Sequence record: ON528730 | From: Shigella phage ESh20 | DNA length: 64,000 nt | Reading direction: 5' to 3' (one strand) | Part shown: piece by piece, positions 1-64,000 of the stretch | Position numbering within the stretch: the first letter of the stretch is position 1 | Layout of the letters: every line of letters begins with the position of its first letter | Made by a program: the position numbers and the translations under genes | The notes under the pieces: generated by a model | Databases searched by the model: none | What the model was told of the DNA's origin: nothing | The model's input: only the letters and a program-made list of their open reading frames with translations

Positions 1-1987
1 CAATTTCATATACATACTTCAACTCTTCATAATCAGGTACAATAAACAGAACGTTACCAGTTGCAGACTTCTTAGTTAAGATGAAGTCACGAATAGGGTA
101 TAGGCCGTTTGTCGTGTTAGTTGCCAGAGAAGAACTCTCATTAGGCATGTAAGCCTCTAACACAGAGTTACGGATACCTCCATTTTCCTTGATTCGCTGT
201 GACAGGTCATCCCAATCATAACGAAGTTTTGCATCGTGCTTTTCATCAATTTTCTTGTTAGCAGTCTTTGGTGGAACCCAACCGTCAGGGTACTTAGTAA
301 ACTGCATGTACTCTGGTACACCACGCTCTTTTGCGAGTCTTAAAGATGCTTCATGCAAGAAGTAAGAGTGCATCTCAGCCAACTCATGAAGTTTAGTTTT
401 ACCAGCCCTTGATGAGTAGTTCACATAGTTCTTCGCAAGGTAATGGGCCACATTAGTAAGACCAATACCAACAGAACGACGTTTCTGAACATGGTTACGC
501 ATTGACGGATACGGATAATCCATAAGGTCAATAACGGAGTCAACCATTGCAAGAGCATAATAAGCAACGTCAGCGTATTCATCTTCTGTGATTCTCCCTG
601 CAACCAAACTAGCTAGGAAGCAAAGAGCAACTTCACCGTCTTCTTTCTTGGCTGTGTAGCTATACAGGTCTCTTTCATCCTCAAAACCATGAACTGGTAA
701 GACAATCTCCATACACAGGTTTGACATTTTCAAAGGCTCTTTGAAAGGTGTATGATAGTTTGCGTTGTTAGTAAAGAACGGGTAAACACGTCCTGTAGCA
801 TAACGTTGTTGAATAAACAACTTGGCAACTTCACGAGCCTTTACACGTTTATGTTTAACACCTGTATGAACTGCGTGACCTACTGCCATAGCAAATTCAT
901 CAGCACTTGCTGTGTAGAACATGTCATACAGTCTTGGTGCATCTTTGTAAGAGAATAGCAACCAATCTGTATCGTACTGTACACATTGCCAGAAGTAATC
1001 ATTTGCACCAAATGAGTAATCCATTTCATTAATACGTTTTGCAGTAACCGTCGTAGGGTGCTTCAAGCGTAGCAAATCCTCAATCTGTGGGTCTAATGCA
1101 GTGAAGAAGTTATTAGCTGAACCACCACGACTCTTCTGCTTATTAGCCTCTACAGCAGCACGTACAAGCTTATAATAAGGGAGTTTTCCCATATGCTCAA
1201 TAGTGTTTTGTCGGATTCCATCACCAATTGTTCTGGTCTCCATCAGCATACCAATACCTGCTTGCTTAGTGGTCATGTCATAAGCTACTTTTGTAGCAAT
1301 GCCAAGAGATTCAGCAGTATCATTTGCTTTAATTAGGCAGCATGAAGCATAGCCAGATTTTGTAGCTCTCAGACCATTCAGATACGGTGTAGGAGCATTA
1401 ATCTTCAGGTCAGATAGATATGTGTAGAGTTTAATAACATCATCTAAACGACGCTGTTTAGGCTGTCTTTCAAAGGCTTTCATAGCCATACCCATGAACA
1501 TAAACTGTGGAGACTCAAATAGCTTACCACTTTTAATGTCACGGATTCCATACTTATCACGGAACTGCTTCAGTACTGCATACCCATAAGAGATATCTTT
1601 TGAATGTACGATGTGACCTTGTAAATAGTCAATATCTTCAGGTGTGTAATCCATGTGTTCCCAAAGCCCCATCTGCTCCATCTTCATCACAAATGGAAGT
1701 AACTGAGGAACCTTTGTAAATCCACCAAAAGCTTCTTTGTAGATAATACCAAGAAGTAGTCTCCCAGCCATATCAGAGTACTCTTGAGTTTGCTTATCAA
1801 TACAAACGTCAATCATAGCTTGGTGCATTTCTTTTGTTGTGCAACCTTCATAGACACGCTTCATAGCCTCCATTACAACCTCTGACCAGATAATTCCTCT
1901 CTTGTCAGCCCATGAAGCCCATTTATTTAAACGTTCTGGTTCGAATGGTACAATCGTACCGTCTGATTTGCGAATAGTAGTAATCAT
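1..1987 (-). CDS. nrdA: Ribonucleoside-diphosphate reductase alpha subunit (class I), partial; C-terminus runs off the window
   Basis: Own translation of minus strand from ATG at 1987: N-terminal ATP-cone-like MITTIRKSDGTIVPFEPERL and class I active-site motif SNLCMEI with conserved Cys/Glu; frame open to position 1. Confidence 0.85.
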   Translation of the reverse strand, partial: MITTIRKSDGTIVPFEPERLNKWASWADKRGIIWSEVVMEAMKRVYEGCTTKEMHQAMIDVCIDKQTQEYSDMAGRLLLGIIYKEAFGGFTKVPQLLPFVMKMEQMGLWEHMDYTPEDIDYLQGHIVHSKDISYGYAVLKQFRDKYGIRDIKSGKLFESPQFMFMGMAMKAFERQPKQRRLDDVIKLYTYLSDLKINAPTPYLNGLRATKSGYASCCLIKANDTAESLGIATKVAYDMTTKQAGIGMLMETRTIGDGIRQNTIEHMGKLPYYKLVRAAVEANKQKSRGGSANNFFTALDPQIEDLLRLKHPTTVTAKRINEMDYSFGANDYFWQCVQYDTDWLLFSYKDAPRLYDMFYTASADEFAMAVGHAVHTGVKHKRVKAREVAKLFIQQRYATGRVYPFFTNNANYHTPFKEPLKMSNLCMEIVLPVHGFEDERDLYSYTAKKEDGEVALCFLASLVAGRITEDEYADVAYYALAMVDSVIDLMDYPYPSMRNHVQKRRSVGIGLTNVAHYLAKNYVNYSSRAGKTKLHELAEMHSYFLHEASLRLAKERGVPEYMQFTKYPDGWVPPKTANKKIDEKHDAKLRYDWDDLSQRIKENGGIRNSVLEAYMPNESSSLATNTTNGLYPIRDFILTKKSATGNVLFIVPDYEELKYVYEI

Positions 1988-2005
1988 TATATTAAATCCT
2001 ACAGG

Positions 2006-2030
2006 TGAAAAAGGGTCTCCGAAGAGACCC
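2006..2030 (-). terminator. Rho-independent terminator-like hairpin
   Basis: Minus strand GGGTCTC-ttcg-GAGACCC followed by TTTTT, between the 2039..2374 gene and nrdA. Confidence 0.55.
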
Positions 2031-2038
2031 CTTAGAGA

Positions 2039-2374
2039 TTAAATGCTAAAAATCTTTTTACTTACCCAGAGTTCAACGAACTTCTGTGATACTTTTGTCA
2101 GTGAACCTTTAGACATTGCATTCATGTACCAGTAACGCATACCATCATCGAATGCCATATCAAGTTTTTCACTAACATCATCTTCAAGTCGTGCAATTGA
2201 GAAGTTGCCACGTACTTTGCAGACAACTCGTCCAAATTTGATATCACTGCGACCTTTGCAATCTTCAGTGTACATTACAAAATCACCATGACGGAGTATC
2301 TCACCAAACTTATCAGTGCCTAATTCTTCGCCAGATTTAATTTCTTCTTTAGTTAACTTTTTATTTTTAGACAT
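2039..2374 (-). CDS. Hypothetical protein (111 aa)
   Basis: ORF track; same-strand operon context. Confidence 0.5.
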   Translation of the reverse strand: MSKNKKLTKEEIKSGEELGTDKFGEILRHGDFVMYTEDCKGRSDIKFGRVVCKVRGNFSIARLEDDVSEKLDMAFDDGMRYWYMNAMSKGSLTKVSQKFVELWVSKKIFSI

Positions 2375-2693
2375 GGTATCTATCCAAGTTTCGTTTCAAG
2401 TAAATCCACTGGTCATCTGTGCGCTCTACACCCATGAACAGGGGGGCTACAACAACTTTACCAAAAGTATTTCTGTGCTGGCAAATCTCGTAAGAGTACG
2501 GTTTATCAATATTTAAGCCATACTTATACAACACTGCTGCTAATACTTGTTCATTATCCAGAATCGTTTCTGGCTTCTCTCCGTACTTGTCTAACAGTGA
2601 ATCATTCATAAACACTGTCATAGAGAGGTTGTAGTTGGAGAAGTGGCTTTTTGCCACCACTTCTTCACCTTTATTAATGTTCTGTGAATCCAT
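2367..2693 (-). CDS. Hypothetical protein (108 aa)
   Basis: ORF track; small overlap with neighbours. Confidence 0.5.
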   Translation of the reverse strand: MDSQNINKGEEVVAKSHFSNYNLSMTVFMNDSLLDKYGEKPETILDNEQVLAAVLYKYGLNIDKPYSYEICQHRNTFGKVVVAPLFMGVERTDDQWIYLKRNLDRYHV

Positions 2694-3429
2694 TATAACC
2701 GACTCCTTTCAACCACTGCTTGAGGTTGATTGCATCATAATTCAATTTCGGATATGAGGTTACATGGAACTTCTCACCATCATAGTACACAATATCCGCA
2801 AGCCATAATCCATTCTCACGGCAGAAGTCTTTATCTGCTTTTGAAGAGATTGGTTCAACTTTAGAAAAGTTTTTAATGCCAAGACTACCAAGACTTCCAA
2901 TCAGTCCTTGGCAGATAACGCATGTGTCAGATGTTACCACAAATAATTCTTTTGCGTCAACTTCTGCAATAAAACTTTCAAGTTGAACTTTTGGAAGATT
3001 AGACTGTTTCATAATCTTACCATCAGACTTGCGAATAATCGCAAACCACTCTTTACCTTCAATAATTGATTGACGCAGGTAACATTCATCACCAGTACGT
3101 TTCTCAATATCAAACATTCGCTGTAAAGCTTCTTGATAGTCGTCTGTGTATTTGAGGTTGTTGTTTTCACAAACAGCCTTGATAGCACCATCATGGTCAT
3201 GCTGTGTCAGGAAAATTAAACCATCAAGTACATACTGCAAATCAGCTTGAGCATCAAGGGTCTCAACAGGGTCTTTGGCTTCTACTGCTGCGACTAACTC
3301 TCTAGCTTCTTCAAGCATACACAGAGATTGACTTTTCAGTGATTCCCAATACTCTGTGCTATATGGTTCTTTTGGGTTATTGCCACAACGTAGATTCCAA
3401 TTTCTTACGGATTCTCTGGAATTAAACAT
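2674..3429 (-). CDS. Hypothetical protein; N-terminal region weakly resembles MazG-like NTP pyrophosphohydrolase
   Basis: Acidic helical motif EEARELVAAVEAKDPVETLDAQADLQYVLDGL recalled as MazG-like; not verified. Confidence 0.35.
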   Translation of the reverse strand: MFNSRESVRNWNLRCGNNPKEPYSTEYWESLKSQSLCMLEEARELVAAVEAKDPVETLDAQADLQYVLDGLIFLTQHDHDGAIKAVCENNNLKYTDDYQEALQRMFDIEKRTGDECYLRQSIIEGKEWFAIIRKSDGKIMKQSNLPKVQLESFIAEVDAKELFVVTSDTCVICQGLIGSLGSLGIKNFSKVEPISSKADKDFCRENGLWLADIVYYDGEKFHVTSYPKLNYDAINLKQWLKGVGYNGFTEH

Positions 3430-3659
3430 TAAGCCTCCTTATCTTCAAACAACTTTTGTTGAGACTCAATATAGTCCATTCGTTCTTTGAGTTCAACACG
3501 TTTGCTTAACAGATGTTGAATTTGTGATTCCAGAGCATCCATCTCAGCTTCTGTAGCTGACTTAGCTTTACTGATAGTTTCCTTCAGTGCTGCTACGCCA
3601 CTCTGGATTTTAGAAACATGGTCATTTTTGATTTTATTAAACATTTTAAACTCTCTCAT
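3429..3659 (-). CDS. Hypothetical coiled-coil protein (76 aa)
   Basis: ORF track; start overlaps upstream stop. Confidence 0.45.
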   Translation of the reverse strand: MREFKMFNKIKNDHVSKIQSGVAALKETISKAKSATEAEMDALESQIQHLLSKRVELKERMDYIESQQKLFEDKEA

Positions 3660-4146
3660 TAAGTTTCATGATTTTAGTGATTCTCTTCTCAGCTTCATCA
3701 TAAGTCTCTTTTGTAAGAAACTTGATTGCTGCAATGTTCGCATTGTAGAAGAGTCGAAGCTGAGAGTCAATCCTTTTTGTCATGACGTCAAACTTATGTT
3801 GTAGGTTAGCTTCGCCATAAACCAAGCCACCTCGCGTATAGTAAGTCTGGATGATGTAGAAGTCAAACTCTTTTTCACCAAAAGATTCAATATCCTTCTT
3901 AATGTACTCAGAAGATGTTTGGTAAGTCATCCAATCACTTTCTTTTGTCACGACTTTACGTCTGGTCTTTCCAGCAACCTTTTTCTTAGTGACGTTATTA
4001 AATTGTTTCTTTCCAATATAATATTGTCCAGTTTTCTTACAGTATACTAAATAGACAAAACCAAAATAGTTAGCGGGGTCAATTTCCCCGCACAGTGAAA
4101 TCCAATGTCCATAAACAGGGCAATTTCCAAATCCTTTAATCTTCAT
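3646..4146 (-). CDS. Putative GIY-YIG family endonuclease
   Basis: N-terminal GFVYLVYCKKTGQYYIGKK resembles the GIY...YIG motif pair. Confidence 0.45.
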   Translation of the reverse strand: MKIKGFGNCPVYGHWISLCGEIDPANYFGFVYLVYCKKTGQYYIGKKQFNNVTKKKVAGKTRRKVVTKESDWMTYQTSSEYIKKDIESFGEKEFDFYIIQTYYTRGGLVYGEANLQHKFDVMTKRIDSQLRLFYNANIAAIKFLTKETYDEAEKRITKIMKLNERV

Positions 4147-5203
4147 TCATAACTGGCTCCCAATTGTATTTTTTAAACGTAAAATCATCTTTAGGATTTC
4201 GTTCTTGATAAGCAATCCAGAAGTGCTGCTCCATTAGTTCTAGTGGAGTTCTTGTCACAATCTGACCATCCCATGATTCATAGGTGTATGACTCTTTCTT
4301 AGCATAAAGCTCATAGATTGCGTCTAAGCACTCTTTGTAGGTAGTTTTACCTTCCAGTGCATTCATCACCGCAACTTTACCAGCACCTTTTAAACCGAAG
4401 TAGTTATCTGCATTATCACCTGCTACAGCTTGATAGCAGAGGAATTTAAAACCTACTCCGACTGTCTTCTTAGCTTTCGGTTTAGATTTGATAGGGCAAT
4501 CCCAAATCTCACCAACGTTATTATCTGCAATGAAAATTAATGGAGCTTTCTCGTAAGTCATATCAATACAGTAAGTTCCTTCAGCTTGACGAAGGTCTTT
4601 ATCAATACTCATCAGAGCAGCTTTTTTACCCATCTTCTCAGCTTTTGCAATAACGATAGAGTCTGCTTCGAAGCCCCCTTTTAAGAGCTTAAACTCTGGT
4701 CGTGACAGAAGATACTCACGACAAGCAACTAGGTGTGTAGGTGTTACAGCTTCTTTTCTGTTACCTTGGTATTGGTGTTCAAGACCTTTGATATCCTTGT
4801 GTTTGTGAACACCTTTCTCAGTAAGGTAACCCATCCATTTGCGTTCTTTACCAACGACTTTCAACCACTCCTGAAGAACTTGCTGTGTAGCCATAATTGC
4901 TTCAGCTTCACTCTTAGCCTCCTTCCAAGTCTGTCTTTCCCATTCATCTTCATCAAAGTCAAGTCCTAACTCTTCAGTTAAAACTCTTTGGTCAGACAGC
5001 CATTGTGCTGCCAGTTTTGCACTATCAAAAGCGTCGGATTCTTCAGCAGTTATTTTATTCACATACTTGTACTTTGCTTTTTCAACTACACAAGCACCTT
5101 TGTAAGCAATGCTATCAGAGTCAATAAAGACGTGTGTAACGCTCTCTGGGAGCTTTGTTAAGGTGTATTGTTCCATTGTACTCTCCATACGAAAAAGCCC
5201 CAT
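4136..5203 (-). CDS. Flap endonuclease / 5'-3' exonuclease (RNase H-like)
   Basis: Motifs VFIDSDSIAYKG, EADSIVIAKA...LMSIDKDLRQ and GDNADNYFGLKGAGKVA match the conserved 5'-3' exonuclease family blocks. Confidence 0.8.
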   Translation of the reverse strand: MGLFRMESTMEQYTLTKLPESVTHVFIDSDSIAYKGACVVEKAKYKYVNKITAEESDAFDSAKLAAQWLSDQRVLTEELGLDFDEDEWERQTWKEAKSEAEAIMATQQVLQEWLKVVGKERKWMGYLTEKGVHKHKDIKGLEHQYQGNRKEAVTPTHLVACREYLLSRPEFKLLKGGFEADSIVIAKAEKMGKKAALMSIDKDLRQAEGTYCIDMTYEKAPLIFIADNNVGEIWDCPIKSKPKAKKTVGVGFKFLCYQAVAGDNADNYFGLKGAGKVAVMNALEGKTTYKECLDAIYELYAKKESYTYESWDGQIVTRTPLELMEQHFWIAYQERNPKDDFTFKKYNWEPVMNED

Positions 5204-5238
5204 ACGTCTGTACAGGGCTTTGTAGTAGTTACTGACTA

Positions 5239-6099
5239 TTACTCGTCGTCAGTTTCGAAATCATCTTCGTCATCATCATCTGGGTTTGGCAGGTCGTCGT
5301 CATCGTCATCACCACCTTTACCTTCATCACCAGAATCTTTTGCATCTTCTTCAGTGATTTCACCGTTGTCTTCAACACCTGCAAGACCAAGCATTGCCAG
5401 TTCATCTTCATCCAGTTCAGTCTCAGTAGCACCACCAGTACCACCAGTGTAAGGAACCAGAGTATCAATGATAAATTGTTCCTGAATTGGCTTGGTCAGA
5501 ACGTTACCTTCAAATGTGTAGAAGTGAGTCGCCAGAATCACACTACCAAATGAGCCGTTACCAACTGCAATATCTGGATGAATTACATCGTAAGTCTTAT
5601 CATCATCGTGCTTATCAGATTTTGCTGCCTTGATTTTCTTCATAGGCTGCTTAACTGCAACACGCTTACCGTTGATTTCTTCAACCAGCATTACAGGGAA
5701 ACTCTGTTTTGCTGACCACACAGCACCGTCTTTATATGCTGCTGAACGGCTAACCTTCAGGATGTGATAGGTGTCAGCTTCAAACGGAGGCTCACAACCA
5801 AACTTCTCTTCGAAGTCATCTGCATCAACAGCCTCTGTAGTAACTTTATCCCAACCTTCAGGACTCTTTTTAGACTTGGTGAACTCTTTAAAGAGCTTGT
5901 TACCATCTTTTGCCAGAATTGAAACGCTGTAGTTACAATCTTTGCCCGGAAAATGCTTATCCACAGATTTACCCTTTTGAGGACGTGGAATAGTGTTCAG
6001 GTAATAGAACCAAACATCTTTCAGTAGGTAACGCAGAGTCTCACGTTCTTGACCATTGTACTTCTCTACCGGAGCTTTCATTTTAACAACTTTAGACAT
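5239..6099 (-). CDS. Putative single-stranded DNA-binding protein
   Basis: 286 aa in replication module with strongly acidic C-terminal tail DDDDDDLPNPDDDDEDDFETDDE typical of phage SSBs. Confidence 0.4.
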   Translation of the reverse strand: MSKVVKMKAPVEKYNGQERETLRYLLKDVWFYYLNTIPRPQKGKSVDKHFPGKDCNYSVSILAKDGNKLFKEFTKSKKSPEGWDKVTTEAVDADDFEEKFGCEPPFEADTYHILKVSRSAAYKDGAVWSAKQSFPVMLVEEINGKRVAVKQPMKKIKAAKSDKHDDDKTYDVIHPDIAVGNGSFGSVILATHFYTFEGNVLTKPIQEQFIIDTLVPYTGGTGGATETELDEDELAMLGLAGVEDNGEITEEDAKDSGDEGKGGDDDDDDLPNPDDDDEDDFETDDE

Positions 6100-6184
6100 T
6101 TTAATACCTCTTTCTCAAATTAACTTTCAACTCAACTATCAAGGAGTACAATCTTACAGACTTCGTACTCCCTTGTCAAACACT

Positions 6185-6322
6185 TTAAGCAGATTTCTTA
6201 GCTGCTTTACGAGCCGTCTTACCCATGCGAACTCGCTTCTGTACATAGTATTCAGCAGGTTTACCAGCAGTTGCTTTCATGGAATCGCCAAATACTTTCT
6301 CGAATGCTTTAGAATGTTTCAT
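6185..6322 (-). CDS. Small basic protein (45 aa), not in ORF track
   Basis: Own translation MKHSKAFEKVFGDSMKATAGKPAEYYVQKRVRMGKTARKAAKKSA; ATGA start/stop overlap with upstream gene. Confidence 0.35.
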   Translation of the reverse strand: MKHSKAFEKVFGDSMKATAGKPAEYYVQKRVRMGKTARKAAKKSA

Positions 6323-6600
6323 GAATCTCTCCGATATATTTCATATTCAAAATGTTTATTAGTCAAGGTAAAGATGTAAACTGTAGATAAACCATCAATC
6401 GCTAATGCAAACTGCTCAACATTATCTTTTGATAAGTGCTCAAACTTTACTTCATGTCCCTTGTTGATGAGTACTTTACCGAACTGCTCTATCTTAGTCA
6501 AGCACTCTTTTACAAATTTTTTTCTACTTTCTTCTGAATAGAAGGGTTCAAAACCCTCCTTCAGATAACTATCAATCAGTTTCGAACGGACAGTCATCAT
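6319..6600 (-). CDS. Hypothetical protein (93 aa)
   Basis: ORF track. Confidence 0.5.
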   Translation of the reverse strand: MMTVRSKLIDSYLKEGFEPFYSEESRKKFVKECLTKIEQFGKVLINKGHEVKFEHLSKDNVEQFALAIDGLSTVYIFTLTNKHFEYEIYRRDS

Positions 6601-8563
6601 TATCCTCGTTAATCACAGGTGGAATGGTGGAGCTTTCACGTTGCTCTTGTGTGTAAATCTCTCCAGATTCACGGTCAAAATCAACATCTTCATAGTGTGG
6701 CATAGAGTCATCATAATGGTCTTCAGCCTCACCAATACCAAACTGCTGACGAATATTCTCTGCTGCACCATCAATATCAACACCACATCCAGCAGCCTTT
6801 ACAAGACGGCCTGTATCTGGATTGTACCAAGTGTGACCAGCAATACCAGTTGATTTACCATGACGACGACATTTCGTTAACTTGATTTTTGTCAAGTTCT
6901 TTTTAACAGGGTCTGGGTCAACCTTGTTACGCATAAGTAAAATGTTGTTCATGGAAATCTGGAAGTATGCACCAGAACCCTTGATATCTTCTTCAGAAAT
7001 ATCACCACCTTCAGAGTTAGCCTTTTGACCACCTGCACTCTTACGAACGTGACACACGTTTACCTGAGCATACTGATAACGCTTACAGCGACGAAGTAAC
7101 TCAGACAGAACTTCTTCTTCATCTGTATCAGAGCGTGACAGCGCCAATGTAATAGGGTCAAGGATGATAATCTTACAATCAAGACTGTTAACCAGATAGT
7201 CAACAAACTCCAGCAGGTTATCTTGGTCAATTGCCCCTTGGTGGTCTACGATGTGGATACGACGACCTTTTGACAACTCAGCATGTGCAACCTTAATCTC
7301 ATCCCAATTACGCTCATCGTAAGGAATCTCTGAAATCTGCTTACTAAGATGGATTGCACAGAGCATTTCCATAAGTTCTTCGTAAGTATCCTCTACAGGA
7401 ATTACACCGATGTTGTACTCAGTATCCTTCCATGCTTTGTAAATCATTTCACGAGTATATGCAGATTTACCTACAGATGAAGGTGCAGCAAGGGTTGTAA
7501 TCTCGCCTAAACCATACCCGCCATAAGTCAGCTTATTCAAATCCCCGAAAGAATCTGGGAAAGGAATTAAAGGAATCTGACCACGATTCTTCATAGCATC
7601 GAAACCATCTGCAAAGTTCTTGATACCAGCAGGGCAGTAACGAGGTGCATTGTAGATTCGTTGTTTAAATCCTTCTAAGACTGTATCTTTGTCTTTGAAG
7701 AACTTAGTCCACCACTCACTAAGGTCTTTAATACCCTCAGGATACTGGAACAGTCTTACTTTCTCAATAGGTAAGATACCAGCAGCTTCCTTAGTTGCTT
7801 TAGCCCCTGCTTCATCATTATCAAAGCATAGGTAAATCTCATCAAAGGAAGTAATATACTGATAGTTCTCTTTGATGGACTTAACATTAGCACCGGATGG
7901 TACAGAAACGTGGCAGTAATTCTTACGTCTAGACTTATCTTTAATTGCTAAAGAAGTCATGTAGATTGCTGTAGCACATTCCATCTCACCTTCCCAGATG
8001 AAAAGACGGTTACCACCTTCTGGAGCAATCCATGAACCGAACATAGCCAGTTCACCTTTAATATCCCCAACACCACCAGAAAAGTCTTTCAACTTCCCAC
8101 GTAAGTGCTCTTTATGATAGTCATCTGGATATTTGTGACGAACACGATAACCTACATGTTGCAACTTCCCATCTTCATCCTTTTTGTATGTTGGATAGAA
8201 ATGTGCATCAATATCACCGTTATCATCAATATCAACTTTAATACCAAGACGCTCAAGGACTTTTGCAGGAATCTTCCTGTCTTTTAAATCCATTGCTTCT
8301 AGGTTTTCTTTCACATCATCTAAATCCATACCACGAAATGTACGGTTTTTATTCTCTGAACCTGAAGTATGAGTACTCACAATCTGCCCTTTATCAAAAT
8401 CCCACTCTGGAAAACCTTTTCCACAACTGAAACATGTCATTGAATATGAACCGTCATCATGACGATATATAGAACCTGCATCTGAAGATAAACATTGAGG
8501 GCGTGGACATGCACAGTGACCTACAAATGTTCCAGCATCTTTCAGTTTTCTCTGTTTAGCCAT
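6572..8563 (-). CDS. DNA primase/helicase (T7 gp4-like)
   Basis: N-terminal Cys4 zinc motif CPRPQC...CFSCGKG, TOPRIM-like FDNDEAGAKA, Walker A APSSVGKSAY, Walker B-like IIILDP. Confidence 0.9.
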   Translation of the reverse strand: MAKQRKLKDAGTFVGHCACPRPQCLSSDAGSIYRHDDGSYSMTCFSCGKGFPEWDFDKGQIVSTHTSGSENKNRTFRGMDLDDVKENLEAMDLKDRKIPAKVLERLGIKVDIDDNGDIDAHFYPTYKKDEDGKLQHVGYRVRHKYPDDYHKEHLRGKLKDFSGGVGDIKGELAMFGSWIAPEGGNRLFIWEGEMECATAIYMTSLAIKDKSRRKNYCHVSVPSGANVKSIKENYQYITSFDEIYLCFDNDEAGAKATKEAAGILPIEKVRLFQYPEGIKDLSEWWTKFFKDKDTVLEGFKQRIYNAPRYCPAGIKNFADGFDAMKNRGQIPLIPFPDSFGDLNKLTYGGYGLGEITTLAAPSSVGKSAYTREMIYKAWKDTEYNIGVIPVEDTYEELMEMLCAIHLSKQISEIPYDERNWDEIKVAHAELSKGRRIHIVDHQGAIDQDNLLEFVDYLVNSLDCKIIILDPITLALSRSDTDEEEVLSELLRRCKRYQYAQVNVCHVRKSAGGQKANSEGGDISEEDIKGSGAYFQISMNNILLMRNKVDPDPVKKNLTKIKLTKCRRHGKSTGIAGHTWYNPDTGRLVKAAGCGVDIDGAAENIRQQFGIGEAEDHYDDSMPHYEDVDFDRESGEIYTQEQRESSTIPPVINEDNDDCPFETD

Positions 8564-8756
8564 TCACACCTCTTCGTTGTAGTTCTGCCTTAAGACCGTT
8601 TTCAATCTTATCAAGCTCATGGATTTCTTCTGCAATCTCTTTCCTTCTTGAAGCGACCCTTTCAAGTCGCTCCATCATAACTTCTTTGGAAAGAGATGAG
8701 AGTTCCACTGTACGGTGGTCAATTACTTTAAAGTTATTCTCTCTCATCTTCAACAC
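8556..8756 (-). CDS. Hypothetical protein (66 aa)
   Basis: ORF track. Confidence 0.4.
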   Translation of the reverse strand: MLKMRENNFKVIDHRTVELSSLSKEVMMERLERVASRRKEIAEEIHELDKIENGLKAELQRRGVNG

Positions 8757-8759
8757 CTT

Positions 8760-9530
8760 TTATAGATTGATAATGGTTTTAAGTTTACTCTCTAACTCTT
8801 CCATCGTTCCGTTATTCTGGATAATATCACGGGAGAAGTTAGTGGAGATACCACGTTCAGAGCTATGGGAAGCCACCTGAATAGCATCTTTTCTTGTAAT
8901 CTCAATTATCTGGCTATCATAGCTTTGAAGGAACTCAGCTTCAATATCAAATCTTAAATCACATATCAGTGCAATACCTATGTGACTTTTCTTAACGCAA
9001 TCACCATAGAATTTTTCAATACGTTCTGCCAAATCTGTAATCCAGAAACGCTCTCCAAGAATTTTACGGATAACCTCACTACCCCAGACTTGCTGTATTT
9101 GTCTTGAGGAAATCATATATTCATTTTTCAAACCAAGCTTTGTAAGCAATGTAGGTTTACCAACTTTCTTTAACTCTTTGATAAGCCTGTCTGTGATTTC
9201 CCCACAAAGTTTTGCATCTTCATGGATGCCCTTACTTTTCATGTTTAGCTGGAAAGCCCATGCCACACGGGAGTTAAGATTGTCAAAATCTAAGCTAAAC
9301 TTTTTAGGTGTTTCTTTCGTATCACCATACAGGTCTTGCCAGTTCAAGTCAAAGATAAATCCAGCAGTTGCTTTTAAGTTATCGGCAAACGCAAACACTT
9401 TAACAGTGTATCCAGCCTCATTCAATAGATTTTTTACAATACTGCAAGACGTATCCTTTCCAGAACGAGCTTTTCCAGTAAATGCAATAACACTTTTCAT
9501 ATCATTCACTCCATAATAAAAAGCCCCCAA
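8760..9530 (-). CDS. Putative deoxynucleoside monophosphate kinase
   Basis: N-terminal P-loop IAFTGKARSGKDT resembles T4 gp1-type dNMP kinases. Confidence 0.55.
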   Translation of the reverse strand: MGAFYYGVNDMKSVIAFTGKARSGKDTSCSIVKNLLNEAGYTVKVFAFADNLKATAGFIFDLNWQDLYGDTKETPKKFSLDFDNLNSRVAWAFQLNMKSKGIHEDAKLCGEITDRLIKELKKVGKPTLLTKLGLKNEYMISSRQIQQVWGSEVIRKILGERFWITDLAERIEKFYGDCVKKSHIGIALICDLRFDIEAEFLQSYDSQIIEITRKDAIQVASHSSERGISTNFSRDIIQNNGTMEELESKLKTIINL

Positions 9531-9557
9531 TTAAGGAGGCTTAAGGGTATGCCACAA

Positions 9558-10352
9558 TTATTGTAGTTTAGAACCAGTGAGTTCACGCTCAGACATTGCT
9601 TCTAACTGCTGAACAAAATCTTCACCGAAGTTGATTGCAATCTTGGTGCTAAGAACTGCTGCACCAGTTTGGCTAAATACATCCCCGAGTGCTGCTGTAT
9701 GAGCACCTTGTGAAATGCTCTCTACAAAGCTTGGGTCAGACTCTAACATTTTTGACACTTCAAGTAAAGCATGGATACCCATGATACTAAAGATAGCGTT
9801 TAACAGTGAAGTTACCTTAACCTGAATAGGGTCTAAAGAGAGACCATTAGTAATCTCTGACAGCTTATTCATTGTCTCATCAGCGTACTGAATTGCCTTG
9901 TCAGAGACTTCATCAAAGCCCCAATCCAGTTTTGCATAACGTGGTGACTTATCATTCATACGCTTCTCTAGCGATGCCATTACAGCAGCAACTGGTGTAC
10001 AAATACCTTTCAGAAGGTCTTCATCACTCATGTTATCAAGTTCTTTAATACCCTGCTCAGTAATCTGGATGTATCCACCTGAATACATTTCATCAAAGAT
10101 GTATGCTGCAAAGGCATCAACACCAATGAAGATGGTCTTCAGAGCATCAGTCTTATTAGACAGCAGGTATTCAACCTCTTTACGGAAATCTTCGTCATTC
10201 TCTACAGCGTTTTTTACAACACGCAGAGATTCAGGGATAAATTTTCCTGACAGTGAGTTGCTACGCATAATGATAGCAAGAGTCTCAACGGTGTTCAGCA
10301 TGAATGCTTCGTCAATACCTTTTTCTTCCAGAATCTCATTTACAGTTTTCAT
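9558..10352 (-). CDS. Hypothetical protein (264 aa)
   Basis: ORF track. Confidence 0.5.
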   Translation of the reverse strand: MKTVNEILEEKGIDEAFMLNTVETLAIIMRSNSLSGKFIPESLRVVKNAVENDEDFRKEVEYLLSNKTDALKTIFIGVDAFAAYIFDEMYSGGYIQITEQGIKELDNMSDEDLLKGICTPVAAVMASLEKRMNDKSPRYAKLDWGFDEVSDKAIQYADETMNKLSEITNGLSLDPIQVKVTSLLNAIFSIMGIHALLEVSKMLESDPSFVESISQGAHTAALGDVFSQTGAAVLSTKIAINFGEDFVQQLEAMSERELTGSKLQ

Positions 10353-10776
10353 CTTTAATCTCTCTCATTTTGTTAATAGTAAGTCGTGACAATCTTAAGC
10401 TTTCTTGTGAAGAGAAGTCAAGTCCTTTTTCAGACCGTGGGAAGTAATTTCTGTCCCAAGTATTCTCTGCATCCTGAAGCAGTTGGGATAGACTATCTAA
10501 GTCCGTTCCATTTTGCAACTTATTTTTTAAGGTATCTATCAAAAAGATTGTGTCTTTCGCTTTACGTCTTTCTGAAGATATCTCTTTCATGTGCTCAAAT
10601 ACAGAACACTTTAAACCTTCGTCGTATCCACTTGATAGTTCTATCTCATGCTGAACATCAACCATTCGACGATGTTGATAAGCATACTCCTTCTGAGCCT
10701 CGATGTAAAGTGCTTCAACTCTTTCTAAAGCTTGGACAAGGTTATTGATATCTGGGTGAACGTACATCCTCTGCAT
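10336..10776 (-). CDS. Hypothetical protein (146 aa)
   Basis: ORF track; first gene of minus-strand block. Confidence 0.5.
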   Translation of the reverse strand: MQRMYVHPDINNLVQALERVEALYIEAQKEYAYQHRRMVDVQHEIELSSGYDEGLKCSVFEHMKEISSERRKAKDTIFLIDTLKNKLQNGTDLDSLSQLLQDAENTWDRNYFPRSEKGLDFSSQESLRLSRLTINKMREIKDENCK

Positions 10777-11035
10777 GATTGCCTCTGTTAAGTATCTATA
10801 AAGATTTTAATCTCTTATCTTTATGTATGTTATACATATAACTTTAAAGCTTTTTAAAAGCTATTAAAAATCTTTTAAGACTTTTAAAGAAACTGTATAG
10901 TTAATCTATAAAGGGAGTCTATTAAGATAAAACCCACTTCGAAAAGACTAACACCTTGTCAAGTAGTTTGTCAACTTGCTTTTTGAAGAAAATTGCTGTA
11001 GGGTATTATCCAGAATGATTTGAGAGGGAGTAAAA
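10777..11035. promoter_or_regulatory. Divergent AT-rich control region between minus-strand and plus-strand early blocks
   Basis: 260 bp non-coding; 7-bp inverted repeat TATGTAT-gtt-ATACATA (10822-10838); TTGTCAAG...TTGTCAAC repeats (10956-10978); TATTAT -10-like at 11004-11009; RBS GAGGGAG before ATG 11036. Confidence 0.45.
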
Positions 11036-13735
11036 ATGGACAATGTAGATTTCGAAAAATTACATTTGGTTGGTGATACAGAAACTGATGGGTTGCTCCT
11101 TGAGTTTACAAAAGCACACGTAATGGCTTTCGCAGACTATAAAGATGACAGTGATGAACCTGCTGTGTGGGTTTTCACTGATGAGCCTATTCTTGGTCAC
11201 AAGTATACAAAATACATCAAAGGTGGTCTGCGTGAAGGTGTTGAGTTTGCACTGAAAGCTAAACGTCTTTGCATACATAATGGTTTAGGTTATGACTGGT
11301 GGGTGTTTAATCACATTGCACCTGACCTGTGGAACTTTGAGAATCCTAAGTGCAAGCCTTGGAGTGACTTCTTTCAGGATTCACTTATCCAATCTCGCGT
11401 ACAGTGGATGGATAGACCTACACCAAAAGGTTACAAAGGTGCTCATGGTTTGGCTGCATGGGGTGCTCGTGTTGGTGTTCGTAAACCAGAGATTGAAGAG
11501 TGGGGTGTCTGGAATGCAGAGATTCTTACTCGTGTTGTAGAAGATATTAAGATTAACGCCAAAACTAAACGTGCTCTTGATAATGAGTACCTCAAGCTTA
11601 AGAAGTGTGGTGTTGACACTTATGAAACCTACATGCGAGCTAAAGAAACATCTTTCTGGATGAGTCAGCAAGCTATCAACGGTTGGAAAGCTGATGTAGA
11701 ACTTATGCAGTTCCACGTTAAAGAGCTTGACAAGTTAACTAATGAGTTGGCTGCTGAGGTTGAACCACACCTTCCACCAACTATTAAGACAAAAGGTAAA
11801 GTCACAGGTGAAGAATTTGCCAAGTCTTGGAATGAGTATGTAGATACATTTGGTCACGTTGACGGTTTAAAAAGGATTACCAAGCACCCTAAGACAAAGT
11901 ATCGTGAACAGATGCGTGAAGGTGAGTTGAAGCAGTACCCTATCAAGCCATATGGTAAGCCAACCACAAAGATTTTTAATGTTGAGAAACGCAACTGCTA
12001 CACTCCAACTAACACGGTCACAAAAGAAGAGTACCCTGAAGGTTTTGTAGCAATGAAAGATGCTCGTGCAGTTTGTAATGAACTGAATGAGAAGATTGGC
12101 AAGAAGTGTAAAGATTGGAAGCCAGTTAAGACTGTGAAAACTGTGAAGTACTACAACGTTCACGTTGTTAATCACTTTGAGTTAGAGTCTAGTCGCTACA
12201 CTGGTTTGATTGATGCACCATTCACACCAATTGAGTTTGAAGTTTCACGAATGACTCAGGTAGCTGTGGTGAAGGATTACTTAAAATCCGTTGGCTGGAT
12301 TCCTGATGATTGGAACTATAAAAAAGATTCTGACGGTCGTCCTATCAAGGTTTGCAGGTTCAAAGACAACAAAAAGATGATTCGCAAACATCCTAAGTGG
12401 GATGAGATGGTTGAACGTTGTGGGTTGAACTATATTGAGCATGAAGGTGTCTACTACATCGAGCATAACTGGTCTGTTAAGAAGTACACAGATGTGCTTG
12501 AACCTTGCTTGATTAGGACTTCACCAAAGCTTACAGAGTCTTCTTATGATACAATCGAAGGTGAGCTTGGACAGAAGATTGCGAAGTACTATACTTTGAT
12601 GCACCGACGCAGGACTATTGAGAACTCAAAGGATGATGAGAAAGGTTGGCTGAACCAGATTCGTCCAGATGGTCGTTTGAGTGCAGGTGCAATGGTGTTT
12701 GGTACTTCTACTGGACGTATGACTCAGTATGGTATTGTAAACGTACCTTCTGGTGCTGCTGTTTACGGTGAGCCAATGAGGGCAGTGTGGATTTGTGAAG
12801 AAGGAACCAACGTAGTATCTGTTGATATGAACTCTGCACAGCTTGTACTACTCTGTAACTTCATGGGTGATAAAGACTTCACCAAAGCGGTAACAGAGGG
12901 TAAAGAAGAGATTGAGTTTGTTCGTCAAGAGGATGGAAGATACTACTGCAAACACTTTGACCAGTATCTGAATCCAGAGATTGACAAGTATCTGCGTTAT
13001 GACTCTGAAAACGATTTGTACGTAGTTTACTCAGGGACTGATGCTCACACTCTGAACAGTATCTACTTCAGCCTTAATGATGAGCAAGATATCTTGACTT
13101 GTCGTGCTACTCAGGATGAGAATCTTCTTCATGAGATTAGCAAGGGACGTAAGAAAGCTAAGAATGGTATCTATGCCCTGTTGTTCGGTGCAGGTGATGA
13201 GAAGTTTGCTAAAACAATTAAAGCAGCAACTACTCAGGAAGGTGCATTGACTAAGCAGACTTACTTTGTGCGTTTGCCGAAGATTAAGAAACTGTTAGAC
13301 AACTTGGAAGCTGATTTCAAAGCAACTAAGAAAGCACTTGAAGAGGTGTTTGGTAAAACTGCTGCGATAGCTAAAGGTGGTTTTGTGAAGGTTGCTGGAG
13401 CTTGGCTGTGGTGTAAGTCTCCACACAAGCTGTTAAATTACCTTTTGATGGGTTCAGAAAGTCAAGTCCAGAATGAAGCAATTAACCTTGCATGTCGTAG
13501 AGCATATGATGAAGGGTTGATGAAACTAAATGGGCGTAAGCCAGCTATTGGAGCTAGACTTCTTCTGGCATACCACGACGAAAATAGTTGGGAATGTCCA
13601 GAAAGTATGACTCAAGAAGTTAAGGCTATTACTGACTGGATGTACGGACAAGCTTCTAAAAACCTTGGACTAAGGAAAGAAACCTTGGTAACAGGTACTG
13701 GTAAAGTTGGTAAGAGCTGGTTGGAAGTTCACTAA
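11036..13735 (+). CDS. DNA polymerase, family A, with 3'-5' exonuclease domain
   Basis: Exo I motif DTETDGL; motif B-like RKKAKNGIYALLFG; motif C HDE. Confidence 0.9.
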   Translation: MDNVDFEKLHLVGDTETDGLLLEFTKAHVMAFADYKDDSDEPAVWVFTDEPILGHKYTKYIKGGLREGVEFALKAKRLCIHNGLGYDWWVFNHIAPDLWNFENPKCKPWSDFFQDSLIQSRVQWMDRPTPKGYKGAHGLAAWGARVGVRKPEIEEWGVWNAEILTRVVEDIKINAKTKRALDNEYLKLKKCGVDTYETYMRAKETSFWMSQQAINGWKADVELMQFHVKELDKLTNELAAEVEPHLPPTIKTKGKVTGEEFAKSWNEYVDTFGHVDGLKRITKHPKTKYREQMREGELKQYPIKPYGKPTTKIFNVEKRNCYTPTNTVTKEEYPEGFVAMKDARAVCNELNEKIGKKCKDWKPVKTVKTVKYYNVHVVNHFELESSRYTGLIDAPFTPIEFEVSRMTQVAVVKDYLKSVGWIPDDWNYKKDSDGRPIKVCRFKDNKKMIRKHPKWDEMVERCGLNYIEHEGVYYIEHNWSVKKYTDVLEPCLIRTSPKLTESSYDTIEGELGQKIAKYYTLMHRRRTIENSKDDEKGWLNQIRPDGRLSAGAMVFGTSTGRMTQYGIVNVPSGAAVYGEPMRAVWICEEGTNVVSVDMNSAQLVLLCNFMGDKDFTKAVTEGKEEIEFVRQEDGRYYCKHFDQYLNPEIDKYLRYDSENDLYVVYSGTDAHTLNSIYFSLNDEQDILTCRATQDENLLHEISKGRKKAKNGIYALLFGAGDEKFAKTIKAATTQEGALTKQTYFVRLPKIKKLLDNLEADFKATKKALEEVFGKTAAIAKGGFVKVAGAWLWCKSPHKLLNYLLMGSESQVQNEAINLACRRAYDEGLMKLNGRKPAIGARLLLAYHDENSWECPESMTQEVKAITDWMYGQASKNLGLRKETLVTGTGKVGKSWLEVH

Positions 13736-13744
13736 GGTGTTGAA

Positions 13745-14272
13745 ATGCTTACAAAAAATCGTTTAAAGGAGCTTTTAGAATATGACCCCGATACAGGGGT
13801 CTTTACTTGGTTACCAAGAGATGGGAATACACGTTCTGTTAAAGTTTTTAATAGTAGGTATGCAGGGAAAGTAGCTGGCAGCATTCAAGTAGACTCTTCA
13901 AAACACAAGCAGTTGGTTATCTATGTTGACAAAAAGAGTTACAAAGCACACAGACTCGCATGGCTGTATATGTATGGTGAACTCCCAGATGGTATAGTTG
14001 ACCACAAAAACGGAGACTCGCTGGATAATAGGTTTGTTAATCTAAGACTTGTTGATGATTATCAAAGTGCATGGAATAAAGGTAAGTTACTGACAAACAA
14101 ATCTGGATTCAAAGGGGTTTCCAGAAAGAAGAGAACTGGAAGGTGGGTTGCACAAATAAGCTACAAAGGTAAGAAGATACATATAGGAACTTATGACACA
14201 CCTGAAGAAGCCCATGAAGCTTACTGTGAAGCTGCTATAAAACTCCACGGGGATTTTGCAAAACTTAGTTGA
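13745..14272 (+). CDS. HNH homing endonuclease with AP2 DNA-binding domain
   Basis: HNH motif AHRLAWLYMYGELPDGIVDHKNGDSLDNRFVNLRL; AP2-like GVSRKKRTGRWVAQISYKGKKIHIGTYDTPEEAHEAY. Confidence 0.8.
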   Translation: MLTKNRLKELLEYDPDTGVFTWLPRDGNTRSVKVFNSRYAGKVAGSIQVDSSKHKQLVIYVDKKSYKAHRLAWLYMYGELPDGIVDHKNGDSLDNRFVNLRLVDDYQSAWNKGKLLTNKSGFKGVSRKKRTGRWVAQISYKGKKIHIGTYDTPEEAHEAYCEAAIKLHGDFAKLS

Positions 14273-14324
14273 CAAGGTGCTCATGGAAGAGTATCTTATA
14301 CTATATATTGTATAGGAGACTTGT

Positions 14325-14525
14325 ATGACTATTTCAGAAATTGAAGTTCAACTGCAATGTGCTGGATATTCTCAAAGTGAGATTGAGGCTATGTGCATCA
14401 TCATTTGCAGTAGCCATAAGCACCTCAAGCTTTCTAATGAAAATCTTCGCAAGGTTGATATTTTTATTGCTGGAGGTAAGATTATCAAGGATAAGACAGG
14501 CTACCTTAAAGGTGAACGTCTATGA
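14325..14525 (+). CDS. Hypothetical protein (66 aa)
   Basis: ORF track; RBS TAGGAGA upstream; ATGA overlap with next gene. Confidence 0.5.
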   Translation: MTISEIEVQLQCAGYSQSEIEAMCIIICSSHKHLKLSNENLRKVDIFIAGGKIIKDKTGYLKGERL

Positions 14526-14731
14526 GCCACCGTGGAAGAACCCATCTCGCCATGATGCAAGGTGCTTCAAAAGAGACTATCAAGAATCGGAAGAAAACTC
14601 TTTTTGACAGAATGAATAGACTCATTGATAATGCAAGCCTACCTAACTCTGAAAAGGTTTTCTTGAAAGGGAATCTGAAGAGTATTGCACAGGAACTTAT
14701 TGACATTGAATTTTGGAGACACCAAAAATGA
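14522..14731 (+). CDS. Hypothetical protein (69 aa)
   Basis: ORF track; ATGA overlaps on both sides. Confidence 0.5.
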   Translation: MSHRGRTHLAMMQGASKETIKNRKKTLFDRMNRLIDNASLPNSEKVFLKGNLKSIAQELIDIEFWRHQK

Positions 14732-14814
14732 CATACGAAGAAGCTCTCGAAGCTATGAAACAGGGCAAGAAAGTTCGAAATGAAAATTTCACATCTGAGA
14801 GTTCTTTGAAATAA
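14728..14814 (+). pseudogene. Truncated or frameshifted small ORF with DUF2829-like N-terminus
   Basis: Own translation MTYEEALEAMKQGKKVRNENFTSESSLK then stop; an overlapping frame stays open 14799-14915. Confidence 0.35.
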
Positions 14815-15037
14815 AAGACGGAAAGGTTGTATGTGAAATGGGTTACCCAATGGCTGCATGGTACAAGGGGGAACCTTGGCAGAAAACTGGATGGAGTATC
14901 TTTAATGAAACTTTATAGCATTTGGGGAAGAGTTGGTGAAGGTTATGACTGGACTCTTCTTAAAACAAATGTTAAAAGTAACGAGATAGCTTACTACAAA
15001 ATCTATTACCATAAAACTTTTAGAGAGGTAGAGTATC

Positions 15038-15289
15038 GTGAGCAATAAAGAGCAAGAAGCTTTAGCAATCTTCAAGAGCGAAGACAAATCAATAGCTTTT
15101 GTCTCAGAGGCTTGGTGCAGGGATTTGGGGTATGATTGGTATATCTTCTTATGCGCTAAGAAAGATGTTAAACCAGTTGATGAAACCCGATTCAAAGAAC
15201 TGTATAATATCTGCCAAGAGGGTTATGAAGAACATTACGAAGGTTCTTTGAATCCTGTAAATTCAAAAGCTTCAGATTTATTTTATTGA
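15038..15289 (+). CDS. Hypothetical protein (83 aa), GTG start
   Basis: ORF track. Confidence 0.45.
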   Translation: MSNKEQEALAIFKSEDKSIAFVSEAWCRDLGYDWYIFLCAKKDVKPVDETRFKELYNICQEGYEEHYEGSLNPVNSKASDLFY

Positions 15290-15299
15290 GAGGTTTGAA

Positions 15300-15545
15300 A
15301 TGTTAAAATTATTGATACCAGCTTTAGTAGTCCTACTGGTTGGATGTAACCCTTCTTATGAGAATAAGGATGCTTCTTACAGACTTCCTCCAGAAATGCA
15401 AGACTGCAAGATTTATAAACTTAATGGTGATGCCATTAGCAGGGATGTTATTGTAGTTCGCTGCCCAAATTCTCAGACGACAACTTCTTACAAGTATGGG
15501 AAGAATAGTCAGTCACACACCACAGTTTTTGATGGGGGATATTAA
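15300..15545 (+). CDS. Putative small lipoprotein
   Basis: Signal peptide with lipobox MLKLLIPALVVLLVGC. Confidence 0.55.
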   Translation: MLKLLIPALVVLLVGCNPSYENKDASYRLPPEMQDCKIYKLNGDAISRDVIVVRCPNSQTTTSYKYGKNSQSHTTVFDGGY

Positions 15546-15546
15546 T

Positions 15547-15753
15547 ATGCAGGTTCTGGTAAACTTTATCTATAAGTATGAAAACATCTTCAGCACTATG
15601 ACTGTAGCTCAACGCAATCCAGTTATTCCACGAGAAGGGGAGACTGTTGGGATTAATGATTGGAACTACAGAGTTGAAGAGGTCAAGCATAAACTTAAAG
15701 ATGGTTATGACCACCAAGTTGTAAATGTGTATTTAAAAGGTAAGTGGCAATGA
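15547..15753 (+). CDS. Hypothetical protein (68 aa)
   Basis: Start moved to ATG 15547 to avoid overlap with lipoprotein gene; ATGA overlap downstream. Confidence 0.4.
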   Translation: MQVLVNFIYKYENIFSTMTVAQRNPVIPREGETVGINDWNYRVEEVKHKLKDGYDHQVVNVYLKGKWQ

Positions 15754-16283
15754 GTGAAAAAAGGTTATTCAAAGAGTCCTACAGTAATCTGAAGATGGGT
15801 TATCAAGGCTACTCAATACCTTGGTATGAAGATAAGAAAAAACAGTATTCAAACCCTTTTATATATCAACCTGTAAAACTCTCTGTACTGGAGTTTTGGC
15901 ATGAAACTGGAGCTACGCCATACCAATTTGACAACATGGAATATGCGCGTATTTGTAAAAGTCTTGGTGCAAGACAAGTTGATAATATCATTGAACATTT
16001 GAAGGATTTGTATAAAGATTTTGCTGGATACTTATACGAGAAACAGTTTGGGGAGTGCTTAAAATACCCAGATGGGTCACTTGTTCTGCTCTCATACATG
16101 TCTAATGGTAACATAAAAATTGCATACAAAGACCTGTGTGATAACTACTATGATTTTTATACTAGATTGAGACTACCATACCCAGATAGCTCCTTTTCCT
16201 TATCTAGCAATGCAATGACGCACTCTGGGAATATTGTTTCTGTTGAAAAATTAAAAAAGACGTGGGAGAAGAAAAATAAATGA
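15750..16283 (+). CDS. Hypothetical protein (about 177 aa)
   Basis: ORF track (ATG at 15750 preferred over GTG 15744). Confidence 0.5.
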   Translation: MSEKRLFKESYSNLKMGYQGYSIPWYEDKKKQYSNPFIYQPVKLSVLEFWHETGATPYQFDNMEYARICKSLGARQVDNIIEHLKDLYKDFAGYLYEKQFGECLKYPDGSLVLLSYMSNGNIKIAYKDLCDNYYDFYTRLRLPYPDSSFSLSSNAMTHSGNIVSVEKLKKTWEKKNK

Positions 16284-17380
16284 CAATTCTGTACAAACAA
16301 AATAAAGATGGTTCTTTCAACGTCTGGTCATGTGTTGCTGTAGGTGATAAAGTCGTCACAACTTATGGTAAAGAAAATGGCAAGATGATGTTTGAAGAGT
16401 ACAAAGCAGAGCCAAAGAACATCGGTAAGAAGAATGAGCGTAATGCTGAACAGCAAGCTCTTTTTGAAGTTGCTGCTAAGTACAAGAAGCAGGTTGACCG
16501 TAAAGGGTATGCTTACACAAAATCTGAAGCAGAGAATGTTGAAAAGGTTGGTGTACAGCTTGCTCAGGATGCTTCCAAGATAAGTCACAAGAAGTATCTG
16601 GTATTTCCTGCCGATGCTCAACCTAAACTTGATGGGGTTCGTTGCAGGATTTCAAGAGATGCTGACTCAGAAAGTTTTACAGCATATTCTCGTGAGAACA
16701 CGGTATACAACATTCCTATAGAGTTGATTCCTGATGTTCTTCTTATGCTGAAACTGCACAAAGATGTTGAGGATTTCGACGGGGAGATTTATGCTCATGG
16801 TTGGGACTTGGAAGATATTGTATCTATGATTAAGAATGCTGACAATCCAGACCGTCACCTTCTTAAATTCTACTGGTATGATATCTGTGACAAGACTAAA
16901 TCTTGGCCTGAGCGTCGTGAAGTTATTGATAATTCACCAATCGTTGAACTCGGTGATGCTTGCAGGGTTGTACCTGTTCAGACAATCCGTGTTAACTCTT
17001 GGGAAGAATTTGATAATGCTCATGACAACTGGGTTAAACTCAAGTTTGAAGGGGCAATGTATCGGTCAATCTCACCAGATTCGTTCTATGAGTGTGGTCA
17101 TCGCTCTTACTTCCTGATTAAGCACAAGAAGATGCACACACAGGAATTTAAAGTAACTGGTGTAAAGACTGATAAACGTGGTCATGGTAAGTTCGTTGTA
17201 GAGACTCTTCCTAACGTCTTTGTAGATGTTTCATGGAAAACTGCACACGAGAAGAAAAAGTATCTTGCTGAACATCCTGAAGAGTTTATCGGGAAGCCTT
17301 TAACGGTTCAGTTCCAGAAGATGACTCGTAAGGGTTCTTTACAGTTCCCTGTTGGGCTAGTAATTCGAGATTATGAATAG
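16280..17380 (+). CDS. ATP-dependent DNA ligase
   Basis: Adenylation motif KLDG in PKLDGVRC; size and context. Confidence 0.8.
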   Translation: MTILYKQNKDGSFNVWSCVAVGDKVVTTYGKENGKMMFEEYKAEPKNIGKKNERNAEQQALFEVAAKYKKQVDRKGYAYTKSEAENVEKVGVQLAQDASKISHKKYLVFPADAQPKLDGVRCRISRDADSESFTAYSRENTVYNIPIELIPDVLLMLKLHKDVEDFDGEIYAHGWDLEDIVSMIKNADNPDRHLLKFYWYDICDKTKSWPERREVIDNSPIVELGDACRVVPVQTIRVNSWEEFDNAHDNWVKLKFEGAMYRSISPDSFYECGHRSYFLIKHKKMHTQEFKVTGVKTDKRGHGKFVVETLPNVFVDVSWKTAHEKKKYLAEHPEEFIGKPLTVQFQKMTRKGSLQFPVGLVIRDYE

Positions 17381-17388
17381 AGGTTAGT

Positions 17389-17538
17389 ATGTTTAGTACA
17401 ATTATCCTGTTTGTTTTTGTTGTTTTATCATTATCTTACTTCATAAGTAAACTGTTAAGTATAACATACAAAGCAGCCTTAGCCCTTACTCTGTTATCAT
17501 TTGCAGTGAATGCAGCAGTTAGGATGTATTTAGTATAA
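17389..17538 (+). CDS. Small hydrophobic membrane protein (49 aa), not in ORF track
   Basis: Own translation MFSTIILFVFVVLSLSYFISKLLSITYKAALALTLLSFAVNAAVRMYLV; RBS AGAGG 7 nt upstream. Confidence 0.4.
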   Translation: MFSTIILFVFVVLSLSYFISKLLSITYKAALALTLLSFAVNAAVRMYLV

Positions 17539-17543
17539 AGTTG

Positions 17544-17571
17544 TTGACATGAGTAACCTGACGGGTATACT
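17544..17571 (+). promoter_or_regulatory. Sigma70-like promoter
   Basis: TTGACA (17544-17549), 16-nt spacer, TATACT (17566-17571); followed by inverted repeat CTGACGGGT...ACCCGTCAG and RBS GGAGGT before ATG 17622. Confidence 0.55.
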
Positions 17572-17621
17572 GCCTATATAGAAAATTATATAGGAACCCG
17601 TCAGAAACCTCGGAGGTAGTT

Positions 17622-18002
17622 ATGAAAAAGTTACTTGTTGGTGTTGTTGCTCTTGGTATGAGTTTTAGTGCAGCAGCTATGAAGATGCCTGAAGCAAACT
17701 TTAATGGTGTTGCTTTAGAATCTTGTAAGATTGTACAGAAAATTGCTTCAAATGCTGGAGAGTTGACTAAACCGTTGTCTGCTCAGACTGTTCAAGAAAT
17801 GACTGATAAGATGGTTGACTACAACTACCATTTTATGGGAGATTACTATGACAGATTGGCAGATGAGATGGTTACTCAGAACGTTGACCTTCTTGATAGC
17901 AAAGGTATTGAGACTGTAGAAGATGTGAAAGACAACTTTATGCGTGAGTCTTTCAAAGGTGTTCAATACTTTATTGAAAATCGTCACTGCATGGGTTTAT
18001 AA
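17622..18002 (+). CDS. Secreted/periplasmic hypothetical protein
   Basis: N-terminal signal peptide MKKLLVGVVALGMSFSAAA. Confidence 0.55.
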   Translation: MKKLLVGVVALGMSFSAAAMKMPEANFNGVALESCKIVQKIASNAGELTKPLSAQTVQEMTDKMVDYNYHFMGDYYDRLADEMVTQNVDLLDSKGIETVEDVKDNFMRESFKGVQYFIENRHCMGL

Positions 18003-18004
18003 TC

Positions 18005-18208
18005 ATGAAGAAGAATATCTGTAGAACAGACTATGGTGAAGTGGTCGATGATGACGGAGTAGTTATTTACAGAGTTTGGGCTAATGATTTTGCAACAGTT
18101 GTAGAGTCTTTAGATAACTACATCAATGGGACTCGTGAAAACGTCAGAGCAACTAATCTTGATTCGTTAATAGACACTTCTCGAAAACGGAGAAAGAAAG
18201 ATGAATGA
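18005..18208 (+). CDS. Hypothetical protein (67 aa)
   Basis: ORF track. Confidence 0.45.
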   Translation: MKKNICRTDYGEVVDDDGVVIYRVWANDFATVVESLDNYINGTRENVRATNLDSLIDTSRKRRKKDE

Positions 18209-18500
18209 AGTCTTTGACCCATATGCACCTCAAGATTCTTGGGAGGCTGATAGAGAGGTTGAAATGGAGAGTTATATCTGTCCAATGGATATAGAAGAGA
18301 TGAAAGATTTTGTATCTTTCAGATTCTCTAAAGAGATTGAGAAGCTAAAACTTTCTCAGGCTCAAGTAGCAACTGTTTGTGAAATCTCACAGAGTCGTGT
18401 GTCAAATATCATTAACGACCCTCAAAAGATTTCTTTAGAGTACATGCTTAATGCTTGTACAAAACTTGGTGTAAATTTTAACTTAAGGCTGGCAGATTAA
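18201..18500 (+). CDS. Putative HTH DNA-binding protein
   Basis: Helix-turn-helix-like LSQAQVATVCEISQSRVSNI. Confidence 0.45.
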   Translation: MNEVFDPYAPQDSWEADREVEMESYICPMDIEEMKDFVSFRFSKEIEKLKLSQAQVATVCEISQSRVSNIINDPQKISLEYMLNACTKLGVNFNLRLAD

Positions 18501-18501
18501 T

Positions 18502-18861
18502 ATGAAACGTGAAAATGCAATCTTTAACGATAACTTTGCAATTGGCTTCTATGGTAAACCAACTCCAGCAGAGAAGCTTTATGGTAATGCAATTCTGGAG
18601 ACCTTGAAAGAGGTTTACACAACTGGTGGTATGAAGCATACTGAAGCAAATCGTGTAAGAGGTTATATGGCAATTGGCTCTGCAATCTCTAACATCAAAC
18701 TTGAAACTACAAGTGCTAAAAAGGTGCGAGACCACTTCATCAAAGAGTTGTCAGAGAACCTAGATGGTGTTGATGTTAAGGCTGTCTGGTTAGATGTTGA
18801 TGGTCACAACTACACAACTTTTGTGTTTAAAAATGAGGATATCAAATGTCTCTTCCCTTAA
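18502..18861 (+). CDS. Hypothetical protein (119 aa)
   Basis: ORF track. Confidence 0.5.
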   Translation: MKRENAIFNDNFAIGFYGKPTPAEKLYGNAILETLKEVYTTGGMKHTEANRVRGYMAIGSAISNIKLETTSAKKVRDHFIKELSENLDGVDVKAVWLDVDGHNYTTFVFKNEDIKCLFP

Positions 18862-19349
18862 AACTCAATTTATACTTTGGGTACAGTGTATTGCAAGGCA
18901 GCATACTGTCACTACCAAAGTCAGATTATCGTTGTGATTTAGGTTCTGTGAAACGTGCATCACACTTTAACAACAACATCTTAGGCTTGCAGACACTTCA
19001 CAGGTGGCTTGAGGAAGATGGACGGTTGAATGAATATCTTCACCAACTAGAACTAGCCAAAGAAGAAGGGCATATGGGTTGGAATTTACTACCCCATCTG
19101 TACAAACCTGCAAGTCCTATGGAGATACGCTATAACGAACAAGCAATTGATAGCTATAACAAATATAATATAACTATTGGCTCAAGACCTTGGAAGGAGT
19201 ATGGAAAGCTCCGTGAAATCATTATACAGACCATTGGAAAGCGTGTAGCAAAAGGTATTGCTTATGATGAAAAGGTTGACTGGAATACACAAAAGTGTAT
19301 AAAATTCTTCAAGTACGATAATGACAAAGATACTTTTGTAGAGGTTTAA
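18846..19349 (+). CDS. Hypothetical protein (167 aa)
   Basis: ORF track. Confidence 0.5.
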   Translation: MSLPLKLNLYFGYSVLQGSILSLPKSDYRCDLGSVKRASHFNNNILGLQTLHRWLEEDGRLNEYLHQLELAKEEGHMGWNLLPHLYKPASPMEIRYNEQAIDSYNKYNITIGSRPWKEYGKLREIIIQTIGKRVAKGIAYDEKVDWNTQKCIKFFKYDNDKDTFVEV

Positions 19350-19350
19350 C

Positions 19351-19866
19351 ATGAAAATTGGAATTACCCTTTGCCAGCCTGAAGCAGAGTTCTTGAAATC
19401 AATGTTGTCTGAGCATATGAAGTCCACAAATCACACTGAGAAGACATTCTTGATTGACACTAACTATGATGCAGGAACTATTGAGTTCATTGATGAAGAC
19501 ACTGCTGATTCTCTGTGTGTTCTTCCTGCTCACTTATTTACTCCAGAGCTACGTGAAAGTCGTTCTATTGAAGTTAATCTGGAGCCAAGTATTGAACTGT
19601 ACTCAGATACACAGTATCCAAGAAGCTTTAAAGCATTGCTAAACATCTTCGTAGCTGATATTGTAGAGATTGTTAAACAGACTGAAGGTGGTCATGTAGT
19701 AACTGCTGAGTATGAACAAGGCACTATCAAACTGACAGGTGACTTTGGTTCTATGAGTTTCTTAGACTTTGTTCCAAAACACTTTGAAGACTTTCTATCA
19801 AGTGAAGTTGATGACCTTGATTTCATACTAAAATTTGAACGCACTTTTAAGGTAAACAAAAAATGA
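19351..19866 (+). CDS. Hypothetical protein (171 aa)
   Basis: ORF track. Confidence 0.5.
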   Translation: MKIGITLCQPEAEFLKSMLSEHMKSTNHTEKTFLIDTNYDAGTIEFIDEDTADSLCVLPAHLFTPELRESRSIEVNLEPSIELYSDTQYPRSFKALLNIFVADIVEIVKQTEGGHVVTAEYEQGTIKLTGDFGSMSFLDFVPKHFEDFLSSEVDDLDFILKFERTFKVNKK

Positions 19867-20135
19867 AAATCTTAAGCGGAGTATCACAGTGTTACATGAA
19901 TGATGGTGAGCCAGTTAAATGCTGCCATTGTGGAGGTGAGAACTTCCAAGGTGAAGTTTCAGAGATTGTCTCTGGCAATATCGCTGAAGAGTACACCCGT
20001 TGCTGTGGATGTGGAAAGATTTTATCTTTTTGGGCTTATGGAAGTTATGAACCACAACCTCACCTTATTTACCATCCAAACAGGATTGTGAAGCGTGTTC
20101 TGAACTGGTTCATTATCAAAGGATTTACAAAATGA
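19863..20135 (+). CDS. Hypothetical zinc-ribbon protein (90 aa)
   Basis: Paired Cys clusters CCHCGG...CCGCGK. Confidence 0.45.
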   Translation: MKILSGVSQCYMNDGEPVKCCHCGGENFQGEVSEIVSGNIAEEYTRCCGCGKILSFWAYGSYEPQPHLIYHPNRIVKRVLNWFIIKGFTK

Positions 20136-20677
20136 TTAAGTTAATTTTTGCAAGTGGTATTAACGGGGAGTTTGGCACAGCTACTGGAATGCCTTGGCCT
20201 CGTAATAAACAAGATATGGCAGAGTTTAAGAAGCAGACTGTTAACCAGTTAATCTTGATGGGTAGCGAAACTTGGAAGACTCTTGGGAGTAAGCCTTTGC
20301 CAAACCGTGAGAACCTTGTCTTGACAAACTCTCTTGACTTTTATGGTCTGGACTTTAAAGATGACTCTCATTGCAAAGCAAGAGTTAAGCCTGAAGCTTT
20401 TGGGGCTTTCCTGAAGTATATTGATAGCTCTATTGAGGAAGATGTTTTAGTAATCGGTGGAGCCAACATCTTAATCTCAGCTTTACCGTATGCTGACGTA
20501 GTTTTCCACAGTGTTATTAAGGAAGTTACTGAAGAGGCTACTGTCAAGCTACCTTATGAGGGTTTCTTCCAGTACTTGTATGACACAGAGTTATTTGCTA
20601 AAGTACAGTCCAAACCTTCAGAAGATAAGTCTGTGGTTTTTGATACCTATGTTCCACAAGTAAGAGGACGTTTCTAA
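20132..20677 (+). CDS. Dihydrofolate reductase
   Basis: N-terminus MIKLIFASGINGEFGTATGMPWPRNKQDMAEFKK matches DHFR family; adjacent to thymidylate synthase. Confidence 0.8.
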   Translation: MIKLIFASGINGEFGTATGMPWPRNKQDMAEFKKQTVNQLILMGSETWKTLGSKPLPNRENLVLTNSLDFYGLDFKDDSHCKARVKPEAFGAFLKYIDSSIEEDVLVIGGANILISALPYADVVFHSVIKEVTEEATVKLPYEGFFQYLYDTELFAKVQSKPSEDKSVVFDTYVPQVRGRF

Positions 20678-20678
20678 T

Positions 20679-21578
20679 ATGTCACAAGCAGATGTAAGCT
20701 ACAAAGCTATTTTAAACCATGTTTTATCAGTTGGTGAGTTGCGTAAAACCCGAACTGGCTCAGTGATTTCAACCTTTGCTCCACCTGAGTTCCGTTTTGA
20801 TATGCGTAGTGGATTTCCATTAATCACCTCAAAACAAACATTCATGCGTCAAGTCCTCGGTGAAGCATTATGGTTTATGAACGGTGAAAACCAACTAGGC
20901 CATTTGCGTTACAGAACTTGGGGAGAGAACGACGGAGAGCGTTGGACTATCTGGACAGATGATTTTAAACGTTGGTTGAAAACAACCTATGCTACAGAGA
21001 ATGATTGGCTGGAGGATGCTGGAGGAAGAATCTATGGAGTCCAATGGAGAGCCTACGAAGGTCATGGTGGCGTTGTTGTAGACCAGTTGAGTAATCTTGT
21101 AGAGAAGATGAGAAAGTCTCCTACAGACCGTTACATGCTCGTTAACGCATGGAATGCAGCAGATATCTCAAGTAACTCTATGGCATTAGCACCTTGCCAT
21201 GTACTTTTTCAGATTTATATCTCGAACACTAATGAGGTGGATTTGAAATGGTATCAGCGTTCTTGTGATACGTTCTTAGGGTTACCATTTAACATTGCTT
21301 CCTATGCCTTTATCTTGGAAGTGTTGTGTAAACTGACGGGATATACACCGCGATATCTGGTAGGGACTTATGGTGATACTCAAATCTATCAGAACCATAT
21401 GTCACAGGTTTTTCAGCTTCTTGGCAATGAAGAGTTCCCAGCACCTAAGTTTGAAATTCATCAAGATTTGAAGTCTCTTGAAGACTTGAGACATATGACA
21501 GCAGATGACTTCCTAGGTGGGTTGAAAGGGTATAAACATGCTGGTAAGATTGAAGCACCTTTATCAGTAGGTAAGTAG
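20679..21578 (+). CDS. Thymidylate synthase
   Basis: Conserved blocks RTGTGSVISTFAPPEFRFDM and catalytic-Cys region LAPCHVLFQIY. Confidence 0.9.
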   Translation: MSQADVSYKAILNHVLSVGELRKTRTGSVISTFAPPEFRFDMRSGFPLITSKQTFMRQVLGEALWFMNGENQLGHLRYRTWGENDGERWTIWTDDFKRWLKTTYATENDWLEDAGGRIYGVQWRAYEGHGGVVVDQLSNLVEKMRKSPTDRYMLVNAWNAADISSNSMALAPCHVLFQIYISNTNEVDLKWYQRSCDTFLGLPFNIASYAFILEVLCKLTGYTPRYLVGTYGDTQIYQNHMSQVFQLLGNEEFPAPKFEIHQDLKSLEDLRHMTADDFLGGLKGYKHAGKIEAPLSVGK

Positions 21579-21586
21579 AAACAAAA

Positions 21587-21615
21587 AAGGCTCCCGTAAA
21601 AAGGAGCCTTAGAAT
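21587..21615. terminator. Bidirectional hairpin terminator between convergent genes
   Basis: AAGGCTCC-cgtaaaa-GGAGCCTT flanked by A-run and T-rich tract. Confidence 0.6.
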
Positions 21616-21989
21616 TATTTCTTTTTAGTGCTTTGGGTATTTTGTTCTGTAATTGCTTGCAAAGCTGATACAGATTGTGCTAAGTTGTTAACACTGTCAG
21701 AGAACTTATCAAGGGTCTTAGTCAACTTAGCGTTTTCTCCCTTAACATTCTCTAGCTGAACTTTCTGGTTCTCCATCCCTAATTGTAGGAGCTTCATATC
21801 AGATTGTAAGTCACGAATAACTGAATAGTTACCTTTTGAGTAACCATCCAACTGCTGTAACTTATTTGTGATAGACACTTCCTGTTTACCATCAGAGACC
21901 TGCATTGTAGTGTACATCCCAATTACACTGAAAATACCTACAACGATTGCACCAATATTATTCTTAAAAGCATCTTCAAGCCACTTCAT
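21615..21989 (-). CDS. Membrane-anchored coiled-coil protein (possible i-spanin-like)
   Basis: N-terminal TM segment IGAIVVGIFSVIGMYTT then coiled-coil periplasmic region; function inferred from topology only. Confidence 0.3.
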   Translation of the reverse strand: MKWLEDAFKNNIGAIVVGIFSVIGMYTTMQVSDGKQEVSITNKLQQLDGYSKGNYSVIRDLQSDMKLLQLGMENQKVQLENVKGENAKLTKTLDKFSDSVNNLAQSVSALQAITEQNTQSTKKK

Positions 21990-22183
21990 TATTTCTCACC
22001 TTTAAAAGCCTTTTCCAAGGTATCTACAAATTCATCATCAATAGGTGTATCTGTTTTACTCGCAAGGTATCTTGCAAGCTTAAAGAACACTTTTTCAATC
22101 ATGTATTCACTGAGAAGAGAAAAAAGAAGCTTCCAAAAGAATGCCCCAAGGTTTTTCATGAGGATTGCTAGAATGGTTGGCAT
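21989..22183 (-). CDS. Small membrane protein (possible holin-like)
   Basis: 64 aa, hydrophobic N-terminus, charged C-terminus; own promoter upstream. Confidence 0.3.
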   Translation of the reverse strand: MPTILAILMKNLGAFFWKLLFSLLSEYMIEKVFFKLARYLASKTDTPIDDEFVDTLEKAFKGEK

Positions 22184-22232
22184 TTAATCACCTTACTTCT
22201 TGAGCCAAGATGGTGAGAATACCTACTAAGAA

Positions 22233-22261
22233 ATATTAACACCATCTTGACAGTTAGTCAA
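22233..22261 (-). promoter_or_regulatory. Sigma70-like promoter (minus strand)
   Basis: Minus-strand TTGACT, 17-nt spacer, TAATAT; overlapped by the 10-bp inverted repeat CAAGATGGTG (22206-22215) / CACCATCTTG (22241-22250). Confidence 0.5.
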
Positions 22262-22269
22262 CAAGGTAA

Positions 22270-24648
22270 TTATGCAGTTCTTACCCAAGCCATTAATTTA
22301 ATGTAAGTGTTAAGAACACTGAATGCTGCACCAGAACCAGTTGCACCAGTGTTACCACTGAATGTATGGTTGTGAGCACCAATACCTACACCGTGACCGT
22401 GAGCACCTACCCAACTTGTTCTTCCTGTCCAAGTTCTTGATGCGTAGAAGTTAACTGGTGTACCATAAGTGAACTGTGAACCAGTGTAACCTCTAGACGC
22501 TTGTGAACCTGAGATAGCAAACGCCCCACTTGCTGTATAAAAGCTGTTTGCGTCACTTCTGAAGAAACCAAAGTCACCAGAGATTTCCATGTTACCTCTG
22601 TCATGGTCGTGAGCACCTTGAGCGTCTGTGTACTTAGTACCATAATCAAAGGTAGTGGTTGTTCCAGAGAAGCTGTGAGTGTGCGCAGGGATATGACCAA
22701 CACTTAATGCAACTGTATCAGCACCACCAAGCCCTTTCACATCGGAACCATTTGCAGAACCAATTCTAATGGTTCTGTTTGCACCCTCTGTCAAGTAAGT
22801 CCAAGTAGTGCCTGGGAAAGCTGTATTTGGGTTGACATTAGAAGCAAAGAACGTCACAATACCAACTGGATACACTTTCTTAAGGTCTGTAGAATCAGTT
22901 ACCGCAGAGGCAATACGTTGGTCTACTTCAGCCTTGGTGTAAGCACCAAGTTCAGCAGGTGTAGGTTTAGCCTTATCTGTATAGATTTTAGACCAAAACT
23001 CTTCAAAACCAAAACTGTCCCTTGCCGTTCTATAGTAGATTCCACCATTTTTGTATTCGAACCTAAGCTGTGCAGAAGGTGTGGATGCGCCAATCCCAAG
23101 GTACATTTGGTAAACTAAGTGAGTTGAACCACCACTTGAACTTGTAACATTGTACAAACCTGTTTTTGCATTCCAAGCAACACCTGTTTCATCACCGACT
23201 TCGGTTCCCGTTCCAGATACACCAGACAACATATATCTTGAGTTTGCAGCAGATTGTGTGTAGTATCTTGAGTCAAAGTTTGACCAATCTGTAGGCTGAA
23301 CCTGACCGGTTACTGATACACTTCTGTTGAACATGAAAGTATCAGCAATTTCTAACTGAACACCACCGCTTGAGTAGTTATACAGGAATAGAGAATTTGG
23401 TCTACTACCTTCACCGTTACCAACATACCAACGTCTGTTGCCGTCTGCATTAGCACCAACAATATACAGTGGTGAATTAGCTGTCCCACTTTGCAATGTG
23501 AAAGCCGCATCTGTAGTAACAATAGTTTGTGGGTTAGTAAAAACGTTTGCAGCATTAGTTCTTGCAAGAACGTTCGTTAAAGAGCTTGGAACATATCTTG
23601 TATCAAAGTTTGCAAAGTCACTTGGTTTTACCTGACCAGATACATTAATAGCTTTGTTAAATGAAAACTCTGTAGCAATTTTCAAGTTAACATTTGTCAT
23701 CTGGTTTGCTAAAACAATCTCAGACTGCGTACCATCTGGTTGACCCACATACCAAGCACCTGTCCCAGCACTGTTGTAACCACGCATAAATAATGCAGCA
23801 TTCTCTGTAGCCGCTCTTAAGTTAAGTGCATTTCTATCTGCAATAACATAAGTCTTCCCGTTGAAGTTGTTAACCCCAACAAAGTTATTACTTGCATTAA
23901 GTCTTGCAAATCTCTGGTCAGCAGCAGTCTGTGTAAAGAATCTTGCATCAAGGTTGTTCCAGTTATTAGGCTGAACCTGACCATTGATTTCAAAGTTCTT
24001 GTCAACACTAACAGAGTTTGTACCAAGAGTCAACGTAGCACCTTTGCTGTTAACTAATGTAACATCAGTACCAGAAGTCAAGTTACCAACTGTGAATCTC
24101 AAAGCATTATTTGAATCTCTTGCTTCAATATATGCTCCACCATCTGGTAAGATGCTTTTAAGTGTTAAACCAACACCGTTGATATTAATGATTTGTCTTG
24201 CCAAGAAGGTATTTTCAGTTTCCTTCATAGCATATCTTGCATCATTTTCAGTATTAGTTCTCATACCTAATTCATTAGGAGATGGTTTATTAAGTGTGTG
24301 ATAAACTGTTGCAGACCTTGTGGCATCATTTACAGTTAATCTTAAAGCACTTGCATTAATTCTAAAGGTCTTGGCAGTGTCACCGAGAATAACTTCAGAA
24401 GAACCTGTTGGGTCTAATAAGTCTTTTCCACCGTATCTTAATTTGACGATGCCAAGATTCCCTGTCATATCCCCACCAGTTAGTTGTAAGAATCTTTCTA
24501 GTTTGAAAGAGGCAAGGAAATTTGCATAGGTCATTTTACGGTCTTCATCACCTAGCATATCAGACCTTTTGATAATTCTTAGGTGAAGTAAATCTTCTGA
24601 GCGAACTGTATCAATACTGTTTAGCTCACTTAGCTTATATTCAGCCAT
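22270..24648 (-). CDS. Tail fibre protein with His-x-His-rich C-terminal tip
   Basis: 792 aa; internal repeats NLDARFFTQTAADQRFARL / NFDTRYVPSSL / NFDSRYYTQSAANSRY; C-terminal HTHS, GAHDHD, GAHGHGVGIGAHNHT motifs. Confidence 0.75.
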   Translation of the reverse strand: MAEYKLSELNSIDTVRSEDLLHLRIIKRSDMLGDEDRKMTYANFLASFKLERFLQLTGGDMTGNLGIVKLRYGGKDLLDPTGSSEVILGDTAKTFRINASALRLTVNDATRSATVYHTLNKPSPNELGMRTNTENDARYAMKETENTFLARQIININGVGLTLKSILPDGGAYIEARDSNNALRFTVGNLTSGTDVTLVNSKGATLTLGTNSVSVDKNFEINGQVQPNNWNNLDARFFTQTAADQRFARLNASNNFVGVNNFNGKTYVIADRNALNLRAATENAALFMRGYNSAGTGAWYVGQPDGTQSEIVLANQMTNVNLKIATEFSFNKAINVSGQVKPSDFANFDTRYVPSSLTNVLARTNAANVFTNPQTIVTTDAAFTLQSGTANSPLYIVGANADGNRRWYVGNGEGSRPNSLFLYNYSSGGVQLEIADTFMFNRSVSVTGQVQPTDWSNFDSRYYTQSAANSRYMLSGVSGTGTEVGDETGVAWNAKTGLYNVTSSSGGSTHLVYQMYLGIGASTPSAQLRFEYKNGGIYYRTARDSFGFEEFWSKIYTDKAKPTPAELGAYTKAEVDQRIASAVTDSTDLKKVYPVGIVTFFASNVNPNTAFPGTTWTYLTEGANRTIRIGSANGSDVKGLGGADTVALSVGHIPAHTHSFSGTTTTFDYGTKYTDAQGAHDHDRGNMEISGDFGFFRSDANSFYTASGAFAISGSQASRGYTGSQFTYGTPVNFYASRTWTGRTSWVGAHGHGVGIGAHNHTFSGNTGATGSGAAFSVLNTYIKLMAWVRTA

Positions 24649-24693
24649 TTATAAATCCTCTTTCTAGGGGCTGTGTAGCCCCTTATAAAATAA

Positions 24694-25869
24694 TTACGCA
24701 GTTCTCTTCCAAACATATACAACATAAGAAGGTTGCTCAATATTAAATGCTTGTCCAGCACCAAATGCACCAGTTGTACCTGAGTGAGTGTGCTCAGAAG
24801 ATTGAACTGTCACAGTACCTGAGTGTCCATGTGAACCAATTGCAACGCTGTGTCCATGTGCTCCGATATACACACTGTGAGAGTGGTTACCACCAACTGA
24901 AGAGTTAACGTTGAAGGTATGTGTGTGAACCCCATCAAAGTCTGTATATGACGCATTACCAACACCTGCATCAGCCGTTGCCGTAATAGCGTTTACACCA
25001 CCCCTGTCAGAACCCCTCAATGGAATCCTGTGGCTGTGACTACCAGCACTGCTTACAGAACCATTAACGTTATGAGCGTGGCTTCCAGAGTCGTTTGTGG
25101 CCTTAGAACCATAATCAAAACTTGATGTGCTCTTAGTTCCATAGTCAAAGCTAGAAATTACTACTGTTGCATTATGGGAGTGTCCACCACCAGTTAACAA
25201 CACAGAGTGTGTGTGACTTGGAATGTTATTTTGTGTAAGTGTTACAGTAGCAGAACCAAATACTGATTCTACAGGTCTTGTATCTGTATCATAACCGACA
25301 AGAGACCTTCCTTTAGAAACTAACTCCCAAGTACCACCACAAAGTAAATATGTAGATGGGTTTGCAGGGTTAACTGACAAATGAATAGTACCAATTGGAT
25401 AGCTATTCTGGATAGCTCTATATAAAGCATTCACAGCTTTTGCAGTAGCATACTTATCAGCATCTTCAGAGTAAGAGTTTGAATATGTCCAGTTTTGAAT
25501 ATTAGACAAACCTACTTGAATCTTGTTAGTGTTGTGAGGGTTATTCTTGTCATTAATGTGATTCTGGATAAGAGCATTAACTTCATCACTTGATAGAATA
25601 TTAAGGTTCTGCCTAGCCTCTTCAACACTAACCACGTCTGACAAGTTATTAGCAGCCACTAATTGGAGTGCGTTAACAACATTACCAAGTTCTACGTGAA
25701 CCTTTGTAACACCGTGTGGGTTATTTCTTAAAGATGCGTGTGGAGCAAGTAATTGCTCAAGTGTGCATCGTTTATCCTCAATACCTTGCTTAAGGTGAAA
25801 GATATCACTTAAATCAATAGGCAACGAGGCTTGAGGTAATGCACTAATTTGAATTTCACCTACTGGCAT
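24694..25869 (-). CDS. Tail fibre protein (second fibre, related C-terminal tip)
   Basis: N-terminal repeats NNPHGVTKVHVELGNV / NNPHNTNKIQVGLSNI; C-terminal HxH repeats; C-terminal end (...VWKRTA) similar to fibre 1 (...AWVRTA). Confidence 0.7.
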   Translation of the reverse strand: MPVGEIQISALPQASLPIDLSDIFHLKQGIEDKRCTLEQLLAPHASLRNNPHGVTKVHVELGNVVNALQLVAANNLSDVVSVEEARQNLNILSSDEVNALIQNHINDKNNPHNTNKIQVGLSNIQNWTYSNSYSEDADKYATAKAVNALYRAIQNSYPIGTIHLSVNPANPSTYLLCGGTWELVSKGRSLVGYDTDTRPVESVFGSATVTLTQNNIPSHTHSVLLTGGGHSHNATVVISSFDYGTKSTSSFDYGSKATNDSGSHAHNVNGSVSSAGSHSHRIPLRGSDRGGVNAITATADAGVGNASYTDFDGVHTHTFNVNSSVGGNHSHSVYIGAHGHSVAIGSHGHSGTVTVQSSEHTHSGTTGAFGAGQAFNIEQPSYVVYVWKRTA

Positions 25870-25871
25870 TA

Positions 25872-26171
25872 TTAGCTCCCTTTATATTCGTATGTGTAAA
25901 GGTTAGTCGTGCTAGTGGGTGCAGTTCCTGTTACTGTGTCAATTAATTCCCAACCATTGGAAACTAAATCAGGTTGCTCCGTAGCAAATGAACGAACCTC
26001 TCCAACCGTACCATTTACTTTGTTAAGCAAATAGTTGATAATATAGTTAAACCACTGACGACCCATAGGTTCACCCCTTAATAGGCCAGTGGCTTGAATT
26101 TCTGGAGGTGGTAAAACTTTAAGCTGGTTACCATCAGCATCAACTGTATCTGTAGACCATGAAAGAGACAT
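25872..26171 (-). CDS. Hypothetical tail/baseplate-associated protein (99 aa)
   Basis: ORF track; synteny. Confidence 0.4.
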
Positions 26172-27067
26172 TATGAACTTCCTTCTTGTTGAGATTTATC
26201 TTTTCTGCCTTTGACGATTTGGGCGACTTCTGCCATAATCCCATAATCACCACCTGCTACTGTTTCTTTACCAGCAATGAAATAGTCGTTGCTATTGTTT
26301 GTTTTGCTGACTTTTAAATAATCTTTACTGGTACTTCCACCAGTTTTATCCACTCTTACATAACCATCTCTTACACCTGCATCTGCAAAACTACCTAATT
26401 TATTTGCTTCTAGAGAGCCACCTGTGTTGTTCGTAATAAGACCCTTGTTAGTGTTTGTTACAAACCAGTTATTGTTCTCATCAGTAATTGCCAGAGATGA
26501 ATCAGCAACCTCTACAGGAGTCCAAGCAGTACCATTTAAGGTAACATCTCTAAGGATAACTGCTGAACCAATAGTTGTTGCAGCAATCTTAGAAAGTGTG
26601 TATGCTGTATCTAACACGTTATTACGAGTGTTTACACGGATAACAATTCCACCAGTCATTGGCGTAATGTGCTCAAAAATCTGACTGAATGATGCGTTGT
26701 AAAGGGTCATAACAGCCCTTTGTAAGAAGCTTGGTGTGGTGTCAGAACGTCTTAAGAAAATTTGAATGTAGAGGATAGCTCTGTAAGTGTCATCATCAGC
26801 ACCAATAGGTCTAGGGACTTTAATCAAAGCCCCGATGTTATCAAGTTGTGTGCCAACACCTACACGAATATTTCTTTCAGTATATAACTGATTACTGATA
26901 TCCTCTAATAATTGTAACTCATCTGTGATAGATTTCAATAGACTTGTGTAAATAAACTTATCTTTGAATTGTGTTACAGTTCTTTCGTCCAATGTTTTCT
27001 CATAAAAGTTTTCAATCTTTTTAAACATTGTTACTCCTTGGTAATTGTATACTGTGAGCTTTCCCAA
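26171..27067 (-). CDS. Putative baseplate/tail fibre attachment protein
   Basis: Position between baseplate genes and tail fibres; no motif verified. Confidence 0.35.
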
Positions 27068-28500
27068 ACAGTGTACTGGTCACCATCAATAGTGATTCTT
27101 GAAGTTGTGTACTGCCCCTCAGCAGGTGGAATTGCTTGGTTATTTGAAAGTGCAACCTTAATCTCATTAATCTCGATACCTTGAATCACATCATAGATAT
27201 GTCCATAGATTCTGTTAGGGATTACATCGTTACCAACTTTCAAAGTTCTACCATAGGCATTAATACCTTGAACAATTCTGTCATGGATATCCTGTTCAGG
27301 GATGTTAAGAGTTTCTTCATCGTAAAGAGAGTAAGTAACCTTGACAAAAACGTATTTAGGCATTGGTCTACTAAAGTAAACGTCGTGAGGGAGAGAGCCT
27401 AAGTCGTATGCAGTCCCAAAGATTGAACCATATGGGCGAATACCAGCAGGTTTCGTGTCCCAGATTGCCTGTGCAATATTATCATTCTGACCACCAACTA
27501 CAACAATCTTAAAGGACTTCGGAGGAAGACCGTCAGAGTTTGTTGTCTCAGTATCATTTTCTACACCAGAAGCATCAGACACACCTTGAACTCTCTTGAC
27601 AGCAGCTACAATAGCATCTAGAGTACCTACACCAGTAACAGCCAGAGATTCTAAGTAACGTTGTCTCAGTTCTGTGTCAGTTTCCTCATCACGACCTGTT
27701 GTCAAGTCATATCTGTTGAAAACACTATCAAGACCATCTACAGTTGTTTCAATCTCAATCAAGGTTCCTGCCAGAGTCTGGATAGCTCCAGTTTCATCTG
27801 CTACAACGTCACTGATTGAAGTAATCTTTGTAAATGTTAAGAATGTCGTTGCAGTAACAACCATAGGGTTAGTTCTGGCAATGATATCTCCAGTGTCTTT
27901 ATAGATTCTTAGAACTGAGCCATCATTAATAACTTCAGCCTTTGCAATAATACCACCATTAATAGCATCTGCAAGTTTCTGTAGCAATGTTGTAATGGTA
28001 TCAGAACTAGTCGGCTGATATGAATACTCAATGTTGTCAATGATAATAACATAGTTTGCATCTGTTCGTAAAGAGTTAACTTCTAAGTTTGCCTCTACAC
28101 AGTAAGATGGAGTCAGTGTGAAAGTTGACACAGGGTAAAAGATATTACCTGCTGTGCTTCTTAATCTTGTAGTGGCTGGTACAGGAGCACCAGAATTACC
28201 AGTGAACTCAGCTTGGCCTCTTGTAGCCTGTGCCACATATCTGTATACAGCATTCAAAGCTGTTACATCATCTAAACTGAATCCTTCAGCTTTGTCAATA
28301 GTACCACCATCATAGATTTCTGACAAGATTTCATGAACGTCTGCAAGACCTCGGCAAACAGAAGCTAAGAATAACCCAAGTTCGCTATCTTCAGAAACAT
28401 CAAGGTTTGGTGAGATATCTCTATACAGACTTGCTTTAACATCATCCAAGATTTCTTGATATCTTTTTGTTTGTAAACCTGTAGTTGTTAATCCAGCCAT
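27031..28500 (-). CDS. Putative baseplate J-like protein
   Basis: 489 aa immediately downstream of the gp25/W-like wedge gene; synteny only. Confidence 0.4.
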
Positions 28501-28915
28501 TAAATGTTTACCTCTGTATTAATTTCAACATCGTCAGCAGTTGTCGTTGCATTAAATCTGACTGACACTTTTCTCATTGCATTATCCATTGTTGAAGAGT
28601 AGTTGTAGATGTTTGTTACATCTCTCGTTTCAACAAGGTAACCTTTCATATAATTATCAAAAATAGAGGTCTTCTGCTTGAACTTAGCAAGCTGTAAATA
28701 AGGGAATCCAGCAGATGTATTAAAGAATACCTCTCCAGCCCTTAGAAGACACCTAATATGTAATCTTTGAGCTACCTGAGTAGCTTTATCGTCTTCTGGG
28801 ATAATTCTAATCTGATTACCCGTAATTTTTAAATCTCCGTGAGCAACGTATACAGAATCATTTCCTAATTTAGCTACGTAGTCACCACCAAGATTGATTG
28901 CAAAATCTGTTTTCA

Positions 28916-28916
<1 letters not shown>
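28500..28916 (-). CDS. Putative baseplate wedge protein (gp25/W-like)
   Basis: Motif [27 protein letters not shown] resembles the conserved gp25/GPW block. Confidence 0.5.
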
Positions 28917-31677
<2,761 letters not shown>

Positions 31678-31678
<1 letters not shown>

Positions 31679-33915
31679 TATTCATCCTCTGGGTAGCTAG
31701 AGTTTAACAGAATATCTTCCTGACTCTTATCAGTGATATCCACCATCTTAGTAGCAATCTGCTTACCATCCAGATTAAAGGAAACGTTAAGCGTCTGCTT
31801 AGTTTGCAATGGTAGTCCAGAAGGAGTCATCATCATAGGTGTCTGGTTAAACTTGTTTGCAAAGTTATTTAGAGACTCAGACAGGTTGTTCATGATAATA
31901 TCCCAATTTGACAAACCATTATCAACTCTCTGAATATTTCCAGAAGTGTCTGTGGTATATTGTGCAAACTGAAGTTGTCCATTCTGGTCAAAGAACATTG
32001 GACGTTTTGGATTAGTGATTCCTGAGATAGCTTCATTGAAAGGATTAGGTGTGTTAACCTCGTTAAATCTCTTTCCAGCATTCTTGTCAACTGAACCAGA
32101 TAACATTAATGCAGAACCACCTACACCAAGAGCCATTCTGGTTGCTGATACACCAGCCGTTGTAGCTGCTGTTTCTGCTGCTGTAGTTAATCCAAACTTC
32201 TGTGCAATCTTAGCTAAGATACCTTCTTCAAAGATACTCTTGACAAATGCTACAGTACCACCAAAGATTTTAGCGACTTTTGTAATAGCTGCAATTGAGA
32301 CACCAATAGCGGTGAACGTAGCAACTAACTCAGCAGAATCCTTGATTAGTTTCTGTTGACTAGCATCTAATTCCTTGAAATAGCCCATTGAGGTATAGTA
32401 CAATGAAGAAATGCGGTACATGATATCTGTCACGAAGTCTAGAAGGTTACTAGCACCTTTTAAAAGGTAACCAATACCTGTACCAAGTGCTTCAGATGTA
32501 CCAAGGGAACCTTGCAAGAACATTGCAACTGAGTTAGAGAGTTGTGAAATACCTTCGCTAGAGTTGTTAAACAAAGCTACAAGGGTGTTATCCCACATTG
32601 CCTTTGCTTGACCCATAGAGGTAGCTGTCTGCTTAGAAACTGCATTCATACCACCTGCTGCTTCAACAAGCTCTCTCATTTTTTCTGAGACTTTTGGTAG
32701 AACGTCTTTTGCAAGAAGCTGACCATCTTTCATCATCTTGTCAAGTTCTTGTGGAGTTTTACCAATAGCATCAGAGAATAACTGAACAGCACCTGCCAAA
32801 CGGTCACCTAACTGTCCACGAAGTTCTTCAGCCTGAATCTTACCTTTAGATGCCATTTGCTGGAAAGCAACCATGATACCTTTCAAGTCTTCATCAGAAG
32901 CACCACGGATACGTGAGAACATAGCAGCATTCTTATAGAACTCTTGAGTCCCTTTAAAACCTAACTCTGGTTGAGCACCAGCAGCGAAGTTTGAGTACTG
33001 CTTCATAGTGTCTGTGTAGTTCTGACCAATCTGGTGAGAGAACGTAGCAGCGAACATTCTAGCTTGCTGTGTATCCCCTCCAAAGATAGCTGTTGAGGCT
33101 AACTGTGCAGACTGTCTCTTTACACCTGCATCAATAGTCTTCTGAGCTAATTCCAACATAGCATACGCTGAAACAAAACCACCTACAAGCTGTCTTAGTG
33201 AAGAGTTTGCTCTGTCTTGTAACCAAGCTGACTCTCTGACTGCCTTAAGTCTAGCATTTTCTGCAATAACCCAACGTTTGGTAGTGTCAATGAGTTTCTT
33301 AACTTCCATTTCATACTCACCGACTTTACCACTACCTTTGTACTTATTATAGATTCCTTGTAAGCTTCCTCTGAAGGAAGTAGCCATTTGGTTACCTTGT
33401 CCACCAATTGTTTCAAGACGACGAGTCAAACCAGAATAGAAGTTGTTATTAAACATTCTTTCCATTTGTCTTTGAGCAATATCAGGTCTAACTCTAGGTG
33501 AACCACCACCCCCAACCGGAGGGATAGTGTTACCACGGCCTCTACCAACTCCACCACGAACATTGACTTTACCTTCAACATTCATAGCTTGTCTTAGAGC
33601 CTTATTAATTTCTTTGGCTGTTTTCTTACCCTGTGTTTCTAATCTACGAAGTGATTTTACACCTTGTGAATCTAAATTCATAGCATTGTTTAGGGATTTA
33701 TTGATTCTGCCTGAAGCAGTCTGAGCGTTTTTTACAAGTCTGTTTAGAGCGTCTTGTGAACTTCTATTAGGCTTCACATCAAAGGCTTTATTGATATTGC
33801 GTTCGATACGTTGAGCAGACTGCATAGCCATTTTCTCAACTCTTTGCAAACCCTTAACAACCTTTTCACTGAATCCAAGTTCAACAATAAAACTATCAAC
33901 TGTATATTGTGCCAT
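31678..33915 (-). CDS. Tail tape measure protein
   Basis: 745 aa, Ala/Gly/Gln-rich with predicted helical N-terminus; follows two small chaperone-like ORFs. Confidence 0.7.
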
Positions 33916-34142
33916 TAAATTTTACCTGCTTTTCTGAGTTCGTTGTAAGCCATTTCTTCTTTATATGACTTCTGGATTTCTAAATACTGACGTAGAGATA
34001 ATAAATCAACGAAGGTCATATCAAAAAGTTGGTTGAGTGTTTCTTTACACCCATCCATACCATAAATAGCAAGCACAAATTTCATCTCATCTGCTTCATC
34101 ATAAGTTGCCTTTACAGCCCCGTCAGTCAGCGGGGTCTGCAT
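33915..34142 (-). CDS. Putative tail assembly chaperone (distal ORF)
   Basis: 75 aa directly upstream of tape measure gene. Confidence 0.35.
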   Translation of the reverse strand: MQTPLTDGAVKATYDEADEMKFVLAIYGMDGCKETLNQLFDMTFVDLLSLRQYLEIQKSYKEEMAYNELRKAGKI

Positions 34143-34150
34143 AGAATAAC

Positions 34151-34552
34151 TTAAGCTTCCTGCTGAGAAGTTAGGCTTTTGAAAATGCTTGCCTCGAAAA
34201 AACTTCCGAAGTTTGCCTCCAAAGCAAATGCTAAGAAGTCAATAAATTCACCGTAGTTCGCTTGGAAGTAACTATCAATTTTCAGTGGGAAGTCGTTAAC
34301 TGTTGCCCCCTGAAATAGTGTCTCTGCCATTGCATCAATATCTAGTTCGTCAACCTTTTCAAAGCAAGCTTCAACGAGTTCTTTAAATGGGATTTTAGCT
34401 TCCCCATCTTTAGAGGTTAAACCAGAGAACATCTGTGCAAATGCTGGTACAACTGCTTTACCAAGTTTCATAGAGATACGGATACCATCTCTTGCTCCAA
34501 GAAGAATAATAGTTACCTTCTTGCCGTTAATCATTTTAGTTTCAGTCTTCAT
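34151..34552 (-). CDS. Putative tail assembly chaperone
   Basis: 133 aa between tube and tape measure genes. Confidence 0.4.
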   Translation of the reverse strand: MKTETKMINGKKVTIILLGARDGIRISMKLGKAVVPAFAQMFSGLTSKDGEAKIPFKELVEACFEKVDELDIDAMAETLFQGATVNDFPLKIDSYFQANYGEFIDFLAFALEANFGSFFEASIFKSLTSQQEA

Positions 34553-34577
34553 TGTGATTCCTTAAAAGTTATGCTAT

Positions 34578-34614
34578 AAAAACACAAAAGGGGAAGACCT
34601 TTTACAGTCTCCCC
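34578..34614 (-). terminator. Hairpin with T-run (minus strand) after putative tube gene
   Basis: Minus strand GGGGGAGAC-tgtaaaa-GGTCTTCCCC followed by TTTTGTGTTTTT. Confidence 0.4.
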
Positions 34615-34628
34615 CTTATTAGGATTTG

Positions 34629-35075
34629 TTAAACGCTTGACGCAGGGATTGTTGAAGTGTAGTCTAACTTCTCACAACCGAAAATCCAAGTTTTCGAGTT
34701 CTGGTCACGACCTAATTCAATCTGTGGAAGCTCTTGCAACCAAGCATTAATACCTGTTGCCAGAACTGAACCAGATGGGTCGTAAATTACAAAGTTAGAT
34801 GAGATATCTTCTTCAAGTTCCATGTCATCTTGTTTAGCTTGAATTGCAGAAAGCATCTGGTTTGATAGAGAAGTCTGCATTAGCTCAATCTCAATCGTAC
34901 CTGTCTTGTCTGCATTTCTTGTCAGAGCTACTTGACCACCTGCACCTACAACTGGCGTAACAAGTGGAGAAGTTCTCTGAAGACGCAAGAATGAGTCTGG
35001 TGCAAAACCTTCAATGGCAATGCCATTCCAGCTACAAACTACATCTTTAGGGGAATATTGCTGATACATAGCCAT
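34629..35075 (-). CDS. Putative tail tube protein
   Basis: 148 aa downstream of sheath-sized gene; synteny. Confidence 0.4.
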   Translation of the reverse strand: MAMYQQYSPKDVVCSWNGIAIEGFAPDSFLRLQRTSPLVTPVVGAGGQVALTRNADKTGTIEIELMQTSLSNQMLSAIQAKQDDMELEEDISSNFVIYDPSGSVLATGINAWLQELPQIELGRDQNSKTWIFGCEKLDYTSTIPASSV

Positions 35076-35089
35076 TCCTAATTACTCCT

Positions 35090-36442
35090 TTATTCGTAAG
35101 CCACTGTGCCTTTCAAGTCAACATCCAAGATAGCCCCTGCAAGAATACCGTGGAAGGTAACGTCTTTCAGGATACGTGCTTTCTTATCTGCCAATGCAAC
35201 TTGTGAGGCTTTAGGAACAGTAACGGTGTAAGTTGACAAAAAGTTTCTGTTAACTGCTCGCTGAAGAGATGTTTCAATGACCTGACGAATACGGGTAATA
35301 CCAGTATCATCATAAGTAATCTTACCACCCTTCTGATTAATTAGCAAGTCTCTCAGAGATGTTTTCAAATCAGATTCAAGCCAATCAACACCACGTACAA
35401 TATCAATCCATTCACCACCAGAAGTGATACCTCTGCGCACTACAGGAACCCCTCCATCAAGGTCAATGAAGTTACAGCTACGGGTATCCAAAGCTGACTT
35501 CTGAATGCTTGTCAGTGGTCTCTGGTTAGCAGGTTGTAGGGATGCTGCAACACCAGTTAACTGAGCGTTACCCCAAGCAATTGAACCTGCATCGTATGGA
35601 GCACCATATGCAATGTAAGCCATTTCTGGGTAGTCAAACTCGGCTGTGTGATGCCACAAGCAAACTGTACGAGTGTACTTGCTCTTAGCTAACTGTGCCG
35701 GAACATCTGTTGCAGAGGTCAAATCAGTGCCTTGCAGAGCCTTAACGTCAGCATTAGCTGTGAAGAAAATCTTCTTACGAGCCTGAATCTCTGAAGCCAT
35801 TGCTAAGACAAACTGTTGAGTTCTGTCTTCTGCTGAGATGAAGTACCAATCTGTTGAATATGTCTCAATGGATGCCAGAGCAGCGGAAGCCGTGTCAGCA
35901 GTTGTTGCTGCAATAGACGTTGTAGGTGTAATAGATGTTACTTTTACGAAGTCATTATCACCAGCTTTAGTAATAATCATCGTCGCAGAAGCACCAGTAC
36001 CTGTTACACTAGCATTAACACCATCTTTAATTGTTGGGCTTGCTTCAATCTGTGATTTAAACTCATTCAAGACAATAAGTGCTGTGTCGTTTTCTTTTGC
36101 AGTGTATTGGAATGGCTGAGAAACACCACCACCGATAGCAACTGTCAATGAATATTCACTTCCTTCAGCCACTGTGTCAGGAATAGAAACAGTATATTGC
36201 ATAGTTCTTCTACCAATATACAGTTGAGTTACTTTTGGAGTTTGGCTCCATAGCTGTTTTGCAGCTTTATACGCAGCAGTACTTTCATCAAAGTCTTCAG
36301 CTACTTCTGTTAATGAAGTATAACCACGGATTCTTTCTTCAAAGTTATCTGTTGAAGCAAGGAATAATGGTAAACCAAAACCTTCTCTTGTAGTTCCTGC
36401 TGTGTTCAATGTAATATCTACATTAACAATTGGATTCCACAT
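35090..36442 (-). CDS. Putative tail sheath protein
   Basis: 450 aa preceding tube-sized gene and gp25/J-type baseplate; synteny only. Confidence 0.4.
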   Translation of the reverse strand: MWNPIVNVDITLNTAGTTREGFGLPLFLASTDNFEERIRGYTSLTEVAEDFDESTAAYKAAKQLWSQTPKVTQLYIGRRTMQYTVSIPDTVAEGSEYSLTVAIGGGVSQPFQYTAKENDTALIVLNEFKSQIEASPTIKDGVNASVTGTGASATMIITKAGDNDFVKVTSITPTTSIAATTADTASAALASIETYSTDWYFISAEDRTQQFVLAMASEIQARKKIFFTANADVKALQGTDLTSATDVPAQLAKSKYTRTVCLWHHTAEFDYPEMAYIAYGAPYDAGSIAWGNAQLTGVAASLQPANQRPLTSIQKSALDTRSCNFIDLDGGVPVVRRGITSGGEWIDIVRGVDWLESDLKTSLRDLLINQKGGKITYDDTGITRIRQVIETSLQRAVNRNFLSTYTVTVPKASQVALADKKARILKDVTFHGILAGAILDVDLKGTVAYE

Positions 36443-37042
36443 TTATTTTACCCCTTTGGAGTCTACATCTAGATGGATAGTATATTCTGGTGGCTCCTGT
36501 CCTTCCTCATAAACCAATTCACCATCCACAATGACACGTTCAATAATACTTCCACGTTCATCTTTTAATACTGAATTTTTTACAAGGGTTACAACAAGAG
36601 GTGCAGAATTTTCAAAATCTGTGTTGAGATAAGTATAATCATTCGGGATAGTCCCTGTATCAAGTACTGAAGCACCTGTCATGTCAGCTAGATAATCTCT
36701 TGTAGTACTCATCTCTAATCTTTGTTTTAGCTCAAGCATAATACTGTGAGCACCTTTACCATTTACAGTAATCAGTACAGGAATCTGGAAAGCAATTCTA
36801 TAACAAACTACATCATCTTCCACGAACTTATCAAGAACCCAACCATAAGGTGTGGTAGCATCTTGACAGTATACTGTAATAAAAGGTTGGTCTGGTTTCA
36901 GACCTTTATCATTGGAATTATCTGAAGGGTAAGCCCTAATAACGTTTGGTCTGTTATTCTTGTCTCTCGCTAAACGGTGACCAATAACATCAACCAAAAC
37001 TCGGACAATACCTTTCTCAAGTTCTGCTGTTTCTAACTGCAT
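36443..37042 (-). CDS. Hypothetical head-tail joining/tail completion protein
   Basis: ORF track; position between capsid and tail genes. Confidence 0.35.
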   Translation of the reverse strand: MQLETAELEKGIVRVLVDVIGHRLARDKNNRPNVIRAYPSDNSNDKGLKPDQPFITVYCQDATTPYGWVLDKFVEDDVVCYRIAFQIPVLITVNGKGAHSIMLELKQRLEMSTTRDYLADMTGASVLDTGTIPNDYTYLNTDFENSAPLVVTLVKNSVLKDERGSIIERVIVDGELVYEEGQEPPEYTIHLDVDSKGVK

Positions 37043-37418
37043 TCATCTTATCCCTTCTAATAATGATATACTCATAATGGGATGTGTGAGCTAATTGTTC
37101 AGACCAATCCATTGTCATAAAGACTTCGTATTCGTGTCCCTTAATCATGACAATATCAGCTTCAGTCCAATCAACATCATCAGACGTTCTTAACTCAGCT
37201 ACAGTGAAAAGGATTCTTGTATCTGTCAGTCTGATACCTTCAGGTAAAACAATCTGTGTACCATTCTTTACAGAACCCTTAATATAAGGTTGAATATTAC
37301 CTTTACAGTTAATTGATACAATATCCTGTGAAGCTACCCAATCACCATCTTCATTGTAATGACCATCTTCAGATACCTTTCTTTTAACTACAAAGCTGTG
37401 TCTATTTAAGAGTCTCAT
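37017..37418 (-). CDS. Hypothetical head-tail joining protein
   Basis: ORF track; synteny. Confidence 0.35.
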   Translation of the reverse strand: MRLLNRHSFVVKRKVSEDGHYNEDGDWVASQDIVSINCKGNIQPYIKGSVKNGTQIVLPEGIRLTDTRILFTVAELRTSDDVDWTEADIVMIKGHEYEVFMTMDWSEQLAHTSHYEYIIIRRDKMNAVRNSRT

Positions 37419-37897
37419 TTTTTAATACCTTTCTTAGTAGAGATTTTATAAGCAAGGTTATCTCGTAAATCTCCAGTTTCTACAAGAGGGGCATTGAAGC
37501 CTTTCTTTTTAACTGTAGATGGAGCGTTAGGAGGCAATATAGCCGTATTACCAAAACCTCTTTTAATTGCTTTCTGAGCACTCTTTGCAAATGCTTCTAA
37601 AGTATCTGAGGGGTCAGTATTAAGACTGTTTAATTGCTTATAGAGATTCTTCTTAGTCTGCTCTAACAAGGTCTGTCTGTGTAACATCATAGTAATTTCA
37701 AACAACCTACGATATACTTTACCTGAAGCTGCTGGTACACCAATAACTTCATGCAAGTACATTAAAGCAGAGTAAGAAAAACCAGAGCTATGTTGACCTT
37801 GTTCCTGAAAATACCCAACTTGAGCATTAGCCGTATGCAAGTTCTTCATAGCCCCGACTAATTTAGCTCTAGCGGGGTGAATAACCCTTTTAACCAT
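37415..37897 (-). CDS. Hypothetical head-tail joining protein
   Basis: ORF track; synteny. Confidence 0.35.
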   Translation of the reverse strand: MVKRVIHPARAKLVGAMKNLHTANAQVGYFQEQGQHSSGFSYSALMYLHEVIGVPAASGKVYRRLFEITMMLHRQTLLEQTKKNLYKQLNSLNTDPSDTLEAFAKSAQKAIKRGFGNTAILPPNAPSTVKKKGFNAPLVETGDLRDNLAYKISTKKGIKK

Positions 37898-38346
37898 TAT
37901 TCATCTCGCTCGATAATAAATACACCATTGACACGTTCACAGTAATCTCTACCGTAGTATCTAACAGCATCGCCATATTCAGTATATTTCTTGACAGAGC
38001 AAGGATTTTGACGACGCATGTCAATATCACACTGGTTAATACCACCCGCATAAGGGAGGCCACTAACAGAGCTTTTAACTAGGTCGTCATAGACAGCTTT
38101 CAGAGATTTGAATCTGGAAGAGTTTCGTAAATAAACACCACCAACTTTCTCATCTCCCATCTTGGCTACTTGAAAGAGTAAATATTTAAGAGCTTTGATG
38201 GCTGCTTTCTTTTCATCCTTTCCAGATTCTTGGTAGAACCACTCTAGCACCGATTGGTCAATGAGGATTTCATTGTTGTCAGTATCGGTGCAGAGGATTC
38301 GAACTCTATCAAGAGGGTTATTAGCGGGGTCGCCTGTATAACACAT
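37897..38346 (-). CDS. Hypothetical head-tail connector protein
   Basis: ORF track; synteny. Confidence 0.35.
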   Translation of the reverse strand: MCYTGDPANNPLDRVRILCTDTDNNEILIDQSVLEWFYQESGKDEKKAAIKALKYLLFQVAKMGDEKVGGVYLRNSSRFKSLKAVYDDLVKSSVSGLPYAGGINQCDIDMRRQNPCSVKKYTEYGDAVRYYGRDYCERVNGVFIIERDE

Positions 38347-38368
38347 TTATAACCCTCCTTTCAAGTTA

Positions 38369-39472
38369 TTACTCAGCGTCTGAACGAACGTCAACAAGCA
38401 GTTGAGGACGTGTGCAGTATGGCAGCATGTAAGAGTGGGCTTCGAAGTCAATACCTTCGTCACGGTCTTTCTCATATTCGAACACATACAGTTCCTGACC
38501 CAGAGTGTTTGCATAACCCATCTTAGGACATGGAGCGTAAGCAACTTCGAAGATGTTGTTAGCTTCACCTAACATTGCTACGTTAGGGAATGCGTGACCT
38601 ACACCAACATTAGTATCAGATACACCGTCAATGCTAACCAGAGTATGAGTCTTACCACGCTTATCTTTGAACTTACCGTTGTACTGTACGAATACAACAC
38701 CACCGTAGTAGAAGCGGTTCATGTGAGCCTGAACACCATCAGTACCACCAGTTCTCAGAGAACCAGTAATCTGTTGCCAAGCCAGCGGAGTCTGTTGTGC
38801 AAGGTATGCGTCACGAATCTTAGGATGCTTGATAAGCTTGCTGAAGAAAGTTCTGTCAACAACGATGTGAATTTCTTCACCGTTGATTACAGTACCCGTC
38901 TTAGCTTCATCTTCCATGTGCATACGCAGGTCTTCGATGTGTGCATCGATATCAGAGTTCGGGTTGTCCAAGTCGAAGTAGATAGTCTTCTTAGTTACAT
39001 CAAACTGCTTGTACAGGTCTGCGTACAGAACACCGTTAGCGTCGATAACTTTACCCTTCAGAGCTTGCATAAACAAGAACTCACGAGTAATATCAAACTT
39101 GGTACGAATCTTCATCAGCTTCTTAGCACGTACAACTGCTTCAGTAGTCAGTTCATTTGCAGTGCCTGGCTGACGAACACCCTGAATCTCATCAGGAGTG
39201 ATGCTTTCAACTTCCTTGAAGTACATCATCGGGAAGCTAATCTGACGAACACGCTCAGGAGCGCTAGTCTCAGCTTTACGGCTGGTACGGTCTACCGCAT
39301 CCAGTAAGCTGATATCCCAATCAGTCAAGTCCATCAGGAAAGTAGTCTGTGTTTGTGGAGCAGAACGGAACAGTCCCAGACCAGAGATATATCCGTAAGT
39401 ATTTGGAATAGACTGGACTTCACCAGTTAAGTCAGCAAGGAAAAATCTGCTTTTTTCAGAATTAGTCAACAT
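38369..39472 (-). CDS. Major capsid protein (lambda gpE-like arrangement)
   Basis: 367 aa following decoration-like and protease/scaffold genes. Confidence 0.6.
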   Translation of the reverse strand: MLTNSEKSRFFLADLTGEVQSIPNTYGYISGLGLFRSAPQTQTTFLMDLTDWDISLLDAVDRTSRKAETSAPERVRQISFPMMYFKEVESITPDEIQGVRQPGTANELTTEAVVRAKKLMKIRTKFDITREFLFMQALKGKVIDANGVLYADLYKQFDVTKKTIYFDLDNPNSDIDAHIEDLRMHMEDEAKTGTVINGEEIHIVVDRTFFSKLIKHPKIRDAYLAQQTPLAWQQITGSLRTGGTDGVQAHMNRFYYGGVVFVQYNGKFKDKRGKTHTLVSIDGVSDTNVGVGHAFPNVAMLGEANNIFEVAYAPCPKMGYANTLGQELYVFEYEKDRDEGIDFEAHSYMLPYCTRPQLLVDVRSDAE

Positions 39473-39503
39473 TGTAAAATTCTCCAGAATGTCTTATTAT
39501 TAA

Positions 39504-39881
39504 TTACAGGCCAGTTGGGACGAAATCAATACCTTTCGCCTTAAGAGCAGACTTGACAGCAGCAGCATCAACACTATCTGCCAGAGTTAGCATGTCTTTC
39601 AGTTCAGCGTCACGGTAAATACCAACAACTTTTAACTGACCGTGGTAAGACAGTTGTAGGTCTGCGTAGAAGTTAACGATACATACAGAATCTGCCTGAG
39701 CTTCTTCACCTGCTGCGACTTTAGTACCATCAGCTTTCAGAACTTCACCTACACGATACTCAGTGCTGGCTACTGGAGCGTACTCTTTACGAGAGTGACC
39801 AGTTGGTGTAATCTGTTCCCAAAGGATGATATCGTTCAGAGGTTCTCTGTTACCTAATTTAGTAAAACCTTGATATGCCAT
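39504..39881 (-). CDS. Putative head decoration protein
   Basis: 125 aa between protease/scaffold and capsid genes (lambda D-like position). Confidence 0.45.
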   Translation of the reverse strand: MAYQGFTKLGNREPLNDIILWEQITPTGHSRKEYAPVASTEYRVGEVLKADGTKVAAGEEAQADSVCIVNFYADLQLSYHGQLKVVGIYRDAELKDMLTLADSVDAAAVKSALKAKGIDFVPTGL

Positions 39882-39893
39882 TATTTGTGTTCC

Positions 39894-41240
39894 TTATTTG
39901 ATAAGAGTTTTCAAAGCATTCTGGAGAGCCAGTTTGCGTTGGTCAGCGTTAGCATTAGCATTTGCTTCTGGAGCGGTGTCTTTACCGTCATCCACTTCTG
40001 CTTCGCCGTCATTGCCAAGTTCTTCCATAGCGTTTGAGTGTTCCAGAACAGCACCAGCAGCTTCTTTCAGCTTAGTGATTTCAGAATCCTTCTCAGACAT
40101 GGCAGAAGCATGGGACGCGATAGTTTCATTAAGTTTCTGGTTAGCACCTTCCATAGCATTCATAAACAGAACACTCAGAGGGTTGCCAAGACCAGCACCT
40201 AAAATAGCTGTTGCAGCTTCTTTTGCATCAAACCCAAAAGCTTCAGCAGATGCAGAAATCTTACCAGTTAAATCTGTAAGAACTGCTTCCTGTTCCTTAG
40301 CTTTCATTTGAGCAACCTGAAGACGCAGAGCTTCTAGTTCTTGCTTTTCTTGTTCAGTCATTTCTTCACCTGAATTGTTTGTGTTTAAACTTACAGGAGC
40401 TTCTTCAGAACCTTGTAAGTAATTTAAGAAATCATCTTGAGACATGATAGAGTTAATTAAACCAAGTTCAAGAGCTTCCTGAGCAGAATAAACATTCGCC
40501 TCAGTATTCTTTACAGCTTCTTCAGAGATATTACGAGCTTCAGCTACAAAACCTGTAAAGGTTGCGTAGGTATCATTAATTCTCTTTTGAAGTCTTTCTT
40601 TGCTTTCTTCTGAGAGTGCTTGGAATGGTGAACCCATACCTTTAAACTCACCAGCTTTGATGACGTTAATTGTTACGCCATTCTTTTCAAATGCCTTAGT
40701 TAATTCCTGATGAACCATGATTACACCAATTGAACCAACATCTGCATCTGGTGATGCAATAATTTCTTCAGCGGAAGATGCAAGAGCGTATGCAGCAGAG
40801 CAAGCAAACTCATCTACATAAGCAATAATTTTCTTTTGGCCTCTTGAAGCCATGATGTGACGTGCCAACTCAAAACAACCTGACGCTTCACCACCACCTG
40901 AATCAACGTGCAGCACGATAGTCTTAATAGACTCATCTGCTAGGGCTTCGTCAAAGCCTCTGCGTAAACCTTCATAAGAACTTAGCCCACCAGTACACAT
41001 TGCATCCATGAAGGTCATACGATGTGTTAGGCCGCCCATAATAGGGATGATAGCAATGTCTTCTTTAACTTTTAAAAGACTTCTTGCTTCACCTTTTGGC
41101 TTATCGAAGTTTACTGCTGCTTGTACCTCACCTAACAAGCGGTTATTAACATAAGTCGCTGCTGAGTGGGCTAATGATTCTGTAGCTAGTAAAGGTTGGT
41201 TGAATAATCTGTCAGCAAGTCTGAAGATATTCGAACTCAT
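39894..41240 (-). CDS. Prohead protease (S49/ClpP-like) fused to scaffold-like helical C-terminal domain
   Basis: Motifs IVLHVDSGGGEASG and AYVDEFACSAAYALASSAEEIIASP resemble S49 peptidases; Ala/Glu-rich helical C-terminus. Confidence 0.6.
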   Translation of the reverse strand: MSSNIFRLADRLFNQPLLATESLAHSAATYVNNRLLGEVQAAVNFDKPKGEARSLLKVKEDIAIIPIMGGLTHRMTFMDAMCTGGLSSYEGLRRGFDEALADESIKTIVLHVDSGGGEASGCFELARHIMASRGQKKIIAYVDEFACSAAYALASSAEEIIASPDADVGSIGVIMVHQELTKAFEKNGVTINVIKAGEFKGMGSPFQALSEESKERLQKRINDTYATFTGFVAEARNISEEAVKNTEANVYSAQEALELGLINSIMSQDDFLNYLQGSEEAPVSLNTNNSGEEMTEQEKQELEALRLQVAQMKAKEQEAVLTDLTGKISASAEAFGFDAKEAATAILGAGLGNPLSVLFMNAMEGANQKLNETIASHASAMSEKDSEITKLKEAAGAVLEHSNAMEELGNDGEAEVDDGKDTAPEANANANADQRKLALQNALKTLIK

Positions 41241-41251
41241 TTTTACTCACC

Positions 41252-41584
41252 CTATTTATTTAAGTCAATGGATACTGAAGATATAACATAAATTCCTTCT
41301 TCAGCAAAGAACTGAGGGCTACTTAGAGCACCTGTTGCCACGCACTTAGAGTTGTCATCCCATAAGCTAAAATGAGAAACTGTAGCAGAAGCCGGAACAG
41401 TAATATTAACTGTGTCTTCTGAGGCAATTAATCCATTATTAGGTTCTGAGAAGAAGATAGCCACTGGCTGAGTAACCTTGTTTGCTGTAGGGTCTGCCGT
41501 TGGGTCTACATTGTGTAATACAATAGTTGTTGGGGTTAGTGTGGCTAGGATTTTATTCTTACCATCAATCGTTAATGTTCCCAT
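41252..41584 (-). CDS. Hypothetical head protein (110 aa)
   Basis: ORF track. Confidence 0.4.
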   Translation of the reverse strand: MGTLTIDGKNKILATLTPTTIVLHNVDPTADPTANKVTQPVAIFFSEPNNGLIASEDTVNITVPASATVSHFSLWDDNSKCVATGALSSPQFFAEEGIYVISSVSIDLNK

Positions 41585-42084
41585 TAATTAAACCTTACTT
41601 TTTGTTTAAGGATTGTTGAATGGTTACCAGATTCATCTACCACATTTACAATCATATCATAAACTTTACCTTTGACAAGTACTTTGTAATCATTTTGTGA
41701 AAAAATGTACTCAAGTCTGTTAGACTCTTTATTTACTGTCATTGGAGATTGAAATGCTGTATCAATGGTAATGAATGCAGCTTCAACACTATTAACGTTA
41801 ACACGTTTATTCTCACAGTTATATAACTTTACACCCAAAAGGCATGAACTGTCAAATGGAATTTTAACAATTTCGTTACAATTGTTTGAAATAAACTGTT
41901 TTCCGTTCATTGGAGCATCAAGTAACCTGCAAATAGTGAAAACGTCAGAGGTTCCACCATCACTAACATACCCTGAAAGGCTGACCCTTGAGCCAGCCTC
42001 TACAGTTAATTCATCAGTGATAATTAAGACACCCCTATAAGAATGCACTCGCGTAGCATTGGAAATAGAGATAACTTCTGCCAT
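41584..42084 (-). CDS. Hypothetical head protein (166 aa)
   Basis: ORF track. Confidence 0.4.
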   Translation of the reverse strand: MAEVISISNATRVHSYRGVLIITDELTVEAGSRVSLSGYVSDGGTSDVFTICRLLDAPMNGKQFISNNCNEIVKIPFDSSCLLGVKLYNCENKRVNVNSVEAAFITIDTAFQSPMTVNKESNRLEYIFSQNDYKVLVKGKVYDMIVNVVDESGNHSTILKQKVRFN

Positions 42085-43550
42085 TATTTGTTTGCCTTAT
42101 TAGCTGTACTTGGGTCTCTAGCTGAAGGAGTATTAGCAGTCCCTTCTCCAGCAGTTTTATAACCATCACCAGAACGACTTTGAGTGTTTGGAGATAGTTT
42201 CTCAGATACTGGTTTAGACTCATCAGCAGGTTCAAGGTCAAGATATTCTCTAAGCTTGTCAGACAATGGCTTGTCAACTTCCAGAGCACCAACTGCAACT
42301 GTTTTCTGAATGAATGATGCAATAGCTTCAAGGTCTGGTGTCTCAATATCATCATACACAATTTCTACGTGTTCTTCATCATCCCACATATTTAGTGCAT
42401 AAGTCTGAGCAACCAAATCACGGTTAATTACATTCTTCACTTGCTTCAGAAGAATATCAACTGACATTGCCAGTAAGCTTGTCTTAGAATCTGCCAGAGA
42501 GAATGAGCCATACTTTGACTGTCCCATAGCAAGAACATCAGACATAAACGCCATCATAATCTGCTTAGAGTATCTATCAATGATAGAACCTGTATCATAA
42601 GCTTTAGCACCCTGTCGAGAAACTAATGAGAACTCAAAGATATCTTCTTTAGTTTCTGGGTCGATAAATCTAGGCCAAATTAAACCTGCTCTGTCATTAG
42701 CAATTAAATCATTTACTACTTCTTGGCAGTATTTAACAAAAGCTTTCTTTTCAGGTTCTGCATCTTCACCTAAGTAATCAGGTGGAAGACCAATCTTTGG
42801 CATACCTACTAAGTCTCTGGAAACACCAACTGCTTCAAACTCTTCAATTTGAACTTTGTATTTCCAAGGAACATAAGCATTAAGCAATGGTGAACGTCCC
42901 TCTGGGTTTCCGTATTCATCATCATACTTGAACAATAAGAATTTACTTCTAGGAAGCTTTCTTGTCAATGGCTGTTCACCAAGATTAATTGCTCCTGCAA
43001 TATGGGAAACATTACGCAGGTTCTGTCTAACACCAATAACTTTTCTATAGTCAGAGTCAAAGTACCATTTGTCTAATGTAGTCTGATTACGGATTGGTAA
43101 TTTAGCCCAACCAATTAAACCATCATTATATTTTGAAGGGTACTTACCTTTCTTACCTTGACGTTTCTTATAAACTTTCTCGTTTACACAGAAACCGTAA
43201 GTACAGAATGACATTACAGAGTTAATAAAGTCAGCCCAATCGTGCTCCATGTCATTCATTAGTGAGTTAAAGAAATTAGCCCTTTCAATCATTTTGGCAT
43301 CTTTCTCTTTTCCCTTCGGTGGTACGAATCTCCAGTTAACCTTTCTGACAAACATCTTAATAATATTTACAGAGGCTGCTACTGAAGGGTCTCTCATCAT
43401 AAGTTGGAAAGTCTTAATACTTTCTGGGAATCTTAAAGCCTGTCTAGGTTCTTCATAGATTCTTCCTGAGCGAACTTTAAGGCCAAGACTCCCAACCTCA
43501 CCCATTCTGAATGGAGGAAGGCTTTCTTGTGTTTCTGTGATATCTGCCAT
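42084..43550 (-). CDS. Portal protein
   Basis: 488 aa immediately downstream of large terminase. Confidence 0.6.
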   Translation of the reverse strand: MADITETQESLPPFRMGEVGSLGLKVRSGRIYEEPRQALRFPESIKTFQLMMRDPSVAASVNIIKMFVRKVNWRFVPPKGKEKDAKMIERANFFNSLMNDMEHDWADFINSVMSFCTYGFCVNEKVYKKRQGKKGKYPSKYNDGLIGWAKLPIRNQTTLDKWYFDSDYRKVIGVRQNLRNVSHIAGAINLGEQPLTRKLPRSKFLLFKYDDEYGNPEGRSPLLNAYVPWKYKVQIEEFEAVGVSRDLVGMPKIGLPPDYLGEDAEPEKKAFVKYCQEVVNDLIANDRAGLIWPRFIDPETKEDIFEFSLVSRQGAKAYDTGSIIDRYSKQIMMAFMSDVLAMGQSKYGSFSLADSKTSLLAMSVDILLKQVKNVINRDLVAQTYALNMWDDEEHVEIVYDDIETPDLEAIASFIQKTVAVGALEVDKPLSDKLREYLDLEPADESKPVSEKLSPNTQSRSGDGYKTAGEGTANTPSARDPSTANKANK

Positions 43551-43562
43551 TCTTTCTACCTA

Positions 43563-45179
43563 TTAGCGTCTTAGCCCCTGATATGGATTACTCTTCATAA
43601 TATCTGTATGAGCACCCATTGAAGGTGGCTTGAATAGTTTAACTTCGTTTAGACTGTTGAAAGCATCACTGGTAGCATCCACTTGGTCATCCTTAGTACG
43701 ACCATCACCACAAAAACCTTCTAGTTCTTGGAAATATGCTTCATTCCAAGAGCCTCTAACAATTTTGACAAGTCCTGCCTCAGAAGCAGCAGAGAAACCC
43801 GCAAAACGGGTGACTTTATCTTTATTTGTTGGTTTAGCTCTTGCTCGGAAACCTTTCTCAGCAAGTTTTCTAATAAGGGAGGTTGCGTAGGATTTACCAG
43901 CAGCGCCGGGGTCTTGAGGGATAAAAATACCTGTGCGCTTACCATCACCTTCAGCAGTTTGGTTAATTTGTGTTTCAACTCCAGAAGGTCTATCTCTAAA
44001 TCTTACTACGTTAATCACATAATAGCAACCATCTTTTTTAGATTTACCCATTTTAACACCTGCTGTCCAGTCAGGGTTAGGGTTAACCTCAGAAGGTAAT
44101 GTTGCTGCTAAGTCCCATGCTCTTACGTCAAATACGTCTGCTGGAACACTATCAACAATTTCACACCATTGCCTTTGCCAGTAGTTTGAACCTTCAGCAC
44201 GAGCTTTCCAGTTACCAAAACGTAAACGTGCAACGTTAACTGGTGTGTTGTTTTCTAATTTACCACGATACTTAGGTTCAAGGAAATCTAGAATAGGGTT
44301 GTCATCAATTGTACCGGAAATAAAGGTATATGTTTGAGGAATCTCAAGAGGGAACATTTCAAGAATTTTATCTCTATCCCAATCAGAAACCATGACACCA
44401 TCATTCATAACATACCAACGAATCCTACCGCACTTCTCTGGGTCTGGATATCCAGCATCATCTAGGAAAGGTTCTACCCAATCATAAATAAAGTGGTCTC
44501 TATCTGGGTTCATTGAGATTTTCATATATGAGTCACCTTCAGCACCAGAACGTAAACGTGTCTGAAGATATGAAATCTGTGAAGCCGAGAAGTGTGTACC
44601 TTCGTCGAAATAAATAGCTGAGTATTCGATACCTTGGTGACCTTCTGAGTGTTTCTCAAGTTCCAAATAAGTAAACTTGATAGTTGCTCCAGAAGGGAAA
44701 GTGATAGTCATTTTCTGTTCATGTGGAACTCCACCAAACTTACCAAATAACTTCTTAGCCGCAGGCCATAGACCACCTTGTAACTGTGTTGTATTTCGAC
44801 GGAAATAAACAGCATTATAGTTTGGGTCTTCAATGAACCTTAGTGAGTCCATTAATAGGGCAGCAGTCTTACCAGCACCAGCAGCACCACCATATAGTAC
44901 CAAGTCAGCATTAGTGTTCAAGAATACCTCTTGAGAGCCAGGCTGTGGAGCTACATAGTTCTTGTCAGTCATCAATTTAAAGATGAGTCTTACTTGGTCT
45001 GGGGTGTATCTTAATAAAGTCAGAATTTGAGTTGGAAGGAATTTAGAGGGGTCTTTACCAAAGGATTTGATAATATCTTTTACTTCTTCAGAAAGCCCCA
45101 ACTCACCTGCTAGGACTTTCCTTACATCTTCCACTCGCTTCTGCTTAATAACATTTAAGTCCATTAAGCACCTCTGCAA
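43563..45179 (-). CDS. Terminase large subunit
   Basis: Walker A LYGGAAGAGKT near N-terminus; size 538 aa; adjacent to portal. Confidence 0.85.
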   Translation of the reverse strand: MQRCLMDLNVIKQKRVEDVRKVLAGELGLSEEVKDIIKSFGKDPSKFLPTQILTLLRYTPDQVRLIFKLMTDKNYVAPQPGSQEVFLNTNADLVLYGGAAGAGKTAALLMDSLRFIEDPNYNAVYFRRNTTQLQGGLWPAAKKLFGKFGGVPHEQKMTITFPSGATIKFTYLELEKHSEGHQGIEYSAIYFDEGTHFSASQISYLQTRLRSGAEGDSYMKISMNPDRDHFIYDWVEPFLDDAGYPDPEKCGRIRWYVMNDGVMVSDWDRDKILEMFPLEIPQTYTFISGTIDDNPILDFLEPKYRGKLENNTPVNVARLRFGNWKARAEGSNYWQRQWCEIVDSVPADVFDVRAWDLAATLPSEVNPNPDWTAGVKMGKSKKDGCYYVINVVRFRDRPSGVETQINQTAEGDGKRTGIFIPQDPGAAGKSYATSLIRKLAEKGFRARAKPTNKDKVTRFAGFSAASEAGLVKIVRGSWNEAYFQELEGFCGDGRTKDDQVDATSDAFNSLNEVKLFKPPSMGAHTDIMKSNPYQGLRR

Positions 45180-45185
45180 ATAGAA

Positions 45186-45392
45186 TTATTCAGAAACTTC
45201 TTCAGATTCCTGTTTAGGTTCTACACCAAACTTTTCATCTACTAAATTAAGAAGTTTATCCATCGTTGCTTCTTGTGGGTTAATACCAGTTGCAACAATT
45301 AAACGTTCAGCCACAGCCATTACAGTTGCCTGAAGCATCTGAGCCTGTTTCTGAGTTTCATATAGTTCTTTGTAAACATTAGTCTCGTTCAT
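45186..45392 (-). CDS. Hypothetical protein (68 aa)
   Basis: ORF track. Confidence 0.4.
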   Translation of the reverse strand: MNETNVYKELYETQKQAQMLQATVMAVAERLIVATGINPQEATMDKLLNLVDEKFGVEPKQESEEVSE

Positions 45393-45430
45393 TGTATTTC
45401 TCCAAAATTAAAGTTATAGTGATTCTCCTG

Positions 45431-45454
45431 AAAAAAGACGGTGCAGAGACCGTC
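45431..45454 (-). terminator. Rho-independent terminator (minus strand) closing the tRNA array
   Basis: Minus strand GACGGT-ctctgc-ACCGTC followed by TTTTTT. Confidence 0.55.
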
Positions 45455-45611
45455 AAGGAGAAACCACAATGTATGCCAGAGACATACTGTATAGGTCTTC
45501 CCATAAAGTATAACTCTATAAAAAAGCCCTGTCTAAAAATACTCTCCGGTAGCGAAAGGGAGAATACTCATAGCAGGGCATAATAACTTTGAGAGAGATA
45601 TTAATATAAAT

Positions 45612-45687
45612 TGGAGTATCGGAAGGGACTCGAACCCTCATAAACCTGTTTTGCAGACAGGCACATAACCATTTCTGACACCGACAC
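45612..45687 (-). tRNA. tRNA-Cys (anticodon GCA)
   Basis: Acceptor GTGTCGG/CCGATAC, discriminator U, anticodon loop CUGCAAA, T-arm GAGGG-TTCGAGT-CCCTT, CCA encoded. Confidence 0.7.
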
Positions 45688-45693
45688 ATAATT

Positions 45694-45786
45694 TGGAGGA
45701 AGATACCAGACTTGAACTGGTACGCCGATTTCTCGGTTACTGGCAGTTTAGCAAACTGCTCCCTTACCTTTTAGGGTTAATCTTCC
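45694..45786 (-). tRNA. tRNA-Ser (anticodon GCT), type II
   Basis: 7-bp acceptor, T-arm ACCAG-TTCAAGT-CTGGT, long variable arm, anticodon loop TTGCTAA, 3-bp D stem. Confidence 0.65.
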
Positions 45787-45787
45787 A

Positions 45788-46522
45788 TTATTTGTTCAGA
45801 GCTTCTTTCATCTCTGGAGTTGCGATAGTATCAATCACACCAGTTTTACATGAATCATCAAACCAGCTTGGTAGAACATTCGCAAGGAAACCATTAATAT
45901 TTGTTTTCAGGTATTCTGCAATCAGTGCTGCTTCATCTGCAATCATCTGAGTTACTTCATTAGCATATGCAGTAATCTTTGCAATACCCTCATTAATCGC
46001 TGTAACGGCCTGTGTAGCGAGTTCAGAGATTGTATCTAGTCCTTGGTCGATTGCATCTTGCAAATCGCTTAGAACGCTATTTACAGCGTCTATGGAGGTA
46101 TTAATCAAATCCATCGCTTTATTACCGTACTCGGTAGCTACGCCCATGATACCGCTAAACGGTGTACATCCAACCTGTTCACCTGCTGCCCCCATAACGT
46201 TAGAGTAACCTTTAGCCACTTGCATACGTTGTGAAAACTCATCTACAGACTTTTGTCCATACTCAGTAAGTGTACTTGTCGTTGAAGTTGTACTTCCAAG
46301 GCTTGTTGTGAAGCTTCCTAATAAGGCTGTTGTCAGTCCAGCAGCAACTAAAATCTGTTGTGTAGCTGGGTCTGTTACAGAACTAATTGAGTTAACTAAT
46401 GATTGAGAGGCAGCTATAGTACCACCAAGAACTGCTGCACCAGTAATAAGAGGGTTTGAGAAACCATTACCAGTTTTAAGGAGATTAAAAATCTCTTTAC
46501 TTTGTTCTGTCATCTCTTTCAT
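45788..46522 (-). CDS. Hypothetical protein embedded in tRNA array (about 244 aa)
   Basis: ORF track frame; start moved to ATG 46522 to avoid overlap with tRNA at 46539. Confidence 0.45.
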   Translation of the reverse strand: MKEMTEQSKEIFNLLKTGNGFSNPLITGAAVLGGTIAASQSLVNSISSVTDPATQQILVAAGLTTALLGSFTTSLGSTTSTTSTLTEYGQKSVDEFSQRMQVAKGYSNVMGAAGEQVGCTPFSGIMGVATEYGNKAMDLINTSIDAVNSVLSDLQDAIDQGLDTISELATQAVTAINEGIAKITAYANEVTQMIADEAALIAEYLKTNINGFLANVLPSWFDDSCKTGVIDTIATPEMKEALNK

Positions 46523-46538
46523 TATGCACCTATAAAGT

Positions 46539-46614
46539 TGGTAGCCCATCGGGATTTGAACCCTGTTCTCATGTTTTTCAGACACGCGCTTTAACCATAT
46601 AAGCTAATTGAGCT
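46539..46614 (-). tRNA. tRNA-like gene, tentative tRNA-Phe (anticodon GAA), imperfect T-stem
   Basis: Anticodon arm CGTGT-CTGAAAA-ACATG, T-loop TTCAAAT with only 3 clean stem pairs, acceptor pairing 6/7. Confidence 0.4.
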
Positions 46615-46621
46615 ATTAAAT

Positions 46622-46698
46622 TGGGGTGACCTACGGGAATCGAACCCGTATAGACCATGTTCACAGCATGGGTCATTATCCATTTATGATAAGGCCAC
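46622..46698 (-). tRNA. tRNA-His (anticodon GTG)
   Basis: Acceptor GTGGCCT/AGGTCAC, discriminator C, T-arm ACGGG-TTCGATT-CCCGT, anticodon loop CTGTGAA. Confidence 0.7.
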
Positions 46699-46729
46699 AT
46701 TTAAGGACTCTCGTAAGAACCCTTAGAAG

Positions 46730-46805
46730 TGGCAGCAGTATAAGGATTTGAACCTTAATCTTTCAGCTTCAGAGGCTGGAGCATTGCCAGTTATGCTATA
46801 CTGCT
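46730..46805 (-). tRNA. tRNA-Gln (anticodon CTG)
   Basis: Perfect 7-bp acceptor, T-arm TAAGG-TTCAAAT-CCTTA, anticodon loop CTCTGAA. Confidence 0.6.
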
Positions 46806-46811
46806 AATATT

Positions 46812-46890
46812 TGGTACTCCATATCGGATTCGAACCGATACATAACACAGATTTTAAATCTGGCCTCTCTGCCAATTGGAGTAATGGAGC
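46812..46890 (-). tRNA. tRNA with Leu-type anticodon TAA (tentative), short variable region
   Basis: T-arm ATCGG-TTCGAAT-CCGAT, anticodon loop TTTAAAA, Leu-like D-loop containing CCAATTGG. Confidence 0.45.
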
Positions 46891-46892
46891 AT

Positions 46893-46968
46893 TGGCGGGG
46901 GATGATGGAATTGAACCATCTTCTTCGATTTCAAAGACCGAGGTTTTAACCTTGTAAACTAATCCCCT
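46893..46968 (-). tRNA. tRNA-Gln (anticodon TTG)
   Basis: T-arm GATGG-TTCAATT-CCATC, anticodon arm TCGGT-CTTTGAA-ATCGA, A1:C72 mismatch at acceptor end. Confidence 0.55.
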
Positions 46969-47194
46969 AACGAACTCTTGAAAGAATATATGCGTTATTG
47001 CAAGTATCCTTATTTTCAGGTAGTGATGTTTCGAAGATAACTTGCTTAAGTTCTAATCCAGCAAAGTTATAAACAATCTTTCTAACTTCTAACGGGTCAC
47101 ATTGCCAACCAACCGCTATAAAGAAAGTATCTCCAAATCTACCTGTTTCAATCTTGTGGTCATCTTTATGTTTTTCAACTATGAGTTTATACAT
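46967..47194 (-). CDS. Hypothetical protein within tRNA array (75 aa)
   Basis: ORF track; fills gap between two tRNAs. Confidence 0.35.
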   Translation of the reverse strand: MYKLIVEKHKDDHKIETGRFGDTFFIAVGWQCDPLEVRKIVYNFAGLELKQVIFETSLPENKDTCNNAYILSRVR

Positions 47195-47212
47195 AATGTT
47201 ACCTATTAAATT

Positions 47213-47289
47213 TGGTGCAGAATAGAGGATTCGAACCTCTAACTAACAACTTCGTAGGTTGCTGCTCTATCCATTTGAACTAATTCTGC
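47213..47289 (-). tRNA. tRNA-Arg (anticodon ACG)
   Basis: Perfect acceptor GCAGAAT, T-arm AGAGG-TTCGAAT-CCTCT, anticodon loop CTACGAA. Confidence 0.7.
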
Positions 47290-47467
47290 AATATCCTTTT
47301 GAGATTCCTGTCTAGCTCTCTTCTTATCTCTTCTGAGAAAGCGTTTACGATGGTCTGTACGCCATTTGTAATAATCTTCTTCACCATCATGTGCTGCACA
47401 GCAGCCACAACTTGCAATTTCAACTTTACCATGTCTACCATAAGGCTTCATAGGAATCTCCTAAAAT

Positions 47468-47545
47468 TGGTGTTCCAAGACGGATTCGAACCGTCACTAA
47501 TACAAGGTTTGAGCTTGCATCCTCTGCCAATTGGGATACTGGAAC
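47468..47545 (-). tRNA. tRNA with Leu-type anticodon CAA (tentative), short variable region
   Basis: T-arm GACGG-TTCGAAT-CCGTC, anticodon arm GCAAG-CTCAAAC-CTTGT, D-loop with CCAATTGG. Confidence 0.45.
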
Positions 47546-47546
47546 T

Positions 47547-47621
47547 TGGTACTCGCTGAAGGACTTGAACCTTCTTCACCAACTTGTAAGGATGGAGCTT
47601 TACCATATAAACTAAGCGAGC
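47547..47621 (-). tRNA. tRNA-Val (anticodon TAC)
   Basis: T-arm GAAGG-TTCAAGT-CCTTC, anticodon loop CTTACAA. Confidence 0.55.
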
Positions 47622-47716
47622 TTTGAAGAGGTCTGAAGCTGTGCCGCTAACTCAACTCCGTGGAATTTGTTACGGTCTTCAGTTGACTCAAGCGGTCTTT
47701 CACTTGACCTCAAAAT

Positions 47717-47792
47717 TGGTGCTCCCACAAGGATTCGAACCCTGATAAGTTGCTTACAAGGCAACCGTAATAGCCAATTATACGATAAGAGC
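47717..47792 (-). tRNA. tRNA-Thr (anticodon TGT)
   Basis: T-loop TTCGAAT, anticodon arm GTTGC-CTTGTAA-GCAAC, acceptor with two G:U pairs. Confidence 0.55.
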
Positions 47793-47798
47793 ATTATT

Positions 47799-47873
47799 TG
47801 GAGCATCCAGAGGGAATCGAACCCTCAACCTCAGTTTGGAAGACTGTAATTTTCCCGTTTAAACTATGGATGC
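47799..47873 (-). tRNA. tRNA-Gly (anticodon TCC)
   Basis: Perfect acceptor GCATCCA, T-arm GAGGG-TTCGATT-CCCTC, anticodon loop CTTCCAA. Confidence 0.7.
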
Positions 47874-47879
47874 ACTAAT

Positions 47880-47955
47880 TGGTGGAGAAGCAGGGAATTG
47901 AACCCTGTACTTAAGTTTGCAAAACTTATGTTTTAACCATGTAAACTACATCCCC
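47880..47955 (-). tRNA. tRNA-Ala (anticodon TGC)
   Basis: T-arm CAGGG-TTCAATT-CCCTG, anticodon loop TTTGCAA, G3:U70 wobble pair characteristic of tRNA-Ala. Confidence 0.7.
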
Positions 47956-47961
47956 ATTGTT

Positions 47962-48037
47962 TGGTACAGGTGGAGGGAATTGAACCCATCATCTTACTGA
48001 TTAAGAGTCAGCCGCATAACCATTTTGCTACACCTGC
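47962..48037 (-). tRNA. tRNA-Lys (anticodon CTT), T-stem with only 3 clean pairs
   Basis: Acceptor GCAGGTG/CACCTGT, anticodon arm CTGA-CTCTTAA-TCAG, T-loop TTCAATT. Confidence 0.5.
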
Positions 48038-48043
48038 ATTAAT

Positions 48044-48120
48044 TTGGTACACCTAGAGAGATTCGAACTCACACTGAGCAGATTCTAAGTCTGCTGCCTC
48101 TTCCAATTGGGCTATAGGTG
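48044..48120 (-). tRNA. tRNA with Leu-type anticodon TAG (tentative), short variable region
   Basis: Anticodon arm GCAGA-CTTAGAA-TCTGC, 3-bp D stem with loop CAATTGGAAGA. Confidence 0.45.
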
Positions 48121-48376
48121 CATTAAATCTTTGTAGAGAACTGCTAAGACGCCAAAGCAACAATGGTATCAAATGCCTTAACAATTCTCTAAAAAGACCT
48201 ATTGGCCTTTGCATAGTCTTGCTTAATCCGGTGACTAGAACCTTTGGAGAGCTTGATACTATCTCTTCTCCGTGACACCTACTAGGTGCTTTACCAGTGC
48301 CGTGTACGCCAATACACGAAGAGGAAACCTGAAACACTTGCTCGAACAAATAGTCTCAGCTTTAAATCTTATTAGG

Positions 48377-48464
48377 CGGTAGATAAAGGAGTCGAACCCT
48401 CACCGTATCTCTACAATGGCAATAGTTTTCAAGACTATTTGGCTTCCATTAGCCGCTACCTACC
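48377..48464 (-). tRNA. tRNA-Ser (anticodon TGA), type II, CCA not encoded
   Basis: T-loop TTCGACT, long variable region, anticodon arm ATAGT-CTTGAAA-ACTAT, acceptor GGTAGGT/ATCTACC. Confidence 0.5.
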
Positions 48465-48477
48465 CCTAATAAGACTT

Positions 48478-48560
48478 TGGCATGGGACGGAGGATTCGAA
48501 CCCCTTTGAGTAAGTTTTGGAGGCTTACGCACATGCCTTAGTGTCTTAACATCGTCCCAT
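48478..48560 (-). tRNA. tRNA-Trp (anticodon CCA), enlarged D region
   Basis: Perfect 7-bp acceptor ATGGGAC/GTCCCAT, T-loop TTCGAAT, anticodon loop CTCCAAA, about 8 extra nt in D region. Confidence 0.5.
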
Positions 48561-48724
48561 ACTATATTTCGAAGCTTACCCTGTTATCTCAACACTGTCA
48601 AGCTTCTTCTCAGATTATTTACATGTTCTGGAAAACATGAGATACAGACCACCTCCTTATGAGATTGACTCTTTCAAGTCAATGCGGAGACCCATAAAGG
48701 TCGTCATAGTAATCTGCTAACTAA

Positions 48725-48843
48725 TTGGCAGTCAAGGTAGGAGTCGAACCTACTTACTATTAAAGGGAGCTACCCTTCAGCAACTATCCGACTTTCGTTT
48801 ATCTCTTAACGCGTATCCAAGATAACTTACTCGTGTTGTCTTG
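48725..48843 (-). ncRNA. tRNA-like element with about 40-nt internal insertion (not a canonical tRNA)
   Basis: CCA-rc and 7-bp acceptor AGTCAAG paired with CTTGACC 119 nt apart; canonical T-arm GTAGG-TTCGACT-CCTAC; no canonical anticodon arm identified. Confidence 0.4.
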
Positions 48844-48854
48844 ACCATTAAAAT

Positions 48855-48931
48855 TGGCACACCCTACAGGATTCGAACCTGTAACTGACGGTTTAGAAGA
48901 CCGTTGCTCTATCCGTTTGAACTAAGGGTGC
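48855..48931 (-). tRNA. tRNA-Arg (anticodon TCT)
   Basis: T-arm ACAGG-TTCGAAT-CCTGT, anticodon arm ACGGT-CTTCTAA-ACCGT. Confidence 0.7.
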
Positions 48932-49178
48932 ATTATCTTTAAAGGCTCTCTTAGAAAACCCTTAAAGATGCCCACTTTATTAATCATACCGTGGGCTAGT
49001 ACGCCAAATTCTTTAACAGGGAGTTGGAATACCCTGCTGGTGTTTAGCCTATTAAGCTACTGCCAGAAAAACATTATCGTTTGCATTTATTTTTAAGTTT
49101 TTAAAATAGACGCTACGCTAACGAAAACTAAGGTTATCTTAAAGTGGTCACATCTGAATGTCAACAACTTTATGAAAT

Positions 49179-49254
49179 TTGGTACTGGTAGGTGGAATCG
49201 AACCACCGATATTCCCTTATCAGGGGAGTGTTATAACCTTCTTAACTATACCAG
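49179..49254 (-). tRNA. tRNA-Ile (anticodon GAT)
   Basis: T-arm GGTGG-TTCGATT-CCACC, anticodon loop CTGATAA. Confidence 0.65.
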
Positions 49255-49256
49255 CA

Positions 49257-49333
49257 TTGGAGGTTCAGGTGGGAATCAAACCCACATTCATAGGGCTTAT
49301 GAAACCCTTGCATTACCTTATCTGCGACTGAAC
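49257..49333 (-). tRNA. tRNA-Met (anticodon CAT), elongator-type (G1:C72 paired)
   Basis: Perfect acceptor GGTTCAG, T-arm GTGGG-TTTGATT-CCCAC, anticodon loop TTCATAA. Confidence 0.6.
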
Positions 49334-49415
49334 CATTATAAGTTGCCCCTTTGTAGAGAACTGATTGAGTGGGTGTTTCCAGCCGCGCATGTGTTCTTCA
49401 GTTAAGGGGCGAATT

Positions 49416-49491
49416 TGGTAGAAGTGGAGGGATTCGAACCCGTCGCCTGTCAGATTAAAAGTCTGCCGCATCACCATTCTGCTACACTTCC
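49416..49491 (-). tRNA. tRNA-Lys (anticodon TTT), same T-stem pattern as Lys(CTT)
   Basis: Anticodon arm CAGA-CTTTTAA-TCTG, T-loop TTCGAAT with 3 G:C pairs. Confidence 0.5.
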
Positions 49492-49914
49492 ATTAAATCA
49501 TCTTTGCAGTAACCTACGCAAACCTTGCTAAAGGGTTTGTAGAGTCATCTCTTATAAGCTAATCTAGAATCATGCTCAAGAGACTCTTCGGCACTCATGG
49601 GACGACTGGTTAGCTCCATAAGTCACTGCAAAGAGGATTACCAGACCGTATTTATCTTAAGTGCTTCCATTACACCAACACGCCGTAACGTGTGAAGGAA
49701 TCGAACCTTCGCCTTTTCTTTATAAGAGAAATAGATTGTTTATTGTTTGCTGTAAACGGTCTTCTGTAAAATTGTTGGAACCAGACCAAGTTTTAAATTT
49801 TTCAAATTAAATTGGCTTGAAATATTAAAATTGCTTGCTGTATTTGGTCTTCTGCTCCTTTAAAGAATACTCGTAAGAACTCTTTAAGGGAGGGGCTAAA
49901 AAGCCCTCTCAAAT

Positions 49915-49991
49915 TTGGCGGTTACGAAGGGATTCGAACCCTCATCATCCTCCGTGACAGGGAGGTATTTTGACCAGTTAAACTACATAAC
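49915..49991 (-). tRNA. tRNA-Asp (anticodon GTC)
   Basis: T-loop TTCGAAT, anticodon arm CCTCC-CTGTCAC-GGAGG. Confidence 0.7.
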
Positions 49992-49997
49992 CTTTAT

Positions 49998-50085
49998 TTG
50001 GTGCGCCGTGAAGGAGTCGAACCTCCCGAGTCATAATGACAAGTGATTTACAGTCACCACCGCTTCCATCTACGGGATAACGACG
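49998..50085 (-). tRNA. tRNA-Tyr (anticodon GTA), type II
   Basis: T-loop TTCGACT, long variable arm hairpin, anticodon loop CTGTAAA, 3-bp D stem. Confidence 0.6.
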
Positions 50086-50154
50086 CATTTTATTCTATTC
50101 AGGCTAAGGACTTGCACCTTACAAATCGGTGAGCAATCGCTTCTCTCCCAAATC

Positions 50155-50231
50155 TTGGCGGTTAGTCAGGGATTCGAACCCTGTACCATTCGGTTAACAG
50201 CCGACCGCACATGCCTTATGTGCTTCCTAAC
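50155..50231 (-). tRNA. tRNA-Asn (anticodon GTT)
   Basis: T-arm CAGGG-TTCGAAT-CCCTG, anticodon arm TCGG-CTGTTAA-CCGA. Confidence 0.65.
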
Positions 50232-50315
50232 CATGTTAGTATTACCAGACCGTATCTTTTCATTTTTTGCCTATAAAAAATTTTAAGTGTTTGCTGTAAA
50301 CGGCCTTCTGTAAAT

Positions 50316-50392
50316 TTGGAGGCGGGTGTAGGAGTCGAACCTACCGATAACATGCTAATGAGACATGTGAGACACCCTTTCTCTATACCCGC
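50316..50392 (-). tRNA. tRNA with CAT anticodon and unpaired position 1:72 (initiator-like or Ile2-like)
   Basis: T-arm GTAGG-TTCGACT-CCTAC, anticodon loop CTCATTA closed by T:G pair, U1:C72 mismatch. Confidence 0.5.
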
Positions 50393-50479
50393 AATTCTTA
50401 ATGACCAGACCAAATCTTTTTTGGATTTCTATGCGCGAAATTGAAAAGTTTGTTTGCTGTAATTGGTCTTCTGTCAAAA

Positions 50480-50557
50480 CTGGCATTCCCGAAGGGACTT
50501 GAACCCTCAAACCACACCTTGAAAGGGTGTTGACTTTACCTAATTTGTCTACGGGAA
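50480..50557 (-). tRNA. tRNA-Glu (anticodon TTC)
   Basis: Perfect acceptor CGGGAAT/ATTCCCG, T-loop TTCAAGT, anticodon arm ACACC-CTTTCAA-GGTGT. Confidence 0.7.
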
Positions 50558-50563
50558 TATAAT

Positions 50564-50643
50564 TTGGTCTCCGTTGAAGGATTTGAACCTTCGACCCCTT
50601 GCTCCCAAAGCAAGTGCTGCTAAACCAAACTGAGCTAAACGGA
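50564..50643 (-). tRNA. tRNA-Pro (anticodon TGG)
   Basis: Perfect acceptor, T-arm GAAGG-TTCAAAT-CCTTC, anticodon arm CTTGC-TTTGGGA-GCAAG. Confidence 0.7.
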
Positions 50644-50775
50644 GATAATCTTTTTAACAACCTATGTAACAACTATAACACTATTTTTTAGTGTCTGTCA
50701 AGAGGTTTTTTAAAATAATTTGATTTATTTCAGAAAACTTCTTTTTCGTTTCTATGTAGAACATATTAAAGGGTA

Positions 50776-50806
50776 TTAAACACTTTGTCAATACCCTTTT
50801 TAAAAC
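50776..50806. terminator. Hairpin between vWA gene and tRNA array
   Basis: AAGGGTATT-aaacactttgtca-AATACCCTT followed by TTT. Confidence 0.4.
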
Positions 50807-50809
50807 TTT

Positions 50810-52225
50810 TTACCAATCGTAGCGTTCAATAATTACTGCTTTGAGCATTACGCTGATAGGGTCAAACTTCTCACCACCAAGCAAAGCTTTTAAAGTGGCT
50901 GGAGAGAAACCAGATACCATCGCTACACCGTTATCCTTTACAGACACTTCGCAAGTACCGTTACGGTTTGCTAAGTACCAGAATACCAGTTGTGGCATCT
51001 CATATCCAGCTTTCTTGTACTTTTCTTGAATTGCTTCAAAGTTAGTACGACCATCTGCTCCATCAACCTGATTAAACTGCATATCAGAGAAGATGATAAG
51101 CTTACTAGGCATCTCTTTCTGAGTCAAGTTGTTTTTAACACCAGTCTCAAGGATTCTTGCAAAAGCAGCTTGTAGGTCAGTTGAACCATACTCTACATGA
51201 CTCTTCACTTGACGTAAGCGAGTCTGTAAATCACCACTCAATGTGATGAAGTGAGGTCTGCTAGAGTAAACCATCAATTCATCTTTAAAGCAACCTGTAT
51301 TACGTTCTGAAACGTACAGGGCTAAAGATACACCAATGTCTAGCGCTGTAACAGAACCATGTCGCTCCCAAGTCATAGATGAAGATACATCTGCCATGCA
51401 CAGAATGTTCTCACCCTCTTTCATCCAGTTTGGTAAAGCTTTCCACTGCTCATTTGCAACGGTTGCATTACCATAACCGACTGACTTTGTAATGTCATAA
51501 GGGTAGACTGCACCAGCATTAATCTTTGTCTCACCTTTAGTCAGTGCTGCAATGTATGCTGCATAACGCTCACCATCTTTACGACTGAAGAGTTTTTGAT
51601 AACGTGCAGCAGCCAGTGAAGGAAGCTTGCTGTAATCAATCTCTCCGAACTCATTTGCTGAAATCTTTTGTTCAACAGTATCAGACAGTGCTGACAGAAG
51701 AACTCGATACTGCTTCTCTGAAAGATTTGCAAACTTACAGAAACGACGAACAAAACGCATGTGTCGTGATTTTACTCGTGGTAACCATTTTGCTGCCAGA
51801 GCCGATGTTGCAGGGTCTAACAGTGCAGCTTCTAAATGCTTGAAAGCATCTGTTTCGTAACGTGTACCAACAAAGATTTTAAAGTCGTCATAACGACCTA
51901 AATCAGAAATCTTGTCCATGATACGTAACACTTGGAACTCATCAAGAATCCCGTCAGAGATTGCTTTAGTAAGAGTATAACGGAACGCTTTACGCTCACC
52001 CATACCTTCTCGTGCATCTCGCATATGTAACAGGATTCGAACTGCTACATCAATATCTTCTCGCATTGCCTTGTAAAACAAGTTTGGAAGAACTTCTACG
52101 TTTGTTCTGCTTGAACCAGCAGCTTTGTAGAAATCTACCAGTGCAGACATTGAAGAGGTGTGGTTAACAGCACCGTTTTCAGTTAAACCTGCATGTAAAT
52201 GCGAGTGTTTAAATAATTCGCTCAT
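50810..52225 (-). CDS. vWA-domain protein with N-terminal domain of unknown function
   Basis: MIDAS-like DxSxS motif in ILCMADVSSSMTWERHG at about residue 279; 471 aa; adjacent to tRNA array. Confidence 0.55.
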   Translation of the reverse strand: MSELFKHSHLHAGLTENGAVNHTSSMSALVDFYKAAGSSRTNVEVLPNLFYKAMREDIDVAVRILLHMRDAREGMGERKAFRYTLTKAISDGILDEFQVLRIMDKISDLGRYDDFKIFVGTRYETDAFKHLEAALLDPATSALAAKWLPRVKSRHMRFVRRFCKFANLSEKQYRVLLSALSDTVEQKISANEFGEIDYSKLPSLAAARYQKLFSRKDGERYAAYIAALTKGETKINAGAVYPYDITKSVGYGNATVANEQWKALPNWMKEGENILCMADVSSSMTWERHGSVTALDIGVSLALYVSERNTGCFKDELMVYSSRPHFITLSGDLQTRLRQVKSHVEYGSTDLQAAFARILETGVKNNLTQKEMPSKLIIFSDMQFNQVDGADGRTNFEAIQEKYKKAGYEMPQLVFWYLANRNGTCEVSVKDNGVAMVSGFSPATLKALLGGEKFDPISVMLKAVIIERYDW

Positions 52226-52301
52226 ATTAATTCTCTCTCGTTAGAATGTTTTGGTGAGACAGACTCTAGCGTTTAATTTAGAACCTGTCAACACCTTTTT
52301 A

Positions 52302-52673
52302 TTATTTTTTCAGAGTTGCTACAGCAGAGAACGTTGGTTTGTTCTCCTGTGCTCCCTGCCCTCCATTTTCAGAAGGTTTTTTACTATCTGCTGCAATTGC
52401 TTTCATCTCACCTGCTGAGTGAGTCATGATGGTTTTACCAGCTTCCATCATGGACTTTAAGTTTACATCTTCAGCCTTTAATCCGAACTCTGCAAGCTTG
52501 TCAGCATTACGTGTGACAATGGCCTCAAACAGCTTTGCAGCATACTCTGCTGAGTTATCAATAGTCAACTGTGCCTTGACCAGTGAACTCTTGTTACGTG
52601 AGCCTTTGGGTCTACCTGATGGGTTACCAGATTGACCTTTCTTGAATTGGCCTTTGTTTGTTCGTTTCGTCAT
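52302..52673 (-). CDS. Small basic protein with GNPSGRPKG motif (possible DNA-binding or terminase small subunit-like)
   Basis: N-terminal KGQSGNPSGRPKGSRNK; function not verified. Confidence 0.3.
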   Translation of the reverse strand: MTKRTNKGQFKKGQSGNPSGRPKGSRNKSSLVKAQLTIDNSAEYAAKLFEAIVTRNADKLAEFGLKAEDVNLKSMMEAGKTIMTHSAGEMKAIAADSKKPSENGGQGAQENKPTFSAVATLKK

Positions 52674-52920
52674 TCTTCACCTCTTTTAAGACCTCTTAAA
52701 AGGCTTTTAAGATAAGAGATAGATATCCAGAAAGATATCTGTTTAAATAGCCTTTTTAGAAGAGTCTTTTAAGTAATCTTCTAAGTATTTATTAGGCTAC
52801 ACGTTGTCAAGAGGAATGTCAAGTAAATTTTTTAGTTGCAATACTTCTTGACTTGTTGTATGGATTACTGTACCATCTTACTAAAGCTGTAGGTCTGCCT
52901 TTATCTACAAAGGAGACTTA

Positions 52921-53082
52921 ATGAGAAACAATTCAAAATTGAAGACAGGTAATAATACCAATCACTGTAAGGAATCAAAGCGGGTAGAATTACTCTATTA
53001 CAAATCCTCTGAAATTGGTTTGTACCTATACTTTCAAAATTATAGACGACAAGAGGATTATTTATGTGTAGCTCCCAACTAG
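52921..53082 (+). CDS. Small ORF (53 aa), not in ORF track
   Basis: AAGGAG RBS 5 nt upstream of ATG 52921; overlaps next gene by 19 nt. Confidence 0.25.
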   Translation: MRNNSKLKTGNNTNHCKESKRVELLYYKSSEIGLYLYFQNYRRQEDYLCVAPN

Positions 53083-53297
53083 AAATCACAGATATTATTG
53101 ATTTATACCAAACTGCAAAGAGTCATGGGTATATCACTTCAATTGGAAAGAATAAGCACTATGATGCACTAACTGGTATGTATTTCAGAGCAATAGCTCA
53201 ATCTAGTGAACAGGTTCTAATGGTTTCTTCCAGTGAATTTGCTTCATTTCTCTATTGCAGCAAGATTATCAATCGTAGGAGAACTGATAAATGCTAA
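53064..53297 (+). CDS. Hypothetical protein (77 aa)
   Basis: ORF track; RBS AAGAGGA upstream. Confidence 0.45.
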   Translation: MCSSQLEITDIIDLYQTAKSHGYITSIGKNKHYDALTGMYFRAIAQSSEQVLMVSSSEFASFLYCSKIINRRRTDKC

Positions 53298-53881
53298 ACG
53301 TGAGTTTTAATTATAATGGTGACGGGTCTGTATCAATCACTTCACCATATTCTGATGACCTTCTTAAAGAGTTGGTTAATCAATGTGAAAGAGGTATGCA
53401 CTATGTACCTAATTCATTTAAACAGAAAACAATTGCAAATAACTTGATGCGTGTTACTGTTCAGTCAATGAACCCAGATTATAACATTGATGGTGAAAGC
53501 CCATACTCACTTATGGCTTTAGGTGCTAATAGTGAATTTAAACTGGTGTGTCATGATTCAGAAACATTCTTCAAAGTATTCTCAAATCTTATCCACAATG
53601 CTAAATACAGTTATGTAGCTGGTTCAACATCATTCTCTCCAGCAAACTACACATGTGTTGTGATTGATAACCTCAGAGAGTCTGAAGATACTTCCACAGA
53701 GATTTCTTTCGATGTGAACACCTCTCCAGAGTCCACTCCAAGTAATGACTTCGACATGAACTATGCGTTATCTCTGAGTAAGAAATCTGATTTCATTGAG
53801 TACGTCAATGGATTTGGATTTAAGTTGGATGAGACAATGAATCTCAAAAAACTTAAAAACATGCTTAAGACTATGGCTTAA
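53291..53881 (+). CDS. Hypothetical protein (196 aa)
   Basis: ORF track. Confidence 0.5.
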   Translation: MLNVSFNYNGDGSVSITSPYSDDLLKELVNQCERGMHYVPNSFKQKTIANNLMRVTVQSMNPDYNIDGESPYSLMALGANSEFKLVCHDSETFFKVFSNLIHNAKYSYVAGSTSFSPANYTCVVIDNLRESEDTSTEISFDVNTSPESTPSNDFDMNYALSLSKKSDFIEYVNGFGFKLDETMNLKKLKNMLKTMA

Positions 53882-53888
53882 GTTTTAT

Positions 53889-53910
53889 GGGGCGAAAGCC
53901 CCTTTTATTT
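53889..53910 (+). terminator. Rho-independent terminator
   Basis: GGGGC-gaaa-GCCCC followed by TTTTATTT. Confidence 0.65.
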
Positions 53911-53924
53911 GTTAAGGATAGATA

Positions 53925-54293
53925 ATGAAAGCAAAGAGTGGAAAAGACTTTTATTGCTTCCTGCAATCTTATGTCCAAAGTGTTCAAGAAGGTGACAGGT
54001 ATAATCTTGATGATGTACTTCCGACACCCTTAACATGGCGTGATAGTAAATGGCCTGAAAAGGATATCAACCCTACCGAAACATATTTCGAATACACACC
54101 TAAAATCCCTCTACCAGATACTGAAGAACTTCTTTACCCGATGTTTCATATCGTTGGTCTTGGTACATTTTTGATGGATATTCAATATGTGATGGGTAAA
54201 GGCTATAAGATTGACGGAGTTGTTGTAGGTGACGTTTCACCGCAACACAAAGGTTATTTTAGACTAAACGCAAGATTAGAGGCTAAGAAATGA
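53925..54293 (+). CDS. Hypothetical protein, paralogous to N-terminal domain of next gene
   Basis: Shares the blocks EELLY and FFMDLQYA / FLMDIQYV with the first 120 aa of the 54290..55174 product. Confidence 0.5.
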   Translation: MKAKSGKDFYCFLQSYVQSVQEGDRYNLDDVLPTPLTWRDSKWPEKDINPTETYFEYTPKIPLPDTEELLYPMFHIVGLGTFLMDIQYVMGKGYKIDGVVVGDVSPQHKGYFRLNARLEAKK

Positions 54294-55174
54294 TTAAAGC
54301 AAAGACATATCCAGATTTTAAAGAGTTCGTTAAAAACTTTGTAGCGAATGTTAAAGCTGGCAAAAGATACGACTTCAGAAAGTATCAAGAGGCCGTTCTG
54401 CCTCTGACATATAGCTCACCGTGGCCTGAGTCTGATATTCCAGAAGTTACTGACTTCAATTACACACCAGACTACACAGTTCCATTTAGTGAAGAACTTT
54501 TATATTCAGTTGGTGCTCAGATGAGGACTGCTGACTTCTTCATGGACTTGCAGTATGCAATCATCAATGGGAAGGATGTTGACACAGTTTATTGTGAATG
54601 GTTGGCAAGGGTTAAACCTTTCTCCATGCTTAATGCAAAGTTGAAGGATGCAATCACACCTCCAGTTATTACACAGCAGCCAACTGACCAAACTGTTAAC
54701 GAGGGTGGAACACTTACACTTTCAGTTGTTGCTACTGGTGCAACTGGTTATCAGTGGAAGAAAGGTGCATCAAACATCTCTGGAGCAACCTCTGCAACAT
54801 ATACTAAGAATGGCGTAGTCCCTACTGATGCTGGCGCATACACCTGTGTAGTTTCTGGTGAAGGTGGCTCAAGTGTTAATTCCAACGCTGCCACAGTAAC
54901 TGTGAATGCACTGCCTGTGATTACACAGCAACCTACTAACCAAGAGATTACAGAGGGAGATACACTCACCCTTAGCATCGTAGCCACTGGTGCAACTGGT
55001 TATCAGTGGAAGAAAGATGATGTAGATATCCCTTCAGCAACATCTGCAACATATGAAAAGACACCGACTTCTAAAGCTGATGATGAAGGTACTTACTCTT
55101 GTGTTGTAACTGGTGTAGGTGGCTCAATCACATCCCAATCTGCCAAGGTGGTTATTAACGCAGTAGGAGGTTGA
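54290..55174 (+). CDS. Protein with two tandem Ig-like domains
   Basis: Two about 85-aa repeats each with ITQQPT...TLTLS..ATGATGYQWKK...GATSATY...Y.CVV.G.GGS. Confidence 0.6.
   Translation: MIKAKTYPDFKEFVKNFVANVKAGKRYDFRKYQEAVLPLTYSSPWPESDIPEVTDFNYTPDYTVPFSEELLYSVGAQMRTADFFMDLQYAIINGKDVDTVYCEWLARVKPFSMLNAKLKDAITPPVITQQPTDQTVNEGGTLTLSVVATGATGYQWKKGASNISGATSATYTKNGVVPTDAGAYTCVVSGEGGSSVNSNAATVTVNALPVITQQPTNQEITEGDTLTLSIVATGATGYQWKKDDVDIPSATSATYEKTPTSKADDEGTYSCVVTGVGGSITSQSAKVVINAVGG
54650..55160. repeat. Tandem duplication (about 255 bp x2) encoding the Ig-like domains
   Basis: Identical 31-mer ACTGGTGCAACTGGTTATCAGTGGAAGAAAG in both copies; approximate boundaries. Confidence 0.55.
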
Positions 55175-55641
55175 TAATGCAACTCTCAAGTAAAGGCTTA
55201 GAAGCCATTAAGTTCTTTGAAGGGCTTCGTTTAGAAGCCTATAAAGACTCTGCTGGAATCCCTACAATTGGTTATGGAACAATCCGTATCAACGGAAAAC
55301 CTGTAACAATGGGGATGAAGATTACTGCTGAACAAGCTGTTCAATATCTCCTTGCAGATGTTGAAAACTATGTAGGTGCAGTAAACAAAGCAATCAAGGT
55401 TCCAACTACACAGAACGAATTTGATGCACTTGTTGTAGAGACTTACAACATCGGTATCAATGCTATGCAGGATTCAACTTTTATCAAGCGTCACAATGCT
55501 GGTAACAAAGCTGGTTGCGCAGAAGCTATGCAGTGGTGGAACAAGATTACAGTGAATGGTCAAAAAGTAACTTCCAAGGGTCTACAAAATAGGCGTAGTT
55601 TGGAAGCCAAAATTTACCTTGACGCTGTTTATCCAAAATAG
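55171..55641 (+). CDS. Endolysin, T4-type lysozyme (GH24-like)
   Basis: N-terminal KGLEAIKFFEGLRLEAYKDSAGIPTIGYGT with catalytic Glu/Asp/Thr spacing. Confidence 0.85.
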   Translation: MIMQLSSKGLEAIKFFEGLRLEAYKDSAGIPTIGYGTIRINGKPVTMGMKITAEQAVQYLLADVENYVGAVNKAIKVPTTQNEFDALVVETYNIGINAMQDSTFIKRHNAGNKAGCAEAMQWWNKITVNGQKVTSKGLQNRRSLEAKIYLDAVYPK

Positions 55642-55651
55642 TAGATTAAGA

Positions 55652-55677
55652 GGCTCCTTCGGGAGCCTTTTTTATTT
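55652..55677 (+). terminator. Rho-independent terminator
   Basis: GGCTCC-ttcg-GGAGCC followed by TTTTTTATTT. Confidence 0.7.
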
Positions 55678-55679
55678 CT

Positions 55680-56090
55680 ATGGAGAAAACTATGAAGCTT
55701 TGGGCAAATGATAATGGTACTTTCAAGTACACAAGAAGTGGTATGAAGGTTCGTATTGCAGGAACCAAGTTGATTACGATGGGTGACAAGGTGTTCACAA
55801 AGTTTGTTGTTGAGGTCATTGAACGCTCACCTATCACAATGGCTAACAAGGGTTTCTTTGCTGGTGAACTGTACAACGTTGATGACAATGGCATGTTCTC
55901 ACCTTTAGGTGAAAGTTCTCTTGATATTATTTCAGAGCACCCCTTGACAAGAGAGCAGTTATCAGGTTACTATAAATTTCTACTTGAGCAGAAGAAGAAG
56001 TTACACCAGAGTGAGGCTACATACCATAACAATGAGTGTATTAAACTTCTGGATAAAATTGAGAAAGCTGAGAGAGGTTATTATGAATAA
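55680..56090 (+). CDS. Hypothetical protein (136 aa)
   Basis: ORF track. Confidence 0.5.
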   Translation: MEKTMKLWANDNGTFKYTRSGMKVRIAGTKLITMGDKVFTKFVVEVIERSPITMANKGFFAGELYNVDDNGMFSPLGESSLDIISEHPLTREQLSGYYKFLLEQKKKLHQSEATYHNNECIKLLDKIEKAERGYYE

Positions 56091-56466
56091 AGAGATTCAA
56101 GTCAAAGTTGACACTTCGCGTCATGGTGTTCAAGATTTGGAATTAGTTGATGCTTCCATCTATGAACGTGATGGGGAGCTTTTCCTTCATTTTACAAAGG
56201 CTGATAATGAGCTTATCCGTGTACGTGATGATGAAGATGGTTGCCCTGTTTTTGGTTGGTATGGTGTTGATTTCCCGTTATACGCTTACCACTACCCAGA
56301 TGGTCAGGAAGATTGGACTACACAAGCTATCTTTGATGAACTGAATGGTGTACCTCTGGAAGATGAGGTTACAGAACCAACTCTTCTAACTTTCACCTTC
56401 ATCAAAGAAGAAAAAGTCGGTGATATCTCCGTAACAGAAGCGTTGCAAGTTACACAGGTACTTTGA
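56087..56466 (+). CDS. Hypothetical protein (about 126 aa)
   Basis: ORF track frame; start set to ATG 56087 with RBS AGAGAGG. Confidence 0.45.
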
Positions 56467-56467
56467 T

Positions 56468-56761
56468 ATGAGTAAAGTACAGGTTATCTTTCCGATTAAT
56501 GACTTTAGCTATGAAGCTGAGTTTGACCTGTACGAAGAACTCACTGATGATGTTATCTGGAGCGTGGTATCAAAGGCCATTAAGAAACTCTATGGTGGCC
56601 TTTTAAACCCTAATAACCCAAAAGTGTCAACAAAGCAAGTTTCCGAGCCATACACAAGCTATGATGCTGAAAAGAGTAAGTTCGAAATTACTTGCTATGA
56701 CCTTCTGGTATCTGATAACAAAATCAACTACTTCTTCGTCAGAGAATATGCAGATGCTTAA
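56468..56761 (+). CDS. Hypothetical protein (97 aa)
   Basis: ORF track. Confidence 0.5.
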   Translation: MSKVQVIFPINDFSYEAEFDLYEELTDDVIWSVVSKAIKKLYGGLLNPNNPKVSTKQVSEPYTSYDAEKSKFEITCYDLLVSDNKINYFFVREYADA

Positions 56762-57098
56762 GCTCCACATCGTTGTTTATAAGAATTTTGCAGATATACA
56801 AGAAGCCCTGTCATCAAGGCTGGACAAATGTCAGCAAAGACTATTTCTGATGTTTGATATGCTTGACTATAAACAACCTGATAAGCTTGTGTATAAAGAT
56901 GGTACAGTAATCTTTAAAAGTGAAGAGTCAGTGACCATCTTTGTTAAGCATGATATGCCAGCTAAAAATATAGGGATGCTTGAGTTCTACATCTACCAAT
57001 CCACAGGTATGCGTGGTGAGAGCATCAAAATAGATTCTATTGAGGTCTTTGAAAAACCGAAGACACCACTTAAAAAGTATTTAGTGAGGAAGTTATAG
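56754..57098 (+). CDS. Hypothetical protein (about 114 aa)
   Basis: ORF track frame; start trimmed to ATG near upstream stop. Confidence 0.4.
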   Translation: MLKLHIVVYKNFADIQEALSSRLDKCQQRLFLMFDMLDYKQPDKLVYKDGTVIFKSEESVTIFVKHDMPAKNIGMLEFYIYQSTGMRGESIKIDSIEVFEKPKTPLKKYLVRKL

Positions 57099-57099
57099 T

Positions 57100-57693
57100 A
57101 TGAGTGTACACATTAAAGAAAAGGGTGGAGTTGATTCTCCACAAGTTGCATTAGTCCAACATTACGGTAATGTTCAGGGTGTGCTTGCTGCGTTCCAGCC
57201 AAACATTAACTCACCAGCAAAAGTTGTCAAATTGACTATGGATGTGAACAATATCTCTGCATGTGTCATTGAAGATGTGCAGTACTTTAAGTTCTCATCT
57301 AAAGAAGTTGATGAAGCACTTCTGAAGTATCGTTTAGACCTTGAGAAAGACATTAACCACCAAGAGGTTGTGAAACTGTTTGGTGACCTACATGATATGC
57401 TTGATAAAGTCCACAAGCGTACATATTACATGAATGGTGGTTCAGTTATCACTACGTACACTTCCCCATTCACTAAAGAGGTCATCTTAACCGATGATGA
57501 GCAGTTCTTTGTTATGACTGCTTCAAGCTCAGATTGGTGGGTGAAGAACACAGGAATGAAGACGATTATTGAAGCTATTCGTCAACACATCCCAAACTTC
57601 AGCCCTTGGAAGGGTGCTTCTGATGACTTCATAGCTATCCTTGAAGATGTTCGAAGCAGAAAAAGTAAATTACTGCCTAGAAAATATACTTGA
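57100..57693 (+). CDS. Hypothetical protein (197 aa)
   Basis: ORF track. Confidence 0.5.
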   Translation: MSVHIKEKGGVDSPQVALVQHYGNVQGVLAAFQPNINSPAKVVKLTMDVNNISACVIEDVQYFKFSSKEVDEALLKYRLDLEKDINHQEVVKLFGDLHDMLDKVHKRTYYMNGGSVITTYTSPFTKEVILTDDEQFFVMTASSSDWWVKNTGMKTIIEAIRQHIPNFSPWKGASDDFIAILEDVRSRKSKLLPRKYT

Positions 57694-57719
57694 CAGTAAT
57701 ATCTAGAATTTTGTATGAT
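57690..57719 (+). promoter_or_regulatory. Sigma70-like promoter
   Basis: TTGACA (57690-57695), 18-nt spacer, TATGAT (57714-57719), upstream of gene at 57764. Confidence 0.5.
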
Positions 57720-57763
57720 GGGAGCTATCGAAAGGTGGTTCCCTTTTTTATTGGAGAGATAAA

Positions 57764-58504
57764 ATGGTTAAAGTTAAAGAGACAGACACAATTTACATTT
57801 ATGTAAAGGCTTCACCAGCCCAAAGAACTAAGGCATTTGTTACGTATGTGTCTGATAGCGGGGTTGTGTACTTCCGACCTATGAAGACATTACATTTCAA
57901 GATTTATCCAGCAACATCACTTGGTCCAGAAGCACACTTATGGGCTGGTAAAGTCTATTCGACCACTGATATTGAAAACTTAACCTTCACAGGAAGCTTC
58001 AGAAAGCTTCTGGGTATTTCTTTACAAGATACTGTGGTAGGGGATGAAGAAGAAACTGAAAAGGCAACTTTTGAGGCAACTCCGACTCTGAAGAAAGAGG
58101 CAACTCCAAAGGTTAGAACGATTGATGTTACTATAGAGGCTCCTACACACAGACTTGCAGATGTACCTGAGCAAGAGTCTCGATACCAAACTAAAGAAGA
58201 TGGTCATCAAACTCTGGTTGTAGATAACGTCAGAGATTACTTCAAGTATTTCTGTGATGCAAATCCACATAGTCATGCTTGGACTACACCACAAAAGAAA
58301 TTTAACTCCATGTTGACCAGCGCTTGTGAAGATGCTAAAAAGAATGTGGAAGAGTTAAAAGAAGCAATCAGTGTCACAGACCATGTGGTTAATAAGAATG
58401 ACATTGAGTACACAGTAAGAATGATGTTAAAAGCTGGTTTCACACCTTATCAGATTGCTGAAGAGATTCAAAGGCAATTCTACAACGCAATGGTGAAAGA
58501 ATGA
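57764..58504 (+). CDS. Hypothetical protein (246 aa)
   Basis: ORF track. Confidence 0.5.
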   Translation: MVKVKETDTIYIYVKASPAQRTKAFVTYVSDSGVVYFRPMKTLHFKIYPATSLGPEAHLWAGKVYSTTDIENLTFTGSFRKLLGISLQDTVVGDEEETEKATFEATPTLKKEATPKVRTIDVTIEAPTHRLADVPEQESRYQTKEDGHQTLVVDNVRDYFKYFCDANPHSHAWTTPQKKFNSMLTSACEDAKKNVEELKEAISVTDHVVNKNDIEYTVRMMLKAGFTPYQIAEEIQRQFYNAMVKE

Positions 58505-58719
58505 AAAAGTTTACAACTCTAGGTGAATACTGGAAGCTCTCTGTTTCTGAGCAGTACAGACGAGCTAAGAAGACTAAACAGTGCTATGGCAAGTTTGCCA
58601 GAGGTGATATTCTGGTATGTACTGAAGAGTCACTTAAGAATGTTACTCCAAGAGGTAAGACATTCCAGAGAATGATTGACAGAGAGTGGAATGCACGATT
58701 AAAGAGGATTGAACAATGA
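58501..58719 (+). CDS. Hypothetical protein (72 aa)
   Basis: ORF track. Confidence 0.45.
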   Translation: MKKFTTLGEYWKLSVSEQYRRAKKTKQCYGKFARGDILVCTEESLKNVTPRGKTFQRMIDREWNARLKRIEQ

Positions 58720-59222
58720 TTTATGAAGATTCAAGAGACCAGATTTCTTATGAGAAGTCAAGACACCATGTATCTTTCAAGATTGTGAAAGCAAACGGTG
58801 AAGAAGGAACTATTTCACACTTCGGAGGTGAAAATTGGTTTGGTACAGGATGCTTTGAAGGTTACAGCAGAGAGTATTTGAAAGCTTTCTACAGAGACTT
58901 CTCAGCAGACTACAATGAACTTATCAATCTTGAAAATAAGCGTAGAAATGCTGAGTATAACACCAGAGGATGGGCAGGTCTAGCAATTATGGTCTCTGTA
59001 GTTCTTGCTATGATTTGTATCATCTCTTTTGGAAGTGTGTACATGCAAGATTTAACCTTTAACCAAGCTGAGAAGAAGATTTCTGAGATTTGGTACTTGT
59101 TTGTACTGCCAATAGTTGGTATCATACTTTCATATTGGAGAATGACGACTTACAAGAAGAAGATTGTAGAGTCTGAGAAGAAGTTTGAAGAGGTAAGTAG
59201 AGAATGCAACCTAAAATTTTAG
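58716..59222 (+). CDS. Membrane protein with two predicted TM helices
   Basis: Hydrophobic segments WAGLAIMVSVVLAMICIISFG and IWYLFVLPIVGIILSYW. Confidence 0.5.
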   Translation: MIYEDSRDQISYEKSRHHVSFKIVKANGEEGTISHFGGENWFGTGCFEGYSREYLKAFYRDFSADYNELINLENKRRNAEYNTRGWAGLAIMVSVVLAMICIISFGSVYMQDLTFNQAEKKISEIWYLFVLPIVGIILSYWRMTTYKKKIVESEKKFEEVSRECNLKF

Positions 59223-59292
59223 TAATTTGTATCCGCTATGCTATTGCGGAAATGATTAACCAGAAAATCTTAAAAGATATCTCGGAGGGTAA

Positions 59293-59502
59293 ATGATTAG
59301 AACACCTGTCAAGCCTTTTGGCTTTAACACTCTGGAAGAGTTCAAAGAGTACCTTGAGAAAGGTTTCTACAACGAACAACCAGTAACAGTGATTAAATCT
59401 GACTTAGCACAGCTTGTTGACATTGCTATTGCAGCAACTGAGCCTAAGAAGAAAGAGAAAAAGGCTTCTTCAAAGAAAGATAAAGAATCTGTTGAAGAGT
59501 AA
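59293..59502 (+). CDS. Hypothetical protein (69 aa), Lys-rich C-terminus
   Basis: ORF track. Confidence 0.45.
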   Translation: MIRTPVKPFGFNTLEEFKEYLEKGFYNEQPVTVIKSDLAQLVDIAIAATEPKKKEKKASSKKDKESVEE

Positions 59503-59545
59503 TCTGTCAAGGGGTGTAAAAGCCCCTGTTTAGAGGTAGCGAAAA

Positions 59546-59839
59546 ATGAGTTTAAATTTGAAAGAAGGTCAGAAGGTTGTTATTGTTGACTACGACACAA
59601 AAAGCCTATTAACAAAAGGTGTGGTTACTGATATTGGTTCATCAGGAAATTACCCTATTGGTGTTAAAATTGATGAACCCTTTGTAATAGGTTCTGATGA
59701 CAAAGATGAGTTGTCTTTTCTCACAGGTGAGAGACTAACTTTCAACGGAGAATACCTATACCGTGGACATGTACATGAAGACCACAAGAAATGGGATTTA
59801 GAAGTGTTATCCGAAGAATACTATAACAAAAATTATTGA
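59546..59839 (+). CDS. Hypothetical protein (97 aa)
   Basis: ORF track. Confidence 0.5.
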   Translation: MSLNLKEGQKVVIVDYDTKSLLTKGVVTDIGSSGNYPIGVKIDEPFVIGSDDKDELSFLTGERLTFNGEYLYRGHVHEDHKKWDLEVLSEEYYNKNY

Positions 59840-59848
59840 GGCAAAACT

Positions 59849-60145
59849 ATGACTCCACAATCCAGAGGTGTTAAAGGTATCCACCCTCCAAAGGGTGGTT
59901 GGAAAGATAACACTTTCTACATCGTTGAAGTTGCTTACAAGCCACTTAACATGATTCATAAAGCGATGTTCTACACAGGGTTCTGTGATGATAATGGTGT
60001 ACCTGCTGGTTACAACTGGCTTATGAATGGTGGTTATGAAGAACTTTGCAATATTCAAGAAGCTTATTACTTGAAAGCTATTGCAGAGTTACCTGATGAG
60101 TTTCAAATTGAGAGAGATGAGGATTGGAAAGATGAAGAATGTTAA
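59849..60145 (+). CDS. Hypothetical protein (98 aa)
   Basis: ORF track. Confidence 0.5.
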   Translation: MTPQSRGVKGIHPPKGGWKDNTFYIVEVAYKPLNMIHKAMFYTGFCDDNGVPAGYNWLMNGGYEELCNIQEAYYLKAIAELPDEFQIERDEDWKDEEC

Positions 60146-60566
60146 AGAGACAGTACGCAAAGCTATGCTTAACAATGGTACTAAAGATGATATGTATAAA
60201 GATATCGTCGAAGACCTTGGTTGTTCAAGACATGCTGCAAAGGTTCTTCTTCATAGCTTTATCTGGGAGTGTTCAGAAGCTTACATGCAATCTGTAATAA
60301 CTGAAGGGCTTGATATGTCTCTACCTGAACGCTTCAAAGAAGAGACTAAGGCTAGTTCCATAAAGCTAAACACACTCTATATTGTAGAAACCGTTGATAC
60401 AGGTGAACCAGTAGGCACAATACATATTGAAAGTATGTGTGATGGTAAGTTCCTTGGTTATGGTGAAGCAAACGCATATAGTGCATTCTCAACCGCACAC
60501 TGGATAGTTGAAAATGATGGGTATATTCAGGTCAATGGTAAAAATACTTTCAAACTTAAGATGTGA
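60132..60566 (+). CDS. Hypothetical protein (about 144 aa)
   Basis: ORF track frame; start set to ATG 60132. Confidence 0.45.
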   Translation: MKNVKETVRKAMLNNGTKDDMYKDIVEDLGCSRHAAKVLLHSFIWECSEAYMQSVITEGLDMSLPERFKEETKASSIKLNTLYIVETVDTGEPVGTIHIESMCDGKFLGYGEANAYSAFSTAHWIVENDGYIQVNGKNTFKLKM

Positions 60567-61234
60567 TTATGGGACACCTACTGAAGAAGAGTTGGAAGAA
60601 CTTAACAGATATGGTTCCCCATCTGAAGAGGGAGAGAAAGAACTCAGAAGAATGGGAAGCAATTACTAAGAAATGTTTTAAGGATTTGATAGAGATGAAA
60701 AAGTTTGAACTTGAAAGAAAGTATCTGGTACTTAGCCTAGATGATATCAACACACATCTTGACGAAAGTGAGAAGTGGTCTTTAGACTTACTTGTTAATC
60801 GACTTAAGATGGAACGAGAAGATTCAGGTAAAGAGCCACTTGAAGGTGTCTTTGTCAAGAAGTCTTATCCGTTCTATGAAGATACTTTGAAGAAACTTGA
60901 GATGTATGTTAAGCAGCAGAACCGTAAAGAGTTCTCTATGATTTCTCTTGGTGGACAACAAATGCTGGTTATGGAAGATATAAACCCTAAGAGAACCAAC
61001 AAAGGTGTTTGTATCAAGGTCACAGGTAAAGAAGAATTTGTTGAATATGACATACTCAGACACATTATAGATGGTTTGGGTGTTGTACTGAACATGAATG
61101 AATACCATATTAGTTCACACCCGATTAAGGGTGACCAGATAATGATTCAGGTAAGAGAACGTCATAATGGGTTCACACACTTCTTCCAGACTTCTAAAAC
61201 TTCATTGCAAACTATGCTTAGTGAAGTGATGTAA
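60563..61234 (+). CDS. Hypothetical protein (223 aa)
   Basis: ORF track. Confidence 0.5.
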   Translation: MIMGHLLKKSWKNLTDMVPHLKRERKNSEEWEAITKKCFKDLIEMKKFELERKYLVLSLDDINTHLDESEKWSLDLLVNRLKMEREDSGKEPLEGVFVKKSYPFYEDTLKKLEMYVKQQNRKEFSMISLGGQQMLVMEDINPKRTNKGVCIKVTGKEEFVEYDILRHIIDGLGVVLNMNEYHISSHPIKGDQIMIQVRERHNGFTHFFQTSKTSLQTMLSEVM

Positions 61235-61242
61235 AACTATAC

Positions 61243-61267
61243 AGCCCCTTAATTGGGGCTTTTTATT
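61243..61267 (+). terminator. Rho-independent terminator ending the plus-strand block
   Basis: AGCCCC-ttaatt-GGGGCT followed by TTTTTATT. Confidence 0.7.
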
Positions 61268-61269
61268 GA

Positions 61270-62842
61270 GTAAAATTTACGAAATTTATAATTTTTATAA
61301 AATTTGGGATTCACTCCGTTCATCTTGGGTCACCATGATATGTGATAAAATATCTATACCCTTCTAAACACCCTCTCTAAGCATCATCTCTATATAGTAT
61401 TATATAGTATCTATATAGCCTCTTAGTCCCTAAATAGTGCTCTCTATATAGCCCTCTATAAAGCCTTCTAAGCCTCCCATTAATCAACCCTATACAATCA
61501 CCTTCCTAACCTCTTCCTAGCCCCTTAGGAGCCCCTATACTCATCTTAATCTCTAGGTAAACGATAGTACCCTATATAGCAGAATCACTAGGTATTACTA
61601 AGCCTCTATATAGACTGTTATATAACACTAAACAGGTATTCCCTGTAAAGGCTTATCCTACAAGGTCTAACACGGCACTAACAAGGTCTCTTATAAGCCT
61701 GTTAATTCCTGTTTTATATAAGATAGTGTATAGATAGTTATTCAGAATTATAAAATTTTTATAAAATAGACTAGGTAGTGTTTATTTAGGGGTCTTTGGA
61801 GAATCTGAAAAATATCTACTTAGGATGTATATCTGCTTGGTAGCCCTTAACAGCCCTGTAACATCCCCTTTGCAAAATCTTAAAATATCATTAACAATCT
61901 CTTAACAACTCTCCCAAGCTCTTAACATCTCTTCAAAGTTCTTAACAGTCTCTTAACAGAACTAACAAGAGCTTAACAAGTCTGTAACATTGCTTACAAG
62001 AGTCTAACAAGTTGCTTATAAGTTGCTAAATAGTTAAATCTTAAGAGTTATTTTGTTAAGATAATTAACAAGATGCTAACAAGTTCTAAACCTTTTTAAC
62101 AAGCTATTAACATGGTCACAGTGGTTGTTTACAAACACAACTTCTCTTGGTCTATAGCTCCCTATGCTTCTTAGTGATTCTCTATAAAGCCCTCTTAAAA
62201 GCTCTGTATAGCTCTGTATAGCCTCTTCTAAGGTTCTCCCTAGTAACTACACCCCAACTACCTGTATAGCTCTTTATAGGGCTTTCTAGGGGCTTATACA
62301 GGGACTTCAAAGAGTCTAACAAGCTTTTAACATACCACTAACAAGGATTTAACAAGGGGCTAACAAGTCTCTAATAAGCATAACTATGTAGCATTTGTTA
62401 AGATTTTGTTAAGAGAATGTAAAGGGGGCTAACTTTTACGTTACTTTTACGTTACTTTTACGTTACTTTTACGTTACTTTTACGTTACTTTTAAGCTCTT
62501 TTTAGTTCCCCATAACACATTACTAAGTAACTAGCAAGCCCCCTGTTTAACTATTCACAAGATTCTATCCAGCTTATAAGCTTATACCCTTATAAGATTC
62601 TTTTAAGGCTCTGGAAAGCTCTATAAAGGGCTTTTAAGAGTAGGTTAATATGATTGCTTAAGATGAGATGATAAGCCCGTATAGAGCGTTATAGAGCGTT
62701 TTAGGGATTGCCCTTCCCTTTCGGGTTATGGGCTTATATTTAAGTTGATTTGATAAGAGGATATAGAGTAAGCTATAGAGTTATTGTTCTAAATGTATGA
62801 GATAGATTCTATCGAATCAATGGTAAGATTCTAGGAAGACGT
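61270..62842. repeat. Repeat-dense non-coding region (candidate origin / packaging region)
   Basis: About 1.6 kb without long ORFs; recurring CTATATAG, CTCTATAAAGCC, TTAACA and CTAACAAG motifs, AT-rich near-palindromes, tandem 11-mers. Confidence 0.6.
62432..62493. repeat. Tandem repeat, 11-bp unit ACTTTTACGTT x about 5.6
   Basis: Read directly: aacttttacgttacttttacgttacttttacgttacttttacgttacttttaa. Confidence 0.85.
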
Positions 62843-62864
62843 AAAAAAGCCCCATCTAAGGGGC
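62843..62864 (-). terminator. Rho-independent terminator (minus strand)
   Basis: Minus strand GCCCC-ttagat-GGGGC followed by TTTTTT, downstream of gene ending at 62907. Confidence 0.65.
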
Positions 62865-62906
62865 TGTAAAGGTGTCTGGGGCTATTTGCCCCGTTGCGGC
62901 GACTTG

Positions 62907-63158
62907 TTAGTTATTGAAGCCGTCAACTTCATAGTAAAGCGTGATAAGAGAATCACCCCAATAGTAAGAGGATTTGCCATCCTTTAAGACTTCTTGTTTT
63001 ACTTCTTTCCAGAACCACTCAGATTGATTGTAGTCCTGAATAGTTGCTTTTAGACACATATCAACCATGCCAAAAACATCGCCAGTTCCAACCATATCAA
63101 ATTTAACATCTAATACATGGAAGCCAAAATTGTTAACAGTTGCGTGGATAGTAGCCAT
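62907..63158 (-). CDS. Hypothetical protein (83 aa)
   Basis: ORF track. Confidence 0.5.
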   Translation of the reverse strand: MATIHATVNNFGFHVLDVKFDMVGTGDVFGMVDMCLKATIQDYNQSEWFWKEVKQEVLKDGKSSYYWGDSLITLYYEVDGFNN

Positions 63159-63164
63159 TTTCAG

Positions 63165-63230
63165 ATTCTCCAGTTTAGGAATTTAGGTTAGTGGGGAAGT
63201 CTCCCTCCCCGTTGAAAGTAATATTAATTC
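63165..63230 (-). promoter_or_regulatory. Conserved intergenic element, copy 1
   Basis: Shares TCTCCAGTTTAGGA...GGGGAAG.TC..CCTCCCCGTTGA.AAGTA with copy 2; contains hairpin-forming GGGGAAG/CCTCCCC. Confidence 0.45.
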
Positions 63231-63487
63231 ATTGCTGCATAAGTTGCAAGTCTTTTTTCATTGTATTTTGTAAGAATCTCACAAGATAAAACGTCATATT
63301 TTGCAACGGCTTCAGATTTAGTTAAACCAAAATGGCTTACAATTTCACCATTCATGAATCCGACTACTTCATAAGATTCTGCGATGATTTCACCGTTGAA
63401 CCAATCACTTTCAATACGTTTGCAAAGTTGGATATCTTCTTTGTCAGTACCGATTTGTAACAGGATAGTGATTTCTTGATTATTCAT
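63224..63487 (-). CDS. Hypothetical protein (87 aa)
   Basis: ORF track. Confidence 0.5.
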   Translation of the reverse strand: MNNQEITILLQIGTDKEDIQLCKRIESDWFNGEIIAESYEVVGFMNGEIVSHFGLTKSEAVAKYDVLSCEILTKYNEKRLATYAAMN

Positions 63488-63494
63488 TTTCTAG

Positions 63495-63560
63495 TCTCCA
63501 GTTTAGGATTGTTGGGGAAGGTCATTCCCTCCCCGTTGATAAGTACTTTATAGATTTGTG
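63495..63560 (-). promoter_or_regulatory. Conserved intergenic element, copy 2
   Basis: Same motif set as copy 1, in the equivalent position upstream of the next minus-strand gene. Confidence 0.45.
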
Positions 63561-63898
63561 ATGATTTCGTCAAGGGAATTTTCTAAGTTTTTTAAAGATT
63601 GTTCGTAAAGCCTAATTCCCCTATTTAATGCTTCCCCTAACGTAATTTTAAAATTAGTTGTTGGGTAGTCACTTGTAAAGATGTTTTCCACTTCATAGAG
63701 TGGGTATTGTTGGTTACCCGTTCCCATAGCATACATCCCTGTATAATGGATTGCAATAAAAAGATTATGGGACTTAATAGAGCGCTCATAAGCCATTTTA
63801 AAGCGGTTTAACTCGTTTTTAGTTGCCTTAATAGCCATTTCGTGAATTTCTGCGACTATAGCCATATAATCATTCAGAATGAGAGAAATAGCCCCCAT
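63548..63898 (-). CDS. Hypothetical protein (116 aa or longer; frame stays open upstream to window edge)
   Basis: ORF track; the 102 nt upstream of ATG 63898 are in-frame without a stop. Confidence 0.45.
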   Translation of the reverse strand: MGAISLILNDYMAIVAEIHEMAIKATKNELNRFKMAYERSIKSHNLFIAIHYTGMYAMGTGNQQYPLYEVENIFTSDYPTTNFKITLGEALNRGIRLYEQSLKNLENSLDEIITNL

Positions 63899-64000
63899 AA
63901 AGTTGTTAGCTGTTACCGCTTTTACATTTGGTCGGTGTACATAAAACTTCTTATCTTCCCCTTTTGTGATAACTGCAAAAACTTTGCTCTTTAAGGTAAA

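What the first reader, a model, noticed from the sequence alone, without database searches (positions are those of the whole stretch)
48725..48843. 119-nt tRNA-like element with internal insertion, 2 kb from a vWA-domain protein (possible Y-RNA/Ro60-like pair)
This element has a CCA-encoding end, a 7-bp acceptor-like stem (AGTCAAG / CTTGACC) and a perfect canonical T-arm (GTAGG-TTCGACT-CCTAC), but the paired ends are 119 nt apart and I could not find a canonical anticodon arm. That pattern fits a tRNA-like ncRNA rather than a tRNA. Bacterial Y-RNA-like RNAs (YrlA) are tRNA mimics bound by Ro60-type proteins, which combine a TROVE domain with a C-terminal vWA/MIDAS domain. The nearby 471-aa protein (50810..52225) has a MIDAS-type DVSSSM motif. 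The link is speculative.
Basis: inference. Interest (0 to 1): 0.7.

Follow-up and report, generated by a model that had tools for sequence, protein, structure and literature searches.

The report
Orphan tRNA-like RNA in phage array
The flagged element is a real, conserved but unannotated tRNA-shaped RNA gene that cannot decode, sitting in the tRNA array of a Felix O1-like phage; the nearby protein does have a Ro60-like fold, but its likely Y-RNA partners are four other small RNAs closer to it, not this element.

Summary
Observation confirmed. On the minus strand, 48726..48846 encodes a 121-nt RNA with a 7-bp acceptor stem, a canonical T-arm and an encoded G-CCA, but no anticodon arm. It lies 8 nt after tRNA-Arg in a 26-tRNA array of a Mooglevirus (99% to Sf17/Mordin). 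ARAGORN (with or without introns), tmRNA mode and Rfam do not call it.

Twelve distinct copies show compensatory changes in both extra hairpins. Variation avoids the tRNA-like core (5/61 vs 26/60 columns). It is an accessory cassette: 24 phage records carry it, and Sf14 has lost it cleanly.

The 471-aa protein has a Ro60-like fold (Foldseek top 10 are all Ro60/TROVE). This was already noted for its Bas63 ortholog gp130.

The proposed pairing is not supported. The protein occurs in about 250 related phages, most lacking this RNA, including Bas63. I found four other small RNAs at 49638..50476, one with YrlA's permuted T/closed-stem/D topology. They belong to a family (closing stem + CAGCAA) that flanks Ro-like genes in diverse phages. 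The 121-nt element fails that family's tests.

Best reading: a processed, non-decoding tRNA mimic of unknown role.

The parts
48726..48846 (-). The finding: a 121-nt tRNA-like RNA gene (acceptor stem, two non-tRNA hairpins, D-loop-like linker, T-arm, G-CCA)
   Evidence: Sequence; 13-row alignment A3; structure counts show 96.7% paired vs 40-49% when slid; own model scores it at 146 bits
48840..48846 (-). Acceptor stem, 5' strand GGUCAAG (pairs with 48730..48736, G1.U72 wobble)
   Evidence: Invariant in all copies; the 3:70 pair is U:A or U.G
48827..48839 (-). Linker 1, ACAACACGAGUAA, single-stranded; 12 of 13 positions invariant
48797..48826 (-). Hairpin 1 (the 'insertion'): 8-bp stem with a bulge. 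The loop carries a 6-nt palindrome, ACGCGU here and ACAUGU in Sf19/Suspvirus
   Evidence: Pair 23:47 is U:A in 6 and C:G in 6 distinct sequences; palindrome read from alignment A3
48784..48796 (-). Linker 2, GAAAGUCGGAUAG: D-loop-like (AGUCGGAUA with a GG), complementary to the T-loop; 12 of 13 positions invariant
48754..48783 (-). Hairpin 2: extended stem (5 + 6 bp, 3-nt bulge) closed by the pentaloop UAGCU; occupies the anticodon-arm position but cannot decode
   Evidence: Pairs 74:80 (G:C<->U:A) and 71:83 change on both sides; KPS64 has lost one base pair; G66->A keeps 66:91 paired
48737..48753 (-). T-arm GUAGG-UUCGACU-CCUAC
   Evidence: Invariant stem; identical to the T-arm of tRNA-Met 50317..50393
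48726..48736 (-). Acceptor 3' strand CUUGACU plus discriminator G and encoded CCA
   Evidence: the other tRNAs of the array also end in CCA
50810..52225 (-). Context: 471-aa Ro60-like protein (DUF2828 + DUF7788/vWA, MIDAS DVSSSM), ortholog of Bas63 gp130, directly upstream of the array
49638..49769 (-). Context, not part of the finding: YrlA-like long RNA (closing stem, ACAGCAA, anticodon-arm-like hairpin, T-arm, closed acceptor-like hairpin, UG, D-arm)
   Evidence: 153 bits with R2
49781..49854 (-). Context: short Y-like RNA (AGACCAA..ACAGCAA..UUGGUCU)
   Evidence: R2 19.4 bits, E 0.06
50242..50313 (-). Context: short Y-like RNA filling the tRNA-Met/tRNA-Asn spacer
   Evidence: R2 45.7 bits
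50402..50476 (-). Context: short Y-like RNA filling the tRNA-Glu/tRNA-Met spacer
   Evidence: R2 36.7 bits

Best explanation
The element is a gene for a tRNA-derived, non-decoding tRNA mimic.

Shown:
- It keeps the parts of a tRNA that processing and tRNA-binding proteins read: a 7-bp acceptor stem, the T-arm, a D-loop-like GG segment that can form the elbow with the T-loop, and a discriminator plus CCA.
- The D-stem and anticodon arm are replaced by two covarying hairpins, one of them closed by a pentaloop.
- It lies in register with the tRNAs of the array.
- It is gained or lost as a unit at tRNA boundaries.

Inferred:
- It is co-transcribed with the array.
- It is cut out by host RNase P at G1 and by 3' trimming to CCA.
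- It accumulates as a stable RNA of about 121 nt.

Inferred with low confidence: because it is tRNA-shaped but cannot decode, and is an accessory cassette that varies among near-identical phages, it most likely acts as a decoy or adaptor for a tRNA-binding factor, such as a host tRNA-directed defence or processing enzyme. It is not likely to work in translation, and it is not the dedicated partner of the Ro60-like protein.
For: - tRNA top half and CCA are present.
- It sits 8 nt after tRNA-Arg on the same strand inside a 26-tRNA array, between a strong promoter-like site at 50701..50672 and a terminator-like site at 45454..45437.
- Compensatory changes occur in both hairpins, with 96.7% pairing against 40-49% for slid controls.
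- Variation falls in 5 of 61 core columns against 26 of 60 hairpin columns, Fisher p = 8e-6.
- Conservation is about that of tRNA-Arg and higher than that of the adjacent spacers in Suspvirus.
- Sf14 lacks exactly the spacer plus the element, between two TGCCA ends.
- Distribution is restricted to 24 records in Mooglevirus and Suspvirus.
- The pentaloop's closing pair covaries, so there is no 7-nt anticodon loop.
- RNase P cleaves phage polycistronic tRNA precursors and other tRNA-like substrates (review PMC11143913).
Against: - There is no expression or end-mapping data.
- The single-sequence fold is not unusually stable (z = -1.6).
- Covariation rests on few evolutionary events among closely related phages (85-100% identity).
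- The proposed decoy or adaptor role has no direct support, and no target has been identified.
- Clean loss in Sf14, Sf13 and KMM4 shows the element is dispensable and would also fit a neutral passenger.
Confidence: 0.5

Rival explanations
1. It is a Y-RNA-like ligand of the Ro60-like protein: a lineage-specific extra RNA that loads onto the protein, or tethers it to tRNA enzymes through its tRNA-shaped half.
For: - It lies 1.96 kb downstream of the Ro60-like gene on the same strand, within the 4-kb same-strand rule used for YrlA (PMC4201824).
- Its size is typical of Y RNAs.
- Its terminal stem GGUCAAG/CUUGACU-G shares GGUC, (C)UUGACU and the G.U pair with the Ro-binding helix of mouse Y1 and human Y4, as printed in PMC6060611.
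- It has an invariant ACGAAAG, close to GNCGAAN0-1G and to the CGAA motif used to find Thermus phage Yrl RNAs.
- Bacteria often have several Y RNAs per Ro60.
Against: - It is present in 24 records against about 252 for the protein, and is absent from Bas63, where gp130 is functional.
- Its tRNA topology is normal, not permuted.
- There is no Y_RNA or YrlA hit in Rfam even at E<=10 on the element alone.
- It lacks the bulged C of Y RNAs and the first G of the YrlA motif.
- It fails the closing-stem + CAGCAA signature and model R2 of the RNAs that really co-occur with this protein family.
- The invariant linker 2 is explained more simply as a D-loop mimic.
Confidence: 0.15
2. It is a decaying tRNA pseudogene: a former tRNA that suffered an insertion of about 40 nt and lost its anticodon loop. 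It is still co-transcribed but has no function.
For: - ARAGORN at a relaxed threshold forces a poor 'tRNA-Ala(AGC)' onto 48726..48804.
- The T-arm is identical to that of a resident tRNA-Met, suggesting origin by duplication.
- It is dispensable: lost in Sf14 and absent from Felixounavirus.
- The tRNA array is full of indels and homing-endonuclease insertions.
Against: - The inserted hairpin itself shows a compensatory change.
- The single-stranded linkers are nearly invariant while the stems vary with compensation.
- The acceptor stem and T-arm are intact in all 12 distinct copies across two genera.
- There are no frame-independent indels inside it, while flanking spacers carry 23-34-nt indels.
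Confidence: 0.2
3. It is a working tRNA with an unusual expansion or a short intron that is removed, or one that is aminoacylated despite its shape.
For: It has an intact acceptor stem, discriminator G and CCA, and removing columns 8-50 leaves a 78-nt molecule.
Against: - ARAGORN with introns allowed finds nothing at default thresholds.
- Rfam tRNA scores 13.9 bits against a cutoff of 29.
- The would-be anticodon loop has positions 32:38 Watson-Crick paired and covarying, U at position 37, and varies (UAGCU, UAGCG).
- No short-intron splicing pathway is known for bacterial or phage tRNAs (established knowledge).
Confidence: 0.05
4. It matters at the DNA level: the 3' strand TTGACT plus a downstream TACTAT form a promoter-like site (48735..48706) that could drive the distal half of the array, or the unit is simply a recombination scar.
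For: A promoter-like hit at 9/12. In Sf14 the deletion removes the TTGACT.
Against: Promoter-like sites in the region are no more frequent than in shuffles (16 vs 16.0). A promoter would not explain compensatory changes in two hairpins or the tRNA-like top half.
Confidence: 0.03

Closest known systems
YrlA-type bacterial Y RNAs (Chen et al. 2014, PMC4201824)
   Same: A non-coding RNA of about 100-120 nt that mimics tRNA (T-arm, D-loop features), encoded within 4 kb of and on the same strand as a Ro60-type gene. M. smegmatis YrlA is even cut by RNase P and receives CCA.
   Different: In YrlA the acceptor-like stem is a closed hairpin between the T and D arms (permuted order), the RNA ends lie in a separate Ro-binding stem, and a GNCGAAN0-1G motif sits near the 5' end. 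This element has ordinary tRNA topology with open ends and an encoded CCA, no true D-arm and only a partial motif. It does not co-distribute with the protein.
The closing-stem + CAGCAA RNAs that flank DUF2828-type Ro60-like genes
   Same: Same array, same strand, similar size to the long form, a 7-bp terminal stem starting R-G and ending C-U followed by G, and an A/C-rich single strand right after the stem (ACAACAC vs ACAGCAA).
   Different: It lacks CAGCAA, lacks the N-G-R start, and is not found by model R2 at E<=1. It is present in about 10% of the phages that carry those RNAs.
Bacteriophage T4 stable RNAs 'species 1 and 2' (rnaC, rnaD) in the T4 tRNA cluster (from my own knowledge; I could not read a primary source here)
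   Same: Small stable RNAs of about 120-140 nt, encoded among phage tRNA genes, matured from the tRNA precursor, with tRNA-like ends and an unknown, dispensable function.
   Different: No sequence relationship was tested. T4 belongs to a different phage family, and those RNAs are not linked to a Ro60-like gene.
Non-translating pseudo-tRNAs such as Bacillus cereus tRNA-Other (PMC3399842)
   Same: A tRNA-derived RNA that does not act in translation and may have a regulatory role.
   Different: tRNA-Other keeps a cloverleaf of normal size. This element carries about 45 extra nucleotides and has no anticodon loop. It is phage-encoded, in an array.
Canonical phage tRNA genes of the same array
   Same: Strand, spacing, encoded CCA, 7-bp acceptor stem, T-arm (identical to tRNA-Met 50317..50393).
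   Different: 121 nt instead of 75-93, no D-stem, a pentaloop in place of the anticodon loop, and an extra hairpin.

Membership tests
Canonical tRNA | 7-bp acceptor stem, discriminator, CCA end | tested here: met
   GGUCAAG/CUUGACU-G-CCA, invariant apart from U:A->U.G at 3:70 and one G->A discriminator
Canonical tRNA | T-arm with a 5-bp stem and a UUCRANY loop | tested here: met
   GUAGG-UUCGACU-CCUAC; one copy has UUCAACU, still a purine at position 57
Canonical tRNA | Anticodon arm with a 5-bp stem and a 7-nt loop (U33, purine 37) | tested here: not met
   Hairpin 2 closes to the pentaloop UAGCU and its closing pair covaries G:C<->U:A
Canonical tRNA | D-arm (3-4-bp stem plus a loop with GG) | tested here: inconclusive
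   A D-loop-like AGUCGGAUA is present and invariant. The candidate stem C50-A53/G63-G66 conflicts with hairpin 1 and is broken by G66->A in two phages, whereas 66:91 stays paired
Canonical tRNA | Recognised by tRNA finders or models | tested here: not met
   ARAGORN makes no call by default or with introns. Rfam tRNA gives 13.9 bits against a cutoff of 29
tmRNA | tRNA-like domain plus tag reading frame | tested here: not met
   ARAGORN -m finds none. Rfam tmRNA gives 8.3 bits on the T-arm only
YrlA (bacterial Y RNA) | Encoded within about 4 kb of, and on the same strand as, a Ro60/TROVE-type gene | tested here: met
   1.96 kb downstream of 50810..52225 on the same strand; Ro60-like fold shown
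YrlA (bacterial Y RNA) | Permuted module: T arm, then a closed acceptor-like stem-loop, then a D arm | tested here: not met
   The element has open ends at the acceptor stem, and the T-arm is last. The generic scan finds this module once in the window, at 49661..49710, not here
YrlA (bacterial Y RNA) | GNCGAAN0-1G motif near the 5' end | tested here: not met
   Only ACGAAAG in the middle of the RNA (cols 49-55). The first G is absent in all copies (definition)
YrlA / Y_RNA | Match to a curated covariance model | tested here: not met
   No Y_RNA or YrlA match at gathering score or at E<=10 on the element alone. I could not verify which Y-type families Rfam 15 holds
Metazoan Y RNA | Ro-binding helix GGUC(C)GA / UUGACU with a bulged C | tested here: not met
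   Shares GGUC, CUUGACU and the G.U pair with mY1/hY4 but has no bulge and has AAG instead of CGA
   The strict scan returns nothing on the element
   Not among 71 matches at E<=1, while four other window RNAs are
   24 records against about 252 for the protein; absent from Felix O1, Bas63 and Sf14
Ro60/TROVE proteins (for the 471-aa protein) | HEAT-repeat ring followed by a vWA domain, matched over the full length | tested here: met
   pLDDT 90.9. The Foldseek top 10 are all Ro60/TROVE (9kop, 1yvr, 2i91, 9nfa, 1yvp, 2nvo), E 1e-9 to 6e-7, TM up to 0.65, 520-570 aligned columns
Ro60/TROVE proteins (for the 471-aa protein) | Sequence-level match to TROVE (Pfam) or to Ro60 in the PDB | tested here: not met
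   Pfam gives DUF2828 + DUF7788 only. The profile against the PDB gives Ro60 at E 0.66, in the MIDAS stretch only
Ro60/TROVE proteins (for the 471-aa protein) | MIDAS motif DxSxS | tested here: met
   DVSSSM; D279, S281 and S283 are invariant in 50 homologs
Ro60/TROVE proteins (for the 471-aa protein) | Binds Y-type RNAs | not testable with these tools
   Indirect only: a conserved RNA family flanks the gene in diverse phages

The most novel reading that the evidence does not exclude
The 121-nt RNA is a lineage-specific fifth RNA of a phage Ro60/Y-RNA particle. In this reading it is a tRNA-shaped adaptor with open CCA ends that the Ro60-like anti-defence protein (ortholog of Bas63 gp130, which counters Ppl) uses alongside the four CAGCAA-type Y-like RNAs, for example to couple the particle to tRNA-processing or tRNA-cleaving enzymes. 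Its resemblance to the metazoan Y-RNA Ro-binding helix (GGUC.../...UUGACU with the G.U pair) would then be functional rather than accidental.
Probability: 0.13. Interest if true: 0.75.

Novelty: new variant of a known kind. Interest (0 to 1): 0.5.

Why it matters
Phage tRNA arrays are usually annotated by tRNA finders alone, so anything that is tRNA-shaped but non-canonical goes unseen. This element is unannotated in all 24 genomes that carry it.

A conserved, non-decoding tRNA mimic that varies among near-identical phages is a candidate for host-specific interference with tRNA-directed enzymes or defences, which is an active question for phage tRNAs.

One has YrlA's permuted tRNA topology. 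They belong to a family found beside this protein in phages of Gram-negative, Gram-positive and mycobacterial hosts. That turns the published speculation that 'some tRNA genes may be Y RNAs' into named, testable candidates.

Tried and rejected
It was redone with 48726..48846.
- ARAGORN with introns, with relaxed thresholds, and in tmRNA and mitochondrial modes gave only a poor forced 'tRNA-Ala(AGC)' at -ps80.
- Rfam at gathering score and at E<=10, on the region and on the element alone, gave nothing but a weak tRNA match.
- A D-stem model (C50-A53 with G63-G66) was rejected because G66->A breaks it while keeping 66:91.
- The RNAalifold alternative, in which AGUCGGA pairs fully with the T-loop instead of the T-stem forming, was kept only as a possible elbow contact. 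The one T-loop change (G->A in Moogle) fits a T-loop purine, not that helix.
- An IMG/VR scan with the 14-mer GGTCAAGACAACAC was too unspecific and mostly returned chance hits. Those contigs were reused as a control set.
- A metagenome scan anchored on linker 2 and the T-arm found one more copy and no new diversity.
- Model R1 found no diverged copy in Felix O1, Sf14, Bas63 or the distant Ro-like loci.
- The GGCGAAG in the YrlA-like RNA is not conserved (GGAGAAG in several phages), so I did not use it.
- The T4 genome review could not be read.
- I did not search for targets complementary to linker 1.
Full report
**Where the window comes from.** The 1-kb region around the finding is 99% identical to Shigella phage Sf17 and Citrobacter phage Mordin (Ounavirinae, Mooglevirus), which are relatives of Felix O1. 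ARAGORN finds 26 tRNA genes on the minus strand between 45612 and 50644. The finding lies inside this array, so it must be read on the minus strand.

**Checking the observation.** On the minus strand the sequence reads GGTCAAG ... GTAGG-TTCGACT-CCTAC-CTTGACT-G-CCA.
- The true limits are 48846 (5') to 48726 (3'), 121 nt including the discriminator and CCA.
- The element starts 8 nt after the CCA of tRNA-Arg(TCT). This is the same kind of spacing as between other tRNAs of the array, and those tRNAs also encode CCA.
- No GenBank record that carries the element annotates it as a gene.

**What it is not.**
- ARAGORN does not call it by default, with introns allowed or as a tmRNA. Only a relaxed threshold forces a poor 'tRNA-Ala(AGC)' with a mismatched acceptor stem.
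- Rfam gives nothing at gathering score.
- On the element alone, Rfam gives only 13.9 bits to tRNA (cutoff 29) and no Y_RNA or YrlA match at E<=10.

**Anatomy and conservation.** blastn finds the element in 24 phage records, all Mooglevirus or Suspvirus, at 85-100% identity. These give 12 distinct sequences. A metagenome scan added one more, non-novel copy.

The alignment (A3) supports this model, in alignment columns:

| Part | Columns | Notes |
|---|---|---|
| Acceptor stem | 1-7 / 111-117 | 7 bp |
| Linker 1 | 8-20 | ACAACACNAGUAA |
| Hairpin 1 | 21-28 / 42-50 | extra, non-tRNA hairpin |
| Linker 2 | 51-63 | GAAAGUCGGAWAG, a D-loop look-alike with the GG that normally docks on the T-loop |
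| Hairpin 2 | 64-74 / 80-93 | ends in the pentaloop UAGCU |
| T-arm | 94-110 | canonical |

Evidence for the model:
- 96.7% of cells are paired, against 40-49% when partners are slid.
- Pair 23:47 is U:A in six and C:G in six distinct sequences.
- Pair 74:80 is G:C or U:A.
- Pair 71:83 changes A:U to G:C.
- KPS64 has lost one whole base pair of hairpin 2.
- Variation is very uneven: 5 of 61 columns vary in the acceptor/T-arm/CCA plus the two linkers, against 26 of 60 in the hairpins (Fisher p = 8e-6).
- Conservation is about that of tRNA-Arg and higher than that of the flanking spacers, which carry 23-34-nt indels in Suspvirus.

This pattern points to an RNA under selection, not a decaying pseudogene. 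The caveat is that the phages are closely related and the number of independent events is small. The T-arm is identical to that of the phage's tRNA-Met at 50317..50393, which suggests a tRNA origin.

**It is a cassette.** Sf14, also a Mooglevirus, lacks exactly the 8-nt spacer plus the element. The deletion lies between the ...GTGCCA of tRNA-Arg and the ...CTGCCA of the element. Sf13 and KMM4 show the same 88% two-piece coverage and are absent from the list of carriers. A covariance model of the element (R1) finds no diverged copy in Felix O1, Sf14, Bas63, nine other Felixounavirus-type loci or eight distant loci.

**The protein.** ORF 50810..52225 (minus, 471 aa) matches Pfam DUF2828 and DUF7788, not TROVE. 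Sequence searches of the PDB give Ro60 only at E about 0.7, over the MIDAS stretch. With an alignment of 50 homologs, AlphaFold gives pLDDT 90.9 and pTM 0.90. Foldseek against the PDB returns Ro60/TROVE structures as its ten best matches, aligned over the whole length (E 1e-9 to 6e-7, TM up to 0.65). Isolated vWA domains follow only at E around 1e-3.

- Depositors already call relatives 'Ro-like RNA binding protein' or 'RNA-binding protein'.
- Bas63_0130 is 84% identical to the window protein over all 471 residues and has the same synteny.
- My best fold hit, 9KOP, is a Thermus phage Ro60 that binds two Y-like RNAs encoded next to it (PMC12135203).

**Is the 121-nt RNA its partner?** The distributions do not match:

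| Feature | Phage records |
|---|---|
| Ro60-like protein at >=80% identity | about 252 |
| 121-nt element | 24 |

Bas63, in which gp130 has a phenotype, lacks the element. Its Arg-Ser gap is 238 nt and R1 finds nothing.

YrlA is defined by a GNCGAAN0-1G motif, T and D arms separated by a closed acceptor-like hairpin, and proximity to Ro60 (PMC4201824). The element meets only the T-arm and proximity criteria.

Two resemblances keep the idea alive:
- Its terminal stem shares GGUC, CUUGACU and the G.U pair with the Ro-binding helix of mouse Y1 and human Y4, whose sequences I checked in PMC6060611. It lacks the bulged C.
- It has an invariant ACGAAAG. This lies in the D-loop-like linker, which explains its conservation more simply.

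**What the Ro60-like gene is really accompanied by.** The array has exactly three T-loop motifs outside called tRNAs. One belongs to the finding. One belongs to a Trp-like tRNA (described below). The third lies at 49686..49760, which Rfam scores as a borderline tRNA. DNA homologous to that third element occurs in 251 records, the same range as the protein.

Folded alone and as an alignment, 49638..49769 forms, in order:
- a 12-bp closing stem with an asymmetric internal loop
- ACAGCAA
- a linker
- an anticodon-arm-like hairpin whose loop is not conserved (7 or 6 nt)
- a T-arm
- a closed acceptor-like hairpin
- UG
- a perfect D-arm

This is YrlA's permuted order. The closed hairpin has three different sequences in Ounavirinae: ACACGU/GCGUGU, ACUCG/CGAGU and ACCCUUC/GAAGGGU. 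Three of its six pairs are changed on both sides, with 100% pairing.

A strict generic scan for 'T-arm, closed hairpin, two nucleotides, D-arm' gave:

| Sequence set | Size | Hits |
|---|---|---|
| Window | 64 kb | 1 |
| 75 distant Ro-like loci | 636 kb | 8, all on the gene's strand |
| Unrelated viral contigs | 321 kb | 0 |

A second, independent signature is a 7-bp closing stem starting N-G-R, then 1-3 nt, then [A/U/C]CAGCAA. It gave:

| Sequence set | Hits |
|---|---|
| Ro-like loci, gene strand | 73 (44 of 75 loci) |
| Ro-like loci, opposite strand | 3 |
| Controls, both strands | 4 |

- 59 of the 73 lie within 600 nt of the gene.
- Lengths are bimodal: about 50-67 nt and about 96-139 nt.
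- Eight of the nine modules from the first scan lie inside long forms from the second.

A model built only from Ounavirinae sequences (R2) finds full-length matches beside distant Ro-like genes, with 70 of 71 matches on the gene's strand:

| Phage | Score |
|---|---|
| Bacillus PBC2 | 60 bits, E 2e-13 |
| Klebsiella KP2025 | 60 and 48 bits |
| Mycobacteriophage Archie | 43 bits, E 2e-8 |
| Many metagenomic phages | significant, full-length |

On the resulting model-fitted alignment, 91% of cells pair against 40-47% when slid, and all 31 pairs show changes on both sides.

The window holds four members, interleaved with the first tRNAs of the array: 50402..50476, 50242..50313, 49781..49854 and 49638..49769. 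The same set is syntenic in Felix O1, Bas63, Michonne and phiSUSP1. I found no description of these RNAs in the searchable literature or in Rfam. That is not proof that none exists.

The 121-nt element fails both the signature and R2.

The Ro-like gene also recurs next to tRNA genes:
- In six of nine diverse isolates.
- In 13 of 67 IMG/VR loci within 1 kb, with 90 of 90 tRNAs on the same strand.
- With an RtcB ligase nearby in a Listeria phage.

**Most likely mechanism for the finding.**
- Shown: a conserved RNA gene with a tRNA's acceptor stem, T-arm, elbow-forming segment and CCA; two covarying non-tRNA hairpins; no anticodon loop; in register with the array; gained or lost as a unit.
- Inferred from established tRNA processing (review PMC11143913): it is transcribed with the array, between the promoter-like site at 50701..50672 and the terminator-like site at 45454..45437. 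RNase P and 3' trimming then release it as a stable RNA of about 121 nt.
- Inferred with low confidence: it acts as a tRNA mimic (decoy or adaptor) for a tRNA-binding factor, as an accessory, host-specific function.

I put about 0.5 on this package, 0.2 on a functionless remnant, 0.15 on a Ro60-like ligand and less on the remaining readings.

**Limits.**
- There is no expression data.
- Covariation in the element rests on few events.
- The control set for the RNA-family scans is small (35 contigs).
- Model E-values are rough.
- Alignment A7 is fitted to the model.
- The comparison with the T4 species 1 and 2 RNAs rests on my own knowledge.

Noticed in passing
window 49638..49769 (-): A YrlA-like RNA with a circularly permuted tRNA module (closing stem, ACAGCAA, anticodon-arm-like hairpin, T-arm, closed acceptor-like hairpin, UG, D-arm), 1.05 kb downstream of the Ro60-like gene. 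Homologous DNA occurs in 251 phage records. The closed hairpin has three compensated versions. Rfam sees only a borderline tRNA at 49686..49760, and some records annotate it as tRNA-Thr or tRNA-Met or as a hypothetical protein.
   Followed up: yes
window 50402..50476, 50242..50313, 49781..49854 (-); loci L136-L143, L157-L223: A family of short (about 50-67 nt) and long (about 96-139 nt) RNAs with a covarying 7-bp closing stem (N-G-R.../...Y-C-N) followed by (A/U)CAGCAA. They occur in tandem sets within 600 nt of DUF2828-type Ro60-like genes in phages of Listeria, Staphylococcus, Bacillus, Mycobacterium, Campylobacter, Fusobacterium and Klebsiella, and in many metagenomic phages. Counts are 73 on the gene strand vs 3 on the other strand, and 4 in controls. 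I found them in neither Rfam nor the searchable literature.
   Followed up: yes
window 48478..48560 (-): An unannotated tRNA-Trp-like gene: 7-8-bp acceptor stem, G-CCA, T-arm, anticodon stem with the loop CUCCAAA flanked by a C.A mismatch, and about 8 extra nt between the acceptor and D stems. Three compensatory changes in the anticodon stem and one in the T stem between the window and Sf14. Present in 235 records and never annotated. It is the only candidate Trp tRNA in the array.
   Followed up: partly
window 48806..48811 (-), loop of hairpin 1: The loop carries a 6-nt palindrome that stays palindromic through a double change (ACGCGU in Mooglevirus, ACAUGU in Sf19 and Suspvirus). This is compatible with a loop-loop (kissing) dimer or with a DNA-level site.
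   Followed up: no
window 48726..48846 vs mouse Y1 / human Y4: The terminal stem GGUCAAG/CUUGACU-G shares GGUC, (C)UUGACU and the G.U pair with the Ro-binding helix of metazoan Y RNAs (sequences from PMC6060611), but lacks the bulged C.
   Followed up: partly
loci L135-L143, L157-L223: The Ro60-like gene is repeatedly adjacent to tRNA arrays on the same strand: 6 of 9 isolates, and 13 of 67 IMG/VR loci within 1 kb with 90 of 90 tRNAs co-oriented. In Listeria phage LP-083-2 an RtcB-type ligase lies 1.3 kb downstream, recalling the bacterial rsr-yrlBA-rtcBA operon.
   Followed up: partly
window 52302..52673 (-): A DUF5681 protein lies immediately upstream of the Ro60-like gene. The same pair is present in Felix O1 and Bas63.
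   Followed up: no
window 48706..48735 (-): The element's 3' strand TTGACT and a downstream TACTAT form a weak promoter-like site (9/12, 18-nt spacer) that the Sf14 deletion removes. Promoter-like sites are not enriched in the region.
   Followed up: no
L136 (Klebsiella phage KP2025) 3405..3836: A 432-nt feature annotated 'tRNA-Arg-TCT' overlaps the start of the DUF2828 gene. Rfam places a normal tRNA at 3405..3476 only, so the annotation is probably an error.
   Followed up: no
window 26493..26551 (+): One further match to the strict closing-stem + CAGCAA signature, outside the array and on the other strand. This is at about the rate seen in control DNA, so it is probably chance.
   Followed up: no

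What the first reader, a model, noticed from the sequence alone, without database searches (positions are those of the whole stretch)
49640..50480. Two recurring sequence motifs in the spacers between tRNA genes
Four spacers carry TTTGCTGTAAACGGTCTTCTGTAAA-like sequences (about 49746-49771, 49833-49856, 50289-50313, 50452-50477), each just 3' of a tRNA on the minus strand. Four carry ACCAGACC(G/A)(T/A)AT-like sequences (49639-49652, 49770-49782, 50243-50256, 50403-50415), the first directly abutting a structured element and the other three just 5' of a tRNA. Conservation of spacer sequence, not only of the tRNAs, suggests processing signals, promoters/terminators or protein-binding sites.
Basis: seen in the sequence. 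Interest (0 to 1): 0.55.

Follow-up and report, generated by a model that had tools for sequence, protein, structure and literature searches.

The report
Y-RNA-like genes hidden between phage tRNAs
The two repeated "spacer motifs" are the two halves of a base-paired stem that closes four small non-coding RNAs; these belong to a widespread, apparently undescribed phage RNA family that sits beside a Ro60-like RNA-binding protein gene and is probably that protein's partner.

Summary
Both motifs are real and non-random. On the tRNA (minus) strand, each copy of motif A (AGACCRW-N-UACAGCAA) pairs with the next motif B downstream (WYGGUCU-G). The result is four elements, E1-E4, each with a 7-bp closing helix and a single-stranded UACAGCAA box. 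E1-E3 enclose a variable hairpin. E4 encloses a YrlA-style tRNA-like module.

The gene just upstream of the tRNA array (50810-52225, minus strand; Pfam DUF2828/DUF7788) has a predicted Ro60 fold. A covariance model of the closing helix plus box (the "handle") finds the same element next to homologues of this gene in phages of Proteobacteria, Firmicutes, Actinobacteria and Campylobacter. All 77 hits lie on the gene's strand, often within 300 nt, and the helix covaries throughout. Two tRNA-rich regions that lack the gene lack the RNA.

Best reading: these are Y-RNA-like RNAs, co-transcribed with the tRNAs, released by tRNA processing and bound by the phage Ro60-like protein. Binding itself is inferred, not shown. 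Rfam 15 has no such family, and the closest paper found only guesses that some of the "tRNAs" are Y RNAs.

The handle also follows the same layout as Dictyostelium Class I RNAs. That is a striking but unproven lead.

The parts
50402..50476 (-). E1: small RNA between tRNA-Glu and tRNA-Met (full inter-tRNA stretch 50394-50480). Outer stem UGAC/GUCA. 5' strand AGACCAA at 50469-50463. UACAGCAA box at 50461-50454. Variable hairpin. 3' strand UUGGUCU at 50413-50407, followed by G.
   Evidence: Fold; model R1 hit 46.8 bits, E 4.5e-8; motif matches; Rfam RF01414 21.3 bits, below cut-off.
50242..50313 (-). E2: small RNA between tRNA-Met and tRNA-Asn. Outer stem UUAC/GUAA. 5' strand AGGCCGU at 50306-50300 (one G-U pair). 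Box at 50298-50291. A/U hairpin. 3' strand ACGGUCU at 50253-50247, followed by G.
   Evidence: Fold; R1 53.1 bits, E 1.7e-9; RF01414 22.2 bits.
49777..49858 (-). E3: small RNA downstream of tRNA-Asp and a GC hairpin. Outer stem GGAGC/GUUCC. 5' strand AGACCAA at 49850-49844. Box at 49842-49835. Hairpin. 3' strand UUGGUCU at 49789-49783, followed by G.
   Evidence: Fold; R1 50.4 bits, E 6.9e-9.
49638..49769 (-). E4: long form of the same element. Outer stem UUAC/GUAA. 5' strand AGACCGU at 49762-49756. Box at 49754-49747. 3' strand ACGGUCU at 49649-49643, followed by G. It encloses a tRNA-like module.
   Evidence: Fold; partial R1 hit; RF01414 21.2 bits; orthologues in L001, L002 and L004-L009.
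49661..49731 (-). tRNA-like cargo of E4, in YrlA order. V hairpin UUUCU-CUUAUAA-AGAAA (49731-49715). T arm GAAGG-UUCGAUU-CCUUC (49710-49694). Closed acceptor-like hairpin ACACG-UUACGG-CGUGU (49693-49678). UG. D arm GUGU-AAUGGAA-GCAC (49675-49661).
   Evidence: Read from the sequence and the fold. Rfam tRNA 30.1 bits; ARAGORN makes no call. In Felixounavirus orthologues the acceptor hairpin changes ACACG/CGUGU to ACUCG/CGAGU (compensatory), and the V loop varies. The equivalent module in L074 scores 32.9 bits on Rfam YrlA.
50810..52225 (-). Gene for a 471-aa Ro60-like protein (Pfam DUF2828 + DUF7788; PHROG 850 'RNA-binding protein'), directly upstream of the tRNA/E-RNA array on the same strand. 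Proposed protein partner of E1-E4.
   Evidence: Pfam and PHROG hits. AlphaFold2 model with mean pLDDT 89.5. The top 12 Foldseek PDB hits are all Ro60/TROVE chains, E 1e-8 to 1e-6, TM up to 0.67. The MIDAS residues D279, S281, S283, T349 and D381 are invariant across the alignment.
50672..50701 (-). Sigma-70-like promoter (TTGACA-18-TATAGT with TG, 11 of 12) about 25 nt upstream of tRNA-Pro. Likely start of the transcript that carries tRNA-Pro, Glu, E1, Met, E2, Asn, Tyr, Asp, E3 and E4.
   Evidence: Consensus scan only; no transcript data.
50481..50558 (-). tRNA-Glu. Its 3' end lies 4 nt before the E1 outer stem, so it sets the 5' boundary of E1.
   Evidence: ARAGORN.
50317..50393 (-). tRNA-Met. 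RNase P cleavage at its 5' end would set the 3' end of E1, and its 3' end sets the 5' boundary of E2.
   Evidence: ARAGORN and Rfam.
50156..50232 (-). tRNA-Asn. Its 5' end lies 9 nt after the E2 outer stem, so it sets the 3' boundary of E2.
   Evidence: ARAGORN.

Best explanation
E1-E4 are four paralogous genes for Y-RNA-like non-coding RNAs.

Shown:
- Each RNA has a 'handle' made of three parts. The first is a 7-bp helix joining its 5' and 3' ends; its first pair is A-U and its second pair is an invariant G-C. The second is one unpaired G after the 3' strand. The third is a single-stranded (U)UACAGCAA box 1 nt after the 5' strand.
- The handle encloses a variable cargo: a small hairpin in E1-E3 and a tRNA-like module in E4.
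- The element is linked, on the same strand, to genes for a Ro60-fold protein across very distant phages.

Inferred:
- The RNAs are transcribed with the tRNA array from the promoter upstream of tRNA-Pro.
- They are freed when RNase P and 3'-end processing cut out the neighbouring tRNAs.
- The handle is the binding site for the Ro60-like protein encoded just upstream (50810-52225, minus strand).
- By analogy with Ro60-Y RNA particles, the RNA would gate the protein or tether it to other factors through the cargo module. E4 would use its tRNA mimic to recruit tRNA-handling enzymes or nucleases. The particle would act in RNA or tRNA quality control or in counter-defence during infection.
For: 1. 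A and B pair and covary within the window, in both the inner and outer stems.

2. Model R1, built on short elements, finds only E1-E3 and part of E4 at E below 0.05 in the 64-kb window.

3. In 75 unrelated IMG/VR loci picked only for a DUF2828 homologue (38-46% identity), R1 gives 77 hits at E<=1, all on the gene's strand. Of these, 61 have E<0.01. They fall in 45 loci, 24 of which were not used for training, and 32 lie within 300 nt of the gene.

4. A regex-plus-stem scan gave 58 same-strand hits within 1.5 kb of the gene. Shuffled sequence gave 3 such hits in 5 shuffles, about 0.6 per shuffle.

5. On 32 hits from loci not used for training, 99% of cells are paired and 6 of 7 pairs show compensatory change. 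The covariation score is 0.885, against 0.21 for shuffles and about 0.1 for slid registers. The second pair is G-C in all 32.

6. The same element lies beside the gene in cultured phages of Listeria, Campylobacter, Mycobacterium and Vibrio.

7. The protein has a Ro60 fold.

8. The cargo of a relative's element matches the tRNA-like core of YrlA at 32.9 bits, E 3e-5. E4 has the same V, T, closed-acceptor and D order that Chen et al. 2014 describe for YrlA (PMC4201824).

9. Negative controls. The syntenic 12-kb tRNA-region locus of Erwinia phage BoyaciRG1 holds neither gene nor RNA. The T5 tRNA region has no hit. That T5 lacks the gene is inferred from the organism counts, not checked directly.

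10. In unrelated phages the element sits exactly between tRNAs, which fits release by tRNA processing.

11. The PhageMaP preprint reports that gp130 of the Felixounavirus Bas63 is Ro60-like, lies directly upstream of the tRNAs and counters the Ppl defence. Its authors only guess that some of the tRNAs are Y RNAs (PMC11482910).
Against: - There is no binding or expression data.
- The box is not the Ro60-binding motif of known bacterial Y RNAs (GNCGAA). Rfam YrlA does not hit E4.
- The protein shows no sequence-level match to Ro60 in the PDB, even when searched as a profile.
- The loci used for the linkage statistics were chosen because they carry the gene.
- In a gene-independent scan, only 6 of 23 stem-positive elements had the gene inside the stored piece of contig, which was often short. 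Genome-level co-occurrence is therefore not established.
- The E1-E3 folds are not clearly more stable than shuffled sequence (z -1.0 to -1.8).
- The training alignment was selected for perfect stems, so its 100% pairing is circular. Only one search is independent.
Confidence: 0.7

Rival explanations
1. The motifs are cis-acting signals that guide cutting of the polycistronic tRNA precursor (RNase E, RNase III or RNase P helper hairpins). On this view they have no life of their own as RNAs.
For: The elements lie between tRNAs here and in other phages, often abutting them. Hairpins in spacers can direct nucleases.
Against: The same handle occurs right next to the Ro60-like gene where no tRNA is annotated nearby (mycobacteriophage Archie), and just upstream of the gene start in many loci. 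An invariant 8-nt single-stranded box and elaborate conserved cargo modules are not expected of a spacer hairpin. The tRNA-rich T5 region has none.
Confidence: 0.1
2. They are degenerate or rearranged tRNA genes (pseudogenes) left over from duplications in the array.
For: The 7-bp closing helix followed by one unpaired base resembles an acceptor stem with a discriminator base. E4 holds T- and D-arm-like parts and passes the Rfam tRNA cut-off by about 1 bit.
Against: E1-E3 have no tRNA arms. The UACAGCAA box has no counterpart in tRNA. The handle is conserved with covariation across phages whose proteins are only 30-46% identical, which decaying pseudogenes would not be. The 'anticodon' loop of E4 is not conserved among close relatives.
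Confidence: 0.05
3. They are inverted repeats in double-stranded DNA: operator sites for a dimeric regulator, or the ends of a small mobile element that spreads in tRNA arrays.
For: They are inverted repeats present in several copies per genome and in many phages, so some mobility is plausible.
Against: The spacing between arms ranges from about 25 to more than 200 nt. All 77 hits are on the gene's strand. G-U pairs are tolerated, for example in E2, which works only in RNA of that strand. The conserved box lies on one side only.
Confidence: 0.05
4. They are promoters or terminators that partition transcription of the tRNA array.
For: The A copy in E1 contains TTGACA. One marginal 9-of-12 promoter-like match overlaps the A copy of E4.
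Against: No -10 partner lies at the right spacing in three of the four copies. No GC-rich stem is followed by a U tract. The scan totals (4 promoter-like, 3 terminator-like sites) are close to the shuffle means of 2.8 and 1.5. The conserved positions are those of an RNA helix, not of promoter hexamers.
Confidence: 0.03

Closest known systems
Bacterial and phage Y RNAs of the YrlA type (Rfam RF02553) with Ro60/Rsr
   Same: Small RNAs encoded on the same strand and close to a Ro60-fold protein gene, often in several copies. They are modular: a stem formed by the 5' and 3' ends acts as the protein handle, and a variable effector module sits inside. E4 and many relatives carry a tRNA mimic in the V arm, T arm, closed acceptor hairpin, D arm order. 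In Listeria phage P61 an RtcB ligase gene lies close by, as in the Salmonella rsr-yrlA-rtcBA operon.
   Different: The handle differs: an A-U/G-C-based 7-bp helix plus single-stranded UACAGCAA, instead of the GNCGAA(N)G motif. The protein belongs to Pfam DUF2828/DUF7788, not TROVE, and has no detectable sequence similarity to solved Ro60 structures. RF02553 does not hit the window. Most members (E1-E3) have no tRNA-like part. Here the RNAs are embedded in a tRNA operon.
Dictyostelium Class I RNAs (Rfam RF01414; Kjellin et al. 2021, PMC7919456)
   Same: The layout is the same. A terminal 6-7-bp stem starts (A)AG and ends CUG(U). (C)UUACAGCAA follows directly after the 5' strand and is unpaired. 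The rest is variable and A/U-rich, and total length is about 60 nt. E1, E2 and E4 give full-length RF01414 alignments (21-22 bits), and a relative scores 29.1 bits. 21 of 26 D. discoideum sequences fit the rule derived from the phages alone.
   Different: All scores are below the Rfam cut-off of 41.5. Class I RNAs have their own DUSE promoter, are known only from dictyostelids, and their one proven partner is the RRM protein Rnp1A. Dicty usually has 2 nt between stem and UACAGCAA; the phages have 1. I could not test whether Dictyostelium has a DUF2828 protein.
Thermus phage phiLo Ro60 with Yrl1/Yrl2 (PMC12135203)
   Same: A phage-encoded Ro60-fold protein (the top Foldseek hit, 9kop/9l5y) with two phage-encoded Y-like RNAs next to its gene.
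   Different: The phiLo RNAs carry the canonical CGAA motif and the protein is a recognisable Ro60 homologue. No tRNA array is involved.
Stable RNAs of unknown function in the phage T5 tRNA region (RNAI, RNAIII, RNA1, RNA2 and others)
   Same: Small stable RNAs, some tRNA-like, interspersed among phage tRNA genes (annotation of NC_005859).
   Different: No match to the handle model in T5. T5-like phages appear to lack the DUF2828 gene; this is inferred from organism counts.

Membership tests
YrlA / bacterial Y RNA (RF02553) | Encoded within about 4 kb of, and on the same strand as, a Ro60 orthologue | tested here: met
   E1-E4 lie 330-1170 nt downstream of the Ro60-fold gene on the same strand. 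The protein is DUF2828-type, not TROVE.
YrlA / bacterial Y RNA (RF02553) | GNCGAA(N0-1)G Ro-binding motif near the 5' end | tested here: not met
   The conserved box is UACAGCAA in all four copies and across the family.
YrlA / bacterial Y RNA (RF02553) | tRNA-like domain (T arm, closed acceptor-like stem, D arm) | tested here: inconclusive
   Present in E4 and absent from E1-E3. A relative's module scores 32.9 bits on RF02553.
YrlA / bacterial Y RNA (RF02553) | Reaches the Rfam gathering score (69 bits) | tested here: not met
   No RF02553 hit on E1-E4 at E<=10. The only window hit, 21.6 bits, overlaps tRNA-Phe/His.
Dictyostelium Class I RNA (RF01414) | Short stem joining the 5' and 3' ends, with a conserved G-C pair and AAG / CUGU ends | tested here: met
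   AAG-stem...stem-CUGG in all four copies. Across the family the second pair is G-C in 32 of 32 hits, followed by G.
Dictyostelium Class I RNA (RF01414) | 11-nt motif CCUUACAGCAA next to the 5' strand | tested here: inconclusive
   8-9 of the 11 nt are identical (UUACAGCAA or AUACAGCAA), in the same position but 1 nt closer to the stem.
Dictyostelium Class I RNA (RF01414) | Reaches the Rfam gathering score (41.5 bits) | tested here: not met
   21.2-22.2 bits in the window; 29.1 bits at best in relatives.
Dictyostelium Class I RNA (RF01414) | Own DUSE promoter about 60 nt upstream; dictyostelid genome | tested here: not met
   The elements lie inside a phage tRNA operon. The sequence is 99.8% identical to Shigella phage Sf15.
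Ro60 / TROVE proteins (for the 50810-52225 product) | HEAT-repeat ring plus C-terminal vWA domain | tested here: met
   AlphaFold2 mean pLDDT 89.5. The top 12 Foldseek hits are full-length Ro60 chains.
Ro60 / TROVE proteins (for the 50810-52225 product) | Sequence membership (Pfam TROVE, or a match to solved Ro60 structures) | tested here: not met
   Pfam gives only DUF2828 and DUF7788. Neither phmmer nor a profile finds a PDB Ro60.
Ro60 / TROVE proteins (for the 50810-52225 product) | Binds Y RNA | not testable with these tools
   Needs RIP/CLIP or a gel shift.
tRNA (for E4) | Cloverleaf with a paired acceptor stem, a D arm in place and a conserved anticodon loop | tested here: not met
   Rfam scores 30.1 bits against a cut-off of 29, but with mispaired acceptor positions and no D arm in the normal place. 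ARAGORN makes no call. The loop varies among close relatives: CUUAUAA, CUGGUAA, CCGGUAA, CGGUAA.

The most novel reading that the evidence does not exclude
The handle (terminal A-U/G-C helix, UACAGCAA box, 3' G) would be the recognition element of a second, Ro60-like RNP system built on DUF2828/DUF7788 proteins, reaching from phages to eukaryotes. The enigmatic Dictyostelium Class I RNAs would be its eukaryotic members. They have the same layout (AAG-stem-CUUACAGCAA...stem-CUGU), their molecular role is unresolved, and they were reported as unique to dictyostelids. DUF2828 proteins are also reported from plants and from mimivirus-like sequences. If this is right, phage genetics and biochemistry could reveal what Class I RNAs do, and a DUF2828-type protein would be a missing Class I partner.
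Probability: 0.2. Interest if true: 0.9.

Novelty: new variant of a known kind. Interest (0 to 1): 0.75.

Why it matters
- Homologues of this Ro60-like gene occur in 709 of 50,697 sequenced phage records, in phages of E. coli, Salmonella, Vibrio, Listeria, Staphylococcus, Campylobacter, Mycobacterium and others. There are also more than 2,000 metagenomic proteins.
- One orthologue-like gene in a Felixounavirus was reported to counter a bacterial defence system, yet its RNA partner has not been identified.
- This work gives concrete candidates with a defined sequence and structure signature, plus a covariance model to annotate them.
- It shows that "spacers" in phage tRNA arrays can be genes for regulatory RNAs. 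It also shows that tRNA arrays serve as expression and processing platforms for them.
- It yields a directly testable bridge to the Dictyostelium Class I RNAs, whose molecular function is unresolved.

Tried and rejected
- **Small ORF.** Motif B looks like a coding pattern (K-R-Y/F-G-L-V-I, with third-position changes). The variable positions are the covarying outer stem, and no family-wide ORF exists.
- **Circularly permuted tRNA-Ile(UAU).** E4 has the order AC arm, T arm, acceptor, D arm. I rejected this because the 'anticodon' loop is not conserved in close relatives and the acceptor hairpin is closed by a variable loop. The order is that of YrlA.
- **Known ribozymes or other Rfam families.** No hit at E<=10 other than tRNA and Dicty Class I.
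- **Promoters or terminators.** Not supported.
- **First IMG/VR pattern scan.** It used the wrong register (N5 instead of N4). It became an accidental control: 0 of 48 matches had a stem, against 23 of 47 with the right register.
- **Dictyostelium DUF2828 protein.** The afdb50 library was unavailable. Motif searches of the truncated proteomes in the Kjellin supplement found nothing useful. Literature searches on DUF2828, PF11443 and related terms found no functional work.
- **Other literature look-ups.** Avesson 2011 is cited without a PMC id and was not looked up, and the Aspegren 2004 look-up failed, so the other Class I-binding proteins remain unknown to me. The phage list of Chen 2014 (Table S2) is not held.
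- **Bas63 record.** Guessing its accession returned Bas51 instead. Orthology of Bas63 gp130 to this gene therefore rests on synteny and genus only.
- **Giant-virus MAG match (L150).** It fits the rule but was not recovered by the model at E<0.01. I treat it as possibly chance.
Full report
**Context.** The window is from a FelixO1-like myovirus. It is 99.8% identical to Shigella phage Sf15/Sf17 (Ounavirinae, Mooglevirus) across 49400-50700. ARAGORN finds 26 tRNA genes, all on the minus strand, between 45612 and 50644. The finding concerns the promoter-proximal end of this array.

**Checking the observation.**
- Motif A, searched as TTGCTGTANNNGGYCTTCTG with up to 3 mismatches, occurs four times in 64 kb, only at 49747, 49835, 50291 and 50454. 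Expectation is 0.42, and 0 of 100 shuffles reach 4. The repeat finder reports the same four copies as family D10.
- ACCAGACC occurs six times against 1.36 expected. Four copies are on the + strand at 49640, 49780, 50244 and 50404.
- Only two A copies directly follow a tRNA.

Read on the tRNA strand, A is CAGA-AGACCRW-N-UACAGCAARCA and B is WYGGUCU-G-GU. The 7-nt cores are complementary, and each A matches its own downstream B:
- AGACCAA/UUGGUCU in E1 and E3
- AGGCCGU/ACGGUCU in E2 (one G-U pair)
- AGACCGU/ACGGUCU in E4

A second, outer stem also covaries: UGAC/GUCA, UUAC/GUAA, GGAGC/GUUCC, UUAC/GUAA. RNAfold gives all four the same architecture. That architecture is an outer stem, an AGA/G internal loop, a 7-bp stem, about 12 unpaired conserved nucleotides, an inner hairpin of unrelated sequence, and then closure. 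The stability z-scores are modest (-1.0 to -1.8), so the case rests on comparison with other sequences, not on folding energy.

**E4.** E4 (49638-49769) encloses four parts in order. They are a hairpin with a 7-nt loop, a perfect T arm (GAAGGUUCGAUUCCUUC), a closed hairpin ACACG-UUACGG-CGUGU, and then UG plus a D arm (GUGU-AAUGGAA-GCAC).

I first read this as a circularly permuted tRNA. Close relatives argue against that. The first loop varies (CUUAUAA, CUGGUAA, CCGGUAA, CGGUAA). The closed hairpin changes compensatorily (ACACG/CGUGU to ACUCG/CGAGU) and has a different loop. The order V arm, T arm, closed acceptor-like stem, D arm, all inside a stem formed by the RNA's ends, is what Chen et al. 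describe for the bacterial Y RNA YrlA (PMC4201824).

**The neighbouring gene.** The ORF directly upstream of the array on the same strand (50810-52225, 471 aa) matches Pfam DUF2828 and DUF7788 and PHROG 850 'RNA-binding protein'.
- With a 43-sequence alignment, AlphaFold2 gives a confident model (mean pLDDT 89.5, pTM 0.89).
- The 12 best Foldseek matches in the PDB are all full-length Ro60/TROVE chains: Thermus phage phiLo, Xenopus and Deinococcus. E-values run from 1e-8 to 1e-6 and TM reaches 0.67. Isolated vWA domains follow.
- The MIDAS residues are invariant in the family.
- There is no sequence-level match to solved Ro60 structures, even with a profile. This is a divergent Ro60-like family.
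- Homologues occur in 709 phage records across many host phyla. In mycobacteriophages they are annotated 'Ro-like RNA binding protein'.

**Linkage across phages.** I fetched 80 IMG/VR loci through the protein alignment, each with the gene on the + strand.
- A simple scan looked for an [ACU]ACAGCAA box preceded by 7 nt that pair perfectly with a downstream 7-mer followed by G. It gave 58 same-strand hits within 1.5 kb of the gene, 16 same-strand hits farther away, 2 inside the gene and 2 on the other strand. Five shuffles together gave 3 near same-strand hits.
- The stems differ completely between phages, for example UGGUUCC/GGAACCA, AGGCUUC/GAAGCCU and AGGAUCG/CGAUCCU.
- I built covariance model R1 from 33 short elements. 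In the window it finds E2, E3 and E1 (53, 50 and 47 bits), part of E4, and one marginal hit (19 bits, E 0.07) elsewhere.
- In the 75 non-Felix loci (1.22 Mb, both strands) it finds 77 hits at E<=1, every one on the gene's strand. Of these, 61 have E<0.01. They fall in 45 loci, 24 of which were not in the training set, and 32 lie within 300 nt of the gene.
- The training alignment is 100% paired by construction. On 32 hits from loci outside the training set, 99.1% of cells pair and 6 of 7 pairs show compensatory changes (77 cells). The covariation score is 0.885, against 0.21 for shuffles and 0.07-0.17 for slid registers. Pair 2 is G-C in all 32 and pair 1 is A-U in 29.

**Cultured phages and controls.**
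- *Listeria phage P61:* three tandem elements just upstream of the gene, with an RtcB ligase gene 1.3 kb downstream.
- *Campylobacter phage NCTC12673:* one element between the tRNAs and the gene.
- *Mycobacteriophage Archie:* two elements just downstream of the 'Ro-like' gene, with no tRNA annotated nearby.
- *Vibrio phage phi-pp2:* elements beside the gene and in the tRNA array.
- *L074:* six elements stand in tandem upstream of the gene. One combines the handle with a tRNA-like core that hits Rfam YrlA at 32.9 bits, E 3e-5.
- *Negative controls:* the syntenic tRNA region of Erwinia phage BoyaciRG1 has neither gene nor RNA. The T5 tRNA region has 25 tRNAs and 8 stable RNAs of unknown function but no R1 hit.
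- *Gene-independent scan of IMG/VR:* with AAAGG-N4-TTACAGCAAAC, 23 of 47 matches carry the 7-bp stem plus G. An off-register pattern (N5) gave 0 of 48.
- *Position of those matches:* they sit in tRNA arrays, typically exactly between two tRNAs.
- *Caveat:* only 6 of the 23 had the gene inside the stored fragment, so whole-genome co-occurrence remains to be shown.

**Mechanism.** Shown: a conserved, covarying RNA helix with an invariant single-stranded box, strand-specific linkage to a Ro60-fold gene, modular cargo that includes YrlA-like tRNA mimics, and placement in tRNA operons.

Inferred:
- Transcription starts at the sigma-70-like promoter at 50701-50672.
- The RNAs are released when the flanking tRNAs are processed.
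- The handle binds the Ro60-like protein.
- The particle has a Ro/Y-type role in RNA surveillance or counter-defence. The only functional hint is the PhageMaP preprint. There, Bas63 gp130 (Ro60-like, directly upstream of the tRNAs) counters the Ppl system, and the authors suggest that some 'tRNAs' might be Y RNAs without identifying any (PMC11482910). I did not verify by sequence that gp130 is the orthologue.

**Comparison with known families.** These are not YrlA by Rfam score or by binding motif (GNCGAA versus UACAGCAA). The protein is not a Pfam TROVE member. Rfam 15 has no model that reaches threshold, and I found no description in the searchable literature. I rate it a new variant of the Ro60/Y-RNA kind.

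**The Dictyostelium lead.** The only Rfam family besides tRNA that aligns to the elements is RF01414, the Dictyostelium Class I RNAs. The alignments are full-length, at 21-22 bits on E1, E2 and E4 and 29.1 bits on a relative. All are below the 41.5-bit cut-off.

Kjellin et al. define Class I RNAs by four features. These are a 6-bp stem joining the ends, the 11-nt motif CCUUACAGCAA next to the 5' strand, conserved AAG and CUGU ends, and a variable remainder of about 60 nt. They found none outside dictyostelids (PMC7919456). This is the phage handle almost nucleotide for nucleotide. 21 of 26 D. discoideum sequences satisfy a rule derived from phages alone.

DUF2828 proteins are also mentioned from plants and from mimivirus-like contigs. 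I could not test whether Dictyostelium has one. This remains a lead and could still be convergence or chance.

**Rivals.** tRNA-processing signals, decayed tRNA genes, DNA-level inverted repeats or mobile elements, and promoters or terminators each explain some features. None explains the strand-specific linkage to the Ro60-like gene, the invariant single-stranded box and the covarying helix across distant phages.

Noticed in passing
window 49492-49641 (minus strand): A 150-nt stretch directly after E4 folds into a very stable long-stem structure (-51.4 kcal/mol, z -5.8; 0 of 200 shuffles fold as well). It has no Rfam match. It is present in Sf15 but absent from the Felixounavirus loci examined. 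Possibly another lineage-specific ncRNA.
   Followed up: partly
window 48478-48557 (minus strand): A cloverleaf-like tRNA-shaped sequence ending in CCA, with a T arm and a 9-nt 'anticodon' loop (CCUCCAAAA). ARAGORN does not call it.
   Followed up: partly
window 48722-48846 (minus strand): A 7-bp acceptor-like stem (GGUCAAG/CUUGACU, then GCCA) with a T arm encloses about 125 nt. It could be a tRNA-like RNA with a large insert. ARAGORN does not call it.
   Followed up: partly
window 46700-46724, 48938-48962, 49860-49884 (+ strand coordinates): A third recurring spacer motif (TTAAAGAATACTCGTAAGAAC-like, three copies; families D17/D19). It lies just upstream (in the tRNA sense) of tRNA-His, tRNA-Arg(tct) and E3. 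Its function is unknown.
   Followed up: no
window 49885-49907 (minus strand): A GC-rich hairpin (GAGAGGGC-UUUUUA-GCCCCUC) lies right after tRNA-Asp with no U tract, so it is not a canonical intrinsic terminator.
   Followed up: no
window 48998-49238 (minus strand): Weak Rfam hits to permuted and alpha tmRNA models (20-30 bits, below cut-off) in the spacer before tRNA-Ile. Real tmRNA genes lie in the tRNA arrays of several loci that carry the handle RNA (L044, L051, L144, L171).
   Followed up: no
L012, L014, L017, L023; L027, L041, L044, L051: Inside the same handle, unrelated phages carry at least two other conserved cargo modules besides the tRNA mimic. One contains GAACCUUUCUGGAGGGGAAAGCAAAAACUCGCC. 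The other contains GAGACCCGGAGAUCAGUGACCUGGUU... This suggests several effector classes.
   Followed up: no
L090 (Listeria phage P61) 2406-2957 and 6804-8015: A ROOL-like RNA hit (89.4 bits, below the 99.1 cut-off) and an RtcB 'tRNA-splicing ligase' gene flank the DUF2828 gene and its three handle RNAs.
   Followed up: no
L187 (phage T5, NC_005859 28-42 kb): The T5 tRNA region is annotated with eight stable RNAs of unknown function. None matches the handle model. Other phages may use different RNA families in the same niche.
   Followed up: partly
L150 4045 (minus strand), giant-virus MAG contig: A sequence fits the handle rule (AAAGGGACC-UUACAGCAA...GGUCCCUG) in a contig labelled as a giant-virus MAG. 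The model did not recover it at E<0.01, and no DUF2828 gene or tRNA lies in the 11-kb contig. It may be chance.
   Followed up: partly
window 10943-11014 (minus strand): The only other R1 model hit in the window (19 bits, E 0.07), far from the array. Probably chance.
   Followed up: no

What the first reader, a model, noticed from the sequence alone, without database searches (positions are those of the whole stretch)
50316..50392. CAT-anticodon tRNA with unpaired 1:72 position alongside a normal elongator tRNA-Met
Two CAT-anticodon tRNAs are present. The one at 49257-49333 has a paired G1:C72. The one at 50316-50392 has a U1:C72 mismatch and the anticodon loop CTCATTA, reminiscent of initiator tRNA (unpaired 1:72) or of a lysidine-modified tRNA-Ile2. 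A phage-encoded initiator-like tRNA would be notable.
Basis: seen in the sequence. Interest (0 to 1): 0.35.

Follow-up and report, generated by a model that had tools for sequence, protein, structure and literature searches.

The report
Phage-encoded initiator-like methionine tRNA
Besides an ordinary methionine tRNA, this Shigella/E. coli phage carries a second one whose top end is built like the special tRNA that starts every bacterial protein; it is the overlooked counterpart of phage T5's annotated 'initiator tRNA', with an altered anticodon arm that may matter for escaping host toxins.

Summary
The window is a Mooglevirus (about 99.8% Shigella phage Sf15). It has a U1·C72 mismatch, the loop CUCAUUA (U37), U73 and an encoded CCA, plus an extra A between positions 7 and 8.

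It is not tRNA-Ile2. A37, C4:G69, C29:G41, A73 and a paired 1:72 are all missing.

It is the Ounavirinae homologue of phage T5 gene tRNAfM(CAU), which RefSeq notes as 'initiator tRNA fMet'. The two share the acceptor stem at pairs 2-7, a pyrimidine·pyrimidine 1:72 mismatch, A11:U24, G30:C40 with U31·G39, and U73.

Pairs 2-6 equal those of E. coli tRNAfMet, so most formyltransferase determinants are present. Only the middle one of the three initiator G:C pairs is kept.

In 69 distinct viral relatives, 1:72 pairs in 19% of cases (never G:C), against 94-100% for all but one of the other stem pairs counted (28:42 pairs in 61%).

The most likely function is a non-canonical initiator. This is inferred, not shown. 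Two recent papers state that such phages lack tRNA-fMet and use that to dismiss evasion of VapC, so the gene deserves a test. It is a new member or variant of a known kind, of moderate interest.

The parts
50317..50393 (-). The CAU tRNA gene, 77 nt with encoded CCA. This is the initiator-like tRNA.
   Evidence: ARAGORN; Rfam tRNA 31.7 bits; cloverleaf minimum-free-energy fold; annotated tRNA-Met in Sf15 and Sf17.
50387..50393 (-). Acceptor 5' strand U1 G2 C3 G4 G5 G6 U7. U1 (50393) faces C72 (50321) unpaired.
   Evidence: Pairs 2-6 are identical to E. coli tRNAfMet.
50386..50386 (-). Extra A between positions 7 and 8, giving a 3-nt connector A-U8-A9.
   Evidence: ARAGORN drawing and bracket string 'sss'. 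Invariant in Ounavirinae. Absent from the T5, KVP40 and L194 relatives.
50369..50383 (-). D arm: stem G10 A11 G12 A13 / U22 C23 U24 C25 (A11:U24), loop AAGGGUG.
   Evidence: Among the 26 tRNAs only this one and tRNA-Glu have R11:Y24.
50351..50367 (-). Anticodon arm: C27-G43, A28-U42, U29-A41, G30-C40, U31·G39. Loop C32 U33 C34 A35 U36 U37 A38. The anticodon CAU is at 50360-50358, U37 at 50357 and G39 at 50355.
50328..50344 (-). T arm GUAGG-UUCGACU-CCUAC.
   Evidence: Compensatory variants GCAGG/CCUGC and GUUGG/CCAAC occur in relatives.
50317..50327 (-). Acceptor 3' strand A66 C67 C68 C69 G70 C71 C72, discriminator U73 (50320), CCA (50319-50317).
49258..49334 (-). The second CAU tRNA: G1-C72, C11:G24, loop UUCAUAA, U73-CCA. 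It lies next to tRNA-Ile(GAU) at 49180-49255 and is the probable elongator tRNA-Met.
   Evidence: The T5 pair tRNAM(CAU)-tRNAI1(GAU) has the same arrangement.
50672..50701 (-). Sigma-70-like promoter match (TTGACA-18-TGnTATAGT, 11 of 12) upstream of tRNA-Pro. It may start the Pro-Glu-target-Asn... transcription unit.
   Evidence: This is a consensus match only.
50400..50478 (-). Repeat unit immediately 5' of the tRNA: a stem-bulge-stem hairpin with the motif UUACAGCAAAC.
   Evidence: the repeat finder D8; fold.
50238..50312 (-). Repeat unit of the same kind immediately 3' of the tRNA.
   Evidence: the repeat finder D8/D17; fold.

Best explanation
The gene encodes a functional, non-canonical initiator-type methionine tRNA. 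It is the Ounavirinae counterpart of phage T5 tRNAfM(CAU).

The proposed mechanism is inferred, step by step, from established identity rules:
1. The tRNA is transcribed with its neighbours and trimmed to U1...CCA76.
2. Host MetRS charges it through the CAU anticodon.
3. Host formyltransferase accepts it because 1:72 is unpaired and G2:C71, C3:G70, G4:C69 and A11:U24 are present.
4. The mismatch and the formyl group keep it away from EF-Tu.
5. IF2 delivers it to the P site, where only G30:C40 of the usual three G:C pairs is available.

Such a tRNA should compete poorly with abundant host tRNAfMet. It would become useful when the host initiator is depleted or damaged during infection.

The altered 3' side of the anticodon arm (U37-A38-G39 instead of A37-A38-C39) changes the site where enteric VapC/MvpT cuts tRNAfMet. 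Toxin escape is therefore a plausible selective reason, but it is untested.
For: Shown here:
- The cloverleaf has U1·C72 unpaired.
- Acceptor pairs 2-6 are identical to E. coli tRNAfMet, and A11:U24 is present.
- In 24 distinct Ounavirinae sequences, position 1 is U (21) or C (3), C72 is invariant and G never occurs. The tRNA varies in 12% of columns against about 52% in the flanks.
- blastn links the 3' 61 nt to the T5-like tRNA at 80% identity, E 1e-6.
- The T5 gene is annotated 'initiator tRNA fMet'. T5 separately carries tRNAM(CAU) and tRNAI2(CAU), so the mismatch type is the third class.
- T5 and KVP40 have U1·U72, A11:U24, G30:C40 and U31·G39.
- In 69 distinct viral relatives, 1:72 is paired in 19% of cases (only A:U or U:A), against 94-100% for T-stem and anticodon-stem pairs except 28:42 (61%). 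Many have the canonical C1xA72 with A73.

From the literature:
- Formyltransferase determinants are an unpaired 1-72 (major), with A73, G2-C71, C3-G70 and G4-C69 (minor), plus R11:Y24 (PMC9976931).
- The anticodon alone suffices for MetRS (same review).
- The middle pair G30-C40 is the essential one. The cg/GC/cg and au/GC/gu mutants sustain E. coli (PMC5389676).
- VapC of Shigella and Salmonella cuts tRNAfMet between A38 and C39 (PMC4105405). VapC toxins recognise both sequence and structure (PMC7180214).
Against: - Two of the three hallmark G:C pairs are absent (U29:A41 and U31·G39).
- U37 removes the A37·(G29-C41) triple that characterises the initiator anticodon arm (PMC2528185).
- The discriminator is U73, not A73.
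- The extra nucleotide between 7 and 8 is unusual.
- tRNAscan-SE 2.0 gives the identical Sf14 gene only 32.3 bits, with best isotype model Cys at 28.8 and Met 12.5 bits lower. The authors state that no tRNA-fMet is present.
- Overall identity to E. coli tRNAfMet is barely higher than to Ile2 or Met (46, 42 and 41 of 77).
- The fold is not significantly more stable than shuffled sequences (z -1.54).
- I found no experiment showing charging, formylation or initiation for this tRNA or for the T5 one. The T5 label may rest on sequence alone.
- A11:U24 also occurs in the phage tRNA-Glu.
Confidence: 0.55

Rival explanations
1. It is simply a second elongator tRNA-Met. The odd top pair is tolerated, and the tRNA raises the supply for AUG codons during infection.
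For: ARAGORN and tRNAscan-SE call it Met by anticodon. It lacks the three G:C pairs. It shares U73-CCA with the other CAU tRNA. ATG is used more in the phage than in the host (2.9% against 2.1%).
Against: The 1:72 mismatch is kept across three phage families with different mismatching bases and never becomes G:C. By established knowledge, a mismatch there weakens EF-Tu binding. R11:Y24 and the tRNAfMet-type acceptor stem have no role in an elongator. U37 removes the t6A37 expected in ANN-reading elongators. A regular elongator is already present. T5 keeps all three CAU classes.
Confidence: 0.17
2. It is a dual-purpose tRNA that serves in both initiation and elongation, as the single mitochondrial tRNA-Met does.
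For: Relatives with A1:U72 or U1:A72 (13 of 69) have the weak top pair of a kind seen in dual-use or eukaryote-type initiators. E. coli can be sustained on a single engineered tRNA-Met (PMC6265465, listed; abstract only read).
Against: The window's own tRNA has a true mismatch, and the phage also carries a separate elongator. Nothing was tested directly.
Confidence: 0.1
3. It is not used in decoding. It could be a decoy or sponge for a host tRNA-targeting enzyme, a processing or structural element of the tRNA operon, or a decaying gene.
For: Covariance-model scores are low (31.7 and 32.3 bits). It has an extra nucleotide, U37 and a non-canonical discriminator. It is flanked by repeated hairpin units. 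T5's tRNA region also holds 'stable RNAs with unknown functions'.
Against: Purifying selection is strong and stem changes are compensatory. U8, A14, G18G19, U33, the T loop and the encoded CCA are all intact. The CAU anticodon is invariant in all relatives.
Confidence: 0.12
4. It is a tRNA-Ile2 whose C34 is converted to lysidine, so that it reads AUA.
For: It has a CAU anticodon in a phage with low G+C content. The cluster has no ARAGORN-called UAU tRNA.
Against: U37 cannot carry t6A37, a strong bacterial IleRS determinant. C4:G69, U12:A23 and C29:G41 are replaced by G4:C69, G12:C23 and U29:A41, and the discriminator is U73 rather than A73. 1:72 is unpaired. AUA is rare in the phage (RSCU 0.28). 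T5's Ile2 is a different tRNA with G1:C72 and A73.
Confidence: 0.03

Closest known systems
Phage T5 tRNAfM(CAU), locus T5t14 (NC_005859.1 32428-32505), annotated 'initiator tRNA fMet'. The sequence is identical in about 200 T5-like phages.
   Same: The acceptor stem at pairs 2-7 is the same. Both have a pyrimidine·pyrimidine mismatch at 1:72, A11:U24, G30:C40 with U31·G39, U73-CCA and a T arm GUAGG-UUCGAyU-CCUrC. In both, the gene lies downstream of tRNA-Pro(UGG) behind a promoter. blastn gives 80% identity over the 3' 61 nt.
   Different: The mismatch is U·C here and U·U in T5. The window gene has an extra A between positions 7 and 8, U37 instead of A37, U29:A41 instead of A29:U41 and a different D-arm sequence.
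E. coli initiator tRNAfMet (metZ, metW, metV, metY)
   Same: Both have the CAU anticodon, an unpaired 1:72, G2:C71, C3:G70, G4:C69, G5:C68, G6:C67, A11:U24, G30:C40 and C32/A38.
   Different: E. coli has C1xA72 against U1·C72 here, A73 against U73, G7:C66 against U7:A66, and A37 against U37. It has all three G:C pairs at 29-31:39-41, against one here. It has no extra nucleotide.
Engineered E. coli tRNAfMet '3GC' mutants that keep only the middle pair (cg/GC/cg, au/GC/gu; Shetty et al. 2016), and natural unconventional initiators of Mycoplasma and Rhizobium
   Same: Only G30:C40 of the triplet is kept. Such tRNAs are formylated and can sustain E. coli, and work best when wild-type initiator is scarce.
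   Different: Those are laboratory mutants or cellular initiators with otherwise canonical bodies. The phage tRNA has Y29 and Y31 with a U·G closing pair, and U37.
E. coli tRNA-Ile2 (ileX) and T5 tRNAI2(CAU)
   Same: They share the CAU anticodon in the gene, and G2:C71, C3:G70 and U7:A66.
   Different: Ile2 has G1:C72, C4:G69, C5:G68, C11:G24, C29:G41, A37 and A73. None of these is present in the window gene.
Vibrio phage KVP40 unannotated CAU tRNA (NC_005083.2 177260-177335)
   Same: It has U1·U72, G2:C71, C3:G70, G4:C69, A11:U24 and the anticodon arm CUAGU-CUCAUAA-GCUAG with G30:C40 and U31·G39.
   Different: It has A73, A5:U68, A37 and a normal connector. It belongs to a different phage family (Straboviridae).

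Membership tests
Bacterial initiator tRNA (tRNAfMet) | Anticodon CAU | tested here: met
Bacterial initiator tRNA (tRNAfMet) | No Watson-Crick pair between positions 1 and 72. This is the major formyltransferase determinant and an EF-Tu antideterminant. | tested here: met
   U1·C72. The mismatch is conserved as U·C or C·C in Ounavirinae.
Bacterial initiator tRNA (tRNAfMet) | G2:C71, C3:G70 and G4:C69, the minor formyltransferase determinants | tested here: met
   The rule is from PMC9976931.
Bacterial initiator tRNA (tRNAfMet) | Discriminator A73 | tested here: not met
   The discriminator is U73. 39 of 69 viral relatives do have A73.
Bacterial initiator tRNA (tRNAfMet) | Purine 11 : pyrimidine 24 in the D stem | tested here: met
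   A11:U24. Of the other tRNAs in the cluster, only tRNA-Glu also shows it.
Bacterial initiator tRNA (tRNAfMet) | Three consecutive G:C pairs at 29:41, 30:40 and 31:39 | tested here: not met
   The pairs are U29:A41, G30:C40 and U31·G39. Only the middle pair is kept, which is the essential one according to PMC5389676.
Bacterial initiator tRNA (tRNAfMet) | A37 and the special anticodon-arm conformation (A37 triple with G29-C41) | tested here: not met
   U37 and U29:A41. The rule is from PMC2528185.
Bacterial initiator tRNA (tRNAfMet) | Classified fMet by the tRNAscan-SE isotype model | not testable with these tools
   tRNAscan-SE is not available here. The published run on the identical Sf14 gene gave Met by anticodon, best isotype Cys at 28.8, and was not called fMet. 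Some records call the T5-like homologue tRNA-fMet.
Bacterial initiator tRNA (tRNAfMet) | Formylated in vivo and used at start codons | not testable with these tools
   This needs experiments.
T5-type phage tRNAfM(CAU) family | Sequence homology to T5t14 | tested here: met
   blastn gives 80.3% identity over 61 nt, E 1e-6, to many T5-like phages. See also the alignment.
T5-type phage tRNAfM(CAU) family | Acceptor xGCGGGU/ACCCGCy with x·y unpaired or weakly paired | tested here: met
T5-type phage tRNAfM(CAU) family | Anticodon arm ...G30 U31-CUCAUNA-G39 C40... | tested here: met
T5-type phage tRNAfM(CAU) family | Standard 2-nt connector at positions 8-9, and A37 | tested here: not met
   There is an extra A and U37. 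U37 is shared with the 88-kb contig L194.
tRNA-Ile2 (lysidine, reads AUA) | A37 (t6A37), C4:G69, U12:A23, C29:G41 and A73 (IleRS determinants), with a paired 1:72 | tested here: not met
   The gene has U37, G4:C69, G12:C23, U29:A41, U73 and U1·C72. The rules are from PMC9976931.
tRNA-Ile2 (lysidine, reads AUA) | C4:G69 and C5:G68 as TilS determinants (from my own knowledge of Ikeuchi et al. 2005; not re-read) | tested here: not met
   The gene has G4:C69 and G5:C68. E. coli ileX has C4:G69 and C5:G68.
Elongator tRNA-Met | Paired 1:72, Y11:R24, A37 and A73 | tested here: not met
   All four differ.

The most novel reading that the evidence does not exclude
Phages of at least three families (Ounavirinae, T5-like Demerecviridae, KVP40-like Straboviridae), and many uncultured viruses, may carry a dedicated 'minimal' initiator tRNA. 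It has an unpaired 1:72, a tRNAfMet-type acceptor stem, and only G30:C40, closed by U31·G39.

Its re-made anticodon arm would make it insensitive to toxins that target the initiator, such as VapC/MvpT (which cuts A38^C39). The phage could then keep starting protein synthesis after the host initiator has been destroyed.

This would overturn the published statement that Shigella and Salmonella phages avoid encoding tRNA-fMet.
Probability: 0.2. Interest if true: 0.7.

Novelty: new member of a known kind. Interest (0 to 1): 0.4.

Why it matters
If this tRNA initiates translation, Felix O1-like and Moogle-like phages bring their own start tRNA. These phages are widely used as Salmonella, Shigella and E. 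coli biocontrol agents.

It would be a natural example of an initiator that works with only the middle G:C pair. That situation has so far been studied mainly with engineered E. coli mutants.

It also bears on a current debate. Two recent papers (eLife 2023; BMC Genomics 2025) argue that phages of VapC-carrying enterics do not encode tRNA-fMet. The second uses this to dismiss nuclease evasion for exactly this tRNA cluster. The gene studied here is the missing candidate, and it makes that hypothesis directly testable.

If it is not an initiator, it is still a conserved tRNA with an unexplained U37, U73 and a 3-nt connector.

Tried and rejected
- blastn of both CAU tRNAs against 5,426 E. coli genomes found nothing, even at E 10. 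The E. coli reference tRNAs were therefore fetched by coordinates.
- Rfam at gathering threshold over 45-52 kb missed the target. It appeared only in a short-stretch search.
By my estimate of pattern frequency, most hits were chance. Only about 13 tRNA-like hits in assorted MAGs survived the acceptor filter, too few and too uncharacterised to say whether any cell uses such a tRNA as its own initiator.
- Whole-sequence identity to E. coli fMet, Met and Ile2 barely discriminates.
- The minimum-free-energy z-score is unremarkable.
- An automatic 11:24 tally across the viral family was unreliable for a subgroup with a tiny D arm.
- The primary VapC papers (Winther & Gerdes 2011; Walling & Butler 2018) are not held. 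The cleavage site is therefore cited second-hand, and the VapC sequence determinants remain unknown to me.
- No paper describing phage initiator tRNAs that lack the three G:C pairs was found.
- Side branch on the neighbouring ORF: there was no PDB sequence match with a single sequence or a 7-sequence profile, and the single-sequence AlphaFold model was too poor to search (pLDDT 39.9). The Ro60-like idea stays untested.
- The tRNA-Ile2 reading was considered and rejected (see the rival explanations).

Full report
**What the window is**

The 1.6 kb around the finding is 99.8% identical to Shigella phage Sf15. It matches 272 phage records, mostly Felixounavirus, Mooglevirus and relatives within Ounavirinae. 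ARAGORN finds 26 tRNA genes between 45.6 and 50.6 kb, all on the minus strand. This is the same 26-tRNA cluster analysed for phage Sf14 in BMC Genomics 2025 (PMC12482277).

**Checking the observation**

Two tRNAs have anticodon CAU, at 49258-49334 and 50317-50393.

Read on the minus strand, the target is UGCGGGU-AUA-GAGA-AAGGGUG-UCUC-A-CAUGU-CUCAUUA-GCAUG-UUAUCG-GUAGG-UUCGACU-CCUAC-ACCCGCC-U-CCA. U1 faces C72 unpaired. Positions 2-7 form six Watson-Crick pairs. The loop is CUCAUUA. The ViennaRNA minimum-free-energy structure is the same cloverleaf with 1 and 72 open. The other CAU tRNA has G1:C72.

- an extra A between positions 7 and 8
- U73 followed by an encoded CCA
- A11:U24
- U37
- an anticodon stem of C27-G43, A28-U42, U29-A41, G30-C40 and U31·G39

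**The register question**

Rfam's tRNA model scores the gene at only 31.7 bits. It starts at G50392 and deletes position 66. That is the same six pairs numbered differently.

Two facts favour the ARAGORN register:
- In 25 of the 26 tRNAs, CCA follows the discriminator directly. CCA at 50319-50317 therefore fixes U73 and C72.
- The T5 homologue lacks the extra A and shows an unambiguous 7-position stem with U1·U72.

**Is it a real gene under selection?**

In 24 distinct Ounavirinae sequences from IMG/VR and GenBank, 9 of 77 tRNA columns vary. In the flanks, 98 of 181 and 91 of 183 columns vary.

The variable positions are position 1 (U in 21, C in 3), the D loop, the variable loop, and T-stem positions that change in a compensatory way: GUAGG/CCUAC, GCAGG/CCUGC and GUUGG/CCAAC. 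C72 never changes and position 1 is never G. The mismatch is therefore maintained.

**Relatives elsewhere**

blastn of the gene also hits T5-like phages, at 80% identity over the 3' 61 nt (E 1e-6). There the feature is annotated variously as tRNA-Met, tRNA-fMet, pseudo or OTHER.

The T5-like tRNA is UGCGGGU-UA-GAUC...GAUC-G-CUAGU-CUCAUAA-GCUAG-...-ACCCGCU-U-CCA. It has the same acceptor pairs 2-7, U1·U72, A11:U24, G30:C40, U31·G39 and U73. The sequence is identical in 204 records, including the reference T5 genome.

T5 carries three CAU genes:
- tRNAM(CAU), next to tRNAI1(GAU)
- tRNAfM(CAU), just downstream of tRNAP(UGG)
- tRNAI2(CAU)

The window shows the same neighbourhoods. The order is promoter-like site, Pro, Glu, then the target. 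Further on, Met(CAU) lies directly beside Ile(GAU).

KVP40, a T4-like Vibrio phage, has an unannotated member with U1·U72, A73, A11:U24 and the same anticodon arm as T5.

Pattern scans of IMG/VR gave 69 distinct CAU tRNAs with this acceptor stem and the ...GU-CUCAUNA-GC... arm:
- 1:72 forms a standard pair in only 13 of 69 (19%). All of these are A:U or U:A, never G:C.
- T-stem pairs form in 94-99% of sequences. Anticodon-stem pairs 27:43 and 29:41 form in 97-100%, and 28:42 in 61%. Pairs 30:40 (G:C) and 31:39 (U·G) were fixed by the search pattern and say nothing independent.
- 21 have the canonical C1xA72, and 39 have A73.

The family was selected by pattern. The fixed features are therefore partly built in, but the state of 1:72 was free to vary.

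**Comparison with identity rules**

The E. coli references were fetched from MG1655.

Against tRNAfMet, the target shares:
- CAU
- an unpaired 1:72
- G2:C71, C3:G70, G4:C69, G5:C68 and G6:C67
- A11:U24
- G30:C40

It differs at:
- 73 (U, not A)
- 7:66
- 29:41 and 31:39
- 37 (U, not A)
- the extra A

According to the identity review PMC9976931, formyltransferase recognises the unpaired 1-72 as its major determinant. A73, G2-C71, C3-G70 and G4-C69 are minor ones, and R11:Y24 is listed as an initiator feature. The CAU anticodon alone suffices for MetRS.

According to PMC5389676, of the three G:C pairs the middle one (G30-C40) is essential and can suffice. The mutants cg/GC/cg and au/GC/gu sustain E. 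coli, although less well. The target keeps exactly that pair.

Several points count against a canonical initiator:
- U37 and U29:A41 abolish the A37·(G29-C41) triple of the initiator anticodon arm (PMC2528185).
- tRNAscan-SE 2.0 on the identical Sf14 gene gives 32.3 bits, with best isotype model Cys at 28.8 and Met 12.5 bits lower.
- The Sf14 authors state that neither Met tRNA is classified as fMet.
- A11:U24 is not unique in the cluster, because tRNA-Glu also has it.

**tRNA-Ile2 is excluded**

- t6A37 is a strong bacterial IleRS determinant, and the gene has U37.
- C4:G69, U12:A23, C29:G41 and A73 are all replaced.
- 1:72 is open.
- AUA is rare in these phages (RSCU 0.28).

**Most likely function**

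I conclude, with moderate confidence (0.55), that this is the Ounavirinae version of the T5-type phage initiator tRNA.

Only the structure, conservation and homology are shown. Every biochemical step is inferred: MetRS charging, formylation, EF-Tu exclusion, and P-site entry through G30:C40.

Such a tRNA should compete poorly with abundant host tRNAfMet. It would matter when the host initiator is scarce.

One concrete reason for the re-made 3' side of the anticodon arm concerns VapC/MvpT. This toxin of Shigella and Salmonella cuts tRNAfMet between A38 and C39 (PMC4105405), and VapC toxins read both sequence and structure (PMC7180214). The phage tRNA has U37-A38-G39 there.

This point matters because eLife 2023 says such phages avoid encoding tRNA-fMet. 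The Sf14 paper uses the supposed absence of tRNA-fMet to dismiss nuclease evasion. I rate the toxin-escape reading at about 0.2.

**Rival explanations**

- Plain second elongator (0.17).
- Dual-use tRNA (0.10).
- Non-decoding RNA or decaying gene (0.12).
- tRNA-Ile2 (0.03).

**Novelty and score**

The gene itself is already annotated as tRNA-Met in public records. A phage initiator tRNA is already annotated in T5. It is therefore a new member of a known kind, and a somewhat divergent one, with U37, an extra nucleotide and U·C.

The added value has three parts:
- the link between the Ounavirinae gene and T5 tRNAfM
- the demonstration that the open 1:72 and the single G:C pair are conserved across phage families and metagenomes
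- the correction of a published negative statement

Interest is 0.4.

Noticed in passing
window 50400-50478, 50238-50312, 49778-49858 and 49637-49772 (all minus strand): Four copies of a repeat unit. The 5' half is CAGAAGACC(N)UUACAGCAAAC and the 3' half is ...GGUCUGGU. Each folds into an outer 4-5 bp helix, a 3-nt bulge, a 7-bp helix and a large loop. Two copies flank the target tRNA. They resemble the 'stable RNAs with unknown functions' annotated between T5 tRNA genes, and loosely resemble Y-RNA stems. Rfam gives only weak chance-level hits (Dicty Class I, E 0.075-0.17).
   Followed up: partly
window 49686-49760 (-), inside the long repeat unit: A tRNA-like element that ARAGORN misses (Rfam tRNA 30.1 bits). 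It has a good T arm (GAAGG-UUCGAUU-CCUUC) and an anticodon arm UUUCU-CUUAUAA-AGAAA, that is anticodon UAU (Ile, AUA). The acceptor and D arms are poor. It could be a degenerate tRNA-Ile(UAU) or a tRNA-like module of a small RNA.
   Followed up: partly
window 50810-52225 (-): A 471-aa ORF directly upstream of the tRNA cluster: Pfam DUF2828 plus DUF7788, and PHROG 850 'RNA-binding protein'. The secondary structure from a low-confidence model (pLDDT 39.9) is helical over the N-terminal half, with an alpha/beta C-terminal half. A D-x-S-x-S motif (D279, S281, S283), like the metal site of vWA domains, is invariant. The layout recalls Ro60 (TROVE plus vWA), but no PDB sequence or profile match was found and the single-sequence model was too poor to use.
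   Followed up: partly
window 49258-49334 and 50317-50393 (-): Both CAU tRNAs have discriminator U73. Most other tRNAs of the cluster keep the discriminator I recall for their E. coli counterpart, for example Cys and Gly U, His C, and Gln, Asp, Asn and Glu G (E. coli values from memory, not checked here). U73 on Met-type tRNAs is unexplained.
   Followed up: partly
window 45.6-50.6 kb, tRNA cluster: Eight of the 26 tRNAs start with a G1·U72 wobble pair: Leu-UAA, Val, Lys-CUU, Leu-UAG, Arg-UCU, Ile, Lys-UUU, and one more in the same pattern. tRNA-Gln(UUG) has an A1xC72 mismatch, which fits GlnRS opening that pair.
   Followed up: no
window 49258-49334 (-): The presumed elongator tRNA-Met is itself unusual. 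It has U32 (loop UUCAUAA), a T loop UUUGAUU with U56 instead of C56, three G:C pairs at 28-30:40-42 and a U31·G39 closing pair. tRNAscan-SE's best isotype model for the Sf14 copy is Cys (63.8), 18.6 bits above Met.
   Followed up: no
window 48721-48756 and 48473-48503 (minus-strand sense): Isolated tRNA 3' fragments that no tool calls as tRNAs. One has the T arm GUAGG-UUCGACU-CCUAC, identical to that of the target, followed by CUUGACUG-CCA. They may be remnants of disrupted tRNA genes.
   Followed up: partly
window 48375-48464 (-): For tRNA-Ser(UGA), ARAGORN's register gives a mostly unpaired acceptor stem and no CCA. Rfam prefers the tRNA-Sec model (37.9 bits, below its gathering score) with a 9-bp acceptor helix. 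The true ends are uncertain.
   Followed up: no
IMG/VR loci such as L015, L021 and L023: A large group of 74-nt viral CAU tRNAs (for example CGCGGGUAGGGUGGUCACCACACCGGUCUCAUAAGCCAGGUGCAUCGGCAGUUCGAAUCUGUCACCCGCAUCCA). They have a tRNAfMet-type acceptor stem, C·A, A·A or A:U at 1:72, and a miniature D arm without G18G19.
   Followed up: no
window 50355-50672 (-): A 105-aa TTG-start ORF overlaps the target tRNA and tRNA-Glu and is almost certainly spurious. Several GenBank records (HY02, SUSP2, FM4b) annotate a 'hypothetical protein' over this tRNA instead of the tRNA.
   Followed up: no
L194 (IMG/VR 88-kb contig) 11506-11580: A more distant relative of the target in a 22-tRNA cluster. It also has U37 (CUCAUUA), but with U1:A72, A73 and a normal 2-nt connector. 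U37 therefore predates the extra nucleotide and the U73 of Ounavirinae.
   Followed up: partly
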